DNA of 64,000 nt from Anaeromyxobacteraceae bacterium (GTDB lineage Bacteria; Myxococcota; Myxococcia; Myxococcales; Anaeromyxobacteraceae): assembly GCA_047602405.1 (NCBI GenBank), contig JASGHJ010000002.1:2304001-2368000 (forward strand). The letters are read 5' to 3'. Positions 1 to 64,000 of this stretch are shown in pieces; the stretch's first letter is position 1, and every line of letters begins with the position of its first letter. The notes under the pieces were generated by a model. That model made no database searches. It was given only the letters and a program-made list of their open reading frames with translations, and was not told the origin of the DNA. Made by a program: the position numbers and the translations under genes.

Positions 1-298
1 CCAGACGAACCGGATGGAGTGCAAGGTGTGCGGCTCCGTCCACTACCCGATGATCCGCCCGCGCTCGGGCGGCCGGTTCGTCCGGGGTGCCTGGCAGTGC
101 GTGAACGGCTGCAACCTCCCGGAGGCCGGCGCCGAGCGCAAGGCGGCCTGACGAACCGGACGACGGCGCCGGCCGGCATGCCGGGCGCCCTGCGGGAAAG
201 GGACCACCGAAAGCGTCGCCCTCAGACCCCACGGATCGCGGGGTTGGCCCCATGCCCATGGGCTATCGAAAACTGACCCCTTCCCGTACACCATCGGG

Positions 299-758
299 AT
301 GAACCAGCCCGCCCGGATCGCGACCTACCACCGCTGCTCGACCGTCGATCAGGACCCCGCCCTCGCCCGCCAGGAGCTTCGCGCAGCCGCTGCCCGCCTC
401 GGGGGCGAGGTCGTGCTCGACGTGGAGGAGACCGGTTCGGGCCATCCGCGACCTCGAAGCCGCAGGCGTCCGGTTCGTCGCGATCACCCAGGGCCTCGAC
501 ATCCGGCCCGGGGGCGACGCGATGTCGCGGCTCATCCTGGGCGTGCTCGCCTCGGTGGCCGAGTTCGAACGCGACCTGATCCGTGAGCGCACCCGGCTCG
601 GCATGCAGAAGGCCCGGGCGGCCGGGAAGCACATCGGTCGTCCGAAGGTAGTCGGCCCCGCCGTGGCTGAAGTGCAGCGTCTCCGGGCCGCCGGCCAGTC
701 CTGGCGCCAGGTCTCGAAAACCCTGAAGTGCTCGGTCTGGGCGGCGCGCCAGGCGTAG
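299..758 (+). pseudogene. Serine recombinase (resolvase/invertase) with internal deletion and frameshift
   Basis: N-terminal YHRCSTVDQ motif runs to ETGSG. At ~440 another frame continues AIRDLEAAGVRFVAITQGLD...AEFERDLIRERTRLG...GRPK plus HTH. The segment normally carrying the D-R-x-x-R motif is absent. Confidence 0.85.
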
Positions 759-760
759 CG

Positions 761-1783
761 CTACAACCGTTCGAAACTGGGCCTGGGCGCCACGACCTTC
801 GTGCGCTGCTCGTTCATGTGCAACCACTCGGGGGCCGCGACCGACACGAGGCGGTGCTCGACATCAACCAGGTTGACCTGCGCCGCCTGGTTTAGTCCGG
901 CCTCGATCTCGATGACCTTGACGCTCTCGTAACGCTCTAGCTGGTCCTGGATCCGCTGAGCCGTCGCGCTGGGGACGGCCCAGTACGGCTTGTCATGCCG
1001 ACCCAGCTTGCAGATCGCTGCGGCGACCGCCATGTAGGCGTCGTTGAAGAGGCCCATGAAGCCGTCTGGGTCGGGGAGAACGGCAACCCACAGTCCACAC
1101 TTCTCGTCCCAGGTGATCCCCTTCTGAAGGTCCCGCGCCTCGGGGACGATCCCGATCCGGAGTCCGCGACCGCCCTCCAGTTGGTGCCAGTTGCTCTTGA
1201 TCGTCGCGGCGACGTACTTGCGGGACTCCTGGTTCGAGAGGAAGAGGTCGGTCTTCCATATCTGCTTGATTCGGTCCCCAAGGCGGTCCTCGGCCGCCTT
1301 CCCCTGGGCCGCCACCGCAACCCACGGACCGAAGTCAAAGGGATGCCCTCGCCCGTCCGGAAGGAGGACGGCGTGCTCGCCGGCGTTCTGGATGACCGCA
1401 TCGGTGAAGCCCAGGTACTTGGCGCGCTCATGACCGAACAGTAGCGAGGTCGGCTGCTCGACCGCCTCCAGGTGACGAGACGCGCGCGACAGCACGTCCG
1501 CGACGATGCCGCACACTCGCGGCTCTCCCCCGACCACCGCCTCGTGAACGGCCCACTCGAAGCCGTCGCCTCTCATCCCCTTGTCGCGGTCGAGACGGGC
1601 CACCTTCGCAAGCTGGCGCATCGTCACGTCACCACGGTCGCAGTTCAGATTGACCAGGTCTTCCTGGCCCAGTTGGTCGAGCAACGCCCGGATGATCGAT
1701 CGGGTGACCGCGTACAAGGCCCGGCCGTGCTCGTCTACGGGTTCGTGCTGCCGCAGGAAGGTGACCTCGGCCATGGTGTCCAT
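761..1783 (-). CDS. Hypothetical cargo protein, possible PD-(D/E)xK-like nuclease
   Basis: 340-aa ORF with less GC-skewed codon usage than flanking core genes; GDGFEWAVHE...WKTDLFL...ATIK arrangement. Confidence 0.6.
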   Translation of the reverse strand: MDTMAEVTFLRQHEPVDEHGRALYAVTRSIIRALLDQLGQEDLVNLNCDRGDVTMRQLAKVARLDRDKGMRGDGFEWAVHEAVVGGEPRVCGIVADVLSRASRHLEAVEQPTSLLFGHERAKYLGFTDAVIQNAGEHAVLLPDGRGHPFDFGPWVAVAAQGKAAEDRLGDRIKQIWKTDLFLSNQESRKYVAATIKSNWHQLEGGRGLRIGIVPEARDLQKGITWDEKCGLWVAVLPDPDGFMGLFNDAYMAVAAAICKLGRHDKPYWAVPSATAQRIQDQLERYESVKVIEIEAGLNQAAQVNLVDVEHRLVSVAAPEWLHMNEQRTKVVAPRPSFERL

Positions 1784-1917
1784 CTACTACCACGTTCCAC
1801 GTTGGGTGCGGGTCCCCGCCCAGGCGGCATACCTTGTGGAACGTTCGGAGCCATCGTTCGGCACCAGGAACTCGCATAGATTGGCCCTTCCCCCGCCGCC
1901 GGCCGATAAAGTAGGTC

Positions 1918-2274
1918 GTGACCGCCGCGCTCCCGCTCGACCCGTTCCGCGAGATCCTCGACCGCCTCGCGGTCATCGAGGAGCGGATCCGCCGGATCGA
2001 GTCGCACACGGCCGCCAACGAGCCGATGGTCCAGCACCGTCTGCTCTCGTTGCGCGCGGCTGCTGAACGGTTGGGGGTCAGCAGGACCCGGACCTTGCCG
2101 CTCCTGATCCAGGATGGGCGCCTGCGCGTGGTCCACGTCGCCGGTCGGCCGAAGGTGCCCCTGGCCGAGGTCGAGCGGGTCGAGCGCGAGGGGACGGTCG
2201 CCTTCCGGAAGACGGCGCGCAGTTCCCGGACCCCGACCCGGAGCGGCGCGCCCCTGGCCCGCGATCTCGTCTGA
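1918..2274 (+). CDS. Excisionase-like helix-turn-helix protein
   Basis: LLSLRAAAERLGVSRTRTL...IQDGRLRVVHVAGRPKVP, typical of Xis/HTH_17; convergent with the integrase. Confidence 0.75.
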   Translation: MTAALPLDPFREILDRLAVIEERIRRIESHTAANEPMVQHRLLSLRAAAERLGVSRTRTLPLLIQDGRLRVVHVAGRPKVPLAEVERVEREGTVAFRKTARSSRTPTRSGAPLARDLV

Positions 2275-2275
2275 G

Positions 2276-3598
2276 CTACCCCTTCCGCTTCGGCTTCGAC
2301 TTCCGGAGTTCGGCCTCCAGCGCCTCGACCTTCGCCCGGAGCAGCGCGACCTGGTCCTTGCCCACCCCGGGGTCGGTCTCGTCCATGATCGTCGGCGCCT
2401 TCGGCGGGATGGCCTTCGTCGCGTAGTGGATGTCCACCATCCGGCTGCCCTCGGCGTGCCCGAGGAACCCGGGGACCTTGTCGCGCGCGCCGGCCTGGAC
2501 GGCGTGCGTCGCATTCGTGTGGCGCATCCAGGCCGGGTTGAACACGGGCAGCTTCAGGTCCTTGCAGGTCTGCCGGACGGCCTTCACGTAGTGTGACTCG
2601 CTGATGGAGCCCCTCACCGCCCCGGTGCCCCTGTGGGATCGGGCGCGGCCGTCGATCTCCGGCACACCGCCCTCGGCCTCGCCGCCGAGCAGGATGCGCG
2701 CCGACTGCTCGACGGTCCTGCCGACCTTCGTGATGTGCTCCTTGCCCGACTTGTGCTTGGGGCCGACCAGGACGGCCGTGACGCCGGGCTCGCGGACGTA
2801 GCTGGGCACGGGATCCACCCGGCCGCCCGCCACGAACCGGAGCAGTTCCCGGACGTGCCAGCCGGTCCCGGCCTGGACGCAGAGGGCGTGGCCGTACAGC
2901 GACCCCTTGGTCACGAGCGCGTCGATCACCTGGTGGACGTTCTCGGGCGGCACGTACTTGTTGACCCCGTTCGCCTGGGCGACGCCGCCGGGCAGGTTCG
3001 GCACGTCGGCCAGCGGGTCCTCGGTCGGCCCGATGCGCTCGCCGCGCCGGTGCCGGCGCAGCCAGCCGTAGAGGGACTTCAGGACGGCCTGCTTCTTCCG
3101 CATGCCGCCGGCCTTCGGGATGCCGGCGCGCGGGTCGCCGTCGAGGACGCGGAACACGTCCTCCCGCTTCACCTCGCGCAGGTCGAGCGCCTGGCCGGCC
3201 TTGTCGGCCAGCCGGACGGCCCACCACTCCAGTTCCCGGCGCTGGTAGCGGATCCACTCGGGCGTGTTCTGCTTCCCGCCCTCCGACTTCGGCTTGGCGC
3301 TCCACTCCAGGAACTCGTCGCGCAGCGGCTTGTCCAGGTAGATGGGCGTGGTGTCGCCCTCGGTCGTGGCGCCGCGCAGCCACCGGGCGTACTCCTCCGG
3401 GTTCGTGTCGAAGCGCCGAAGGTGGTCGTGCGCCGACCGCTCGTCGTGCGCGCGCGTCGAGAGGTCGTACCGGACGCCTCCCCGCATGGCGCGGATGTAG
3501 TAGGTCGCGCGGCCCTTCGAGTCGCGCCGGATGTAGCCGCCCACCCAGGCCGAGCGATCGGCGGGCGTGGCCTCGGGTAGCCTGCTGGGCTTCACCAT
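2276..3598 (-). CDS. Tyrosine recombinase / integrase
   Basis: TGWHVRELL (box I-like), WMRHTNAT, FLGH, IHYA motifs; starts just downstream of the tRNA; ATG 3598 preceded by GAGAAGGA. Confidence 0.85.
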   Translation of the reverse strand: MVKPSRLPEATPADRSAWVGGYIRRDSKGRATYYIRAMRGGVRYDLSTRAHDERSAHDHLRRFDTNPEEYARWLRGATTEGDTTPIYLDKPLRDEFLEWSAKPKSEGGKQNTPEWIRYQRRELEWWAVRLADKAGQALDLREVKREDVFRVLDGDPRAGIPKAGGMRKKQAVLKSLYGWLRRHRRGERIGPTEDPLADVPNLPGGVAQANGVNKYVPPENVHQVIDALVTKGSLYGHALCVQAGTGWHVRELLRFVAGGRVDPVPSYVREPGVTAVLVGPKHKSGKEHITKVGRTVEQSARILLGGEAEGGVPEIDGRARSHRGTGAVRGSISESHYVKAVRQTCKDLKLPVFNPAWMRHTNATHAVQAGARDKVPGFLGHAEGSRMVDIHYATKAIPPKAPTIMDETDPGVGKDQVALLRAKVEALEAELRKSKPKRKG

Positions 3599-3722
3599 GG
3601 CGTCCTTCTCCACCTCCCGCACCCCGCCACGGGGTGGCGGAGGACTGGTGGACGAAGGTACCCCAGGTGGTGGACGACTGCCAGCCCCGCCCGCCTAGTC
3701 GCGGATTTGCAGGGCTTTTAAG

Positions 3723-3796
3723 TGACCCCGGCGTGACTCGAACACGCGACCTGCGGTTTAGGAAACCGCCGCTCTATCCGGCTGAGCTACGGGGCC
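3723..3796 (-). tRNA. tRNA-Arg (anticodon CCT)
   Basis: Reverse complement GGCCCCGTAGCTCAGCCGGATAGAGCGGCGGTTTCCTAAACCGCAGGTCGCGTGTTCGAGTCACGCCGGGGTCA folds as a cloverleaf; CCA not encoded. Confidence 0.96.
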
Positions 3797-3863
3797 GTTC
3801 CATCCCTGCCGGCGTGTCCGCCGGCGCGGGCGATATACCACGGCCGCCGCGGGGCGCGAACGG

Positions 3864-4775
3864 TCATGGCGCCTCCTGCCCGCCCTCCCCGTAGGGGAAC
3901 CCCTCGGTCGCCCGGGTGGGCACGAGCGCGTCGAACTTCCTCAGGTCGAGCACGAGATCGCCGCCGGGCGTCTCGGAGATGGCGTCGTCGAGGCGCGCGC
4001 CCCAGGCCAGGGCCGCGTGCGACCAGGTCCGCTGCGCGTGCACGGTCTGGCGGGTGGTCTCGTCCATCCCCGAGACCGAGAGGGTGAGCTCCGCGTCCCG
4101 GGCCGCGAGCGAGGCCGGGGTCTCGCCGTACAGCGGGCTGCCCGGCTCGATGCGGTGGAGCACGGTCCAGGACCGGGCGAGCGCGTCGGCCCGTGACCGC
4201 ACGAGCGCGAGGTCCACGGTGCGGTAGATCGGCATGCCCTCGGTGGTGCGCTCCGAGCGCAGGAACGTCAGCCCGAAGGTGGCGCCGACGATGCGCCCCC
4301 GCCGCTCGTTGCCGACCCGGAACATGAGCGTGGGGACCCCGTCCATCGGGGCGACCGCGACGCGCGTCGAGAACACGACGTAGGAGCGGGTGAGCGAGAA
4401 CCGGACGAACATGAGCCCGGTCGCGACCGCCGTGAACACGAGGCCGGTCACCGACTCGGCCGCGACGACGGCCTCGCAGGCGGGGCTCGCCGGGTACATC
4501 GCACCGTAGCCGATGGTGCCCATGGTCTGGATGCTGAAGAAGAACGCGTCGAGGAAGGAGCCCGGCCGCGCGTTCGCGACGCCCCCCGACACGAGGAACA
4601 GGAGCGCGAACGCCACGTTCAGCGCGAGGTAGGCCGAGGTCAGCGCCGCGAAGGCCGTGCCCCAGCCCGCCCGCAGCAGCCAGTGGTAGAGATTGCCGAA
4701 GCGGGGCCGTGGCACCCCCACGATTCGGATCTGGTAGCCGTCGGCCTGGAGCACCTCGACGCGGGGGCTGGGCAT
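3864..4775 (-). CDS. Inward-rectifier potassium channel (KirBac family)
   Basis: [15 protein letters not shown] selectivity filter, two TM helices, cytoplasmic [11 protein letters not shown] and SWTVLHRI motifs. Confidence 0.93.
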
Positions 4776-4830
4776 TGCGCCAGCCTACCGCCTCGCGGCG
4801 CGCGGCGCTCCCGTCGTATACAGGACCCCC

Positions 4831-5220
4831 ATGCGCATCCTCCACACGATGATCCGGGTCGGCGACCTCGACCGGTCGCTCGCGTTCTACACGCAGGTCC
4901 TCGGCATGAAGCTCCTGCGCCGGAGCGACTACCCGGAGGGCAAGTTCACGAACGCGTTCGTGGGCTACGGCCCCGAGAGCGAGGGCGCCGTCCTCGAGCT
5001 CACCTGGAACTGGGACACGAAGCACTACGAGCTCGGCGGCGGCTTCGGGCACGTCGCGCTCGAGGTGCCCGACGCGGCGGCCGCCTGCGCCGAGATCCGC
5101 GGGCGCGGCGGCAAGGTGGTCCGCGAGGCCGGCCCGATGAAGCACGGCACGACCGTCATCGCGTTCGTCGAGGACCCGGACGGCTACCGGATCGAGCTCA
5201 TCGAGCGCCGCCCGTCCTGA
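4831..5220 (+). CDS. gloA: Lactoylglutathione lyase (glyoxalase I)
   Basis: [16 protein letters not shown]...LELTWNW...[14 protein letters not shown]. Confidence 0.96.
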
Positions 5221-5259
5221 CCTGCGCCGCGGCCCGGAACCGGTTAGGATCGTCCCGAC

Positions 5260-5421
5260 ATGGAGATTGACTGGCGCCTCATCTGGCCGCTCATCGGGGC
5301 CTTCGTCCTCGGGATGCTCGTCACCGGCCCCGGCATGTGGTCCGAGAAGTGGGGCTTCCGGTTCATGGAGCGCTTCCTCGGCCGCAGGCGCGGAGGCGGG
5401 GACCCGAAGCCGCCTCCGTAG
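5260..5421 (+). CDS. Small single-TM protein (53 aa), not in the ORF track
   Basis: MEIDWRLIWPLIGAFVLGMLVTGPGMWSEKWGFRFMERFLGRRR; host-like codon usage. Confidence 0.55.
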   Translation: MEIDWRLIWPLIGAFVLGMLVTGPGMWSEKWGFRFMERFLGRRRGGGDPKPPP

Positions 5422-5436
5422 CACCTGCGAAGCGCA

Positions 5437-5512
5437 GCGGAGCAGATCCGGGGAGGGGCCCCGTGGAGCCTCGCTCCACGGGGAGGGGGCCAGGGCCCCT
5501 CGGAACTCAGAA
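5437..5512 (-). repeat. Dispersed palindromic repeat, copy 1
   Basis: Aligns with 21231-21308; hairpin CCCCGTGGAGC-GAG-GCTCCACGGGG. Confidence 0.7.
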
Positions 5513-6579
5513 CTGGATGTTCGGGCGCACGAGCAGCCGCACCCGCTCGGTCGACGCCTCGAGGGCCCCCGAGTACGCGCCGCGGGCCTCCCACAGCATC
5601 CCCACCCCGAGGACGAGCGCCACCCGCCGGCGCCCGAGCGGGATTTCTTGTCGACGACGAGGTAGTGCCGCAGCGGCTTCCCGTGGCGGGACATGTCGAA
5701 GCGGTACTCGATACCCGAGTTCGCGAGCAGGAAGTTGTCGTGGTCGTCGGGGTCGAGGCGGCTGCGCCTGAGCCCCACGAACAGCACGTCGGTGACCTCG
5801 CTGTTCGAGTGGATCTTCGTGCCCACCCGGAAGCTCCAGGAGAGCTGCGAGAGCGTGGTCTTGCGGTCGCCCTTCAGCTTCAGCTCGAGCTCGGCCCAGG
5901 GGTCCTTCACCGCGACGTTGTCGACGATGTGCCAGAACCCCGACGAGGCGACGAGGCCCACGTACGCCCGGCCGTGCACGTCGTCGCGCCCGGGCACGTC
6001 GAAGCGGGCCACGTTGCCGAGGAAGATTGACCCCGCGCCCGGCTCCTCGAACCCCGCCGTGAGCGTCTGCACGACGTTGACGTTCGGGTTGAGCTGCGCG
6101 CCCTCGTAGAGCCCGTCCCAGCGCCGGAGCAGGAGCCCCGCGGAAGGCAGCGGGTTCACGCTCGCCTCGAGGATCATGAAGCGCGGTACGATCGCGCGGG
6201 AGAGCATCGTCGCGTACACCGCGAACTCGCCCATCTCGCCGAGCGAGGGGGTCGCGCTCTCGGTGAGCGGCAGGTAGAGGCCCAGGGAGGAGTAGTAGGC
6301 GCCCTTGTTGATGACGAGGGCCACCGGATCGGCCTGCTCGGCCGGCGGCGCCAGCGGCGGGTCCCCCTCGATCTCGCCCTCGACGCCGGCGGCCGGCGCC
6401 TCGTCGGGCCAGGGCGGCAGGTCGCTCTCGTCGTCGGGCTCCGCGCCCTCGACCGGCACCGGCACCACCTCGACCTGCGCCGGCGGCGCGCCCTGCGGCG
6501 TCGCGGCGGGGGCCGGAGCGGCGGGCGGATCGTCGGCGCGGGAGAGCGCGAGGAGGAGCGCGAGCAGCGGGGCCGTCAC
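5507..6579 (-). CDS. Putative outer-membrane protein (frameshift ~5644)
   Basis: Signal peptide and Pro/acidic linker; corrected frame ends ...VRLLVRPNIQF (terminal Phe). Confidence 0.65.
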
Positions 6580-6613
6580 CAGGGAAGGGCGTACCCGGCG
6601 GCCGCCCTCACCG

Positions 6614-8621
6614 TCAAGCGGTGGCGCGTCCCTCGGTCGTGGCGGGCAGCCCCGTGGGCAGCCTCACGGTGAAGGTGGTCCCCTGCCCCACCTCGCTCCG
6701 GACCGAGATCTCGCCGCCGTGCGCCTCCACCACCTTGCGGCAGATGTAGAGCCCGAGCCCCAGGCCCTCGCCGTCCTTGCGCCCGCCGCGCTCGAAGCGG
6801 TCGAAGATCCGCGCCTGGTCCTCGGGCGGGATGCCCGGCCCGTGGTCGGCCACCGTCACCTCGGCGGCGTCGCCCCCGTCGGCCACCTCCACCACGACGT
6901 CGCCCCGGCCGTACTTGAGCGCGTTCCCGACGAGGTTCGTGAGCACCTGCTCGAGCCGGCCGCGGTCCCAGACGCCATGCACCGGCCCGCGGGCGCGGAC
7001 CTCCAGGGCGCGGTCGGCGCGGGCGAGCACCTCCTCGAACCGGCCGCGCACCTCCCCGGCGATCGCCGCGAGATCGCACGGCTCGGGCGCGAGGCGCACG
7101 AGGCCGCTGCGGATGCGGACGAGGTCGAACAGGCTGTTCACGAGCGCGGTGATCCGGTTGACCTGATCGAGCTCCTTGTCGAGGCGCCGGAGGAGCTCGC
7201 CCTCGGCCCCGACGTGCCGCCCGCTCGCCACGAGCCGCCGGACGAGGTGCGCCTGCATGAGCAGCGCGGAGAGCGGCGTGCGCAGCTCGTGCGAGGCGAT
7301 GGACAGGAACTCCTCCCGGAGCGCCACCGCGGCCCGGGCGTCGTCGTAGAGCAGCGCGTGATCGAGCGCCTGCGCGGCGCGCCGCCCCAGCTCCTCCGCG
7401 AGCGCCGCGGCGGGGCCGTCGAGCCGCGCCGGGTTCTCGGCGAAGAGCGAGAGCCGCCCGAGCGTCCTCCCGCGCGCCACGAGCGGCACGACCAGCGCCG
7501 CCTTCGTCCCGAGCGCCTCGAGGAGCGCGCCGGCGCCGGCGCCGGCGCCGGCCCCGGCCTCGGCCTCTCGCGAGGCGTCGGCGTGCGCGACGAACGTCTC
7601 CGCCGGGGACGCGTCGGAGGCGGCGACGTCCACCACGCAGACGTCGCCCAGGAACGGCACCGCCACCCGCGCGGCCGCGCGGGCCGTCTCGCGCCGGTCG
7701 AGCGCCTCGGCGAGCACCGCGGAGGCCCGGGCGAGGAACGCGAGGCCCTCCCGCCCCTGCACGGCCCGGGTCACGTCCACCGAGAACCCGTGCAGCTCGG
7801 GGGGCCCGCCCCGATCCCCCGGCGCCAGCCCGAGCGCGGTCTCGAACCAGGCCTCGCGCCCGTCGGCGCGGACGAGCCGGTGCTCGAGCGCGACGCCGGG
7901 ACCGCTCGGGGTGAGGCCCGCGGCCGCCGCGCGGAAGGCCTCCCGGTCGGCGGGGGGCAGCCGCGCCTCCCAGAAGGTCGGCTCCGAGCGCCACCGCTCG
8001 AGCGGGAAGCCGAGCAGGGCCTCCGCGCTCGGCGACACGAACCGGCAGGCGAGCGACACCGGGTCGAGCACCCAGACGATCGCGTGCGAGATGCCCTCGA
8101 CGAGCGCGCGGTAGCGCTGCTGGGCCGCCTGCTCCTTGCGGAGGCTCGTGAGCTCGAGCTCCGCGAGCGCGAGCGCGTGCCGGCGGCGGTCGGCGAGCCG
8201 GAGCGCCTCCGCCTGCTCGAGGAGCTTCTGCCGCGTGCGGTGCATCGCCGCGAACGCGGCCACCTTGCTGCGGAGCACCGTGGGATTCGAGCGGCTTGAA
8301 GAGGTAGTCGACCCCGCCGCTCTCGTACCCCGCGCGCACGCGCCGGTCGTCCTGGTCGAGCCCGGTGATGAAGACGATGGGGATGTCTCGGGTTCGTTCG
8401 TTCGACCGGATGAGCCGCGCGGTCTCGTACCCGTCGAGCCCGGGCATCTCGACGTCCATGAGGATGAGCGCGCAGACGTCGGAGAGCAGGAACCCCAGCG
8501 CCTCGGCGCCGGAGCCCGCCCGCACGAGCTCGTAGTCCGGACCCTCGAGCGCGGCCGCGAGCGCGACCAGGTTCGAGGGCCGGTCGTCGACCATCAGGAT
8601 CTTCACGCGATCGGCGGACAT
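6614..8621 (-). CDS. Hybrid histidine kinase REC-PAS-GAF-HisKA-HATPase (frameshift ~8286)
   Basis: KILMVDDRPSNL...LILMDVEMPGLDG receiver; [19 protein letters not shown]. Confidence 0.88.
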
Positions 8622-8769
8622 GTCCGGGCGGAGCCCGGCCACGGTGCGCAGCCCGCCCCCGGGGGGCAACGCCCTCTGAGAGGGGTGCAGGCGAGCGGCC
8701 CTCCGGGGGGCTGGTGTCCCGGGCGTGAAGTGCAGAGCGTCCCTGTCCCATCCCAGCCCAGAGCGAGCC

Positions 8770-14234
<5,465 letters not shown>

Positions 14235-14318
14235 TCGAGGGACGGGTGCGTGCCATCCGGGGCGTTCACGCTCCGACCGGGGACTCCGCGCCCGGCCGGC
14301 GCTAGCTTCGTGCCCCGG

Positions 14319-15431
14319 ATGACGGGACCACGTACGGCGAGGCTCCGGTCGATCGACGCCCTGCGGGGCGCCTCGGTCGCAGGGATGATCCTCGTGAACA
14401 GCCAGTTCGCGCGCGAGGACGCCTACCGGCCCTTCGAGCACGCCGAGTGGAACGGCTGGACCCTCGCCGACACGATCTTCCCCACCTTCATGTTCCTCGT
14501 GGGCGTGTCGCTCGCGCTCTCGACCTCGAGCCGGCTCGCGCGCGGCGCCCGGCCCCCCGACCTCCTCCGCCACGCGTTCCGCCGGGCCGCGCTGCTCTAC
14601 GCGCTCGGCGTGCTCGCGGACCTCCTCATCATCCCGCACCACGGCTTCCCGTGGGTGCTGGTGCGGGACCACCTGCAGCTCACCGGGGTGCTCCAGAAGA
14701 TCGCCGTCGCGTACCTCGCGGCCTTCCTCGTGCTCGTGTACTCCGGGACCCGGCGCCTCGTCGGTGCGATCCTGGCGCTGAACGCCGTGTACCTCGTGCT
14801 CCTCTTCGCGTACCCCGTGCCCGGCTGCGGGCCGGGCGTCCTCACGCCGGACTGCAACTTCCCCGGCTGGCTCGACCGCCGGCTCATCGGCGGGTTCCTC
14901 TGGGACGACCCGCGCCAGGACCGGGACGGCCTCGGCGCCCTCCTCCCCGCGATCTCGACCGTGCTCATGGGCGCGCTCGCCGGCCGCTGGCTCGAGCGCG
15001 CGCGCGAGCCCGGGCGGCGCATCCGGGGGCTCCTCGCCGGCGGCGCGCTGCTCGTCGTGGCCGCCGGGCTCCTCGACCGGTGGGTGCCGGTCAACAAGCC
15101 GCTGTGGACGACGACCTACGCGCTCCTCATGGCGGGCTTCTCCAGCCTCGCGCTCGCCGCCGCGATCGCGCTCGTCGACCTGCGCCCCCCCGGCCCCTGG
15201 GTGCGGCCCCTCGAGACGCTCGGCACGAACGCGCTCGCGTCCTACCTCCTCTCCCGGCCCCTCACGAACCTGCTCCGGGTCCACCTCGGCTGGGCGTCGT
15301 TCCACGACACCGTGCTGCGCCGGGTCGCGGGCCCCCACGGCGCGTCGATGCTCTTCGCGATCGCGGCGCTCGGGCTGGTCTGGGTCGCCACCGCGCTCCT
15401 CAACCGGCGGGGGCTCTACCTGAAGCTCTGA
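14319..15431 (+). CDS. Heparan-alpha-glucosaminide N-acetyltransferase-like membrane acyltransferase
   Basis: RLRSIDALRG...MILVN...HAEWNGWTLADTIFPTFMFLVG...GVLQKIA...PVNKPLWT. Confidence 0.88.
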   Translation: MTGPRTARLRSIDALRGASVAGMILVNSQFAREDAYRPFEHAEWNGWTLADTIFPTFMFLVGVSLALSTSSRLARGARPPDLLRHAFRRAALLYALGVLADLLIIPHHGFPWVLVRDHLQLTGVLQKIAVAYLAAFLVLVYSGTRRLVGAILALNAVYLVLLFAYPVPGCGPGVLTPDCNFPGWLDRRLIGGFLWDDPRQDRDGLGALLPAISTVLMGALAGRWLERAREPGRRIRGLLAGGALLVVAAGLLDRWVPVNKPLWTTTYALLMAGFSSLALAAAIALVDLRPPGPWVRPLETLGTNALASYLLSRPLTNLLRVHLGWASFHDTVLRRVAGPHGASMLFAIAALGLVWVATALLNRRGLYLKL

Positions 15432-15880
15432 GCGTCGTCGGGCGCAGGCACGAACGCGACCGGATCTCCGACCGCGATCTCGGCGCCCTCCACGACCTCG
15501 CAGTGCACGCCGCCGCGCCAGTCGCGGCGGAGCGCGTCCTCGAGGCCGGGCAGCGCCTCCTCCATGCGCTCGCAGGGCGTGAGCTCGCCGCCGATCTTCA
15601 GGAGCGCCCTCCCGACGCGCAGGTGGGCGCCGCGGGTGCGCTCGAGGTCGACGCCGGAGACGACGAGGTTCGCGCGGCGGCGCCCCGGGTCGAGCGCCGC
15701 GCCGAGGGACTCGAGCGCGTCCTCCCAGCCCTCGCGGCCCAGCACCGACACCTGCCGGCGGCCGCCCTGGTCGGCGCTGCCCTCGAGGCCGCGCGCGGCG
15801 ACGAGCACGCCGCGCTCGACGCGGTCCATCGGGCCGCGCCGCACGCGCTTCACGAAGATGGCCTCCACGCGGCCGGGCAC
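15416..15880 (-). CDS. MOSC domain protein
   Basis: RQVSVL...RRANLVVSG...TPCERMEE...RGGVHCEVVEGAEIAVGD. Confidence 0.85.
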   Translation of the reverse strand: MPGRVEAIFVKRVRRGPMDRVERGVLVAARGLEGSADQGGRRQVSVLGREGWEDALESLGAALDPGRRRANLVVSGVDLERTRGAHLRVGRALLKIGGELTPCERMEEALPGLEDALRRDWRGGVHCEVVEGAEIAVGDPVAFVPAPDDAQSFR

Positions 15881-15938
15881 CCGCGTCTTGTAGCGGGGTC
15901 CCCGCCCGGCTGCTACCGGGGCGCGCCGTCCCGGGTGG

Positions 15939-16628
15939 CTACCGGGGCGCCGCCCGGGGCGGCGAGGTGGTCCCGTCGGCGTAGGCGATGGACGCGACGC
16001 GGGCCGGCGGGAAGCGGCGCTCGTGGCCGTCCACCGTGCGGACCACGATGAGGTCCGCGGTCTCCTCGACGACGAAGGCGCGCACGCGGCCGCCGCCCTC
16101 GAGGAAGAGCGTGTCGAGCCGCTCGACGGGGATGACCATCGGCCCCGCGGAGGGCTCGGGCTGGGCCGCGGGCGCCGGAGCGACCGCCGGCGCCGGGTGG
16201 GCTTCCGGGGCCGCGAGGACGGGAGCGGGTGCCGGCTCCGGAGCCGGGGCCGGCGTCGGGGCCGCGGCGGGCGCGGGAGGCGGCGCCGCCTCGGCCGCCG
16301 GGGGTGCCGGGACGGGGACGACCTCGGGCAGGGGCGTGGGCGCCGGGGCGGGGGCCGGAGCGGGCGCGGCGGCCGGCTCGCGCACGGGCTCCGGCTCCGG
16401 CGCGCGCGGCGCGGGCTCGCCAGGCTGCCAGGTCGTCCCGTCCGCGAGGACGATCCTGCGCACCTCGGCGGGAGGGAAGCGGCGGGTCGTGCCGTCGGCG
16501 AGCCGCAGGGTGACGCCGGCCGGGCCGGCCTCGACCACGGCGCCGCGGACGCGGCCGCCCTCGGCGGTGAACAGGGTGGCCTCGGGCGACGAGACGCCGA
16601 GCACGGCAGCCAGGATGACGGGGAGCAT
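15939..16628 (-). CDS. Secreted protein with two similar small domains joined by a Pro/Ala linker
   Basis: Signal peptide; LFxxxGGRVRxxVVE...DGxxRRFPPAxV occurs twice. Confidence 0.7.
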   Translation of the reverse strand: MLPVILAAVLGVSSPEATLFTAEGGRVRGAVVEAGPAGVTLRLADGTTRRFPPAEVRRIVLADGTTWQPGEPAPRAPEPEPVREPAAAPAPAPAPAPTPLPEVVPVPAPPAAEAAPPPAPAAAPTPAPAPEPAPAPVLAAPEAHPAPAVAPAPAAQPEPSAGPMVIPVERLDTLFLEGGGRVRAFVVEETADLIVVRTVDGHERRFPPARVASIAYADGTTSPPRAAPR

Positions 16629-16660
16629 GCGTTCCTCCGGGAGGTCCGGGGAGGCGGATA

Positions 16661-16675
16661 GCGACTATCGTGCCG
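16661..16675 (-). promoter_or_regulatory. Putative sigma54 -24/-12 promoter
   Basis: CGGCAC-N5-TCGC about 33 bp upstream of the ATG at 16628. Confidence 0.5.
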
Positions 16676-16791
16676 GCCGGTGCTGCGCAGGAGTTCCGGG
16701 CACTTGAGACCCGACGCCGGGCGTCGGCCCGGCACACCGTGGCAACGCCTTCACACGCGGGCGGCGCCCGGGAAGGGGCGTCGCCGGGCGC

Positions 16792-17301
16792 TCAGGCGCC
16801 CTCCCCCGGGACGACCTCCTCGAAGACGCCGCTCTCCCGGTTCTTCCGGACCCGGTCGCCCGGGTAGACCCGGCCGTTCATCGCGACGTACACGCCCGCC
16901 GGGAGCACCTGCGCGAAGGAGAGCGCGCTCCCCAGGTTGAAGAGCCCGTCGGAGCTCCCGAAGGCGTACGGGATCATCGCGCCGGTGAGGACGATGGTCT
17001 TCGGGAGGCGCGCGGCGACGAGCGCCCGCGCCGTGTCCGCCATGGTGTCGGTCCCGTGCGTCACGAGGAGGCGCGCCTCGACGGTGCCACGGCAGCGGTC
17101 GACGATCGCGGCGCGGTCGGCGTCGGTCAGGTCGAGGCTGTCCTTCATCATGAGCGTCTCGATCGCGAGGTCGAGCCGGCAGCGGGCGAGGCGGAGCATC
17201 TCCTCGAGGTGGGTGGTCTTGAAGTAGAGCCGGCCGTTCAGCTCGTCGTAGTCCTTGTCGAAGGTCCCGCCCGTCACGAACACCCTGATCCTTCCGCTCA
17301 C
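16792..17301 (-). CDS. Asparaginase N-terminal-domain protein
   Basis: TGGTFDK, THGTDTM, VLTGAMIP motifs. Confidence 0.9.
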   Translation of the reverse strand: MSGRIRVFVTGGTFDKDYDELNGRLYFKTTHLEEMLRLARCRLDLAIETLMMKDSLDLTDADRAAIVDRCRGTVEARLLVTHGTDTMADTARALVAARLPKTIVLTGAMIPYAFGSSDGLFNLGSALSFAQVLPAGVYVAMNGRVYPGDRVRKNRESGVFEEVVPGEGA

Positions 17302-17348
17302 GTTCGCCCTCCCGCGCGGTCGCGCGCGCGGATCTACTCCGGGGTAGC

Positions 17349-18269
17349 ATGTCCGCCATGGAACCCGCGCAGCCCCCCGCGCCCGGCGCGCCCGCCCCCG
17401 CCGGCTGCCCCAACTGCGGCGGCCCGGCGCCGGCGCGGTTCTGCCCGGCCTGCGGCCAGGAGCAGCGCGCGCTGCGGGTGCCGTTCCGGCGGGTCGTGGC
17501 CGACGCGCTCGACGAGGCGCTCTCGCTCGACTCCCGGCTCGCTCATACCCTCCCCGCCCTGTTCCTCAGGCCTGGCGCGGCGAGCCTCGCGTGGCGCGAG
17601 GGCCGGCGGGCCTCCCACACCTCGCCGACGAAGCTCTACCTCCTCGCGAGCTTCGTCTTCTTCCTCGCGGTCGCGGCGGGGCCGAACTTCGGCGTGCAGG
17701 CGGGCACGAAGGGCGTCCGCCTGGGCCCCTCGGAGCCGCGCTCCCAGGAGATGAGCCTGGGCGGGGCGGCCACGGTGACCTCCCCGGTGGAGGCCTCCGA
17801 CGCGGAGCTCGCCGACATGCGCGCGCGAGGCCTCCTGGGGCGCACCTTCGCCGAGCACGTGGAGAGGCTGAAGAAGCTCCCGCCCGAGGACGCCCAGCGG
17901 AGGCTCAACGCCGTCTTCGTCGACAACACCGCGCGCGCGATGTTCGTGATCCTCCCGCTCGCGGCGCTCCTGCTCCTCCTCCTGCACCCGCGGCGCGGCC
18001 TCTTCTACACGGACCACCTCGTCTTCGCGGCCCACGCGCAGACGGTGACGTTCGTGCTCCTCACGCCCGGGCTCCTGTTCGCGAGCGGCGGCCTCTCCTT
18101 CGCCGGCGGGGCCGCGGCCTGCGGGCACCTCCTCCTCGCCATGCGCCGCCACTACGGCACCGGCTGGGCGGGCACGGCGCTCCGCTGGCTCCTCCTGTCC
18201 TTCGGGTACCTCCTGCTCCTCACGGTCGCGGTTGCCGGAGCCGCCGTCGTCGCCATCCTGACCTCCTGA
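17349..18269 (+). CDS. DUF3667-like membrane protein with N-terminal zinc ribbon
   Basis: CPNCG...FCPACGQ, SPTKLYL, several TM helices. Confidence 0.8.
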   Translation: MSAMEPAQPPAPGAPAPAGCPNCGGPAPARFCPACGQEQRALRVPFRRVVADALDEALSLDSRLAHTLPALFLRPGAASLAWREGRRASHTSPTKLYLLASFVFFLAVAAGPNFGVQAGTKGVRLGPSEPRSQEMSLGGAATVTSPVEASDAELADMRARGLLGRTFAEHVERLKKLPPEDAQRRLNAVFVDNTARAMFVILPLAALLLLLLHPRRGLFYTDHLVFAAHAQTVTFVLLTPGLLFASGGLSFAGGAAACGHLLLAMRRHYGTGWAGTALRWLLLSFGYLLLLTVAVAGAAVVAILTS

Positions 18270-18283
18270 GGACCGGAGGAACC

Positions 18284-18529
18284 ATGAGCGAGACGGGCGA
18301 GCGGCCGGACGCGCCGCGGGACGAGGAGCACCGGAACGAGGGCGAGGGCAGCCGCACGGCCGCCCGCCGCTACGGCGAGGGGGTCCGGCGCCACATCGAG
18401 CAGGGCCGGACCGAGGCGGAGGCCGAGTCGGCGGAGCGCGCCCTCGAGGCGGACCCGGAGGACCTCGAGCGCGCCGAGCGCGAGGGGAAGGCGAAGAGCG
18501 CGGGCGAGGCGCCCGGCGACCTCGAGTGA
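18284..18529 (+). CDS. Small hydrophilic hypothetical protein
   Basis: GGAGGA RBS; NEGEGSRTAARRY motif. Confidence 0.75.
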   Translation: MSETGERPDAPRDEEHRNEGEGSRTAARRYGEGVRRHIEQGRTEAEAESAERALEADPEDLERAEREGKAKSAGEAPGDLE

Positions 18530-19753
18530 TCAGGCCTGCGCGGGGCCGTCGACGAGCGACCGCCACCAGGTGCGGGCCGGGCCGGACAGCCCGAAGGGCT
18601 GGAGCTCGACCGCGTAGCCGTCGGGCGTGCGCCGGCAGAGCCGGGTGAGGGCCCAGATGGCGAGCGGCTCCTCGGCGTACACCTTCGCCTGCAGCAGGCG
18701 GTGCTCGGGCAGCGGCTCCTGCCCCTTCATCACGAGCCCGTCGCGCTTCACCGCGGTCGCGGTGTAGAGCCGCGGGCGGTGGGCGACGCTCACCGAGACG
18801 CCGATGTTGACCGGCCGGCCCTCGCCCGCGAGGACCGACTCCGGCACGTCGATCCGGGGCGAGCCGACGAAGGCGGCGCCGGCCGGGGTCTCGAAGGCGG
18901 CGACGAACTCGGGCACCTCCTCGAGGACCCGCGCCACCGCCTCGCGCTCGGCGGCCGAGGAGAGCCCCTTCACCGCGGCGAGATCCGGCGGCGCGACGCC
19001 GGTGCGGGTCATCGCGAGCTCGATGATCTCGTCGGAGAGCTGCACCACCTCGATGACCTTCCGGTCGCGGGGCGGCTTGCCCTCGCCGTGGTGCGAGGCG
19101 ATGACGTCGCGCACGAGCGGGGGCAGGTTCCAGCGCTCGGCGAGCGCCATCCCGACGGGCACGTGGTGCCGCTCGAGGACGCCCGCCCAGGTCTCCACCG
19201 GCTGCGGGCTCCGCACGAGCACGGTCTCGAGGAGCTGCTCGAGCGCGGCCGTCGCGACGACCTTGCCGAAGTCGTGGAGGAGGCCGATGACGAAGGCCTC
19301 CTCGGCCTTCAGGCCGCGGAGCCGCGCGAGCTCCTGGCACACCGCCGCGCTCGCGAGCCCCTCGATCCAGACGAGCCGGCGCACCGGCGCGAGGGCCCCG
19401 AGGGCCTGCGCGTGCGTGGAGAGGCCGGAGGCGAGCAGGAGCCGGATGACCTCCTGCGCGCCGATCCGGGTGACCGCCTGCATGAGGTCGGTGACCGCGG
19501 CCGGGCCGCGGCGGTACATGGCCGAGTTCGCGCAGCGCAGGATGCTCGCGGCGAGGGCCTGGTCCGCGCCGACCACCTGGGCGACCTCGGAGAGCCCGGA
19601 GTCCTTCTTGCCGAGCAGCTCGTGGACGCGGACCGCGACGGCCGGGTACGGCGGGACGGGCAGGTCGCGCGACTCCACGAGCGACACGAGCTCGCGCTCG
19701 ATGGCCGCGACCTCGCCGGGGGGCTTCGTCCTTCTCAGCTCGTCGTGGGTCAA
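18530..19753 (-). CDS. HDOD domain protein with C-terminal extension
   Basis: LPVPPYP, ILRCANSA, GLLHDFGK, WNLP. Confidence 0.88.
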   Translation of the reverse strand: MTHDELRRTKPPGEVAAIERELVSLVESRDLPVPPYPAVAVRVHELLGKKDSGLSEVAQVVGADQALAASILRCANSAMYRRGPAAVTDLMQAVTRIGAQEVIRLLLASGLSTHAQALGALAPVRRLVWIEGLASAAVCQELARLRGLKAEEAFVIGLLHDFGKVVATAALEQLLETVLVRSPQPVETWAGVLERHHVPVGMALAERWNLPPLVRDVIASHHGEGKPPRDRKVIEVVQLSDEIIELAMTRTGVAPPDLAAVKGLSSAAEREAVARVLEEVPEFVAAFETPAGAAFVGSPRIDVPESVLAGEGRPVNIGVSVSVAHRPRLYTATAVKRDGLVMKGQEPLPEHRLLQAKVYAEEPLAIWALTRLCRRTPDGYAVELQPFGLSGPARTWWRSLVDGPAQA

Positions 19754-19919
19754 GGCGTCTCGTCGGGACGGCTCTGCGGTGAGGCGGCGCTGCGGAGGAG
19801 AGCATTACCCGTTCAGGGTGGTCGGGGCAACGGCCCGTGTGCCTGGGGAGCACGGTAACCCGGCGTCCTCCCGAGGTCCAACCTGCCGGGATCCCGAGGG
19901 TCCGGGGGGTCTTCTGGTG

Positions 19920-19934
19920 TGGCCCGCGCCGTGC
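19920..19934 (+). promoter_or_regulatory. Putative sigma54 promoter
   Basis: TGGCCC-N5-GTGC about 50 bp upstream of the lipoprotein start. Confidence 0.5.
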
Positions 19935-19984
19935 AATCCTCCGGGGTACGGGGCGAACACGACGGCCCCTGGAGGCATCGGACC

Positions 19985-20437
19985 ATGCGGCTCACCCAGA
20001 TCTTCGCCCTCGCCCTCGTCGGCCCCGTCCTCGCGAGCGGCTGTGTCGTCACCACCACCCGCGCCACCACCTGGACCGACCAGGGCCCACAGGGCTACCA
20101 GGAGTGGGCCCGCTACGGCCGCGTCGACCAGGTCCGGGAGGTCGTCACCGAGACGCGCGGCGACCCGGCCGGCGGCGCCGTGGCGGGCGCGGTCATCGGC
20201 GGCCTCATCGGCAGCGCGATGGGCGGGCGGCACAACGGCGCGAGCACGGTCGCCGGCGCCATCGGCGGCGCGATGATCGGCGCGAACGCGAGCCAGGGCG
20301 GCTCGGTCCGCCGGCGCTACGAGGTCACCGTCCGGTTCGACGACGGCGGCGTGCAGACCTTCGTCTACGCGAACGGCTCGCCCTTCCGCCCCGGCGACTA
20401 CGTGACGCAGACCCCGCAGGGCCTCTACCCCCGGTGA
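19985..20437 (+). CDS. Glycine-zipper 2TM lipoprotein (SlyB-like)
   Basis: Lipobox ASGC; GAVAGAVIGGLIGSAMGG; YEVTVRFDDG. Confidence 0.85.
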   Translation: MRLTQIFALALVGPVLASGCVVTTTRATTWTDQGPQGYQEWARYGRVDQVREVVTETRGDPAGGAVAGAVIGGLIGSAMGGRHNGASTVAGAIGGAMIGANASQGGSVRRRYEVTVRFDDGGVQTFVYANGSPFRPGDYVTQTPQGLYPR

Positions 20438-20635
20438 ACGGCAATCGGTCGCGGGTCATGCCCGCGGCTGCCCCTCGCCCCTCCAGGCCCGCGCCCGGAG
20501 GGGCGTTCTCTCTTTCGGGCTAACGCGTCGGGGCCCCAAGGAGGCATGAACAAGGGATTGGGCAGGGGCCTCCGGTTGGTCTAGAACGGGGCTCCCTGGC
20601 GCAGCTTCCTACCCGATCCACCAAGGGGGTTTCTC

Positions 20636-21236
20636 GTGAAGAGGTTCTCGCTCGCAGCAGTGCTCGTCGCCGCCCTGTTCGCCGCCGCTCCCGCGCAGGC
20701 CCAGACGAAGAAGGCCGCCACGGCGCCTGCCACCACCGCCACCGCGATCGCCGCCGACGGCGGCCCGACGATGGACAACGAGATCTCCGCGTGGGGCATC
20801 CTCGGCTACGGCTACCTCGACACGGGCTTCGGGCTCGGCGCGCGCTACCAGAAGATCCTGGTCCCGGCCTCGAAGAAGCTTCCTCAAGCTCCAGAACGGC
20901 ATCCGTGACGAGATCGGCATCGAGGGCGGCCTCGACTTCGTCCACTACAGCTACGGCTACTTCGGCTACGACTGGACCTACAACGAGTTCTCGTTCGTGG
21001 TCGGCGGCACCTGGAACTTCTGGCTGAACGAGAAGCTCGCCGTCTACCCGAAGATCGACCTCGGCTTCGGCTTCGGCTCCTGGTCATCGAACGTGACCGG
21101 CCTCGGCGACCCGAACACGGGCGGCGGCCTCTTCCTCCAGGGCGCCGCGGGCGTCGTCTACAAGCTCGACCGCCTCGCGCTCCGCGCGGAGCTCGGCACC
21201 CGCTACCTGCGCCTCGGCGCGGGCTTCAACTTCTGA
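20636..21236 (+). CDS. Small outer-membrane beta-barrel protein (frameshift ~20876)
   Basis: Signal peptide, alternating aromatic strands, ends LRLGAGFNF. Confidence 0.75.
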
Positions 21237-21308
21237 GTTTCACGGGGGGCCGTAGGCCCCCGCCCCATGAGCAGAGCTCATGGGGCCCCACCCCTGGATC
21301 AGCTCCGC
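21231..21308 (+). repeat. Dispersed palindromic repeat, copy 2
   Basis: Hairpin CCCCATGAGC-AGA-GCTCATGGGG; flanks shared with 5437-5512. Confidence 0.7.
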
Positions 21309-21359
21309 CTGGCCGCAGCCGCTTCCGCGGCTGCGGCGAAGGCTTCGCTGGGGGAAACG

Positions 21360-21398
21360 AGAAGGGCCCGGTCCGTCCGACCGGGCCCTTTGTCTTTC
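21360..21398 (+). terminator. Intrinsic terminator-like hairpin
   Basis: AAGGGCCCGGTC...GACCGGGCCCTT followed by TGTCTTT. Confidence 0.7.
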
Positions 21399-21438
21399 CT
21401 GGCCCCTGCGTCCCCACCTCCTGGTGACGTTTCAGATG

Positions 21439-21706
21439 GGCCTCCTCGCGGGGTCTCTCCGCTCCTCGGGCGCAAGGCAAAGGCCCGCCGCGTGGGGGAT
21501 CCTGGAGACGCTGCGGAGAAGGGGACCGCCGCGGCACCACCACGCGCGCCGGGCGAGGCGGGGGACGTGGGGAACGGGGCAGAAGCGGGTCGATGACGGA
21601 GGCGCGGTGCTGGCCGCCTCGCCCGTCACGCTTGGTGCAGATCGCGGCTCCGATCTTGGGCGGGCCTGCCGGCGCCCTGCGGGGCGGAGAGACCCCGCGA
21701 TCGGCC
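21439..21706 (+). repeat. Structured ~268-bp element, unit A
   Basis: Perfect 17-bp inverted repeat 21446-21462 / 21684-21700 with further nested pairing. Confidence 0.75.
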
Positions 21707-21830
21707 CACGGAGCGTGGCGATGTGGTGAGGGCACCTGTTCCAGGCGCTGACGCCCACCCGTCCCGTCCGCGCGCCGATCCCATCCGCCCCGCCACGTGC
21801 GGCCCTTCCCCGAACCTCGACGCCCCCTGC

Positions 21831-22079
21831 GGCCGATCGCTGGGCCTCTCCGCCCGGAGGGCCCTCGGCTGACCCGCCCGACCCTCGGACCGGATGCGAC
21901 GACCGCGTCAGGACGAGGCCGCGCGCGACGCCTCGATCCACTCCACGACGCCCCTGCGGCCGAGTCCTGGCGCGCCTGTCGTCGCAGCGGGCCACCCCTT
22001 CTCGCTCCCTCCCCGGCCACGGTGAACCGGCGGGGCCTTGCCCAAGGGCCCGAGGACGGAGAGGCCCAGCGAGGAGGCC
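21831..22079 (-). repeat. Structured ~249-bp element, unit B (inverted, diverged copy of A)
   Basis: Perfect 16-bp inverted repeat 21837-21852 / 22057-22072; same asymmetric ends as unit A. Confidence 0.75.
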
Positions 22080-22108
22080 GCCACCGAGACGCCGGCAGGG
22101 TCGAGAGG

Positions 22109-23884
22109 TTAGGCGAGCTCCAGCCACTCGAACCAGACCGGGTGGTTCGCCTTGTACCAGAGGAGCACGTCCCGGATGCGGGCCTGCTTCTCCTTGGGCA
22201 TGACCTTGTCGTCGACGCGGTCGAAGTGGACGCGGATGTGCTCGCCGTCGTGCTCGAGCGCCTGCGAGAACATGGTCTGCAGCTCGTTCCGGATGCGGCC
22301 CGAGTCGGAGATCTTCACGGCGCGCTTCGAGAAGTCGACGCCGGAGAGGAACCGGACGAGGAGCGGGCTGAAGACGTGGCGCATCTCCTCGAACGGCTCC
22401 ATCAGCTTCAGCGTGAAGGTGATGAGCGACGAGGCGTTGCGGGTCGCGAGCCGGGTGGTCACCGCGTAGCGGCCGTCGCCGAGCTCGCGCACGCCCTCCA
22501 CGCCGGTGTACGGGTCGAGGCACATGTAGCCGAGGCTCGCGAGCACCTTCCAGCTCTTCTCCGGCAGGAAGTCGTCGGCGCGCAGCACCCGGCGGCCGAT
22601 CTGCAGCGGCATGTTGGACTGCTCGGCCTCCCGGATCGCGTCGGCATAGTCCTTCACCTTGCCGTCGTCGAGCGGCACGCCGCCGTGGATCTCGGCGACC
22701 CGCTTCGCGAAGTCCGGCGCGTCGGGGTCGAGGAGCATGAGCTTGCCCTCCTCCTGGCAGGGCAGCTCGAAGGTCGGCGAGAAGCAGGCCATCGTGGCGT
22801 CGACGTCGAGGACCTCGGAGAGGCTCGAGGCCTGCATCGCCTCGGCGGTCGCCGCGTAGCCGTCGCACAGGAACACGTGCTGCGCGCCCGCGGCGTCCTT
22901 CCAGGCGCCGACGAGGAAGGTCGGGGCGTACGTGCCGGAGTCGGTGAAGACCTCGGCGCCGGCCGGCGTCTTCCACCCGTCCTCGACGAGGTGGACGCCG
23001 AGCGCCTTCCACTCCTCCCAGAGCTTGCCGAGACGGGCCACGCGGCTCTTCCCGCGCAGCGTCCAGACGTGCACGTTCTTCCGGTCGAGCCCCGGGTACG
23101 CCGCCTCGACCGCCTCGATCACCTGCTTGCGTGGCGTGCGGTAGTCGAGGAGCACCGAGTTGCGCTCGGCGGTCTCGGCCACGTGGCGCGGCACGGTGAG
23201 GCGGCCCATGTACGACTCGTAGGGCTTCGAGACCGTGAGCGGCGAGTCGAACAGGTGCAGCACCGCCATCGGGCCGGTGCTCTTCCCCTCGGCGAAGCGG
23301 GAGGTGTTCTCGAGCGTGTCGATCGCGGCGCCCCAGACCGTGATGCCGCGGCGCTGCAGCCCGGAGTAGAACTCGTCGAAGCCGTGCGCCGGATCGTTGA
23401 GGAGCCGGTGGACGGCGCGGTCGACCTGGCGGGCGACCTCGGGCCGGGCGTACACGCGCCCGAAGCCGAGCAGCGGGTTCGCGCCCATCTCCGGCGTCTC
23501 GCCGGCCTTCGGCATGAGCCCCTCGCCGAGGGACACCATGATGGCGTGGTTCTCGGGGAGCGTGCGGGTGAGGTGCCAGAGCCCCTCGCTCATCACGTAC
23601 GCGCTGATGGCGTCGGCGGCCTTCTTCACCTGGTTGTAGGTGGACTTGTCCTTGCCCGCGCCGCCGCCGAAGTCGCCGAAGAGCCGCGTGCCGAGGGCCG
23701 TGGCCGCGGACGTCAGGGCGAGGCAGCGCGCGATGCCGCGGGGCGTGAACGTGAAGGCCGAGACCGGCTCCGCCTGCGCGCGGTCGACCTGGACGTCCTC
23801 CAGCCAGAGGTGGAAGCGGGTGAGCACCGGCCGGGTGTCGTAGGCCCACTGGGCGACGAGGTTGCGCTTCGCGGCGTCGGGCAT
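22109..23884 (-). CDS. Hypothetical 591-aa protein with GlpX/FBPase class II-like motifs
   Basis: VSLGEGLMPK...PEMG and AIDTLENT resemble GlpX IGEGE..EAPML and AVDPLEGT. Confidence 0.6.
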   Translation of the reverse strand: MPDAAKRNLVAQWAYDTRPVLTRFHLWLEDVQVDRAQAEPVSAFTFTPRGIARCLALTSAATALGTRLFGDFGGGAGKDKSTYNQVKKAADAISAYVMSEGLWHLTRTLPENHAIMVSLGEGLMPKAGETPEMGANPLLGFGRVYARPEVARQVDRAVHRLLNDPAHGFDEFYSGLQRRGITVWGAAIDTLENTSRFAEGKSTGPMAVLHLFDSPLTVSKPYESYMGRLTVPRHVAETAERNSVLLDYRTPRKQVIEAVEAAYPGLDRKNVHVWTLRGKSRVARLGKLWEEWKALGVHLVEDGWKTPAGAEVFTDSGTYAPTFLVGAWKDAAGAQHVFLCDGYAATAEAMQASSLSEVLDVDATMACFSPTFELPCQEEGKLMLLDPDAPDFAKRVAEIHGGVPLDDGKVKDYADAIREAEQSNMPLQIGRRVLRADDFLPEKSWKVLASLGYMCLDPYTGVEGVRELGDGRYAVTTRLATRNASSLITFTLKLMEPFEEMRHVFSPLLVRFLSGVDFSKRAVKISDSGRIRNELQTMFSQALEHDGEHIRVHFDRVDDKVMPKEKQARIRDVLLWYKANHPVWFEWLELA

Positions 23885-23997
23885 GGGGTCCTTCGACTCC
23901 GGCCCGCCTGCGGCGGGCCTACGCTCAGGATGAACGGCAAACGGACTCTTGGACTGCGGGTCCAATCTAGCGTGATCGCGGCCGGGTGGGGACCAAA

Positions 23998-25566
23998 CTA
24001 ACGTCCCGTGTTCGCGGCCGGGAGGGGCCCGGTCGCGTCCCTCGACTCCGGCCCGATCTCGTCGGACCTGCGCTCGAGGCCGGCGGCCAGGGGCACCACG
24101 ATCGTGAACGTCGTGCCCTTCCCCACGGCGCTGCGCGCCCCGATGTACCCGCCGCTCTGCCGGACGGCGCCGTAGGCCGTCGACAGCCCGAGCCCGGTCC
24201 CCTGCCCGCGCGGCTTCGTCGTGTAGAAGGGCTCGAACAGGCGGGCCAGGGCGGCCTCCTCGATGCCGACCCCGTCGTCCTCCACCTCGAGCACCGCGTA
24301 GGTGCCGGGCGGCGCGGTGTCGGGGCCGAGCCAGGCCGGCGCGGTGAGCTCCCGCACCTCCACGCGCACCACGATCCGGCCCCCCTCCGCGATGGCGTCC
24401 CGCGCGTTGAGCGCGAGGTTCATGAGGGCCTGCGCGAGCTGATCCGGGTCCGCTTCCACCGGCGCCCGGACCGCCGCCTCGATCGCGAGCGTCGCCCGGA
24501 CCGGCAGCGACTTCGGCAGGAGCGACGCCGTGTCGCGGACGAGCTCGGCGAGGTCGAACCGGTGCGGGTGGAACGGCTGGCTCCGCGCGAAGGTCAGGAG
24601 CTGGCGCGAGAGCCGGACCGCGCGGCCGTGGGCGGCCATGATCTGCCCGAGCGCCTCGCTGCGATCCGGCGCGGGCGCGCCCTTCGCGAGCGGCTCGAGC
24701 CACGACTCGATGACGGCGAGCAGGTTCTTGATGTCGTGCGCGATCCCGCTGGCGAGCCGCCCCACCGCCTCCATCTTCTGGCTCTGGCGGAGCTGGTCGA
24801 GGAGGACCGTCCGCTCCGCCTCCGCGCGCTGGCGCTCGGCGGCGAGCGCCAGGGTGCGCGCCCGCTCCTCCTCGAGGAGCCAGATGACGAGCCCGATGCC
24901 GAGCGTCGCCACCACGGCGACGTCGCCGGCGGGGACGTACGCGAACACGACCGCCTGGCGGAAGTCCGGGAAGGCGAGCCGCAGGGCGAACACCGCCGCG
25001 ACCGCCGCCTGGACGAGCGCGGAGACCGCGAAGGCCCCCGCGACGACGCGCGCGCCGAGCCGGGCCCGGTGCCGCCGCAGGATCAGGAGCGCCGCCGCGC
25101 TGAAGCCGATCGCGACCACGAGCGACCGGAGCCCCACCCGCACCACGAGCCGGATCGCCGGGCTCGCGTCGATCGTCGCGAGGACGAGCACGAGCGCGAG
25201 CGCCGCGAGCCCCACGACGAGCCAGGCCCGGGTGGCCGCGGGGAGCGCGCGCCCCTGGTCGAGCTCCTCGGCGCCCGCCACGAGGAGCGCCGCGAAGAGC
25301 CACGCCCCCACCGCGGCGAGCGACGAGACCGTCGTCCGCGTCAGGAGCCCCGCGCCCTGGTCGTGCAGCGCGAGCGAGGCCGCCGACGCGCCCTGGTAGA
25401 CCGCGCTCGCGGCGAAGCCCGCGGCCCAGGTCGCGAGGTGGGCGCGCGGGTAGCGGGCGCGCAGCCCGAACAGCACGACGGCCACGAGCACCGACAGCAC
25501 CGCGGCGAGGCCGTACCCCACCGTCAGCGTCGCCATGTACGCGGGATCGGCCGCGGCCGGGTTCAC
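23998..25566 (-). CDS. Multi-TM sensor histidine kinase
   Basis: About 7 TM helices; QSQKMEAVGRLASGIAHD; NLALNARDA; FEPFYTTK; GTGLGL; no receiver domain. Confidence 0.9.
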   Translation of the reverse strand: MNPAAADPAYMATLTVGYGLAAVLSVLVAVVLFGLRARYPRAHLATWAAGFAASAVYQGASAASLALHDQGAGLLTRTTVSSLAAVGAWLFAALLVAGAEELDQGRALPAATRAWLVVGLAALALVLVLATIDASPAIRLVVRVGLRSLVVAIGFSAAALLILRRHRARLGARVVAGAFAVSALVQAAVAAVFALRLAFPDFRQAVVFAYVPAGDVAVVATLGIGLVIWLLEEERARTLALAAERQRAEAERTVLLDQLRQSQKMEAVGRLASGIAHDIKNLLAVIESWLEPLAKGAPAPDRSEALGQIMAAHGRAVRLSRQLLTFARSQPFHPHRFDLAELVRDTASLLPKSLPVRATLAIEAAVRAPVEADPDQLAQALMNLALNARDAIAEGGRIVVRVEVRELTAPAWLGPDTAPPGTYAVLEVEDDGVGIEEAALARLFEPFYTTKPRGQGTGLGLSTAYGAVRQSGGYIGARSAVGKGTTFTIVVPLAAGLERRSDEIGPESRDATGPLPAANTGR

Positions 25567-25635
25567 CCAGCGATGAGAGCACCCACGGGGACCCTCCGTA
25601 AAGGTCGCGGCCGGGCCCTGCCGGGGCGGGTCAGC

Positions 25636-26455
25636 TCACGGGACGACGCCCGAGATCACCGGGACGTGCCAGGCGCAGTACTGCGCCTCGTCGAGGATGG
25701 TGGCGATCTGGTCGTCGAAGCGCGCCCGGGCCTCGTCGGGCGAGATCCCGAGGCGGGCGGCGGCGGTGTCGGCGTAGCCGTCCCGCCAGGCCTCCCAGAT
25801 GGCGGCGAACGTGCGGCGAGGCACCCTGAGCGTGTCGACGCTCACGACGTCCACCGCGAGCTCGCGGACGCCGAGCGCGCGCAGGTGCGCGTGCGCGTGG
25901 CGGCCGATCCGCATGTCGATGCCGTCGGCCTCCTGCATGCGCCGTGGGATGACGTCCCAGAAGTCGTCCGGGTCGAAGCGGCGCGCGGGCAGGTGGATCA
26001 TCCCGTAGTCCTCGGCGAGCAGGTGCAGCCGCCCCCCGGGGCGGGTGAGCCGCACGAGCTCCGCGAGCATCCGCTCCGGGTGCGGCACCGACTGCACCAC
26101 GTGTCGGCAGACGACGAGGTCGAACGAGCGGGCCGGCAGGCCCGTGTCGAAGAGGCTGCGGTGCTCGAAGCGGACGCGCGCCGCGTCCGCCCGGGTGCGG
26201 GCGCGGGCGAGCTCGAGGTGACCGTCGAGGATGTCGAGCCCGAGGAGCCGGGCCTGGGGGTACAGGGCGGCCAGCCGCGCGGTGATCTCGCCCGTGCCGC
26301 AGCCGCCGTCGAGGATCGAGAGCGGCCCCGCGAGCCCGTGCCGCTCGAGGATGCGCCGCTCCTGCGGCCAGATGGCCTCCGCCTGCGCGGCGAGGTTGCG
26401 GACCATCGACTCGTCGGCCATCTCGCGGGCCTGGGGGAAGAGAATCGTTCGCCAT
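25636..26455 (-). CDS. Class I SAM-dependent methyltransferase (probable frameshift ~26444)
   Basis: ILDGGCGTGEI, FDLVVCRHV, RPGGRL; the RBS-linked ATG at 26455 joins the frame if one base is removed. Confidence 0.85.
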
Positions 26456-26530
26456 GCCCTCTTCCTACGGCCGGACGGGCGCGGCCGCATGCCCCGGGCC
26501 CGCGAGGGACTCCCGCGCTATCTTCGCGCC

Positions 26531-27574
26531 ATGATCCGCACCCGCGGCTACGCCGCCTTCGACGCCACCTCCCCGCTCCGCCCCATGGACCTCGACCGCC
26601 GGGACCCCGGCCCGCGCGACGTCCTCATCGACATCGCCTACTGCGGCATCTGCCACTCCGACCTGCACACGGTGCGCGGCGAGTGGGGGCCGCAGCCCTA
26701 TCCCTTCGTCCCCGGCCACGAGATCGTGGGCAAGGTCTCGCGGGTCGGCGCCGAGGTGACGAAGCTCCGGGCAGGCGAGCTCGCGGGCGTCGGCTGCATG
26801 GTCGACTCGTGCCGGACCTGCGAGCCGTGCCGGCGCGACCTCCAGATGTTCTGCGAGAAGGGCGCCGCCTGGACCTATGCGTCGAAGCAGATGGACAAGC
26901 AGACGCCGACGAACGGCGGCTACTCGAGGCAGATCGTGGTCGACGAGGCCTTCGCGCTCCGGCTCGGCACGCCGTCGAACCTCGCGGCCGTCGCGCCGCT
27001 CCTCTGCGCGGGCATCACCACGTGGTCGCCGCTCCGGCAGTGGAGGGCCGGGCGGGGGAGCCGCGTGGGCGTGGTGGGCCTCGGCGGCCTCGGGCACGTC
27101 GCGGTGAAGCTCGCCGCCTCGCTCGGCGCCGAGGTGACGCTGCTCTCGTCCTCGCCGGGCAAGGAGCCGGACGCCCGGCGGCTCGGCGCCCATGCGTTCG
27201 TGCTCACGAGCGACGCGGCGGCGATGAAGGCGCTCGCCGGCCGGTTCGACCTCCTCCTCGACACCGTCTCCGCGCCGCACGACCTCAACCGGCTGCTGGG
27301 GCTCCTGCGCGTCGAGGGCACGCTCTGCCTCGTGGGCCTGCCGCCGGAGGCGGCCCCGATCCGGGCGGGCACGCTCATCGGTGGACGGCGGCGCCTCACC
27401 GGGTCGCTCATCGGCGGCATCGCGGAGACGCAGGAGATGCTCGACCACTGCGCGCAGCACGGCATCGTCGCCGACATCGAGCTCCTCCCGGTGTCCGAGG
27501 TGAACCGGGCGTACGAGCGGCTCGCCCGGAACGACGTCCGGTACCGGTTCGTGCTCGACCTCTCGACGCTCTGA
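26531..27574 (+). CDS. Zn/NAD(P)-dependent alcohol dehydrogenase (CAD/YahK family)
   Basis: CGICHSDLH, PGHEIVG, PLLCAGIT, GLGGLGH, DVRYRFV. Confidence 0.95.
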   Translation: MIRTRGYAAFDATSPLRPMDLDRRDPGPRDVLIDIAYCGICHSDLHTVRGEWGPQPYPFVPGHEIVGKVSRVGAEVTKLRAGELAGVGCMVDSCRTCEPCRRDLQMFCEKGAAWTYASKQMDKQTPTNGGYSRQIVVDEAFALRLGTPSNLAAVAPLLCAGITTWSPLRQWRAGRGSRVGVVGLGGLGHVAVKLAASLGAEVTLLSSSPGKEPDARRLGAHAFVLTSDAAAMKALAGRFDLLLDTVSAPHDLNRLLGLLRVEGTLCLVGLPPEAAPIRAGTLIGGRRRLTGSLIGGIAETQEMLDHCAQHGIVADIELLPVSEVNRAYERLARNDVRYRFVLDLSTL

Positions 27575-27722
27575 GCGGCGGCGAGGGCGACCCGACCGGG
27601 GCGCCGGCCGGGCGACCGGGCGCGGGGAGGAAAGGGACAGCGGAGCGGAGGGTCCGTCCCGGATCTCCCCGGCCCCGCGCGGCCGGACGCTCCAAGTCCG
27701 CGAGATCCCGGGCCGGGAGCCG

Positions 27723-27737
27723 TGGCACATCGGATGC
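27723..27737 (+). promoter_or_regulatory. Putative sigma54 promoter
   Basis: TGGCAC-N5-ATGC about 60 bp upstream of 27797; a sigma54 activator is encoded in the same cluster. Confidence 0.65.
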
Positions 27738-27796
27738 GATGGAGCGGCGGTGGGACGCACCCAACTCCACCCCATCCGTCCCTCGAGGAGTGCCAC

Positions 27797-28012
27797 ATGA
27801 AGAACGCCATCTTCGCCGCCGTCGTCTTCGCCCTCGCCGCCCCCGCGTTCGCCGACGAGGCGAAGGCCGCGGACGCGAAGCCGATGGAGGCCAAGCCGGC
27901 CGCCGAGGCCAAGCACGGGAAGGGCCACAAGAAGCACGAGATGAAGAAGGGCGAGATGAAGGCCGACAAGAAGGACGACAAGGCCGCCGCGCCGGCCGCC
28001 GCCCCGAAGTAA
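27797..28012 (+). CDS. Small secreted Lys/Ala-rich protein (71 aa)
   Basis: GAGGAG RBS, signal peptide ending AFA, KHGKGHKKHEMKKGEMK. Confidence 0.8.
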   Translation: MKNAIFAAVVFALAAPAFADEAKAADAKPMEAKPAAEAKHGKGHKKHEMKKGEMKADKKDDKAAAPAAAPK

Positions 28013-28035
28013 CATCTCCTCCCGAGAGGACCCCG

Positions 28036-28072
28036 GGGGCCGGCCGGTCATCGGCCGGCCCTCTGCTTTTTT
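28036..28072 (+). terminator. Intrinsic terminator
   Basis: GGGCCGGCCG-loop-CGGCCGGCCC followed by a T run. Confidence 0.75.
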
Positions 28073-29639
28073 GAGGAAGGTCTCGCCCCGGGAGATCGTG
28101 GCACCGGCATGTCGCTCCGCGCGCGCATCATCCTCGTCTTCGCCGCCGCCCTCGTCTTCACGCTGGGCGTCGCGGCCATGCTCGCCGAGCGCATCGCCGC
28201 GGGCGCGCTGCAGCAGAGCCTGCGCGACCGCTCCGTCTACCTCGCCTCCAACATCGCCGACGAGCTCAACCTCGGCCCCCGCACCGACGCGGAGCGCGCC
28301 ACCCGGCAGCTCGGCGCCGTGCTCGCCCGCCACCGCGGCCTGCGCGCGGCGCAGCTCACGTTGCGGCGCGCCGAGGGCGTCCAGCGCTTCCGGGTGACCT
28401 TCGGCGAGGACGGCCCGGTGGTCGCCCGCTCCGACGAGCCCCGGGTGCCGCTGCCGGTCGAGACCGCGATCGCGCTCGTCGAGGAGGAGGAGGCGCGCAT
28501 GTGGCGCGTGGACCTCCCGCTCAAGGACGGCGGCGGCCACACCTTCGGCGCCCTGCGCATCGACGCCAGCCTCTCCGGCGTCGAGGAGATCGCCGCGAGC
28601 GAGCGGAGCACGTTCTTCCTCGTGGCCGGGGGCGGCTCGGTGGTGCTCGCCCTCCTCTTCTCGGCGCTGCTCGGCCGGCTCCTCACCCGCCCGCTCGCGA
28701 GCCTCGCCGGCGCGATGGAGGCCGTGCAGTCCGGCGCCGTCGACCCGGCCACGGTGCCGGGCCTCGACCGCGACGACGAGATCGGGGTGGTCGCGCGCGG
28801 CCTCTCGGCGATGCTCGAGCGCATCCGCCGCTTCAACGACGAGCTCCAGCACACGGTCGACGGGGCGGTGAAGGACCTCGCCCGCAACAACCGCGAGCTC
28901 GCCGAGGTGAACGCGCTCCTCGTCGAGGCGCGCCGCGACGTGCTCTCGAAGGAGCGGCTCGCCGCGCTCGGCCAGCTCTCCGGCACCATCGCCCACGAGC
29001 TCGGGAACCCGCTGAACGCCATCTCCGGCAACGTCCAGCTCCTCGCCCGCGATCCCTCGACGCCCGCCCCGGTGCGCGCGCAGATCGAGGTCGTCGAGCG
29101 CGAGGTGAAGCGGATGACCGGCATCATCCGTCGGTTCCTCGACTCGGCGCGGGCGCTCGGCCCCGAGCCCATGGAGGTCGACCTCCCGGCGCTCGTGGAG
29201 GAGACCCTCGACCTCTCCCTGCCCGCCGAGGCGCGCGCGCGGGTCGCCATCGAGCGGAGCTTCGGGCCGGGCGCCGACCGCGTGCGCACCAATCCGATGC
29301 TGGTGCGCCACGTGCTCGGCAACCTCGTCTCGAACGCGTTCGACGCAATGGCCGGCGGGGGCACCCTCCGGATCCGCACCTGGCGCGCCGGCGACGAGCT
29401 CTCCATCGCGGTCTCCGATTCCGGCGCGGGCATCGCCGCCGAGGACCGCCGCCGCATCTTCGAGCCCTTCTACACGACGAAGCCGCGAGGCCGGGGCACC
29501 GGCCTCGGCCTCGCAATCTCCCGGGAGATCGCGAGCGCGCTCCGGGGCAAGATCGAGGTGGACTCCGAGCCCGGGAAGGGGTCCACCTTCGTGCTCACGT
29601 TCCCGGCGCCGGCGGAGGCCGGCGCACGCGGAGGGACCG

Positions 29640-30986
<1,347 letters not shown>

Positions 30987-30998
30987 CGTGCGTGGGCC

Positions 30999-32804
30999 GT
31001 GGACCCCGTCCTCCTCGCCGTGCAGCTCGAGCCGCCCAACCGCGGCGGCCAGGGGGACTCCGTGTACCGCACGGTCCAGCCGCTCCGCGCGCTCGGTGAG
31101 CGGCCGGGCGTCGTGGCGGTCTCCGGCTCCTGGCTCCACCCGCTCGCGCGGACGCTCGCCGAGACCGCCGACGTCCTCGTGCTCGTCATGACGGCCGAGG
31201 CCGACCTCGTGCCGCTCGTGGAGCGCCGCCGCGCCCGTGGGCTCCTCACGGTCTTCGAGGTCAACGACGACGCGCTCGCCCCGCAGGCGTGGAACCCGAC
31301 CGCGAACGTCGCCCGGGACCCGTTCCTCAGGGCCGCGTTCCTGAGGACCGCCTCCCTCGCCGACGGGCTCCAGCTCTCGGTCGCGCCGCTCGGCGAGCGC
31401 TACGGGCACCTCGCCGGGCCCTCGCGCGTCCTCGTGAACCACCTGTGGACGCTGCCGGAGGTCCCGGCGCGGGAGGCCGGCGGGAAGCTCCGCGTCGGCT
31501 GGGGCGGCTCGCTCGGCCACCGGGACGACCTCGTCGCCCACCTGCCCGCGGTGCGCGAGGTGCTGGACCGGCACCCCGAGGCCGTGTTCGCGCTCATGGG
31601 GCCGCCCTCGTTCAAGGCGCTCCTCGACGGCTTCCCCGCCGGCCGGACCGAGTTCACGCCGGGCGGCAGCCTCGAGGCCTACTACCGCTTCGTCGCCTCC
31701 CTCGACGCCGGCCTCTGCCCGCTCGTCGCGACCGACTGGAACCGCTGCCGTTCCGACGTGAAGTGGCTGGAGCTCGCCTCGCACGGCGCCGCGCCGCTCG
31801 TCTCCCGCCTGGCCCCGTACGCGCACGTGAGGGACGGCGAGACCGGGCTCGTCTTCGGCTCCCCCGCGGAGCTCGCGGCGAAGCTCGAGGCCGTGCTCGC
31901 GGACCCCGGGCTGCGCGCGCGCGTGGCCGCTGGCGCCCGCGCCGAGGCCGCGCGGCGGCTCGAGCGCGACCACGTCGACGACCGGCTCGACTTCTGGCGG
32001 GAGGCCGCCGCGGTCGCGGGGCGGACCTTCGCGCCGCGGGAGCACCCGGAGCTCCCGGACGCGCTCCGGGCCGGCGGGCACCACCCCGCCCCCGACGACG
32101 CCGCCACGCGCCTCCTGCACGACGGCCTCGTGCTGCTGCGCGACGGCCACCCCGCCGAGGCCCGCAGGAAGCTCACCGAGGCGACCCGCGCCGCGCCCGC
32201 GGACTTCACCCCCTGGCTCTACCTCGGCGGCGCCGAGGAGAAGCCGGCCCGCGCGGTCGACGCGCTCCGGAAGGCCGCCGCGCTCGCGCCGGGGAGCCCC
32301 ACCGTCGCGCGAGCGCTGGGCCTGAAGCTCCTCGCGGCCGGGGACGCCTCCGGGGCCCGCCGGGAGCTCGCGCGCTGCACCGATGTGGCGCCCGCGCTCG
32401 GCTTCGGCGAGGCGCTCCTCGGCGAGCTCGCGCTCGAGGGCGGCGACCGGTCCGGGGTCGACGCGCTCCGGGCCGCCTGCCGCGCGAACCCGTTCCTCGC
32501 CCCCACCGCCGCGCGCCTCGCCCGCGAGGAGCAGGCCGCGGGCCGGTCCGCCGAGGCCGAGGCCGTGCTCCGCGCGGCGCTCGCGGCGGACCCGCGCGCG
32601 TGGCCCGCGCTGCTGGGGCTCGGGCGGCTCTTCCTCGAGACCGGCCGCGCCGCGGAGGCGGTGGCGCCGCTCGAGGCCGCGGTGGAGCGCGCCGAGGATC
32701 CGACCCCCGCGCTCGCCCAGCTCGCGAAGGCCTACGCCGGCCTCGGGCGCCTCGACGAGGCGCGGGCCCTGCTCGCTCGGCTCCGCCAGGTCCCTGGGCG
32801 GTAG
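30999..32804 (+). CDS. GT-B glycosyltransferase-like domain fused to TPR repeats
   Basis: VGWGGS..H, WNRCRSDVKWLE, VRDGETGLV; C-terminal TPR-like helices. Confidence 0.75.
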   Translation: MDPVLLAVQLEPPNRGGQGDSVYRTVQPLRALGERPGVVAVSGSWLHPLARTLAETADVLVLVMTAEADLVPLVERRRARGLLTVFEVNDDALAPQAWNPTANVARDPFLRAAFLRTASLADGLQLSVAPLGERYGHLAGPSRVLVNHLWTLPEVPAREAGGKLRVGWGGSLGHRDDLVAHLPAVREVLDRHPEAVFALMGPPSFKALLDGFPAGRTEFTPGGSLEAYYRFVASLDAGLCPLVATDWNRCRSDVKWLELASHGAAPLVSRLAPYAHVRDGETGLVFGSPAELAAKLEAVLADPGLRARVAAGARAEAARRLERDHVDDRLDFWREAAAVAGRTFAPREHPELPDALRAGGHHPAPDDAATRLLHDGLVLLRDGHPAEARRKLTEATRAAPADFTPWLYLGGAEEKPARAVDALRKAAALAPGSPTVARALGLKLLAAGDASGARRELARCTDVAPALGFGEALLGELALEGGDRSGVDALRAACRANPFLAPTAARLAREEQAAGRSAEAEAVLRAALAADPRAWPALLGLGRLFLETGRAAEAVAPLEAAVERAEDPTPALAQLAKAYAGLGRLDEARALLARLRQVPGR

Positions 32805-32815
32805 GGGGGCGGCCG

Positions 32816-34090
32816 TCAGGCCGCCACTGCATGAGGTGATGATCCGTACGCGGCGACCACCTCGCCAGCGACCGGATCGGGAGGCGTATCGTCGTTGGAC
32901 GGCGCCTCTCCGCCGCCGTCCTCCGACGCGCGCTCCCGCCGCGCCGCCCGCTCCGCCCGCGCCTCCGCGATCTTCTGCTCGATGAACTCCGGCCCGAACT
33001 TCAGGAACGCGGCGTAGAGGTTATGGGGGAAGCAGTAGGTCAGGAGCTCGTCGACGGTGGACGATCCCGTCACGAGCGCCCCGTCCTTGTGCTCCATGGT
33101 CAGGTTCTCGGTGCTCTCGCACCGATGCCCCTCCTCCTCGCCGAACCGGCACCGGTACCCATCCCGCTCGAGCACCGCCCGCCTCACCTCCGCCAGGACG
33201 GGCTGCCGGATCCCGGGCGTCGGCTCCTTCGCCGGCGCCGGCTTCCGTACACGCGTCGGCTTCAGCAGCCCCCGCTTGCGCTTCTGGGCCTCGAGCGAGT
33301 CGCGAACCATGATCGCGAGGAGCTTCGCCGGCGCGCGGTCCGGCACGACGTTCGCGAGCAGCCCCGCGAGCTCGTCGAACAGCCGGTTCGTTTCCTCGTC
33401 CATGTGCGCCCGGAGCTGGTACTCGTCCTTCGCGACCGGGACGACCTCGCCGCGGTCGGCGCGGCGTGGAGGCGTGACCGGAGCTGCGACGGAGGGCACG
33501 GAGAGCACCAGCGCCGGTGCGACTTCGTTCGCGGCTCCAACCATGTCCGGAAGTAGAGAATTCACCTGAACGGGTGCAGCGGGGTCCGTGACCGCAGCCG
33601 TGGCCGCATCGGTAGCCGTGGCCGAAACCGTAGCCGTGTTGGTGGCCGATGCCGCGCCCGAGGCCCTCGGCAGCCGACGCACCCCGTCCGCAGGCACGTC
33701 CCGCGGCCGGATGGCGACGACGAGTTCGACCGTCTTCCGCTTCGACAGCCACGCCGCCTTGGCGACGAGCTCGTCGTAGTTCTCGGGGGTAAGCACCGAC
33801 GCGAGCACGAGGAGCTGGGTCGGATTCAGACGCCCGGTCTCGAGCTCCGCCTCGAGCCCCGGAAACCGTCGAATGAGCCGCATCGCCGTCACTCGCCCCG
33901 CCGCCGTCCCCTCGCAGAGGTGCCACACCTTCGTGAGGTACTCCCAGGCCGAGCCGCAGTTGAACTCGCAGTAGCCCCGCTCCCGGTCGAGCACGTGAAG
34001 CTTCCGCAGGAACTCGACGAGCCGGTGCCGGTCGCCCGCGATCAGCTCTCCGATCTCCTCGTGCAGCTTCATCATCTTCGGGTTCCGCAT
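32816..34090 (-). CDS. HNH endonuclease-like protein (DUF222-like N-terminus)
   Basis: VRRAVLERDGYRCRF...RCES...EH...CFPHN; atypical codon usage. Confidence 0.75.
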   Translation of the reverse strand: MRNPKMMKLHEEIGELIAGDRHRLVEFLRKLHVLDRERGYCEFNCGSAWEYLTKVWHLCEGTAAGRVTAMRLIRRFPGLEAELETGRLNPTQLLVLASVLTPENYDELVAKAAWLSKRKTVELVVAIRPRDVPADGVRRLPRASGAASATNTATVSATATDAATAAVTDPAAPVQVNSLLPDMVGAANEVAPALVLSVPSVAAPVTPPRRADRGEVVPVAKDEYQLRAHMDEETNRLFDELAGLLANVVPDRAPAKLLAIMVRDSLEAQKRKRGLLKPTRVRKPAPAKEPTPGIRQPVLAEVRRAVLERDGYRCRFGEEEGHRCESTENLTMEHKDGALVTGSSTVDELLTYCFPHNLYAAFLKFGPEFIEQKIAEARAERAARRERASEDGGGEAPSNDDTPPDPVAGEVVAAYGSSPHAVAA

Positions 34091-34428
34091 GGCTCACCTC
34101 GCGTGACCGGGGGGCGTGAACGCCCGTCCAGTATACATAAACACGTGAAGTGAATATGTCCATGGGTCGCGAGCGTCCCTGAAGGGTTCACCCACAGTCA
34201 CCCATCGCCTGTCGCGACGGTCCGCGGCGCAATCCCGGCCGCCCGTCTCCCCTCACGACTGCTTCACCGTAGTGCGGGCAACCCACCTCAACCCGCCCTG
34301 CGCCGGTCGCGGTTCTCCACCTTGCGAGGAGGCCAGCCCGCAAAGGCCGACGCGGGCTCGGGCGCCTCGACGAGGCGCGGGCCTTGCTGCTCGAGTTGAA
34401 GCGGCGGACGGGGCGCTGAGGCGCGCCG

Positions 34429-35397
34429 CTACTTGAACACCGTCTTCACCCACGCCTCGGCCTGGTCGAGGTCGTTGCCGAGCGCCTGGACGCGCGCGGG
34501 GCCGAGCCCGATGGCCTTCGCGGCGTCGACCACCTCGGCGGGCGCGGTCGGGTGCGTCCCCGGCTCGCGCCGGAGGAGATCGGCCGCCGAGATCATCCGC
34601 ACGAGCTGCACGAAGGGATCCTTCGTCGCCTGGTGGTGCCCGGCGGCGACGTCGGCGAGCGTGGGCGGGAGCTGCCAGATGCGGTGCATCTCGGTGCCGA
34701 GCTCCACGTGCACGAGGTGGAGCGCGCGGCGGACCTCGGCGGCGGGCAAGGTGCGGAGCTTCCCGTACTCGGTGAGCTCGGAGACCGAGCGCATGCCAAC
34801 GCCCTTGCCGACGTCGTGGAGGAGCCCGGCCATGAAGACCTGCTCCGCGCCGGGGTTCGCGGCGAGCTTCTGCTTGGCGAGATCGGCCGCGCAGCGCGCC
34901 ACGGTGGCGGCGTGCATGAAGAGCTCGGTCCAGATCGGCTCGTAGGCCTTCTGGTTGCCGCCCGACTCCGGGCTGTAGAGCGACTTCATCGAGATCGCGG
35001 CGGCGAGCCGGGCGACCTCCGACATGCCGAGGCGCGCGACCGCCTCCTTCACGGTGTCGATGCGGCGCACCGCGCGGTAGACCGCCGAGTTCGCGAGCGC
35101 GAGCACGCCGCCGGCGAGCGCGCCGTCGACGCGGATGTACTTCGAGAGCTCCCCGAGGTCGACGTCCGGGTACCGGACGAGCTCGAGGATCTGCATCGCG
35201 ATCGAAGGGAACGCGGCCGGGCCGGGCCGGGCGACCTCGAAGTGCGCCCGGATGGCCTCGACGGTGCGCTGCTCCTCGGCGGTGACGTCGGGCTCGGGTG
35301 CTGCGAGCGCGGCGACATCGACCGAGAGCGCCTGCGCCCAGGCCTCGGGCGGCGCGTCGGGGCTCGTGGGGAGCGGTGGCGTGGGAGCGGCGCTCAT
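34429..35397 (-). CDS. HDOD domain protein
   Basis: VLALANSA, AVARLG, AGLLHDVGK, WQLP. Confidence 0.88.
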   Translation of the reverse strand: MSAAPTPPLPTSPDAPPEAWAQALSVDVAALAAPEPDVTAEEQRTVEAIRAHFEVARPGPAAFPSIAMQILELVRYPDVDLGELSKYIRVDGALAGGVLALANSAVYRAVRRIDTVKEAVARLGMSEVARLAAAISMKSLYSPESGGNQKAYEPIWTELFMHAATVARCAADLAKQKLAANPGAEQVFMAGLLHDVGKGVGMRSVSELTEYGKLRTLPAAEVRRALHLVHVELGTEMHRIWQLPPTLADVAAGHHQATKDPFVQLVRMISAADLLRREPGTHPTAPAEVVDAAKAIGLGPARVQALGNDLDQAEAWVKTVFK

Positions 35398-35831
35398 GGC
35401 GATTCCTTACCACTCCCCGGGCCCGAAATCGAAGGCGAAGCCGGCCCGACCCGGACCATCCGCTCGAAGAGCCGGTCCAGGGCGCGTAGGGGATCGTCGC
35501 ACAGCCCGGAGTGCACCGGCGAGACCTGCACGATGGTGCTCCGCGGCGCGACGAGCCAGTGCCAGCGCTCCCGGGCGGAGAGCCTGCCGATGGGGCCGGC
35601 CGCCGGGCCGCCCTCGCAGATGCGGGGGATGACCGCGAGGTGCTCCTCCACGACGGCGGGGTCGGTGTCCGGCGAGAGCGCGGCGAGGCGCCCCCGGTCG
35701 AGCGCGACCCGGGCCGAGAGCACGCCCTTCTCCAGGCAGAAGAGGATGACCCCGGCGTTCAGGAACTCCTCGCGCTCGACGCGCGGGACCACCCGGACGA
35801 CGGCGTAGTCAAACGAGGGCGGCGCGGGCAC
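35394..35831 (-). CDS. DUF3037 domain protein
   Basis: FDYAVVRVVPRVEREEFLNAGVIL...WLVAPRSTIVQVSPVHSGLC. Confidence 0.9.
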   Translation of the reverse strand: MPAPPSFDYAVVRVVPRVEREEFLNAGVILFCLEKGVLSARVALDRGRLAALSPDTDPAVVEEHLAVIPRICEGGPAAGPIGRLSARERWHWLVAPRSTIVQVSPVHSGLCDDPLRALDRLFERMVRVGPASPSISGPGSGKESP

Positions 35832-36570
35832 GTTCCGCCTCCTCGAGCCAGAGGTCCGACGCCTCGAGGCGCCGGGCGAGGTGTTCGACGTAGGCCGCGC
35901 GGTCCGGGCCGTCCGCGGAGAGCCAGGCGTCCGGCACGGCGGCGAGCACGGCCGCGATCGCAGGCCGGGTCGCTTTCGCGCGCAGCGCGGCGACGGCGGC
36001 CGGCAACGCCGTCGCCCACGGCAGGAGCACGTGGTCCTTCACGAGCGGGTACGCCGAGCGCGCGGTGTCCTTCCTCGCGTCCCAGGCGTGGTGGAAGTGC
36101 AGCGCGGCGCCGTGGTCGATGAGCCAGAGCTGCCGGTGCCAGAGGAGGAGGTTCGTGTTTCTCGGCGTGCGGTCGACGTTCTGGACCCAGGCGTCGAGCG
36201 CGACCACCGCGGACGCGAGCGCCGGGGCCGGGGCGGGGCCCGCGACCGGGTCGAACGTCACGCTGCCGGGGAGGTAGTCGACGCCGAGGTTCGTCCCGGC
36301 GCTCGCCTTGAGGAGCTGGCGGATCTCGTAGTCGGGCTCGTTGCGGCCGAGGGCCGGGTCGAGCGCGAGGAGGACGAGCTCCGGGACCCGCAGGCCGGCG
36401 AGCCGGGCGAGCTCGCCCGCGATGAGCTCGGCGACGAGGGCCTTCTCGCCCTGCCCCGCGCCGCGGAACTTCGCGACGTACAGCCCGTCGTCGTCCCCCT
36501 CCACGATGGCCGGCAGGGAGCCGCCCTCGCGGAGCGGGGTGACGTAGCGGGTGGCGTGGACCGTGCGCAC
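35809..36570 (-). CDS. HipA-like kinase
   Basis: RYVTPLREGGSLP...KFRGAGQG...NVDRTPRNTNLL...LIDHG. Confidence 0.9.
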   Translation of the reverse strand: MRTVHATRYVTPLREGGSLPAIVEGDDDGLYVAKFRGAGQGEKALVAELIAGELARLAGLRVPELVLLALDPALGRNEPDYEIRQLLKASAGTNLGVDYLPGSVTFDPVAGPAPAPALASAVVALDAWVQNVDRTPRNTNLLLWHRQLWLIDHGAALHFHHAWDARKDTARSAYPLVKDHVLLPWATALPAAVAALRAKATRPAIAAVLAAVPDAWLSADGPDRAAYVEHLARRLEASDLWLEEAERARAALV

Positions 36571-36655
36571 CGGGAGAACCTATCACCGGAGGCGCTCCGG
36601 GTCCGTACGTCCCGAGCGTGGCGGTGGTGCAGCCACCGCGGAGACGAGGGACGCC

Positions 36656-36919
36656 CTACGGCATGTCCGAGAGCCCGCCGCCGTTCACGACGTCGGTCCA
36701 GCCGTTCGCCTTCAGCATGCGGGCCGCGAAGGCGCTGCGGGCGCCGGACGCGCAGTAGAGCACCACCGGCCGGTCCTTCGGGATCTCGCCGGCCCGGCTG
36801 CCGAGGTCCTGCACCGGGATGTTGACCGCGTTCGGGTAGGCCCCGTCCGCGAACTCCTCGGGGGTGCGGACGTCCACGATGACCGCCCCCGCGTTGATCT
36901 TGTCCTTTATCGCGCTCAT
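36656..36919 (-). CDS. Rhodanese-like protein
   Basis: VDVRTPEEF, YCASGARS. Confidence 0.9.
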   Translation of the reverse strand: MSAIKDKINAGAVIVDVRTPEEFADGAYPNAVNIPVQDLGSRAGEIPKDRPVVLYCASGARSAFAARMLKANGWTDVVNGGGLSDMP

Positions 36920-36928
36920 GTCCCTCTC

Positions 36929-38617
36929 CTAATCGCCCGTCTGGATGGTGTGCACGCCCTCGGCGAGCACGCTCGTCATGCCGCCGGTCACGTTGACCAC
37001 GTCGGCGAAGCCCTTGCCCTTCAGGATCCGGAGCGCGAGGTGCGCCCGGAACCCGCTCTTGCAGACCACCGCGATCTTCCGGTCGCGCGGCAGCGACTCG
37101 AGCTCGAAGCGGAGCTCGTCCACCGGCACGTTCCGCGCGCCCGCGACGTGGCCCCGCTCGTACTCGGTGCCGTTCCGCACGTCGAGGACGAGCGGCGGGT
37201 TCGCCCCGTCGAGGGCGGCCCGGAGCTGCCCCGCCGTCATGAGCGGCGCATGCCCCTTCACGTCGTTGAGCCCCACCATCGCGACGAGGTTCACGGGATC
37301 GTTCGCCGACGAGTACGGCGGCGCATAGGCGAGGTCGAGCTCCTCGAGGTCGTGGAGCGTCATCCCGCCCTGGAGCGCGGTCGCGAGCACGTCGATGCGC
37401 TTGTCCGCGCCGGCGTGGCCGAAGGCCTGGCCGCCGAGGAGCTTCGCGGTCTTCCGGTCGTAGACGACCTTGAGGAGGAGCTCCTGCGCGCCCGGGTAGT
37501 AGCCGGCGTGGTGGTCCTTGTGGATGACCGCCACGCCCACGTCGAGGCCGGCCTCGCGGGCCGCGCGCTCGGAGAGGCCGGTCATGCCCGCGGTGGCCTC
37601 GAACACCTTCACGACCGAGGTGCCGAGCGCGCCGTGGTAGCGCAGGTCCCCGCCGAGCGCGTTCGTGGCCGCGATGCGGCCCTGGCGGTTCGCGGGGCCG
37701 GCGAGCGGGATGCGCGCGCGCTTCCCGGAGATCTTGTGGAGGACCTCGACCATGTCGCCGGCCGCGAGCACGTCGGGGTCGCTCGTCTCGAGCCGGTCGT
37801 TCACGAGGAGCGCGCCGGTGGGGCCGATCTCGAGGCCGGCCGCCCGCGCGAGCGCGAGCTCGGGCCGCACGCCGACCGAGAGGAGCACCACCTCGGCCGG
37901 GAGCCGCCGCCCGTCGGCGAGCTCGAGGGTCTTCTCCTCGGGGTGGACGGCCTTCACGCCCACGCCGGTCACCACCTTCACGCCGTTCGCCTCGAGCTCG
38001 CCCTGCACGCGGTGGCCGAGCTCGGCGTCCATGACGGCCATCACCGTCGGGAGGAGCTCCACGACCGTGACCTCGAGGCCGCGGCGCCTGAGCGCCTCGG
38101 CCATCTCGAGCCCGATGAACCCGCCTCCGACGACGACCGCGGTGCGGGGCTTCTCCGTGTCGAGGAAGCCGTGGATCCGGTCGGTGTCCGGCACGGTCCA
38201 GAGCTGGAAGACGTGCGGCGCATCCACGCCGGGCAAGGGCGGCTTCACCGGGTTGCCGCCCTGGGCGAGGATGAGCTTGTCGTACTGCAACCACTCCTCA
38301 CGCTGTGTTGCCGCTGCGCCGGCTGGCGGCCCCTTCACGCGGACCCGCTTCCCGGCCCGGTCGAGCTCGAGCGCCTCGGTCTTCACCTTGACCTTGACCC
38401 CGTACCGCGCGTCGAAGCCCTCCGGCGTCTGGAGCAGGAGCTGGGACCGCTTCTGGATGTCCCGGGCGATGAAGTACGGCAGGCCGCAGTTCGCGTAGGA
38501 GACGTACGGCCCCCGCTCGAGGACGGTGATCTCCGCCTCCTCGTCGAGCCGCCGCGCGCGCGCCGCGGCGGTGGCCCCGCCCGCGACACCGCCGATGATC
38601 AGGATCCGCCTGGCCAT
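36929..38617 (-). CDS. CoA-disulfide/persulfide reductase with C-terminal rhodanese domain
   Basis: GGVAGG, SYANCGLPY, GGGFIGLE, LAYAPPYSS, CKSGFR. Confidence 0.93.
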   Translation of the reverse strand: MARRILIIGGVAGGATAAARARRLDEEAEITVLERGPYVSYANCGLPYFIARDIQKRSQLLLQTPEGFDARYGVKVKVKTEALELDRAGKRVRVKGPPAGAAATQREEWLQYDKLILAQGGNPVKPPLPGVDAPHVFQLWTVPDTDRIHGFLDTEKPRTAVVVGGGFIGLEMAEALRRRGLEVTVVELLPTVMAVMDAELGHRVQGELEANGVKVVTGVGVKAVHPEEKTLELADGRRLPAEVVLLSVGVRPELALARAAGLEIGPTGALLVNDRLETSDPDVLAAGDMVEVLHKISGKRARIPLAGPANRQGRIAATNALGGDLRYHGALGTSVVKVFEATAGMTGLSERAAREAGLDVGVAVIHKDHHAGYYPGAQELLLKVVYDRKTAKLLGGQAFGHAGADKRIDVLATALQGGMTLHDLEELDLAYAPPYSSANDPVNLVAMVGLNDVKGHAPLMTAGQLRAALDGANPPLVLDVRNGTEYERGHVAGARNVPVDELRFELESLPRDRKIAVVCKSGFRAHLALRILKGKGFADVVNVTGGMTSVLAEGVHTIQTGD

Positions 38618-38730
38618 TTTCCCGTCTCCTTCCGCAACCATCAGAGCCGCCCGCCTCTGAAAGGGTTCGCGCGCTCGCCGCGTCGCGCCATGACGATACC
38701 GTGACCTTCGGGGCGCTCAATGGGAACCAC

Positions 38731-39390
38731 ATGAGCACCGCCATCGCCGCCGACCGCCCGAAGCCGCTCCTCCGCGGCGTCTCCCACGAGATCGCCGCCT
38801 TCGTCGTCGCCCCCGCGGCGCTCGCGCTCGTCGCCGCGGCCCGCGGCGCCTCCGCGGTCGCCGGCGCCGCCGTCTACGGGCTGAGCGTCTTCCTGCTCTT
38901 CCTCATCTCGGCGACGTACCACCGGCCGATGTGGACGCCCCGCGCGCGCCTCATCATGCAGCGCCTCGACCACTCCGCCATCTTCGTGCTCATCGCCGGC
39001 ACGTACACGCCCTTCTGCCTGCTCCTCGGCGCGAACGGCACCGCGATGCTGGTCGGCGTCTGGGTGGGCGCGCTCCTCGGCGTCGCGATGAGCCTCTTCT
39101 GGCCGAAGGCGCCGAAGCCGCTCGTCGCGCTCGTGGCGGTGCTGCTCGGCTGGCAAATCCTCCCGCTCACGCCGGCGCTCAAGGGCACCATCGGCCCCGA
39201 GTCGCTCGTGCTCCTCCTCGCGGGCGGCGTCCTCTACACCATCGGCGCCCTCGTCTACGCCACGCGCCGGCCCGATCCGGCGCCGCGCATCTTCGGCTTC
39301 CACGAGATCTTCCACCTCTTCGTCGTCGCCGCGGCGGTCTGCCACTTCGCGGCGGTGCGCCAGGCGGTGTCGGCGCTCTCGGGCGCCTGA
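38731..39390 (+). CDS. Hemolysin III / PAQR family membrane protein
   Basis: SATYH, LDHSAIFVLIAGTYTP, HEIFHLFV. Confidence 0.92.
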   Translation: MSTAIAADRPKPLLRGVSHEIAAFVVAPAALALVAAARGASAVAGAAVYGLSVFLLFLISATYHRPMWTPRARLIMQRLDHSAIFVLIAGTYTPFCLLLGANGTAMLVGVWVGALLGVAMSLFWPKAPKPLVALVAVLLGWQILPLTPALKGTIGPESLVLLLAGGVLYTIGALVYATRRPDPAPRIFGFHEIFHLFVVAAAVCHFAAVRQAVSALSGA

Positions 39391-39422
39391 AGCGGCCCGC
39401 GCGGCGGGCCCGGCGACGCAGG

Positions 39423-39926
39423 CTACGGGCAGGCCTTCAGGACGAGCCCCTCGCCGGTCACCCGGCCCGCGGCGCCCTGGAACCCGACGTCCACGGCCGT
39501 CAGCGTGACGGTGCCGTCCGACGCCTGGGTCCACGCGACGCTCCCGTCGGCCGCGTCGTACCCGAGCGTCGCGACGTCGCGCGCGTAGCCGGTCACCGCG
39601 CCGACCGCCTCGCCCGCCGCGGGCGCCGCCTTCGGCGCGGTCACCACCGCCTGGCTCGCGCCGCCCGCCTGCGGCGCGACCCGGAGCGCGAGGAGCGTCC
39701 ACTGCGTCTGCGGCACCGCGCTGATCGCGGCGCAGGTGTCCGGCTGATCCGAGACGTACAGCGCGAGCCCGTAGGCCGTCTGCACGGCCGCGCCGGAGAC
39801 CGCGTGCAGCTCGAGCCCGCCGACCGTGAAGCGAAGGTCCCCGTCCGGCCCTCCCTGCACCGGCGGGTTCGAGCACCCGGCGGCGAGGGCGCCCGCGAGG
39901 GCGAGGGCGGCGGGGGCGCGCTTCAC
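39423..39926 (-). CDS. Hypothetical lipoprotein
   Basis: GTG start 2 bp after the upstream stop; lipobox LAAGC; beta-rich sequence. Confidence 0.7.
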   Translation of the reverse strand: MKRAPAALALAGALAAGCSNPPVQGGPDGDLRFTVGGLELHAVSGAAVQTAYGLALYVSDQPDTCAAISAVPQTQWTLLALRVAPQAGGASQAVVTAPKAAPAAGEAVGAVTGYARDVATLGYDAADGSVAWTQASDGTVTLTAVDVGFQGAAGRVTGEGLVLKACP

Positions 39927-39928
39927 GC

Positions 39929-41458
39929 TCAGCGCAGCTCCGAGAAGCTGATCCGCACCTTGTGGCGGCCGTCGGGATCGCTCGCGATGACGCCGAGGTC
40001 CTCCACCTGCGCGACCTTGCCCTGGAACGTGTAGGGCGTGGTCCGGGCGGCGAGCGCGTCGACCTGGTCGGCGGGGAACGCGAAGTAGAGCGGGGCCGGG
40101 GTCCCGGCCAGCCAGTGCGAGAAGAGGTACATGACGAGCGCGTGCTCGTGGGAGTGGAACCCGCTCTTCCACTCGTTGCACTTCGAGGTGTCGCCGTCCG
40201 ACCAGTTGAAGTGCCCGCCGCTCCGGTTGATCGAGGCGTAGACCTCCTTCGCGGACTCCCGGCCGATCGTCCGATCGACGAAGTGGTCGACGAACGCCGG
40301 GGCCGTGACGGCGAGCGTGGGCAGCCAGGTCGAGGGGGCGTGCATCGCGAGCGTGGCGGTGAACTGGTCGGCCTCGGCGTAGATCCACCAGTCGGAGCCG
40401 TAGGCGGCGGTGCTGGACGAGGTGGGCCGGTTGCCCCACCAGCCGGTCAAGGGGTCCACCGCGAGCTGGACGTTCGCCGGCGCGTTCGTCGAGACGAACG
40501 CGGCGAACGGGTGATCGTCGAGCCGCTTGTCGATCTGCGTGAGCGCCCAGTAGGCCTTGAGGCCGTGGCCGAAGTCGGCGTGCCGGGAGCCGAAGACGCC
40601 CTTCGTCGCCGTGGTCCCCCACATGAAGCCGTCCTGGAAGAACCGATCCTTCATGGTGGTGCCGAGGGTGCGCAGGTCGCCGAGCAGCTGGGTGCGGCGC
40701 GCCGGGTCGGTGAGCGCCGGCTGCGCGAGCAGCATGAAGGCCGTCACGGGGTCCAGCTGGGCGACGAGCTCCCAGCTGCCGGCGCCGGACATGTACGCCT
40801 CCGCGGTGAGCCCCGCGTTCATGCCGTCCTTGATGCGCTGGTTCGGGGCGTCCCAGTACTTCGCCGGGTCGAAGAGGAGGTCGCGGGTGGCGAGCACCGC
40901 CGCCTCGGCGGCCGGGTCGCGGGTCACGTAGAAGTACGCGGCCGGCCCCATCACCGTGTACGAGAAGTCCTGGGCGAACTTGTCGCCCGTGCCGGACGGC
41001 GCGCCGGTCGCGTCGAGATCGGCATACCAGCCGCCCACCGCCGCGTCCCACGCGTGGTCCTCGAGGAACTTCGCGCCGGCGCGGGCGAGCCCCAGGGCCT
41101 GCTCGTCGCCGGTCATCAGGTACTCGACCGCGTACGCGAACGTCTGCCGCCCCATCATGCGGGGCTTGCGCGCGCCGTTCGAGGTGGTCGCGCCCATCAT
41201 CGTGCGGTAGGTGGGGAAGTTGCCGACGGGCGTGCCCTTCGCCGCGTCCTGCGCCCAGTACGGGGCGAGGTCGCCGGTGAGGTGGGCCGTCCAGCTCGCG
41301 GGGTCGAGGCCCGCGGGCGCCGCCGCCGCGGGCGGCGCGGTGTACGCGTAGGGGTCGGTCGAGTCCGGTCCCGCCTTCTTGTCGGAGCCGCACGCCACGA
41401 GCGCGAGGGCGAGGAGGAGGGCCGCGGGGCGGTGGAGCGTCGTCGTCATGGTCGTCAT
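39929..41458 (-). CDS. AGE-family (N-acylglucosamine/cellobiose 2-epimerase-like) lipoprotein
   Basis: Lipobox LVAC; GRQTFAYA, WDAAVGGWY, DFGHGLKAYW, WWIYAEA, WKSGFHSHE. Confidence 0.75.
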   Translation of the reverse strand: MTTMTTTLHRPAALLLALALVACGSDKKAGPDSTDPYAYTAPPAAAAPAGLDPASWTAHLTGDLAPYWAQDAAKGTPVGNFPTYRTMMGATTSNGARKPRMMGRQTFAYAVEYLMTGDEQALGLARAGAKFLEDHAWDAAVGGWYADLDATGAPSGTGDKFAQDFSYTVMGPAAYFYVTRDPAAEAAVLATRDLLFDPAKYWDAPNQRIKDGMNAGLTAEAYMSGAGSWELVAQLDPVTAFMLLAQPALTDPARRTQLLGDLRTLGTTMKDRFFQDGFMWGTTATKGVFGSRHADFGHGLKAYWALTQIDKRLDDHPFAAFVSTNAPANVQLAVDPLTGWWGNRPTSSSTAAYGSDWWIYAEADQFTATLAMHAPSTWLPTLAVTAPAFVDHFVDRTIGRESAKEVYASINRSGGHFNWSDGDTSKCNEWKSGFHSHEHALVMYLFSHWLAGTPAPLYFAFPADQVDALAARTTPYTFQGKVAQVEDLGVIASDPDGRHKVRISFSELR

Positions 41459-41510
41459 CCTCGGCGCGAAGCCGCCGCGCGGGCAGCCACCCACCGTCCG
41501 TGCCTTGCCG

Positions 41511-43299
<1,789 letters not shown>

Positions 43300-43442
43300 T
43301 CGAGTTCTCTCCTCCGCCGCAGGGTATGTGCCGGGTACCCGTTCGCGTCAAGCGCCGCGACCACGCCGCGCTTGAACCCGCTCGGCCTCCGCGCTTAGGG
43401 TCTCTCCGCGCACGACCGCGCCCCTCGAAGCCCGGAGGTCGC

Positions 43443-46086
43443 ATGTCCCCGAAGCTCCGCTCGTCCCTCGCGCTCCTCGCCGCCTGCGCGCTCGCCGCCT
43501 GCGGCTCGAGCGACTCGAAGAAGCCCGACCTCGAGCTGCACGTCCCCTCCCCCGCGTGGGAGGATCAGGTCGTCTACTTCGTCCTGACCGACCGCTTCGC
43601 CGACGGCGATCCCTCCAACGACGATCAGGGCAAGGACGAGTACGACCCCGCCGACGAGGCCAAGTACTCCGGCGGCGACCTGCGCGGCGTGCAGCAGAAG
43701 CTCGACTACATCCAGGGGCTCGGCGCGACCGCGGTCTGGATCACGCCGCCCGTCGCGGCGCAGTGGTGGGACCCGCTCGTCAAGTTCGGCGGCTACCACG
43801 GCTACTGGGCGCGCAACCACAGGAAGGTCGACGAGCACGTGGGCACGCTCGACGACTACAAGGCGCTCTCCGACGCCCTCCACCGGCGCGGGATGTACCT
43901 CATCCAGGACATCGTCCCGAACCACATGGGCAACTTCTTCACGTACCAGGGCGCGTACGATCCGGCCGACCCGACGAAGAACTTCGTGATGAACACGGCC
44001 TCGGTGCCGACCGCGAAGCCCGACCAGGCGCCCTTCGACCAGGACGACGTCCGCGTCGCCGCCCAGCGCACGGCGGGCATCTACCACTGGACCCCGCAGA
44101 ATCACGAACTTCACCGACCCGGTGCAGGAGAAGACCTGGCAGATCTCCGACCTCGACGACCTCGACACCTCGAACCCGGTGGTCCGCACCGCGCTGCGCG
44201 ACTCGTTCGGCTACTGGATCAAGGAGGTCGGCGTCGACGCCTTCCGGGTGGACACCGCGAAGTTCGTCGAGCACGAGTTCTGGAACGACTTCTTCCAGTC
44301 GAGCGACGCCGCCGCGCCCGGCATCAAGGCCGCGGCCGCCTCCACGGGCCGCAACGACTTCCTCGCGTTCGGCGAGGTGTTCGAGGTCTCCGACCCGCTC
44401 GCCGACGGCGGCGAGCAGAAGGTGGCGAGCTACCTCGGGACGGCCGGGGCGCCGGAGCTCCCGTCGGTACTGCAGTTCCCGCTCTACGAGGAGATCGGCC
44501 GCGTCTTCGCGACCGGCGGGCCGACCTCCTGGCTCGGCTACCGGCTCGGCAAGTTCACCGACGGCAGCTACTTCCCGGACCCGAAGCGCATCCCGACCTT
44601 CATCGACAACCACGACGTGCGCCGGTTCCTCTCCATCGGGACGCAGAAGGGCCTGTCCCAGGCGCTCGCGTTCATGTTCACCATCCCCGGCATCCCGGTC
44701 GTCTACTACGGCACGGAGCAGGCGTTCGCCGAGACCCGCGACGCCATGTTCAAGGGCGGCAACACGAAGAAGGGCGTCCGCGACGCGGACGCGTTCGACG
44801 CGACCGCGCCGGTCTACCAGGTGCTGAAGGACCTCGCGGCGCTGCGCAAGGCCAACCCCGCGCTCACCCGCGGCGCGACGGCGGTGATCGCCCAGAGCGA
44901 GACGCCCGGCGCCTTCGCCTACCGGCGCTCGTACCAGGGCGCCGACCTCCTCGTGCTCATGAACACGGCCGACGAGCCGGTGCTGTACTCGGACGTCTCG
45001 ACCGGGCTCGCGGCGGGAAGCCAGCTGCAGCTCCTCTACGGCCTCGAGGCGCCGGCGGAGCTGCCGGTCGTCGCCGCCGGCGGCAAGCTCACCACCATCC
45101 TGCCGGGCCGCTCGGTCGTCGTCGCGAAGGCGAGCGGCACCACCACCGTGCCGACGCCGACCGTGACGATCACGGTCGACACGGCCATCGAGGGGAAGAC
45201 CTTCACCGACGACGTCGTCATCTCCGGCACGGTCAGCCCCGCCGACGCGCCGCTCAGCATGATCGTCGACGGGCTCATCAACCAGTCGGTGGCCGTGACG
45301 CGCGGCCAGGGCGGCGCGTGGACCGCCACCCTCCCCGTGTCGCTCTTCCCGGTCGGGGTCGAGAAGCACTCGGTGGCCTTCTACTCCGCGGCCGCGAAGG
45401 TCTCCTCGCCGCGCTACCAGTTCACGACGAGCGTCGTGTTCGTGGGCAGCGTGCTCGAGGTGGACGACGCGACCGGCGACGACAAGGGGCCGGGCGGGAC
45501 GTACCTCTACCCGACCGACACCACCTTCGGCTCGCAGATGGACGTCGCGCACGTCACCGCCGAGGTCGGGGTCACGACCCTGAAGCTCAAGGTCCGGATG
45601 GCGGACTGGACGACGGTCTGGAACCCCTCGCTCGGGTTCGACCACGTCGCCTTCAACGTCTACTTCCAGGTGCCCGGGCAGGCGGGCAAGACGGCGCTGC
45701 CGAAGCTGAACGCGAGCGCGCCGGCCGGCTTCACCTGGCGGTACGCGCAGTTCACCTACGGCTGGTCGAACGCGATGTACAGCTCGACGGACGCGACCGC
45801 GGACGCGTACGGCGGCAACGTCCCGGCGCCCTCGGTGTCGGCGGACGCGGCCACGAAGACCGTCACGTTCACGTACAACCGGAACGCCTACGGGCTCGCG
45901 AGCTGGACCGGCGTGAAGGTCTGGATCGCGACCTGGGACTTCGACGGCATCGGCGCGTCGTTCCGGAAGATCTTCGCGACGGCGCACCCGTACGACATGG
46001 CCGGCGGCACCGTGAGCTGCAACGACACGGACGGCTGCCTGGATCCCCGGATCATGGACTCGGTCGGGCCGATCACCTTCCCGTGA
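43443..46086 (+). CDS. GH13 alpha-amylase lipoprotein with C-terminal glucodextranase/DOMON-like domain (frameshift ~44100)
   Basis: LAAC; YFVLTDRF, YHGYW, DAFRVDTAK, GEV, FIDNHD; DDATGDDKGPGGTYLYPT. Confidence 0.88.
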
Positions 46087-46095
46087 AACGCGAAG

Positions 46096-46160
46096 GGGGC
46101 CGCGCGGACGGGCGGCCCCCTCACCTGGCCTCTCCCCCCGCTGGCGCGGGGGGAGAGGGA
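46096..46160. terminator. Tandem hairpins between convergent genes (terminator or REP-like)
   Basis: GGGGGCCGC..GCGGCCCCC and CCTCTCCCCC..GGGGGAGAGG. Confidence 0.5.
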
Positions 46161-46171
46161 GGCGTTCCGAT

Positions 46172-49100
46172 CTAGTTGGCAGTCCGGGTGTTGCACGGCA
46201 GGCCGGCGCCCTGCGCGCCCGCCTGGGCCTTCTCGAACACCGCGGTGGTGCGGGCCGGCACGGTGAACGAGGTGCCGGTCGCGGTCGCCGTCTTGACCAC
46301 CGCGTCGCCGCCGTTCGCCTGGATGGCCGCGAGGGCGAAGCCGCTCGCGCCGGGCACGGTCATCGTGTGCGAGACCTTGTCGGCGTTCAGGATGACCACG
46401 ATGGCCTCGCGGGTCGGGTCGAGGTCCGCGCCGGCGCAGGTCCCGTCGGTGATGGTCTGCACGACGACGCCCGGCACCTGCGCCGAGCCGCCGTTCTGGT
46501 AGTCGACGCGGGTCATGACGTCGGCCTTGGTGCGCAGGCGGAAGAGCGGCGAGCTCTTGCGCAGGCGGAGGAGCTCGTCGAAGTGCTGCTTCCCGGCCGC
46601 GATGTCGGCGGGCGCCGGGGCGATCGAGGCGTCGGCGAGCAGGGTCTGGATGAGCGGCCAGTTCGCCTGGTCCTTGCCCGCGTTGGGGAGCCCGCTCTTC
46701 CAGCCGTTCTTCTGGAACGTCCAGTCCACGCGGTTGAACCAGTCGCCCGAGTCGTACGAGTCCCGCTCCATCGACTTCGAGCGGAGGAGCTCGTCGGCCA
46801 TGTGGAAGAACGGGATCCCCTGGCCGAGCGCGACGGTGTCGAGGGCGAGGTTGGACATCCGCACCCGGTCCGCCATCGCCATCCCCGCGGGCAGCTTGTA
46901 CTGGAGGATGTCGAAGAGGGTCTGGTTGTCGTGCGCGGAGGCGTAGTTGATGGCCTCCTGCGGGTCGGCCGTGTAGCCCGCCGGCGCGCCGTTGTAGCCC
47001 ACCGTGCCGCCCACGTTCACGTGGTCGTCCCGCTGGAGGAGCATGAAGTCCTTCAGGTTGCCGGCCATCGCGACCTTGATGAGGTCGGTCGAGAGCAGGA
47101 GCTTCGCCTTCCAGTCGGTCGCGGTGTCGGCGGTGGCCTTGTCGTTCGGGTCGGTGTAGAGGCCGCTCGCGAAGCCCTGGTTCTTGCGGAGCGGGGCGCC
47201 GGCGTCGGTGGCGTTGTCGAACGGGCCGCCGCCGCGGACGGCGTCGCGGAGCCGGTCGTTGAAGGTGCCGACGCCGGTGCCGGCCATCGCGCGCTGGGTG
47301 GCGTTCACGCCGCGGGCCTGGGCCTGCACCTCGCCCATGTCCCAGCCCTCGCCGTAGACGTAGATCTTCGAGCCGTCCACGCCGTCGGCGGCGACCGTGA
47401 GCGCCTGGAGCGCCGCCTGCGCCGCGACGACGTCGGCCTTCATGTGGAGCCCCATGAGATCCCAGCGGAAGCCGTCGACCTTGTAGTCGCGCGCCCAGCG
47501 CACCATGGTGTCCACCATGAGCCGCCGCATCATGGCGTGCTCGCTCGCGGTGTTGGCGCAGCAGCTCGAGGTGAGGACGAAGCCGGTGTCGGCGTCGCGG
47601 CGGTGGTAGTAGCCGGGCACGACCTTGTCGAGGACCGACTTCGGCGAGAGGCCGGACGCGTTGGTGTGGTTGTAGACGACGTCCATCACGGTCCTGAGGC
47701 CGATGTCCGAGAGCCCCTTCACCATCTGGCGGAACTCGAGGATGCGGGCGGTCCCCTCGGCCGTGGAGGCGTAGCTGCCCTCCGGCACGCCGTAGTGGAG
47801 CGGGTCGTAGCCCCAGTTGAACCCGTCGACGAGGTGCAGCTGGTTCGCGATCACCTGCTGGCTCTCGGAGTCGCCCGCGAGGCTCTGGAAGACCTCCCAG
47901 ATCGTCATCGCGGTGGTCTTGTACTGGTTGCAGAGCGCGGTCTCGGCCGCGTTCGAGGGCGGCACCGCCGTGCAGAGCTTCGCGTAGGTGTCGGGCACGT
48001 CGACCCGCGCCGCCGGGTCCTCGAGCACGGTCGCGATGTCGAACACCGGCAGGAGGTGGGCGTGGGTGAGGCCCGCCTGCGCGAGCGCCTGCAGGTACGC
48101 GAGGCCGTTCGACTGCGCCTGGCCCTGCGGCGTGACGAAGCCGAGGTACTTGCCGCGCGCGGCCGCCGGCGCGGTCGCGTCGGACTGGCTGAAGTCGCGG
48201 ACGTGCGTCTCGTAGACGACGACGTCCTCCGGCGCCGCGAGGGCGGGCTTCGCGAGCGCGTCCCAGCCGGCGGGCTTCAACGCCGCGTCGGAGAGGTCGA
48301 CGAGCTGCGAGTAGAGCGAGTCGGTCGAGAGGCTCACCGCGTACGGATCGGTGACCGTGAGCGTCTCGATGGCGTCGGTCTCCCAGTGGTAGACCTTCAC
48401 GACGTACCGGTAGAACTTGCCCTTCAGCGCCGCGGTCCCGGTGTACGACCAGACGCCCTTCGCGTCCGCCGTCAGGTCGTGCGACTCCTCCTCGGCCTTC
48501 GCGGCCGAGTAGATCTTGAGCGTGACCGCCTGGGCGGTGGGGGCCCAGAGCGAGAGCGTGGGGTTGCCGCCCGCCCAGGTGATCCCGAGCGGCTCGCCGT
48601 TGGCGTAGAGCGCGTCGATCGCGAACGGCGCCTGGACCTTCGTCGCCTGGAAGAGCGACCCGTCCGCCTTCTTCGCGACCGCGACGAGCTGCCCCTTGAG
48701 CGCGGCCTTCGCGGCCGCGTCGGCGGCGCCTGCCCAGCCGACGTCGAACGCCTTGAAGCCGGCGAGGTGGGGCACGGCGTCGAGGATCGCCTGCGGGACC
48801 GCGGCGGTGCGCGGGGTGAGCGTCACCGCGGTGCCGCCGGTGACCGCGCCGTCCGCGACCTTCACGGCGGCGGTGTCGGAGGTGCGCAGCTCGAACTGGG
48901 TGGCGGACGCGTCGGTGACGTTCCAGAGCACGATGCCCGGCGCGACGAGGTGCGCCGCGGCCCCCGCGAGCTCGACCACGCCGGCCTTGCGCGGCTTCGT
49001 CGAGATCGCCGGCGACCCGGTGACCATGAAGATGACGTTGCCTTGGACGGTCGGATCCCAGTCGGTGATGTCCGGGCCGGGGTCCTTCGTGTCGCCCTTG

Positions 49101-49714
49101 TGGATGATGAAGCAGACCCGGCCGGCGGGGCAGTTCCCGTTCGGCGAGTCCTTCGTGAGGTCGACGAGGAAGCCGGCGCCGAACGTGTCGTCGGCGGCGC
49201 CGGTCGGCTGCACCGGGATGCTCCACTGCGTGTTCTTGGCCTGGTCACCCCAGACGTGCAGCCCCCAGCCGCCGTAGGCCTTGTCGGTGCGCAGGTAGTA
49301 CAGCGCGACCTGGTTCGCGCCCGGCACCGCCGGGAGCTGCGCCGGCGCGACGATGTTCGAGTCCTGCACGACGTACGCGACCCGCGCGTCCCCCGAGACG
49401 TCGATGGTGTGCGCGCCGCCCGCGTCGGCGGTGCCGCCCTTCTTCAGCGTGAAGGTGAGCGCCGTCGCCCCCTGCGAGAGCTCGAGCGAGTAGACCGCGC
49501 CCCAGCCATCCGTGGAGGTGGAGGCGACGCTCGTGCTGGCGGAGCCCGCGCTGACCTCGGCGGTCCAGCCGGCGTAGGTGGCGTCCGGGCGGTGGTAGTG
49601 GATCGTGAAGGTGCTCGAGGCGGGCGGCGTGCCGCCGTCGGACTTCTTGCCGCCTCCGCTGCAGGCGACGAGCGCGGACGCGATCACGGCGAGGGCGATG
49701 CGGGTGCGGGTCAT
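46172..49714 (-). CDS. pulA: Pullulanase-type alpha-1,6-glucosidase lipoprotein
   Basis: LVAC; CBM41-like GWGLHVW; LWAPTA; FNWGYDP; DGFRWDLMG; YGEGW; SAHDN; RSKSMERDSYDSGDWFN. Confidence 0.92.
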   Translation of the reverse strand: MTRTRIALAVIASALVACSGGGKKSDGGTPPASSTFTIHYHRPDATYAGWTAEVSAGSASTSVASTSTDGWGAVYSLELSQGATALTFTLKKGGTADAGGAHTIDVSGDARVAYVVQDSNIVAPAQLPAVPGANQVALYYLRTDKAYGGWGLHVWGDQAKNTQWSIPVQPTGAADDTFGAGFLVDLTKDSPNGNCPAGRVCFIIHKGDTKDPGPDITDWDPTVQGNVIFMVTGSPAISTKPRKAGVVELAGAAAHLVAPGIVLWNVTDASATQFELRTSDTAAVKVADGAVTGGTAVTLTPRTAAVPQAILDAVPHLAGFKAFDVGWAGAADAAAKAALKGQLVAVAKKADGSLFQATKVQAPFAIDALYANGEPLGITWAGGNPTLSLWAPTAQAVTLKIYSAAKAEEESHDLTADAKGVWSYTGTAALKGKFYRYVVKVYHWETDAIETLTVTDPYAVSLSTDSLYSQLVDLSDAALKPAGWDALAKPALAAPEDVVVYETHVRDFSQSDATAPAAARGKYLGFVTPQGQAQSNGLAYLQALAQAGLTHAHLLPVFDIATVLEDPAARVDVPDTYAKLCTAVPPSNAAETALCNQYKTTAMTIWEVFQSLAGDSESQQVIANQLHLVDGFNWGYDPLHYGVPEGSYASTAEGTARILEFRQMVKGLSDIGLRTVMDVVYNHTNASGLSPKSVLDKVVPGYYHRRDADTGFVLTSSCCANTASEHAMMRRLMVDTMVRWARDYKVDGFRWDLMGLHMKADVVAAQAALQALTVAADGVDGSKIYVYGEGWDMGEVQAQARGVNATQRAMAGTGVGTFNDRLRDAVRGGGPFDNATDAGAPLRKNQGFASGLYTDPNDKATADTATDWKAKLLLSTDLIKVAMAGNLKDFMLLQRDDHVNVGGTVGYNGAPAGYTADPQEAINYASAHDNQTLFDILQYKLPAGMAMADRVRMSNLALDTVALGQGIPFFHMADELLRSKSMERDSYDSGDWFNRVDWTFQKNGWKSGLPNAGKDQANWPLIQTLLADASIAPAPADIAAGKQHFDELLRLRKSSPLFRLRTKADVMTRVDYQNGGSAQVPGVVVQTITDGTCAGADLDPTREAIVVILNADKVSHTMTVPGASGFALAAIQANGGDAVVKTATATGTSFTVPARTTAVFEKAQAGAQGAGLPCNTRTAN

Positions 49715-50154
49715 GCAGGGCTCCGGTCGGGGTTTCGGGCACCGGCATAGAGCCTCTCCCGCCGCGACGCAACCGGGGGTCTCACCTCCCCCGCGGCTGC
49801 GCCGCAGCGCGCGGGGCTCGGGCCGCCCGTTCGAGCCCCGCCGCACCGAGGAGGTGAGGCTCGGGCGCGCCGCCCCGTTCAGGTACATCGGTCGATCGGC
49901 GCGGCTCGCCCCACCACCTCGTTGCTCGCGACCCAGGCAACCAACTTCGACACGCTGCGGCATCACACCGCGCGAGCCTCGAGAACGCGTCGTCTCCGCG
50001 CTCCGCTGGTCGATTTGTTGGCTTGTGGAGATCCGGACCCGGCGGTAAACAACCAAACGCGTTCGACACCAGGGTCATTCTCGCGCTGTCGCCCTCCCTG
50101 CGGCATCGCGAGACACGGCTCGGGAGGACATGGTTGCCGCAGTCGCTTCTCCGG

Positions 50155-51762
50155 ATGGGGTTTCGGGCCTCCATCCTGACGATGCTGGCGGTCACCGTCG
50201 CCTGCGGGGGAAAGGCCGAGAAGCTCTCGGGCCAGAACCCTCAGGACGGCAGGTGGGGCGATCGCGTTTTCTACGAGGTCTTCGTCCGGAGCTTCGCCGA
50301 CTCGAACGGCGACGGCCGGGGCGATCTCGCGGGGCTCACGGCGCGGCTCGACCAGCTCAACGACGGCGACCCGTCCACCTCGACCGACCTCGGCGTGGAG
50401 GCGCTCTGGCTCATGCCGATCATGACCTCGCCGAGCTACCACGGCTACGACGTCACGAACTACGTCGAGGTCGAGCCCGACTACGGCACGCTCGCCGACT
50501 TCGACGCCCTCACGGCCGCCGCGCACGCCCGGGGGATCAAGGTCATCCTCGACTTCGTCGCGAACCACACCTCGAGCCAGCACCCCTGGTTCGTCGACTC
50601 GGTGCAGGGCGTCGGCGGCCGGCGGGACTGGTACGAGTGGAGCGCCACCGACCCCGGCTGGAAGCGGCCCTGGGACGGGGCGAGCGGCACGTGGCACCCG
50701 CAGAACGGCGCCTGGTACTACGGGGTGTTCACGGCGAGCATGCCCGACCTGAAGCTCGACACGCCCGCCGTCGAGGACGCCCTCGTCTCGGCGATGACGT
50801 TCTGGCTCGACCACGGCGCCGACGGCTTCCGGCTCGACGCCGCGCGCTACCTCGTGGAGACGGGGCCCGGCGCCGGTCAGGCGGACAGCGACGCCACGCA
50901 CGCCTTCCTGAAGCGGCTCCGCGCGCGACTCGCGGTGAAGCACGCGGACGTCTTCCTGGTCGGCGAGGTCTGGACCGCGCTCGAGCGCGCCGCCCTCTAC
51001 CGCGGCGCCGGCGACGAGCTCTCGGCCGTCTTCGCGTTCGACGCCGCCGCCGCGACGGTCTCGGGGCTCGCCTCCGGCAACGCCGGCAACCTCTCCGCCG
51101 CCCTCGGCCGCGCGAACGCGGCGCTCCCGGGCCACGTCGACTTCCAGGCCCCGTTCCTCACGAACCACGACCAGGTCCGGATCGCGCGCCAGGTGGGCGG
51201 CGAGGCCGCCGCGCTGCGCCTCGGCGCCGCGATCCTGCTCGCGCAGCCCGGCCCGCCGTTCCTGTACTACGGCGAGGAGCTCGGGATGATGGGCGGGGCC
51301 TCGTCGGACGACCGCGACAAGCGGACGCCGATGCGCTGGGACGCGGCGCTCCCGTACGCCGGCTTCACGACCGGGAGCCCGTGGTACCTGGGCGCGGACG
51401 AGGCGGCCGGCGTGGACGTCGCGGCGCAGCGGGTGGACCCCGGCTCCCTCTGGAACCTCTACCGGCGGCTCATCGCCCTGCGCAGGGCCACCCCCGCGCT
51501 CGCCGGCGGCGACCTCGCCCTGCCCTCCGCCACCGGGGGCGGCGACGGCCTGCTCGCGCTCGTGCGGACCCTCGACGGGAAGCGGGTCCTCTTCGTCGCG
51601 AACCTCGGGAAGGCCCCGACCGGCGCCTTCACCTTGAACGTCCAGGGCACCCCGACCGTCCTCCTCGCGGAGGGGCTGTCCACCCCGCCCTCGCCCGCCG
51701 CGGGCGCGCTCGCCTTCCCCGACCTCGCCGCGCGCGGCTGGGCCTACCTCACGCTCAACTGA
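50155..51762 (+). CDS. GH13 alpha-amylase lipoprotein (start uncertain)
   Basis: FYEVFVRSFADSNGDG, SPSYHGYD, DGFRLDA, GEVW, FLTNHDQ, YYGEELGM; TVAC lipobox-like. Confidence 0.9.
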   Translation: MGFRASILTMLAVTVACGGKAEKLSGQNPQDGRWGDRVFYEVFVRSFADSNGDGRGDLAGLTARLDQLNDGDPSTSTDLGVEALWLMPIMTSPSYHGYDVTNYVEVEPDYGTLADFDALTAAAHARGIKVILDFVANHTSSQHPWFVDSVQGVGGRRDWYEWSATDPGWKRPWDGASGTWHPQNGAWYYGVFTASMPDLKLDTPAVEDALVSAMTFWLDHGADGFRLDAARYLVETGPGAGQADSDATHAFLKRLRARLAVKHADVFLVGEVWTALERAALYRGAGDELSAVFAFDAAAATVSGLASGNAGNLSAALGRANAALPGHVDFQAPFLTNHDQVRIARQVGGEAAALRLGAAILLAQPGPPFLYYGEELGMMGGASSDDRDKRTPMRWDAALPYAGFTTGSPWYLGADEAAGVDVAAQRVDPGSLWNLYRRLIALRRATPALAGGDLALPSATGGGDGLLALVRTLDGKRVLFVANLGKAPTGAFTLNVQGTPTVLLAEGLSTPPSPAAGALAFPDLAARGWAYLTLN

Positions 51763-51777
51763 ACCAGGAGACTCGAG

Positions 51778-52599
51778 ATGAAGACCACCCTGCGCACCCT
51801 CCTCGCCGCCGCCGCCTTGCTCCTCGCGAGCCGCGCGTCCGCCGGCTCCGTCGTGAAGGTCTCCGACCCCGCCGGCGACGACAACGGGCCGGGCAACTAC
51901 ACCTACCCGACCGACGCCGTGTACAAGCCCGGCTCGTTCGACATCACCGAGTTCGAGGTCGTCGACAACGGGGACACGGTCGAGTTCCGCGTGACGGTGA
52001 AGTCGAAGATCGACGACCCGTGGGACTCCGCCGCCTGGGGCGGCAACGGCTTCTCGGTCCAGATGGCCGCGATCCACCTCGACCTCGACCACAAGGCGGG
52101 GAGCGGCCACACCCAGTCGCTGCCCGGCTTCAACGTGCGCTTCGCGCCGGACGAGGGCTGGGAGAAGTGCGTGATCATCTCGCCGCAGGGCCCGACCCGC
52201 GTGAACTCGGAGATCGACCAGAAGGCCGCGGCCCTCAAGAAGGACATCATCGTCCCGAAGATCACCCGCGCCTCGGGCAAGTCGCTCATCGCCGTCGTCG
52301 ACAAGAAGGATCTCGGCGCGGCCCCGACGCCGGCCTGGGGCTACCAGGTCCTCATGCAGTCGAACGAGGGCTTCCCGGACAAGGGCGACCTCCTCACCCG
52401 CAAGGTGAACGAGTTCGAGGGCCAGCACCGGTTCGGCGGCGGCACCGACTACGACAACGACCCGCAGGTCATGGACATCCTCGTGCCGCCGGGCCAGAAG
52501 CAGTCGGAGATCCTCTCGAAGTGGAACCACGACACGAAGGAGCCCAAGCCCGAGGACCTGTGCGTGGTCCCGATGGTGTACCCGGGCGCCGCGAAGTGA
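51778..52599 (+). CDS. Secreted glucodextranase C-terminal/DOMON-like protein
   Basis: Signal peptide; DPAGDDNGPGNYTYPT...GSFDI...GFSVQM. Confidence 0.85.
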   Translation: MKTTLRTLLAAAALLLASRASAGSVVKVSDPAGDDNGPGNYTYPTDAVYKPGSFDITEFEVVDNGDTVEFRVTVKSKIDDPWDSAAWGGNGFSVQMAAIHLDLDHKAGSGHTQSLPGFNVRFAPDEGWEKCVIISPQGPTRVNSEIDQKAAALKKDIIVPKITRASGKSLIAVVDKKDLGAAPTPAWGYQVLMQSNEGFPDKGDLLTRKVNEFEGQHRFGGGTDYDNDPQVMDILVPPGQKQSEILSKWNHDTKEPKPEDLCVVPMVYPGAAK

Positions 52600-52625
52600 T
52601 TGCCCCGCAGCACGTGGAGACGCCG

Positions 52626-54563
52626 ATGATCAACTGGGGGAAGGGGCTCATCGTCGCGGTCGCGGTGCTCGCGCTCGCCGGACAGGCGCGCGCGGACACC
52701 TCGAACTTCGACATGAGCGGCAAGATCTACACGAAGTACATGTACAAGAACGACAACAGCCAGGGCTGCCTGTCGCTCTCGAACCCGTTCTGGGTCGACA
52801 ACATCGGCGGCTCGAACGGCGCCTGCACCGAGTTCGAGCTCAACATCAAGGGCAAGATCGGGCCGAAGGTCCAGGCCGGCGTCCGGCTCCAGAGCCGCTG
52901 GGGCATGATCTGGCAGGACTGGTGGGAGAACGGCGATCTCAAGCCCGGCGTCGCCGACACGTCCGGCGAGTCGCTCGGCATGAACCACGCCGCGTACATG
53001 AAGCTGCGCGGCGCCTTCTTCCGGATGGCGCCGCCGATCCCGACGGTGCGGTGGGTGACCATCGGCTCGACCGACTACTCGATGTGGAACGAGTGGACGA
53101 TCGGCAAGTCGCGCTACATCGACCGCGACAACGGCTCGGGCCTCTTCTTCGAGGGTGACGCGCTCTCCGCGAAGAAGCTCTCCTACACCGTCGGGGCGAT
53201 GGCGGCCCCGAAGCTGTGGGCCGGCCCCGGCTGGCAGACCGGCCTCAAGGACAACGACCCGAAGGCCTCGCTCTACGGCACCGACTGGGCCTTCGCGGCG
53301 AAGTTCGACAGCCAGACCACCTCCGAGCTCCGCACCCGCCTCATCGCGACCTGGCTGCAGGACTGGGAGGCGGACAAGTACAGCCCGTTCCTCACCGGTG
53401 CGCCCCGCGCCGACCGCAACGCCGACCACGGCGTGGCGCTCGACACCCGGTTCCGCGGCGTCAACGTGACGCTCGACGGCACCTACCAGCCGGAGTGGTA
53501 CGACAAGCTCAACCTCACCGGCCTGGTGGCGTACTCCAACAACTACGTCAACCCGACCTACGCGACGAACCTCGTCACGAACGGTCAAGGCTTCTCGCCG
53601 GTGGTCTTCCGCCAGGACGACGCCGGCAAGGCGGTCGCCTCGGTCGGCTACGCGGGCAAGCTCGACTTCGAGCTCTTCGACCCCTGGGACAACGGCCTCT
53701 CGCTCAAGGGCGAGTACTTCAACATCGGCGCCGAGTACAACGCGGTCATGGGCTCCCGCCGCGAGGCGGACGTGCTCCTCACCGACGGCATCATCACGGG
53801 CGGCTTCACCCGCGGCGGCCAGCTCCCCACCCTCAACGTGGCGAACGAGTTCGTCGACTGGGACGAGCCCTGGTACGAGACCGCGATCGGCTGGACCGGC
53901 GGCACGCTCGTGGGCGAGTACGTGAAGGGCAACCTCAAGGCGAGCCTCGAGGGCACCCTCATCGGCTACAACACGAACGCCCAGAACCGCGACGTGAAGA
54001 AGCAGTTCCCGGACTTCCTCTACACGTCCGGCTTCACCGACACCACGGCGTTCACCGCCGACTCCGACTACGCGAACGTCTACGACCGCGGCCGGGATCC
54101 CCGCAGCGTCTACGCCCAGTGGCAGGACCGGTCCACCTGGCTGTCGGTCCTCAACGTCCAGTACCTCCTGCCGAAGGGCGCCGTGCTCAACGGCAAGCTG
54201 AAGTACGTCCACGACTCCGACAAGCGGATGAAGACGAACGCGGACGACGACTACCTGGGCAAGGCGGCCCTCGGGTTCGTGTCGCTCACGCTCCAGCCCA
54301 CGAACGAGCTCAAGACCAGCGTCGGGTACGAGTTCACGAAGTGGGACGAGGCGAAGCGGAACGGCACCCAGGAGGGCGGCTTCTACGACACGACCACGAC
54401 CCGCCACACCGCCCGGGCCGGCTTCTCCTACGCGTTCGGCGGCGCGCTGATCTCGTACTCGCTCGAGTACTTCCACAAGAACCTGAACCGCGACGAGCGC
54501 GCGTACTACGACATGGTCTGGAACGTCTGGCGCTCGAAGGCGACGTTCGAGGTGGCCTGGTGA
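52626..54563 (+). CDS. Putative outer-membrane beta-barrel protein (645 aa), family unassigned
   Basis: Signal peptide ending ARA; Trp/Tyr-rich amphipathic strands; ends SKATFEVAW. Confidence 0.72.
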   Translation: MINWGKGLIVAVAVLALAGQARADTSNFDMSGKIYTKYMYKNDNSQGCLSLSNPFWVDNIGGSNGACTEFELNIKGKIGPKVQAGVRLQSRWGMIWQDWWENGDLKPGVADTSGESLGMNHAAYMKLRGAFFRMAPPIPTVRWVTIGSTDYSMWNEWTIGKSRYIDRDNGSGLFFEGDALSAKKLSYTVGAMAAPKLWAGPGWQTGLKDNDPKASLYGTDWAFAAKFDSQTTSELRTRLIATWLQDWEADKYSPFLTGAPRADRNADHGVALDTRFRGVNVTLDGTYQPEWYDKLNLTGLVAYSNNYVNPTYATNLVTNGQGFSPVVFRQDDAGKAVASVGYAGKLDFELFDPWDNGLSLKGEYFNIGAEYNAVMGSRREADVLLTDGIITGGFTRGGQLPTLNVANEFVDWDEPWYETAIGWTGGTLVGEYVKGNLKASLEGTLIGYNTNAQNRDVKKQFPDFLYTSGFTDTTAFTADSDYANVYDRGRDPRSVYAQWQDRSTWLSVLNVQYLLPKGAVLNGKLKYVHDSDKRMKTNADDDYLGKAALGFVSLTLQPTNELKTSVGYEFTKWDEAKRNGTQEGGFYDTTTTRHTARAGFSYAFGGALISYSLEYFHKNLNRDERAYYDMVWNVWRSKATFEVAW

Positions 54564-55964
54564 TGACGAACCGCACGCTCCCCGCCCTCTGCACCCTCCT
54601 CGCCCTCTCGGGTTGCGGGCTCGAGAACCTGTTCACCAACGTCGCCCACCAGGAGTACGAGCGGCCGGCCTCCCGGATCGTCGGCACCTTCACCGGCAAC
54701 GACAACCTGAAGGGGATCGACCCCTCGAAGTTCACGGTGCTCGACCCCGCGGGCGCGGCGTTCACGTCCGACGTGCTGTTCCAGGCCACGGCGAAGGGCG
54801 CCGTCTACGACGTCCGGCTCGCCTCCTCGAAGTACAAGATGGTCCGGATGCAGCTGCAGGTCGGCAACTTCGCGGCGCGGGCGATCGTCCCGTCGGTCGG
54901 CGAGGAGACCACGACCTCCGTGGACCTCTCCCCGCACCATGACGGAGACCCTCATCGTCGAGGCGCGCCTCTCCGCGCAGGGGAAGTCCTTCGGGACGCT
55001 CAGCCCGGAGGCCTTCGCCGGCGCGAGCGAGAACATCCGCGCGGCCTTCGACGTCGCCGGGCCGACCCAGGACCTCCTCCGCATGGTCGAGCGGTGCATG
55101 AAGGCCGGCGACCCCGGCATCAGCGTCCCCGACCCGTACTTCTTCACGGTCCCGACCTACAACGCCGACTTCACCGTGAAGGAGAGCGCGCTCTCCTCGA
55201 CCTGGCTCGGCCTCACGCAGATGGACTACACGGGCGACGACCGCACCGACACGGACTCCGTCGCCTTCGACACGCTCCTCGGCCAGGTGGCGCAGCTCTA
55301 CCGCCCCGAGGGCTGCAAGGACCCGGACCGCCTGCGGGTGATGTTCACGGTGGACTTCAACGCCGGCGCGCTCAACGGCAACTGCGGCATCGGCGACCGG
55401 TTCAAGTGGGCGAAGGACAAGCCGGGCAAGACGATGTACTTCGTCGGCTGGGTCCACCAGGAGTCGGAGGTCCAGGACCCGGCGATCAACACGCTCGTCG
55501 GCGCGAGCTCGCCGAACCAGATCCAGATGTACGACGACGCCACGAACGGCGACGAGACCGCGGGCGACAACATCTACACGGTCTACTTCGACGTGCCCCG
55601 GGACCCCGCGAAGCGGCTCCGCCTCGGCTACAAGTACACCTGGGGCCTGCGCGGCCAGCCCTGGTCCGGCAGCGAGGAGTGGCCCGGCAACTCCCGCATC
55701 ATCCAGGTGGAGGACCAGAACGGCGACGGCTTCGTCTACCGCCGCGACGTGTTCGGCGACGAGGCCACCAACAAGGACAAGTCCAACCTCAACACCTCCG
55801 GCAACGGCGTGGTCGGCTGGGACACCGACCTCCACGCGTGCGGCCCGGAGGCCCGCGAGAACAGGTGGGTGAAGGGCAGCGCCTGCGCCTGCGGCGCCTA
55901 CCACACCCCCACCTCGGTCGGCCCCATCACGGTGGCCGAGCCGGCGGGAGGTTGCCAGCCGTAG
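54563..55964 (+). CDS. Hypothetical lipoprotein (frameshift ~54931)
   Basis: TGATG overlap with the barrel gene; LSGC lipobox; MYDDATNGDETAGDNIYT motif. Confidence 0.75.
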
Positions 55965-56037
55965 AGAGTGATGCACAGCAAGACCGCGTCCGGGCAGGTC
56001 AGTCCGGGCGTGCTACCCCGCAGCAAGGAGTCCGATC

Positions 56038-56968
56038 ATGACGAAGAAGCTCCTCCTCGCCTCCCTCGCCGCCGTCACCCTCGCGGCGTGCGGCAGCGAC
56101 AGCAAGAACGACACGAACACCTGCACGGGCACCCCGTTCGCGCAGCCCACCGGCACGGTCGCCGTGAACTTCACGGTCGACGACTCCGTCAACAAGCTCT
56201 ACGGCGCCAATGACCTGGAGTGGAAGGGTCAGATGCTCTACAACTCCACGACCCGCGTCGTGACCGTGGACGACAGCTGGGGCGGCCCCTTCGCGAAGCT
56301 CTACGACGACGGTCCGTGGGAGTGCGGCGGCCACGAGCCCGCGGGCGCGACGGCCGGCGACTACAAGTGGGGCACGACGGTCTTCGTCGCGAAGCCGGCC
56401 ACCGGCTCGACGACGATCGCGTACGGCCTCCAGGACGCCTACTACCAGACCACGTTCGGCAACGGCTGGATCTGGCCGAGCAGCACGAACGGCTCCTTCG
56501 TCGTGTCCTCCACGACGACCGGTGAGGTCACCGCCCAGGGCCTGAACATCCCGGCCTCCGGCACGATCGATTCTCAGGCTCGTCATCGACAAGAACGCGC
56601 TCGACACGACGAACGGCCCGTGGAGCACCGCCACCGTGAAGGTGAAGGGCTCCTCCTGGGCGTGGGGTGAGGTCACCCTGGCCGACGACGGGACGAAGGG
56701 CGACGCCACCGCCGGCGACGGCAAGTACACCTTCGTGCTCTCGAACTACGTGGGCGCGGGCAAGCCCTTCAAGCACACGGGCCTCCTGAAGAGCGGCGCC
56801 ACGGCCGAGTTCATCTTCGTGCTCAACGGCGTGGAGTACAAGCTCGCGAACGGCAACGCGGCCACCACCGGCGTCACCGCCGGGACGAAGGCCTCGGGCG
56901 CGGCGGACTTCACGGCGGCCACCATCAACATCATCGCGAACAAGAACTCCGCCATCACCGTTCCGTAA
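56038..56968 (+). CDS. Hypothetical lipoprotein (frameshift ~56571)
   Basis: AAGGAG RBS; LAAC; KLYDDGPW..GHEP..AGD and LADDGTKGDATAGDGKYT motifs. Confidence 0.78.
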
Positions 56969-56992
56969 GCGCCTCGGACCGGAGTAGCCTGC

Positions 56993-57030
56993 GAGGAGCC
57001 GGCGGGGACTTCCCGCCGGCTCTTCTTCTT
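56993..57030 (+). terminator. Terminator-like hairpin
   Basis: GAGCCGGCGGG-loop-CCCGCCGGCTC followed by TTCTTCTT. Confidence 0.6.
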
Positions 57031-57046
57031 CCCGGAGCACCGCCCC

Positions 57047-58285
57047 GTGCGATCCGCCGCCCTGCTCGCGCTCCTCCTCGCCGGCCCTGCCCCCTCGACG
57101 GGCCCGGGGCAGGATACGGCCGGCCCGCGCCTCGTCGTCTCCTTCGACGACCCGGCGGGCGACGCCTACGGCCCCGGCTCCTACGAGCCGCCGGGCGATC
57201 CCCAGTTCCAGGACGGCGACTTCGACCTGCGCCGCTTCGCCGTGCTCGTCGACGGCGACGACGTCATCCTGGAGGTGACGCTCGGCGCGCCGATCCGCCG
57301 CCCCGACGCGCCCCAGCGCACGAACTCCACCTCCATCGATCTCCTGAACGGCATCTACCTCCAGAACGTGGACGTCTACGTCGACACCGACCGCACCCGG
57401 CCCGGCGCCTCGGCCTGCGTCCCAGGGCGGCGTGTCGCCTTCGCCGGCAACCGGACCTGGGAGCACGCCGTCGTCCTCACCCCGCAGCCCGGCCCGGCGC
57501 GGGCGGTCATCCAGGAGGCGCTCGGCCCGGATTCCGCGCGCGTCGTCGTGCCGGACGGGGTCCTGACCCGCGGCCGGACGCTCGTGGTGCGGCTGCCCGC
57601 GGCCGCCCTCGGCGGCACGCCGGAGCGGTCGTGGGGCTGGTCGGTCCAGGTCTCCGGGGCCCGCTGGGAGCGGAGCTTCGGGGCGCTCGACCGGTTCCGC
57701 GACGCGCGCGAGCTCGACGCGTTCACCATGCCGGTGAACGGCGTGCGCGAAGCCTACGCGTTCGGCGGCGCCCCCTCCGGCCAGGCCTACCCGCGGGTGA
57801 TCGACGTGCTCCTGCCGCCCGGCGTGGACCAGCGGAAGGTGCTCGGCGCGCACGATGCGCGCACCGGCGCCTTCGCGCGGGTCCCGTTCGTCTACGGCGA
57901 CGGCGCGGACCCGTTCCTGCCCGAGGGCGGTGTCGCCCCGGCCTCTGCGCCCACCCCGGCCGTCGCCTCCGTCGCCTCCGCCGCGGCGAACGCGGCGCCC
58001 CTGCCCGAGGCGCTCGCGCCGCGCGCGCTGCCCCGCCCGGACGCGGCCCGCCCGGCAGCCGCCGGCGCGTGGACCGTCGCCGACGTGTCCGGCGATCTCG
58101 TCACGATTGCCGGCCCCGCGGCCGGCCTCGCCGCGCTCCGCATCGGCCGCGTGCTCGGCCCGGACGGCGCGACCGTCGCCCGGGTCGTCGTGGGGCGGGT
58201 GGTCGAGGGCGGCATCACCGCGAGCGTCGTCGAGGGGCGGGACCGGATCGTGCGCGGCGCGGCGGTCCGCTTCGACGCCCCATGA
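57047..58285 (+). CDS. Secreted glucodextranase/DOMON-like protein with extra C-terminal domain
   Basis: DDPAGDAYGPGSYEPP...FDLRRF...LQNVDVYVDTD. Confidence 0.78.
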   Translation: MRSAALLALLLAGPAPSTGPGQDTAGPRLVVSFDDPAGDAYGPGSYEPPGDPQFQDGDFDLRRFAVLVDGDDVILEVTLGAPIRRPDAPQRTNSTSIDLLNGIYLQNVDVYVDTDRTRPGASACVPGRRVAFAGNRTWEHAVVLTPQPGPARAVIQEALGPDSARVVVPDGVLTRGRTLVVRLPAAALGGTPERSWGWSVQVSGARWERSFGALDRFRDARELDAFTMPVNGVREAYAFGGAPSGQAYPRVIDVLLPPGVDQRKVLGAHDARTGAFARVPFVYGDGADPFLPEGGVAPASAPTPAVASVASAAANAAPLPEALAPRALPRPDAARPAAAGAWTVADVSGDLVTIAGPAAGLAALRIGRVLGPDGATVARVVVGRVVEGGITASVVEGRDRIVRGAAVRFDAP

Positions 58286-60096
58286 ACGTCCTCGGCATCT
58301 CGGCCTACTACCACGACGCGGCGGCGTGCCTGCTCGTGGACGGCGAGCCGGTCGCGGCCGCGCAGGAGGAGCGCTTCAGCCGCGTGAAGCACGACGCGCG
58401 CTTCCCCTCCCGCGCCATCGCGGCCTGCCTCGCCCAGGGTGGCCTCGTGGCCGGTGACCTCGACGCGGTCGCCTTCTACGACAAGCCGTTCCTGAAGCTC
58501 GAGCGGATCCTCGAGACCCACCTCGCCGTCGCGCCCCGGGGGCTCGCCGGCTTCCTCGCCGCCATCCCGGTCTGGATCGGCGAGAAGCTCTGGGTCCCCG
58601 ACGCGGTGGAGCAGGCGCTCGGCTTCCGCGGCCCGGTGCTGTTCCCCGAGCACCACCTCTCCCACGCGGCCTCTGCCTTCTTCCCCTCCCCCTTCGACCG
58701 GGCCGCCTTCCTCACCGTCGACGGCGTGGGCGAGTGGGCGACCGCGTCGTGGGGCGTCGGCCGGGAGGGCAAGGTCGAGCTCCAGGCCGAGCTCCGCTTC
58801 CCCCACTCGCTCGGGCTCCTCTACTCGGCGTTCACGACCTTCTGCGGGTTCCGCGTCAACTCCGGCGAGTACAAGCTGATGGGGCTCGCCCCGTACGGCG
58901 AGCCGCGCTACGCGCGCGCCATCCGGGAGCACCTCCTCGACCTCAAGCCCGACGGCTCCTTCCGGCTCGACACCTCGTACTTCGGCTACCTCGGCGGCCT
59001 CTCGATGACGAACGCCCGCTTCGAGCGGCTCTTCGGCGGTCCGCCCCGCCGGCCCGAGGCCCCGCTCACGCGGCGCGAGCTGGACCTCGCCCGCTCGGTG
59101 CAGGAGGTGACCGAGGAGATCGTGCTGCGCATGGCCGCGCACGTCCGCAGGGAGACCGGCGAGCGGGACCTGTGCCTCGCCGGTGGGGTCGCGCTCAACT
59201 GCGTCGCGAACGGGAAGCTCCTGCGCGCCGGCACGTTCGACCGGCTCTGGATCCAGCCCGCCGCGGGCGACGCCGGCGGCGCGCTCGGGGCCGCCTTCGC
59301 GGCCGCGCACCACCACCTCGGCGTCCCGGCGCGGCCAAAGGGCGGCCGCGACCGGATGCGGGGCGGCTTCCTCGGGCCCTCCCACGCGGACGACGCGATC
59401 GCGGCGTTCGTGCGGGAGCGCGGGCTGCCGCACGAGCGGCTCCCGGAGGGCGCCCTCCTCGACCGCGTCGCCGCGGCGCTCGAGGCGGGGCAGGTCGTGG
59501 GCTGGTTCCAGGGGCGCATGGAGTTCGGCCCCCGCGCGCTCGGGAACCGCTCCATCCTGGCGGACCCGCGTGCCCCCGACATGCAGCGCCGGCTCAACCT
59601 CGCCATCAAGTTCCGCGAGGGCTTCCGGCCGTTCGCGCCGGCGGTCCCGGCGGAGCGGGCCGCCGACTGGTTCGACCTCGACGTGCCGAGCCCGTACATG
59701 CTCCTCGTGGCGCAGGTGAAGGCGAGCCGGCTGCGCGTCCCCACCGCGGAGGAGGCCGCGCGCGAGGGGCTCGACCGCCTCTCGGTGGCGCGCTCGGAGA
59801 TCCCCGCGGTCACGCACGTGGACGGCTCGGCGCGCGTCCAGACCGTCTCGCGCGAGGACAACCCGCGCCTCCACGCGCTCCTCGAGCGGTTCGGGGCCCG
59901 TACCGGGTGCCCGGTGCTCGTGAACACCTCCTTCAACGTGCGGGGCGAGCCGCCGGTCGAGTCGCCGCTCGACGCGTGGCGCTGCTTCATGAGCACCGGG
60001 ATGGACCTCCTCGTGCTCGGCGATCACCTGCTCGTGAAGGCGGACCAGCCGGCGCTGCCACAGACCGAGCGGAGGGGGCCCCGTGCGCTGGATTGA
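58282..60096 (+). CDS. O-carbamoyltransferase (CmcH/NodU family, SxtI-like)
   Basis: LGISAYYHD, EERFSR, EHHLSH, DGVGE, GEYKLMGLAPYG, GGVALNC, GPRALGNRS, THVDGSARVQTV. Confidence 0.95.
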   Translation: MNVLGISAYYHDAAACLLVDGEPVAAAQEERFSRVKHDARFPSRAIAACLAQGGLVAGDLDAVAFYDKPFLKLERILETHLAVAPRGLAGFLAAIPVWIGEKLWVPDAVEQALGFRGPVLFPEHHLSHAASAFFPSPFDRAAFLTVDGVGEWATASWGVGREGKVELQAELRFPHSLGLLYSAFTTFCGFRVNSGEYKLMGLAPYGEPRYARAIREHLLDLKPDGSFRLDTSYFGYLGGLSMTNARFERLFGGPPRRPEAPLTRRELDLARSVQEVTEEIVLRMAAHVRRETGERDLCLAGGVALNCVANGKLLRAGTFDRLWIQPAAGDAGGALGAAFAAAHHHLGVPARPKGGRDRMRGGFLGPSHADDAIAAFVRERGLPHERLPEGALLDRVAAALEAGQVVGWFQGRMEFGPRALGNRSILADPRAPDMQRRLNLAIKFREGFRPFAPAVPAERAADWFDLDVPSPYMLLVAQVKASRLRVPTAEEAAREGLDRLSVARSEIPAVTHVDGSARVQTVSREDNPRLHALLERFGARTGCPVLVNTSFNVRGEPPVESPLDAWRCFMSTGMDLLVLGDHLLVKADQPALPQTERRGPRALD

Positions 60097-60508
60097 CGAC
60101 GTGCGCGACGGCCTCACCGGCCTGGATCAGTCCCCGCGCGCGCTGCGGCGGTTCGGGCTGCTCGTCGGCGCGGTGGTGCTCGGGCTCGGGGCGTGGCTGC
60201 TCTGGCGCGGCCACGCACCGGGGAGGCCGCTCGTCGCGCTCGGGCTCGCGCTCCTGACCCTCGGCCTCGCCGCGCCGCTCGTGCTCGGGCCGGTCCACAC
60301 CGCCTGGATGGCCCTCGCCCTCGCGCTCGGGTGGGTCGTCTCCCGGGGGCTCCTCACGATCGTCTTCTTCCTGGCCGTGACGCCGCTCGCGCTCCTCGCC
60401 CGCCTCGCGGGGAAGCGCTTCCTCGACCTCCGCCCCGATCCTGCCGCGCCGACCTACTGGAGCCGGCGCGCGCCGGACCGGCCGTCCCGGCTCGACAAGA
60501 TGTACTAG
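60083..60508 (+). CDS. SxtJ-family membrane protein
   Basis: LRRFGL...WMALALALGWVVSR...FFLAVTP...TYW. Confidence 0.85.
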   Translation: MRWIDDVRDGLTGLDQSPRALRRFGLLVGAVVLGLGAWLLWRGHAPGRPLVALGLALLTLGLAAPLVLGPVHTAWMALALALGWVVSRGLLTIVFFLAVTPLALLARLAGKRFLDLRPDPAAPTYWSRRAPDRPSRLDKMY

Positions 60509-60535
60509 AGTGGCGGCCGTCTCCAGGGAGCCCGC

Positions 60536-60694
60536 TTGTCCAAGATCCGCATCGTCGGCGAGTACCTCGCCTTCCTCCGCGAGCAGAAGAAGTGGTGGAT
60601 CCTGCCCATCGTGGTGGTGCTCCTCCTCCTCGGCGTTCTCATCGTCCTCACGAAGGGCAGCGCGCTCGCCCCCTTCATCTACGCGCTGTTCTAG
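60536..60694 (+). CDS. SxtK-like (DUF5989) small membrane protein, not in the ORF track
   Basis: TTG start after AGGGAG; MSKIRIVGEYLAFLREQKKWWILPIVVVLLLLGVLIVLTKGSALAPFIYALF. Confidence 0.88.
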   Translation: MSKIRIVGEYLAFLREQKKWWILPIVVVLLLLGVLIVLTKGSALAPFIYALF

Positions 60695-60697
60695 GCC

Positions 60698-62924
60698 GTG
60701 GCTCGCAAGAAGCCGCCCTCGGATCGTCACCGGCCGGCGCGGCCTGCGCCCGCCGCGCCTCCCGCCCCGCCCTCGCCCGCGCGGATTCGGGGCTTCCGGC
60801 TCTTCACCGTCGCCCTGCCGCTCCTCGCCCTCGCGCTCCTCGAAGGCGGGCTGCGCCTCGCCGGCTACGGGTTCGCGCCCGGGTTCACGCGGCCCTGCGA
60901 GACGGCCGGGATCCCCTCGTACTGCGAGAACCCGGACTTCACGAGGCAGTTCTTCCCGCCGGCGCTCGCCCGGCGGCCGAGCGCCTTCGCCTTCCCGCGC
61001 GAGAAGGGCCCGCGCACCGCGCGGGTGTTCGTCGTCGGCGAGTCCGCGGCGCAGGGCGATCCGGAGCCCGCCTTCGGCGTCGCGCGCTTCCTCCAGGCGA
61101 TGCTGGAGGCCGCGCTGCCCGGCGCGAAGGTGGAGGTCGTGAACGCGGGCGTGGTCGCGGTGAACTCGCACGCGCTCCTGCCGATCGTCCGCGACCTCGC
61201 CGGGCGCGGCGGCGACGTGGTCGTCGTCTACGCCGGCAACAACGAGGTCGTGGGCCCCTACGGCAACGGCACCGTGCTCACCGGGCGGCAGCCACCGCTC
61301 GGCCTCGTCCGCACCGCGGTCGCCCTTCGCTCGACGCGCATCGGCCAGCTCCTCGCCTCGGCGCTCCTCCCGCACGGCGAGGCGAGCCCGGAGGCCTGGC
61401 GCGGCATGGAGATGTTCCTCGGACAGCAGGTCCGGGCAGACGATCCGACCATGGCGAGCATCTACGCCGCATGGGAGGCGAACCTCCGCGACCTCGTCCG
61501 CGCCGCGCGGGACGGAGGCGCGCGTGTCGTCGTCGGCACGATGTCCACCCGGCTGCGGGGCTTCGCGCCTTTCGCCTCGCTCCACCGGCCCGGGCTCGCG
61601 GCCGCCGACCTCGCCCGCTGGGATGCGGCCTTCGCGCGCGGCGGGGCGGAGGCAGCGGCCGGCCGCGCGGCCGAGGCCCTCGCGGCCTTCCGCGAGGCCG
61701 CCGCCGTCGACGACGGCCACGCCGAGCTCGCCTACCGGATGGCGGAGGCGACCTGGGCCCTCGGCGATCGCGCCGCGGCGCGCGCCCTCTACGCGCGCGC
61801 CCGCGACCTCGACACCCTGCGCTTCCGCGCGGACACACGCGAGAACGCCCTCGCCCAGGAGGTGGCCCGCGCCGCCGGCGACGGGGTCGCGCTCGTGGAC
61901 GGGGAGGCGGCGGTGGACGCGGCCGACCCCGAGGGGCTCGCGGGCGGAGCGCTGCTCTGGGAGCACGCCCACCTGACGCCGGAGGGGAACCACGCGCTCG
62001 CCGCGGCGCTCCTCCCGGAGGTCATCGCCGCGCTGCCGGCGGGCCTGCGCCCCGACCGCGTCCCCGCCCCGCTCCCGTTCGAGGCCTGCGCGGCGCGCCT
62101 CGCGTTCACGGGGTTCGACCGGGCGCGCGTCGCGCGCGAGGTGCTGAACCGCCTCTCCCGCCCGCCGTTCACGGCGCAGCTCGACCACGCCGCCCAGGTC
62201 GCGGCCGTCGAGGCGCTCCGCGCGCGCGGGGCGACCGAGCCGCCCGGGGAGACCGAGGCCGCCTACCGGCGCGCGCTCTCCGCCGCCCCGGACGATCCCT
62301 GGCTCTGGCGCGGGCTCGCGCGCCTGTTCGACGCCCAGGACGACGCCGCCGTGCGCGTGGGCGGCCGCCCGGAGGGGCGCTCCGTCGAGCCGCTCCGCCA
62401 GGCCCTCCAGCTCTTGCCCGACGCCGCCGACCTCCGCCAGCTGCTCGCCGAGGCGCTCCTGCGGGTGGGGCGCCTCCCCGAGGCCGCCCGGGAGGCCGAG
62501 GAGCTCCTCCGGCGCCGCCCTGACCACGCGGGCGGCCACTACACGCTGGGCTCGATTCTTGCTCCGGCAGAACCGCGCCGGCGACGGGAAGCCTCACCTC
62601 GAGCGGGCGCTCGCGCTCGACCCGGGCCAGCTCGGCGCCCACCTCGAGCTCGCGAACCTCGCGGCGATGCGGGCCGACGGCCCCGAGGCCGCGCGCCACC
62701 TCGAGATCGCGGTCCGGCAGCGCCCGGACGACGCGGCCGTGCAGGGCCTGCTGGTGCGGCTCTACGAGCTGCAGGGCCGGCGCGCGGAGGCGGCCGTGAA
62801 GGCGCGGGAGGGCGCGGAGCGCCTGCGCGCCGCGGGGAGCGCCGCGGACGCCGCCGCGCTCCTCGACCGGGCCCGGGCGCTGGAGGCCGGCGGCGCCCCT
62901 ACCCCTTCACGGACCCCGCGGTGA
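60698..62924 (+). CDS. Membrane-anchored SGNH/GDSL-like protein with TPR repeats (frameshift ~62556)
   Basis: VFVVGESAAQG, VVNAG, YAGNNE, EHAHLT blocks; TPR-like helices. Confidence 0.8.
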
Positions 62925-63782
62925 GGCCGGAGACCAGGTACTCTGCAGGTAGAAGAACAGGGCCATGATCGGCAGGGACACGATGATCGAGCCCGCCGCG
63001 AAGTAGCCCCACTGCTGCTGGAAGCCGCCCACGAAGAAGCGCAGCCCGACCGGCGCCGTGTACATGCTCTCCTGGTCCATGAAGGTCGCGGCCAGGATGA
63101 ACTCGTTCCAGGCGGTCATGAACGAGAAGAGCGCGGTGATCGCGATTGCCGGCTTCGCGAGCGGCAGCACCACCGACCAGAAGATCTTCCCGGCGCTCGC
63201 GCCCTCGATGACCGCCGCCTCCTCGAGCTCCTTCGGGATGGTGTCGAAGTAGCCCTTCAGCATCCAGACCGAGAACGGGATGGAGGTCGTCGAGTAGACG
63301 ATGATGAGGCCCCAGTGGCTGGAGCCGAGCCCGAGCCACTGCACGATGATGATGTAGAGCGGGATGAGGGTCAGCACGCCCGGGAACATCTGCGAGACGA
63401 GGAACGACATCATCCCGAAGCGCCGGCCGGGGAACTTGAAGCGGCTGAAGGCGTAGGCCGCGGTGCAGGCGAGCGCGACGCCCACGATCGTCGAGGCGAT
63501 GGCGATGAGGACGCTGTTCGCGATCCAGCGTCCGAAGGGCTGGTCGGCCATCACGGACGTGAAGTTCGAGAACGACCAGGCCTGCGGCCAGGGCATCACC
63601 GCCCGGAGCCGGTCGAGGAAGCCCGGCTCGGCCGGGAGATCCGCGATCGCGAGGCTCTGCTTGCCCGAGAACGCGATCGAGACGACCCAGAGCACCGGGT
63701 AGACCGTGTAGAGGACCGTCAGGATCAGGAAGGTGTGGAGGACCCAGTGCGGGGTGCGCTCCTCGCGGCGCGAGGTGGCCAT
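62899..63782 (-). CDS. malG: Maltose/maltodextrin ABC permease MalG (frameshift ~62945)
   Basis: AYAFSRFKFPGR, QMFP, KGYFDTIPKELEEAAVIEGA, LVSGLTAGSVKG. Confidence 0.9.
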
Positions 63783-64000
63783 CTAGATCCCCTCCGTCGC
63801 GCGGGTGACCCGGTTCTGGAAGTTCCCGTAGACGAGCAGGATCCCGAAGATCACCGTCGCGTACGCCGCCGCGTAGCCGTACTGGTACTTCTGGAACGCG
63901 AACTTGTACGCCTGCGTGATCAGGATCTCGGTCGCGCCGTTCGGCTCGCCGCCGGTCACGAGGAAGATGATGTTGAACATGTTGAAGGTCCACACCACCG
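63783..64000 (-). CDS. malF: Sugar ABC permease MalF, 3' part (runs off the window)
   Basis: WTFNMFNIIFLVTGGEP...TEILITQAYKFAF...YGYAAA. Confidence 0.82.
   Translation of the reverse strand, partial: VVWTFNMFNIIFLVTGGEPNGATEILITQAYKFAFQKYQYGYAAAYATVIFGILLVYGNFQNRVTRATEGI

Follow-up and report, generated by a model that had tools for sequence, protein, structure and literature searches.

MITEs and mobile insertion cassettes are non-autonomous, multi-copy elements with related inverted ends and occasional cargo, while the attC site of integrons folds from a single strand and has extrahelical bases and an apex that varies. A third kind of folded DNA is the single-strand promoter, of which Frpo is said to prime replication as well, an observation credited to Masai and Arai in 1997. 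Promoters of the Frpo/ssi kind lie in the leading regions of F, ColIb-P9 and pESBL, and those described in the relevant sections of two reports rebuild -35/-10 boxes on conjugative plasmids (PMC12672017, bioRxiv 10.1101/2023.02.15.528439). Here we compare with such systems a pair of facing hairpins from an Anaeromyxobacteraceae bacterium, found in a stretch of 64,000 nucleotides (positions 2,304,001 to 2,368,000 of contig JASGHJ010000002.1, assembly GCA_047602405.1), which we call the window.

Unit A, of the long type, occupies 21417..21731 on the + strand, with a leader at 21417-21438, a rod-like fold-back core at 21439-21706 and a 3' tail reaching to about 21731. Unit B, of the short type and of the most diverged subfamily, faces it on the - strand at 21815..22100, with a leader at 22100-22080, a core at 22079-21831 and a tail that runs to about 21815-21806. 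The spacer between the two tails (21732..21814) is unique in the genome and holds no cargo gene here. The units are 61% identical over the aligned core, and both are unusually stable when folded, with z-scores of -5.25 for A and -5.44 for B and 0/200 shuffles equally stable. An earlier note, made from the letters of the window, had described two inverted, diverged elements here, and its stems, two covarying pairs, asymmetric ends and nested stems were all recovered at these positions. It had placed the ends correctly for the cores, but about 20-25 nt short for the units, which the family alignment and the joints of empty sites extend by a 5' leader of ~20-22 nt and a 3' tail of ~25 nt; the leader boundary of unit A is backed by an empty-site joint at a sister locus. 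The internal GAGAAGGGG that it had reported as shared is indeed in both A and B, but only 3/20 members of the family have it, at the position of a variable side loop. As for its statement that no credible ORF covers the gap, mechanical open reading frames do cross it, but a codon model calls none.

To the left of the pair, and convergent on it, is a gene at 20636..21236 (+) that is outer-membrane-protein-like by eye and has no Pfam match. This gene is split over two frames at 20876, and because the contigs of runs X1 and X3 are one base shorter there, the frame break may be an assembly error or a recent event. Between it and unit A lie a copy of a separate repeat family, outside the element (21237..21352; 28 BLAST matches in the genome at E<1e-3), and a terminator-like hairpin followed by a T-rich run (21353..21399, +). 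The separate repeat measures ~70-115 nt, and similar sequence interrupts a four-helix cassette in another genome (G023, locus L081; by eye). To the right, a gene of 591 aa at 22109..23884 (-), also without a Pfam match, has its stop 30 nt from unit B. The sole Rfam match in the window is a tRNA gene at 3723-3796 (-).

A search for further copies of A and B in the genome, which the earlier note had proposed, revealed a dispersed repeat family. In the genome holding the window (G000; 6.16 Mb, 98% complete), BLAST and an HMM built from its matches recovered 20 full units and 2 partial (half) units at 14 loci. The cores of the full units are 241-272 nt long, leader and tail being extra, and their mutual identity runs from 56 to 92%. 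Gaps between convergent genes hold 13 of the 14 loci, and the fourteenth too if a weak 45-codon ORF is real, against a background of 150 convergent gaps among the 1009 gaps longer than 250 nt in this genome. Nine loci consist of two facing units or of a unit with a collapsed partner: seven have two full units, at a distance of 93-155 nt in six cases and of 1 kb in the seventh, and two have a unit beside a partner whose interior was deleted between its basal arms. A long type is joined to a short type in eight of the nine (typing by eye from the alignment), which suggests, so far as sequence can tell, that the family's cassette has distinct left and right ends. Within the rod, the outer and inner shells have separate histories and both arms of one shell move together (r is 0.69 and 0.88 for the arms of one shell and about 0.2 across shells), a pattern that contiguous inner-tract conversion for the most part explains. 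Microsatellite flanks are a weak feature of the units, at 3/20 and 4/20 against a null of 4.8%. Also in this genome is a family of short REP-like palindromes, of whose 198 copies 72 lie in convergent gaps; co-location of the two families, at 3/14 loci against 38/231, is without enrichment.

The distribution of the family is narrow. Among 37 genomes of the genus, its pattern matched 20 sites in G000, three decayed sites in a second genome (G010) and one site by chance, and the family is confined to two of the 37. In wider collections, the exact pattern was found in one stretch of a genome contig collection (Anaeromyxobacter sp.) and gave 0 matches in viral contigs. Four metagenome matches and one in G019 were judged to be chance, as the similarity covered the pattern only, and a weak match in G012 (E 1.5) was left unconfirmed.

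At both sites tested, the pair is absent or reduced to one unit in close relatives, and its presence therefore varies. The empty-site comparison suggested in the earlier note found pair-less alleles at each, in sludge contigs that were aligned at relaxed identity and whose diverged flanks do not allow exact junctions, or insertion as against deletion, to be read. At the window site, one contig joins both flanking genes, 96-98% identical, across ~112 nt where the window has 876, and keeps only a 37-nt piece of the 3' end of B and its tail. At the second site (L002), contigs from runs X3 and X6 of one study have an empty allele, of which the longer side is 48 nt, and runs X3 and X9 have a one-unit allele (83 nt). 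One-unit alleles could be deletions from the pair or separate insertions. No target-site duplication was detected, either as an offset shared by the seven composites (best 2/7) or outside the leader and tail in the 20 units. Downstream of tsf, remnants were seen in both G000 and G010 (L001, L021), a different partner being kept in each, so that this insertion is probably older than the split between the two. In two soil RNA runs the flanking genes were covered by contigs and the units almost not at all, which says nothing about expression, since contigs cannot show absence.

The claim of the earlier note that structure is conserved over sequence gains support from covariation across the family. 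In the RNAalifold structure of the family alignment, 22 of 58 pairs changed on both sides, a count inflated by the relatedness of the copies, and 95.9% of paired cells can pair, as against 87.2% after column shuffling (0/500 as high) and 37-47% in slid controls. Mean RNA z is -7.8 on each strand, from only 12 shuffles per sequence. As DNA, the fold has a z of about -7 to -8 on both strands (antisense -8.4, sense -6.7), and with the sense DNA MFE lower in 14/20 units the antisense strand is not clearly favoured. The polarity that had been claimed for the elements thus holds for their sequence but not for their folding, both strands folding about equally. The Rfam scan that had also been proposed assigned the units to no described family: no unit matched at the gathering score, and the four matches at E 1.6-8.5 were none of them within cores.

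In the 3' arm of every unit, at a distance of 80-85 nt from the end of the core, is the box Y-G-x-C-R-Y-R-N4-K-Y-G-C-A, with a T at position 2 in one copy. The consensus of sigma54 promoters is of the -24/-12 type, and the box has this spacing, which the invariant core positions fit. On the top strand the -24 dinucleotide is GG in four units, GT in 12, GA in three and TG in one (n=20). The 5' arm keeps the complement with GG in 20/20 units, and its -12 partner is offset by +3 in 20/20, the offset being set by a 3-nt bulge whose sequence differs between subfamilies. Because the top-strand GG is broken in 16/20 and the other arm is 3 nt out of register throughout, it is likely, on the modelled fold, that in most copies neither strand of the duplex has a good box and that the folded antisense strand would rebuild one, its non-template arm supplying the GG and the other arm fixing the spacing. 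The units have a further bulge just past -12, the place at which sigma54 forms its fork junction according to part of PMC5095919.

In unit A, the 3'-arm box is at 21624..21639 (+), with the -24/-12 spacing intact and GT in place of GG, and the 5'-arm half of the core is at 21534..21551 (+), where the complement has the -24 GG and the hairpin bulge shifts the -12 partner out of register by 3 nt. The box of A scores only 5.2 bits on a sigma54 matrix with position 3 left free; its predicted start would be near 21650, directed towards the spacer. The corresponding box of unit B, at 21895..21910 (-), has GA in place of GG and scores 10.7 bits with position 3 free, with a predicted start near 21884 that would likewise point towards the spacer; its 5'-arm half (21968..21985, -) has a complement with an intact -24 GG and the 3-nt bulge. 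In 18/20 units of the family, no position-3-free site scores better than the box, which keeps the same place. On this matrix, which is crude, was built from 24 seed sites and for which the family counts as one draw, 10/20 units reach 10 bits as compared with 6% of random 260-nt windows. The matrix did not pick the boxes of the four-helix hairpins of G000 and G010 described below. An rpoN gene is present in G000, and upstream regions in this genome show a spacing peak at -24/-12, with 38 matches against 6-13 at other spacings. Two observations count against the split-box reading or go beyond it: four of the 20 units retain GG on the top strand, and about 150 nt of outer stem is conserved, more than a promoter accounts for.

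The same core is found outside the family. A strict scan of G000 gave 15 intergenic matches, including eight family units and two hairpins before four-helix-bundle genes. With both arms required, the pattern matched 33 sites in 13/301 genomes of the order (control 1), 47 sites in 17/92 genomes at family rank (reversed control 0) and 55 sites in 29/355 genomes of the phylum (control 7). At family rank, 45 of the 47 sites end in CTGC, though the pattern did not demand it. Looser searches were less informative: a phylum-wide pattern without the inner pairing gave 33 sites that were mostly noise, and the core without its -12 part matched many chance sites. Viral contigs gave 7 + 1 matches to the core motif, none within an extended hairpin, and a relaxed scan of G000 showed no further family with the core before a nuclease.

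Hairpins with this core also precede genes for four-helix-bundle proteins of the PF05635 family. The hairpin accompanies 20 of 30 PF05635 loci in genomes most of which were selected because they contain the motif, and in every one of the 20 the top strand reads GT and the opposite arm GG. Their 5' arm carries a box that is in register and points outward in the duplex, and they are not split like the gene-less family. Two solo PF05635 genes are immediately preceded by intact boxes of the plain kind (16.7 and 15.5 bits). None of the family units has a PF05635 gene behind it, the nearest of the nine such genes in G000 being 82 kb from a unit. We also considered, and rejected, a role of the hairpin in unmasking a ribosome-binding site, which fits some four-helix hairpins, fails for the type in G023 and is inapplicable to the gene-less family. 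G023 itself has four near-identical facing four-helix cassettes (L072, L075, L078, L081) with long hexamer arrays on both sides in the same orientation, and hexamer arrays abut the hairpin of single four-helix cassettes in other genomes. At another locus (L163; G051:C2:1207000-1215000), two identical units of transposase, hairpin and four-helix gene are inverted around 2.4 kb without called genes; here the four-helix cassette is riding with an IS.

Other occurrences of the core are near conjugation genes. At four of five non-family loci that were picked by eye, a coupling-protein gene lies 0.3-4.6 kb upstream and is oriented the same way; ssb is present at three, ParB at two and a Replic_Relax relaxase at one, and three could be read as split, with an offset of +1. 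That places hairpins with the core downstream of coupling-protein genes in four other Myxococcota genomes. Several of the other matches are inside coding sequence and probably due to chance. At L212, L213, L214, L215 and L223, in conjugative-element-like regions, a family of ~70-aa beta-rich proteins without a Pfam match is encoded just downstream of the core. A further genome, G222, has its own gene-less family with the same core, in four copies of 205 nt with an offset of +5. One facing pair of these (L217:2160-4073, G222:C253) is inserted at a site flanked by a nifA-like and a nifH-like gene, both identified by eye. Between its two hairpins are genes for a lipoprotein-like and a YcxB-like protein and the remnant of a phage integrase (E 2.7e-4, below the cut-off). 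At L097, L099 and L110 (G002, G017), hairpins that have this core but no gene stand directly after host stop codons, and are possibly further gene-less families of the same kind.

Our best explanation, to which we give a probability of about 0.5, is that the repeat is a non-autonomous, gene-less cassette whose ends may be single-strand-DNA promoters of the sigma54 type, pointing inward and serving to prime or to express cargo. The strand antisense to a unit would fold and be read, its arms assembling a -24/-12 promoter that is broken in the duplex and that would point into the spacer. Host sigma54-RNA polymerase would bind the folded end, and the RNA would prime synthesis of the second strand on a single strand that has been excised or transferred, express cargo between the ends, or both. 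Two facing units would provide one usable copy per strand, a protein supplied in trans would move the cassette through a single-stranded form, and convergent gaps may be the least harmful landing place. Against the promoter stands the finding, in parts of two reports, that sigma54 normally requires its activator even on melted DNA (PMC5095919, PMC7057263). A wider proposal, which we put forward tentatively and think rather doubtful, is a class of transposase-free mobile cassettes in which host sigma54 polymerase would read the folded end of any strand that is released or transferred, prime the second strand and switch on captured cargo; the repeat would be its gene-less chromosomal form, with a core common to four-helix cassettes and myxobacterial conjugative elements.

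The earlier note had suggested looking for a RAYT/TnpA or other transposase, and none adjoins a family copy at any locus; a search for Y2_Tnp was empty, but so was its control, and it carries no weight. An outsized pair of REPIN-like palindromes, mobilised in trans by an HUH transposase of the RAYT or TIRYT type, with the conserved mismatch and bulge as marks for that enzyme and the sigma54 likeness incidental, seems unlikely to us. The inverted doublet seen at nine of the 14 loci is the usual REPIN-like form, and the facing dimers, the singles that are often remnants of pairs, the preference for convergent gaps and the want of a target duplication all match REP dimers and REPINs as partly described in PMC3733652 and PMC3116915; the genome also has six Y1_Tnp-like matches, one over the cut-off, and 9/20 leaders contain CGTC. 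The units, however, are ~300 nt rather than 20-40 nt and contain no 20-40-bp palindrome, GTAG is in 2/20 leaders, no RAYT is flanked by a unit, and no Y1 gene is within 1.5 kb of one, the nearest being 22 kb away. The core is also found ahead of four-helix genes and next to coupling-protein genes, positions that suit a promoter. MITE features fare similarly, with no fixed target duplication, ends 61% identical and no matching autonomous IS beside a copy. Less probable still is a structured 3'-UTR RNA (an mRNA stabiliser, an RNase III substrate or a 6S-like decoy for sigma54 polymerase) that shares a transcript with the gene upstream and was dispersed through gene conversion. All 20 units are indeed oriented like their nearest upstream gene and begin 23-211 nt past its stop, the sense RNA MFE is lower in 20/20 and G-U pairs are present in the outer helices of the sense strand. 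Co-orientation, however, follows from the facing layout within convergent gaps, the sense RNA z-score is better in only 8/20, a terminator-like hairpin precedes unit A, and the element, which close relatives lack at the corresponding sites, matches nothing in Rfam. Of the two possibilities raised in the earlier note, a structured ncRNA or a REPIN/MITE family, the repeat is thus favoured over a host ncRNA, given the variable presence between close relatives and the restriction to two of 37 genus genomes, while, on the hallmarks examined, REPIN and MITE do not describe it, there being no REP-sized palindrome, no flanked RAYT and no target duplication.

Least probable of all is that the units are attC-like folded sites used by a tyrosine recombinase to capture and shuffle gene cassettes. 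At one locus (L003), a full and a half unit in direct orientation enclose a 219-aa TPR-like ORF that has low GC (0.62) and a single homologue, the shells of the rod have separate histories with their arms moving together, and the facing pair in G222 encloses two cargo genes and the phage-integrase remnant. Against this, R''/R' boxes are present in 0/20 units, no integron integrase (TIGR02249) was over the cut-off in G000, G010 or G222, a result to be read with the fact that no control genome was over it either, the nearest tyrosine recombinase in G000 is 52 kb from a unit, and the larger part of the shell pattern can be put down to inner-tract conversion. Readings as a retron, an omega-RNA or a bridge RNA were set aside, there being no copy next to a gene of these kinds: of the eight reverse transcriptases in G000 none adjoins a unit (nearest 4.5 kb), and the eight IS110 matches are all outside the 14 loci. 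Seven of the reverse-transcriptase matches have the same score and frame length (C1:439597, 557811, 2073934; C2:769786, 1212582, 1713502, 1787451) and probably represent a recently spread group II intron. The three GIY-YIG genes are at least 59 kb from any unit. Conjugation genes, sought in G000 by tblastn with three coupling proteins and one relaxase, gave no match, and the units lie between ordinary chromosomal genes.

If the sigma54 reading is true, a polymerase normally locked until an ATP-driven activator opens it would be usable on folded single-stranded DNA, and the gene-less repeat, the four-helix-bundle cassettes and myxobacterial conjugative elements would have a working part in common. 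Twenty natural variants, with mismatch and bulge invariant, are available for testing the idea directly in vitro. Should the promoter not hold up, what is left is still an unusually large, lineage-restricted paired-hairpin repeat. A literature search, mainly of open-access main texts, found no account of the repeat or of a sigma54-type single-strand promoter, and no paper was found on the hairpins of PF05635 cassettes. What appears to be new here, on the evidence of sequence comparison, is the link between the gene-less repeat and split-core hairpins elsewhere, together with the empty-site alleles.

Compared with the known systems, the repeat is like MITEs and mobile insertion cassettes in being non-autonomous and multi-copy, with related inverted ends and occasional cargo, but it lacks their target-site duplication, its ends are only 61% identical and it is the fold rather than the terminal sequence that is conserved. 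It folds, as attC does, with extrahelical bases and a variable apex, and at one locus has a cargo gene between direct copies, but it is about twice the size and is without R boxes or an integron integrase. With REPINs, or REP dimers and their RAYTs, as portions of PMC3116915 and PMC3733652 present them, it has in common inverted pairs in often convergent gaps, compensatory changes, remnant singles, heterodimers and no target duplication; its partners, however, are ~10x REP length and form multi-helix rods, no RAYT is flanked, and the copy number (22) is low. The PF05635 cassettes (23S-rRNA-IVS / Avd-like) have the same two-arm core, a variable apical loop, a bubble or bulge just past the -12 box and, in G000, G010, G023, G014 and G024, the facing two-unit layout, whereas the repeat is gene-less and has a much longer outer stem, without similarity outside the core, and a 3-nt bulge that breaks the 5'-arm box. 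From the Frpo/ssi promoters, to judge by the sections of those reports that describe them, it differs in having a -24/-12 core where theirs is -35/-10, and in hairpins that are chromosomal, dispersed, face-to-face and mostly gene-less, so that by location it is not a member. It resembles them in folding back into a long, imperfect hairpin, from whose arms a promoter is predicted to be reassembled when the DNA is single-stranded, and in a core that, in other Myxococcota, is also found near coupling-protein and ssb genes.
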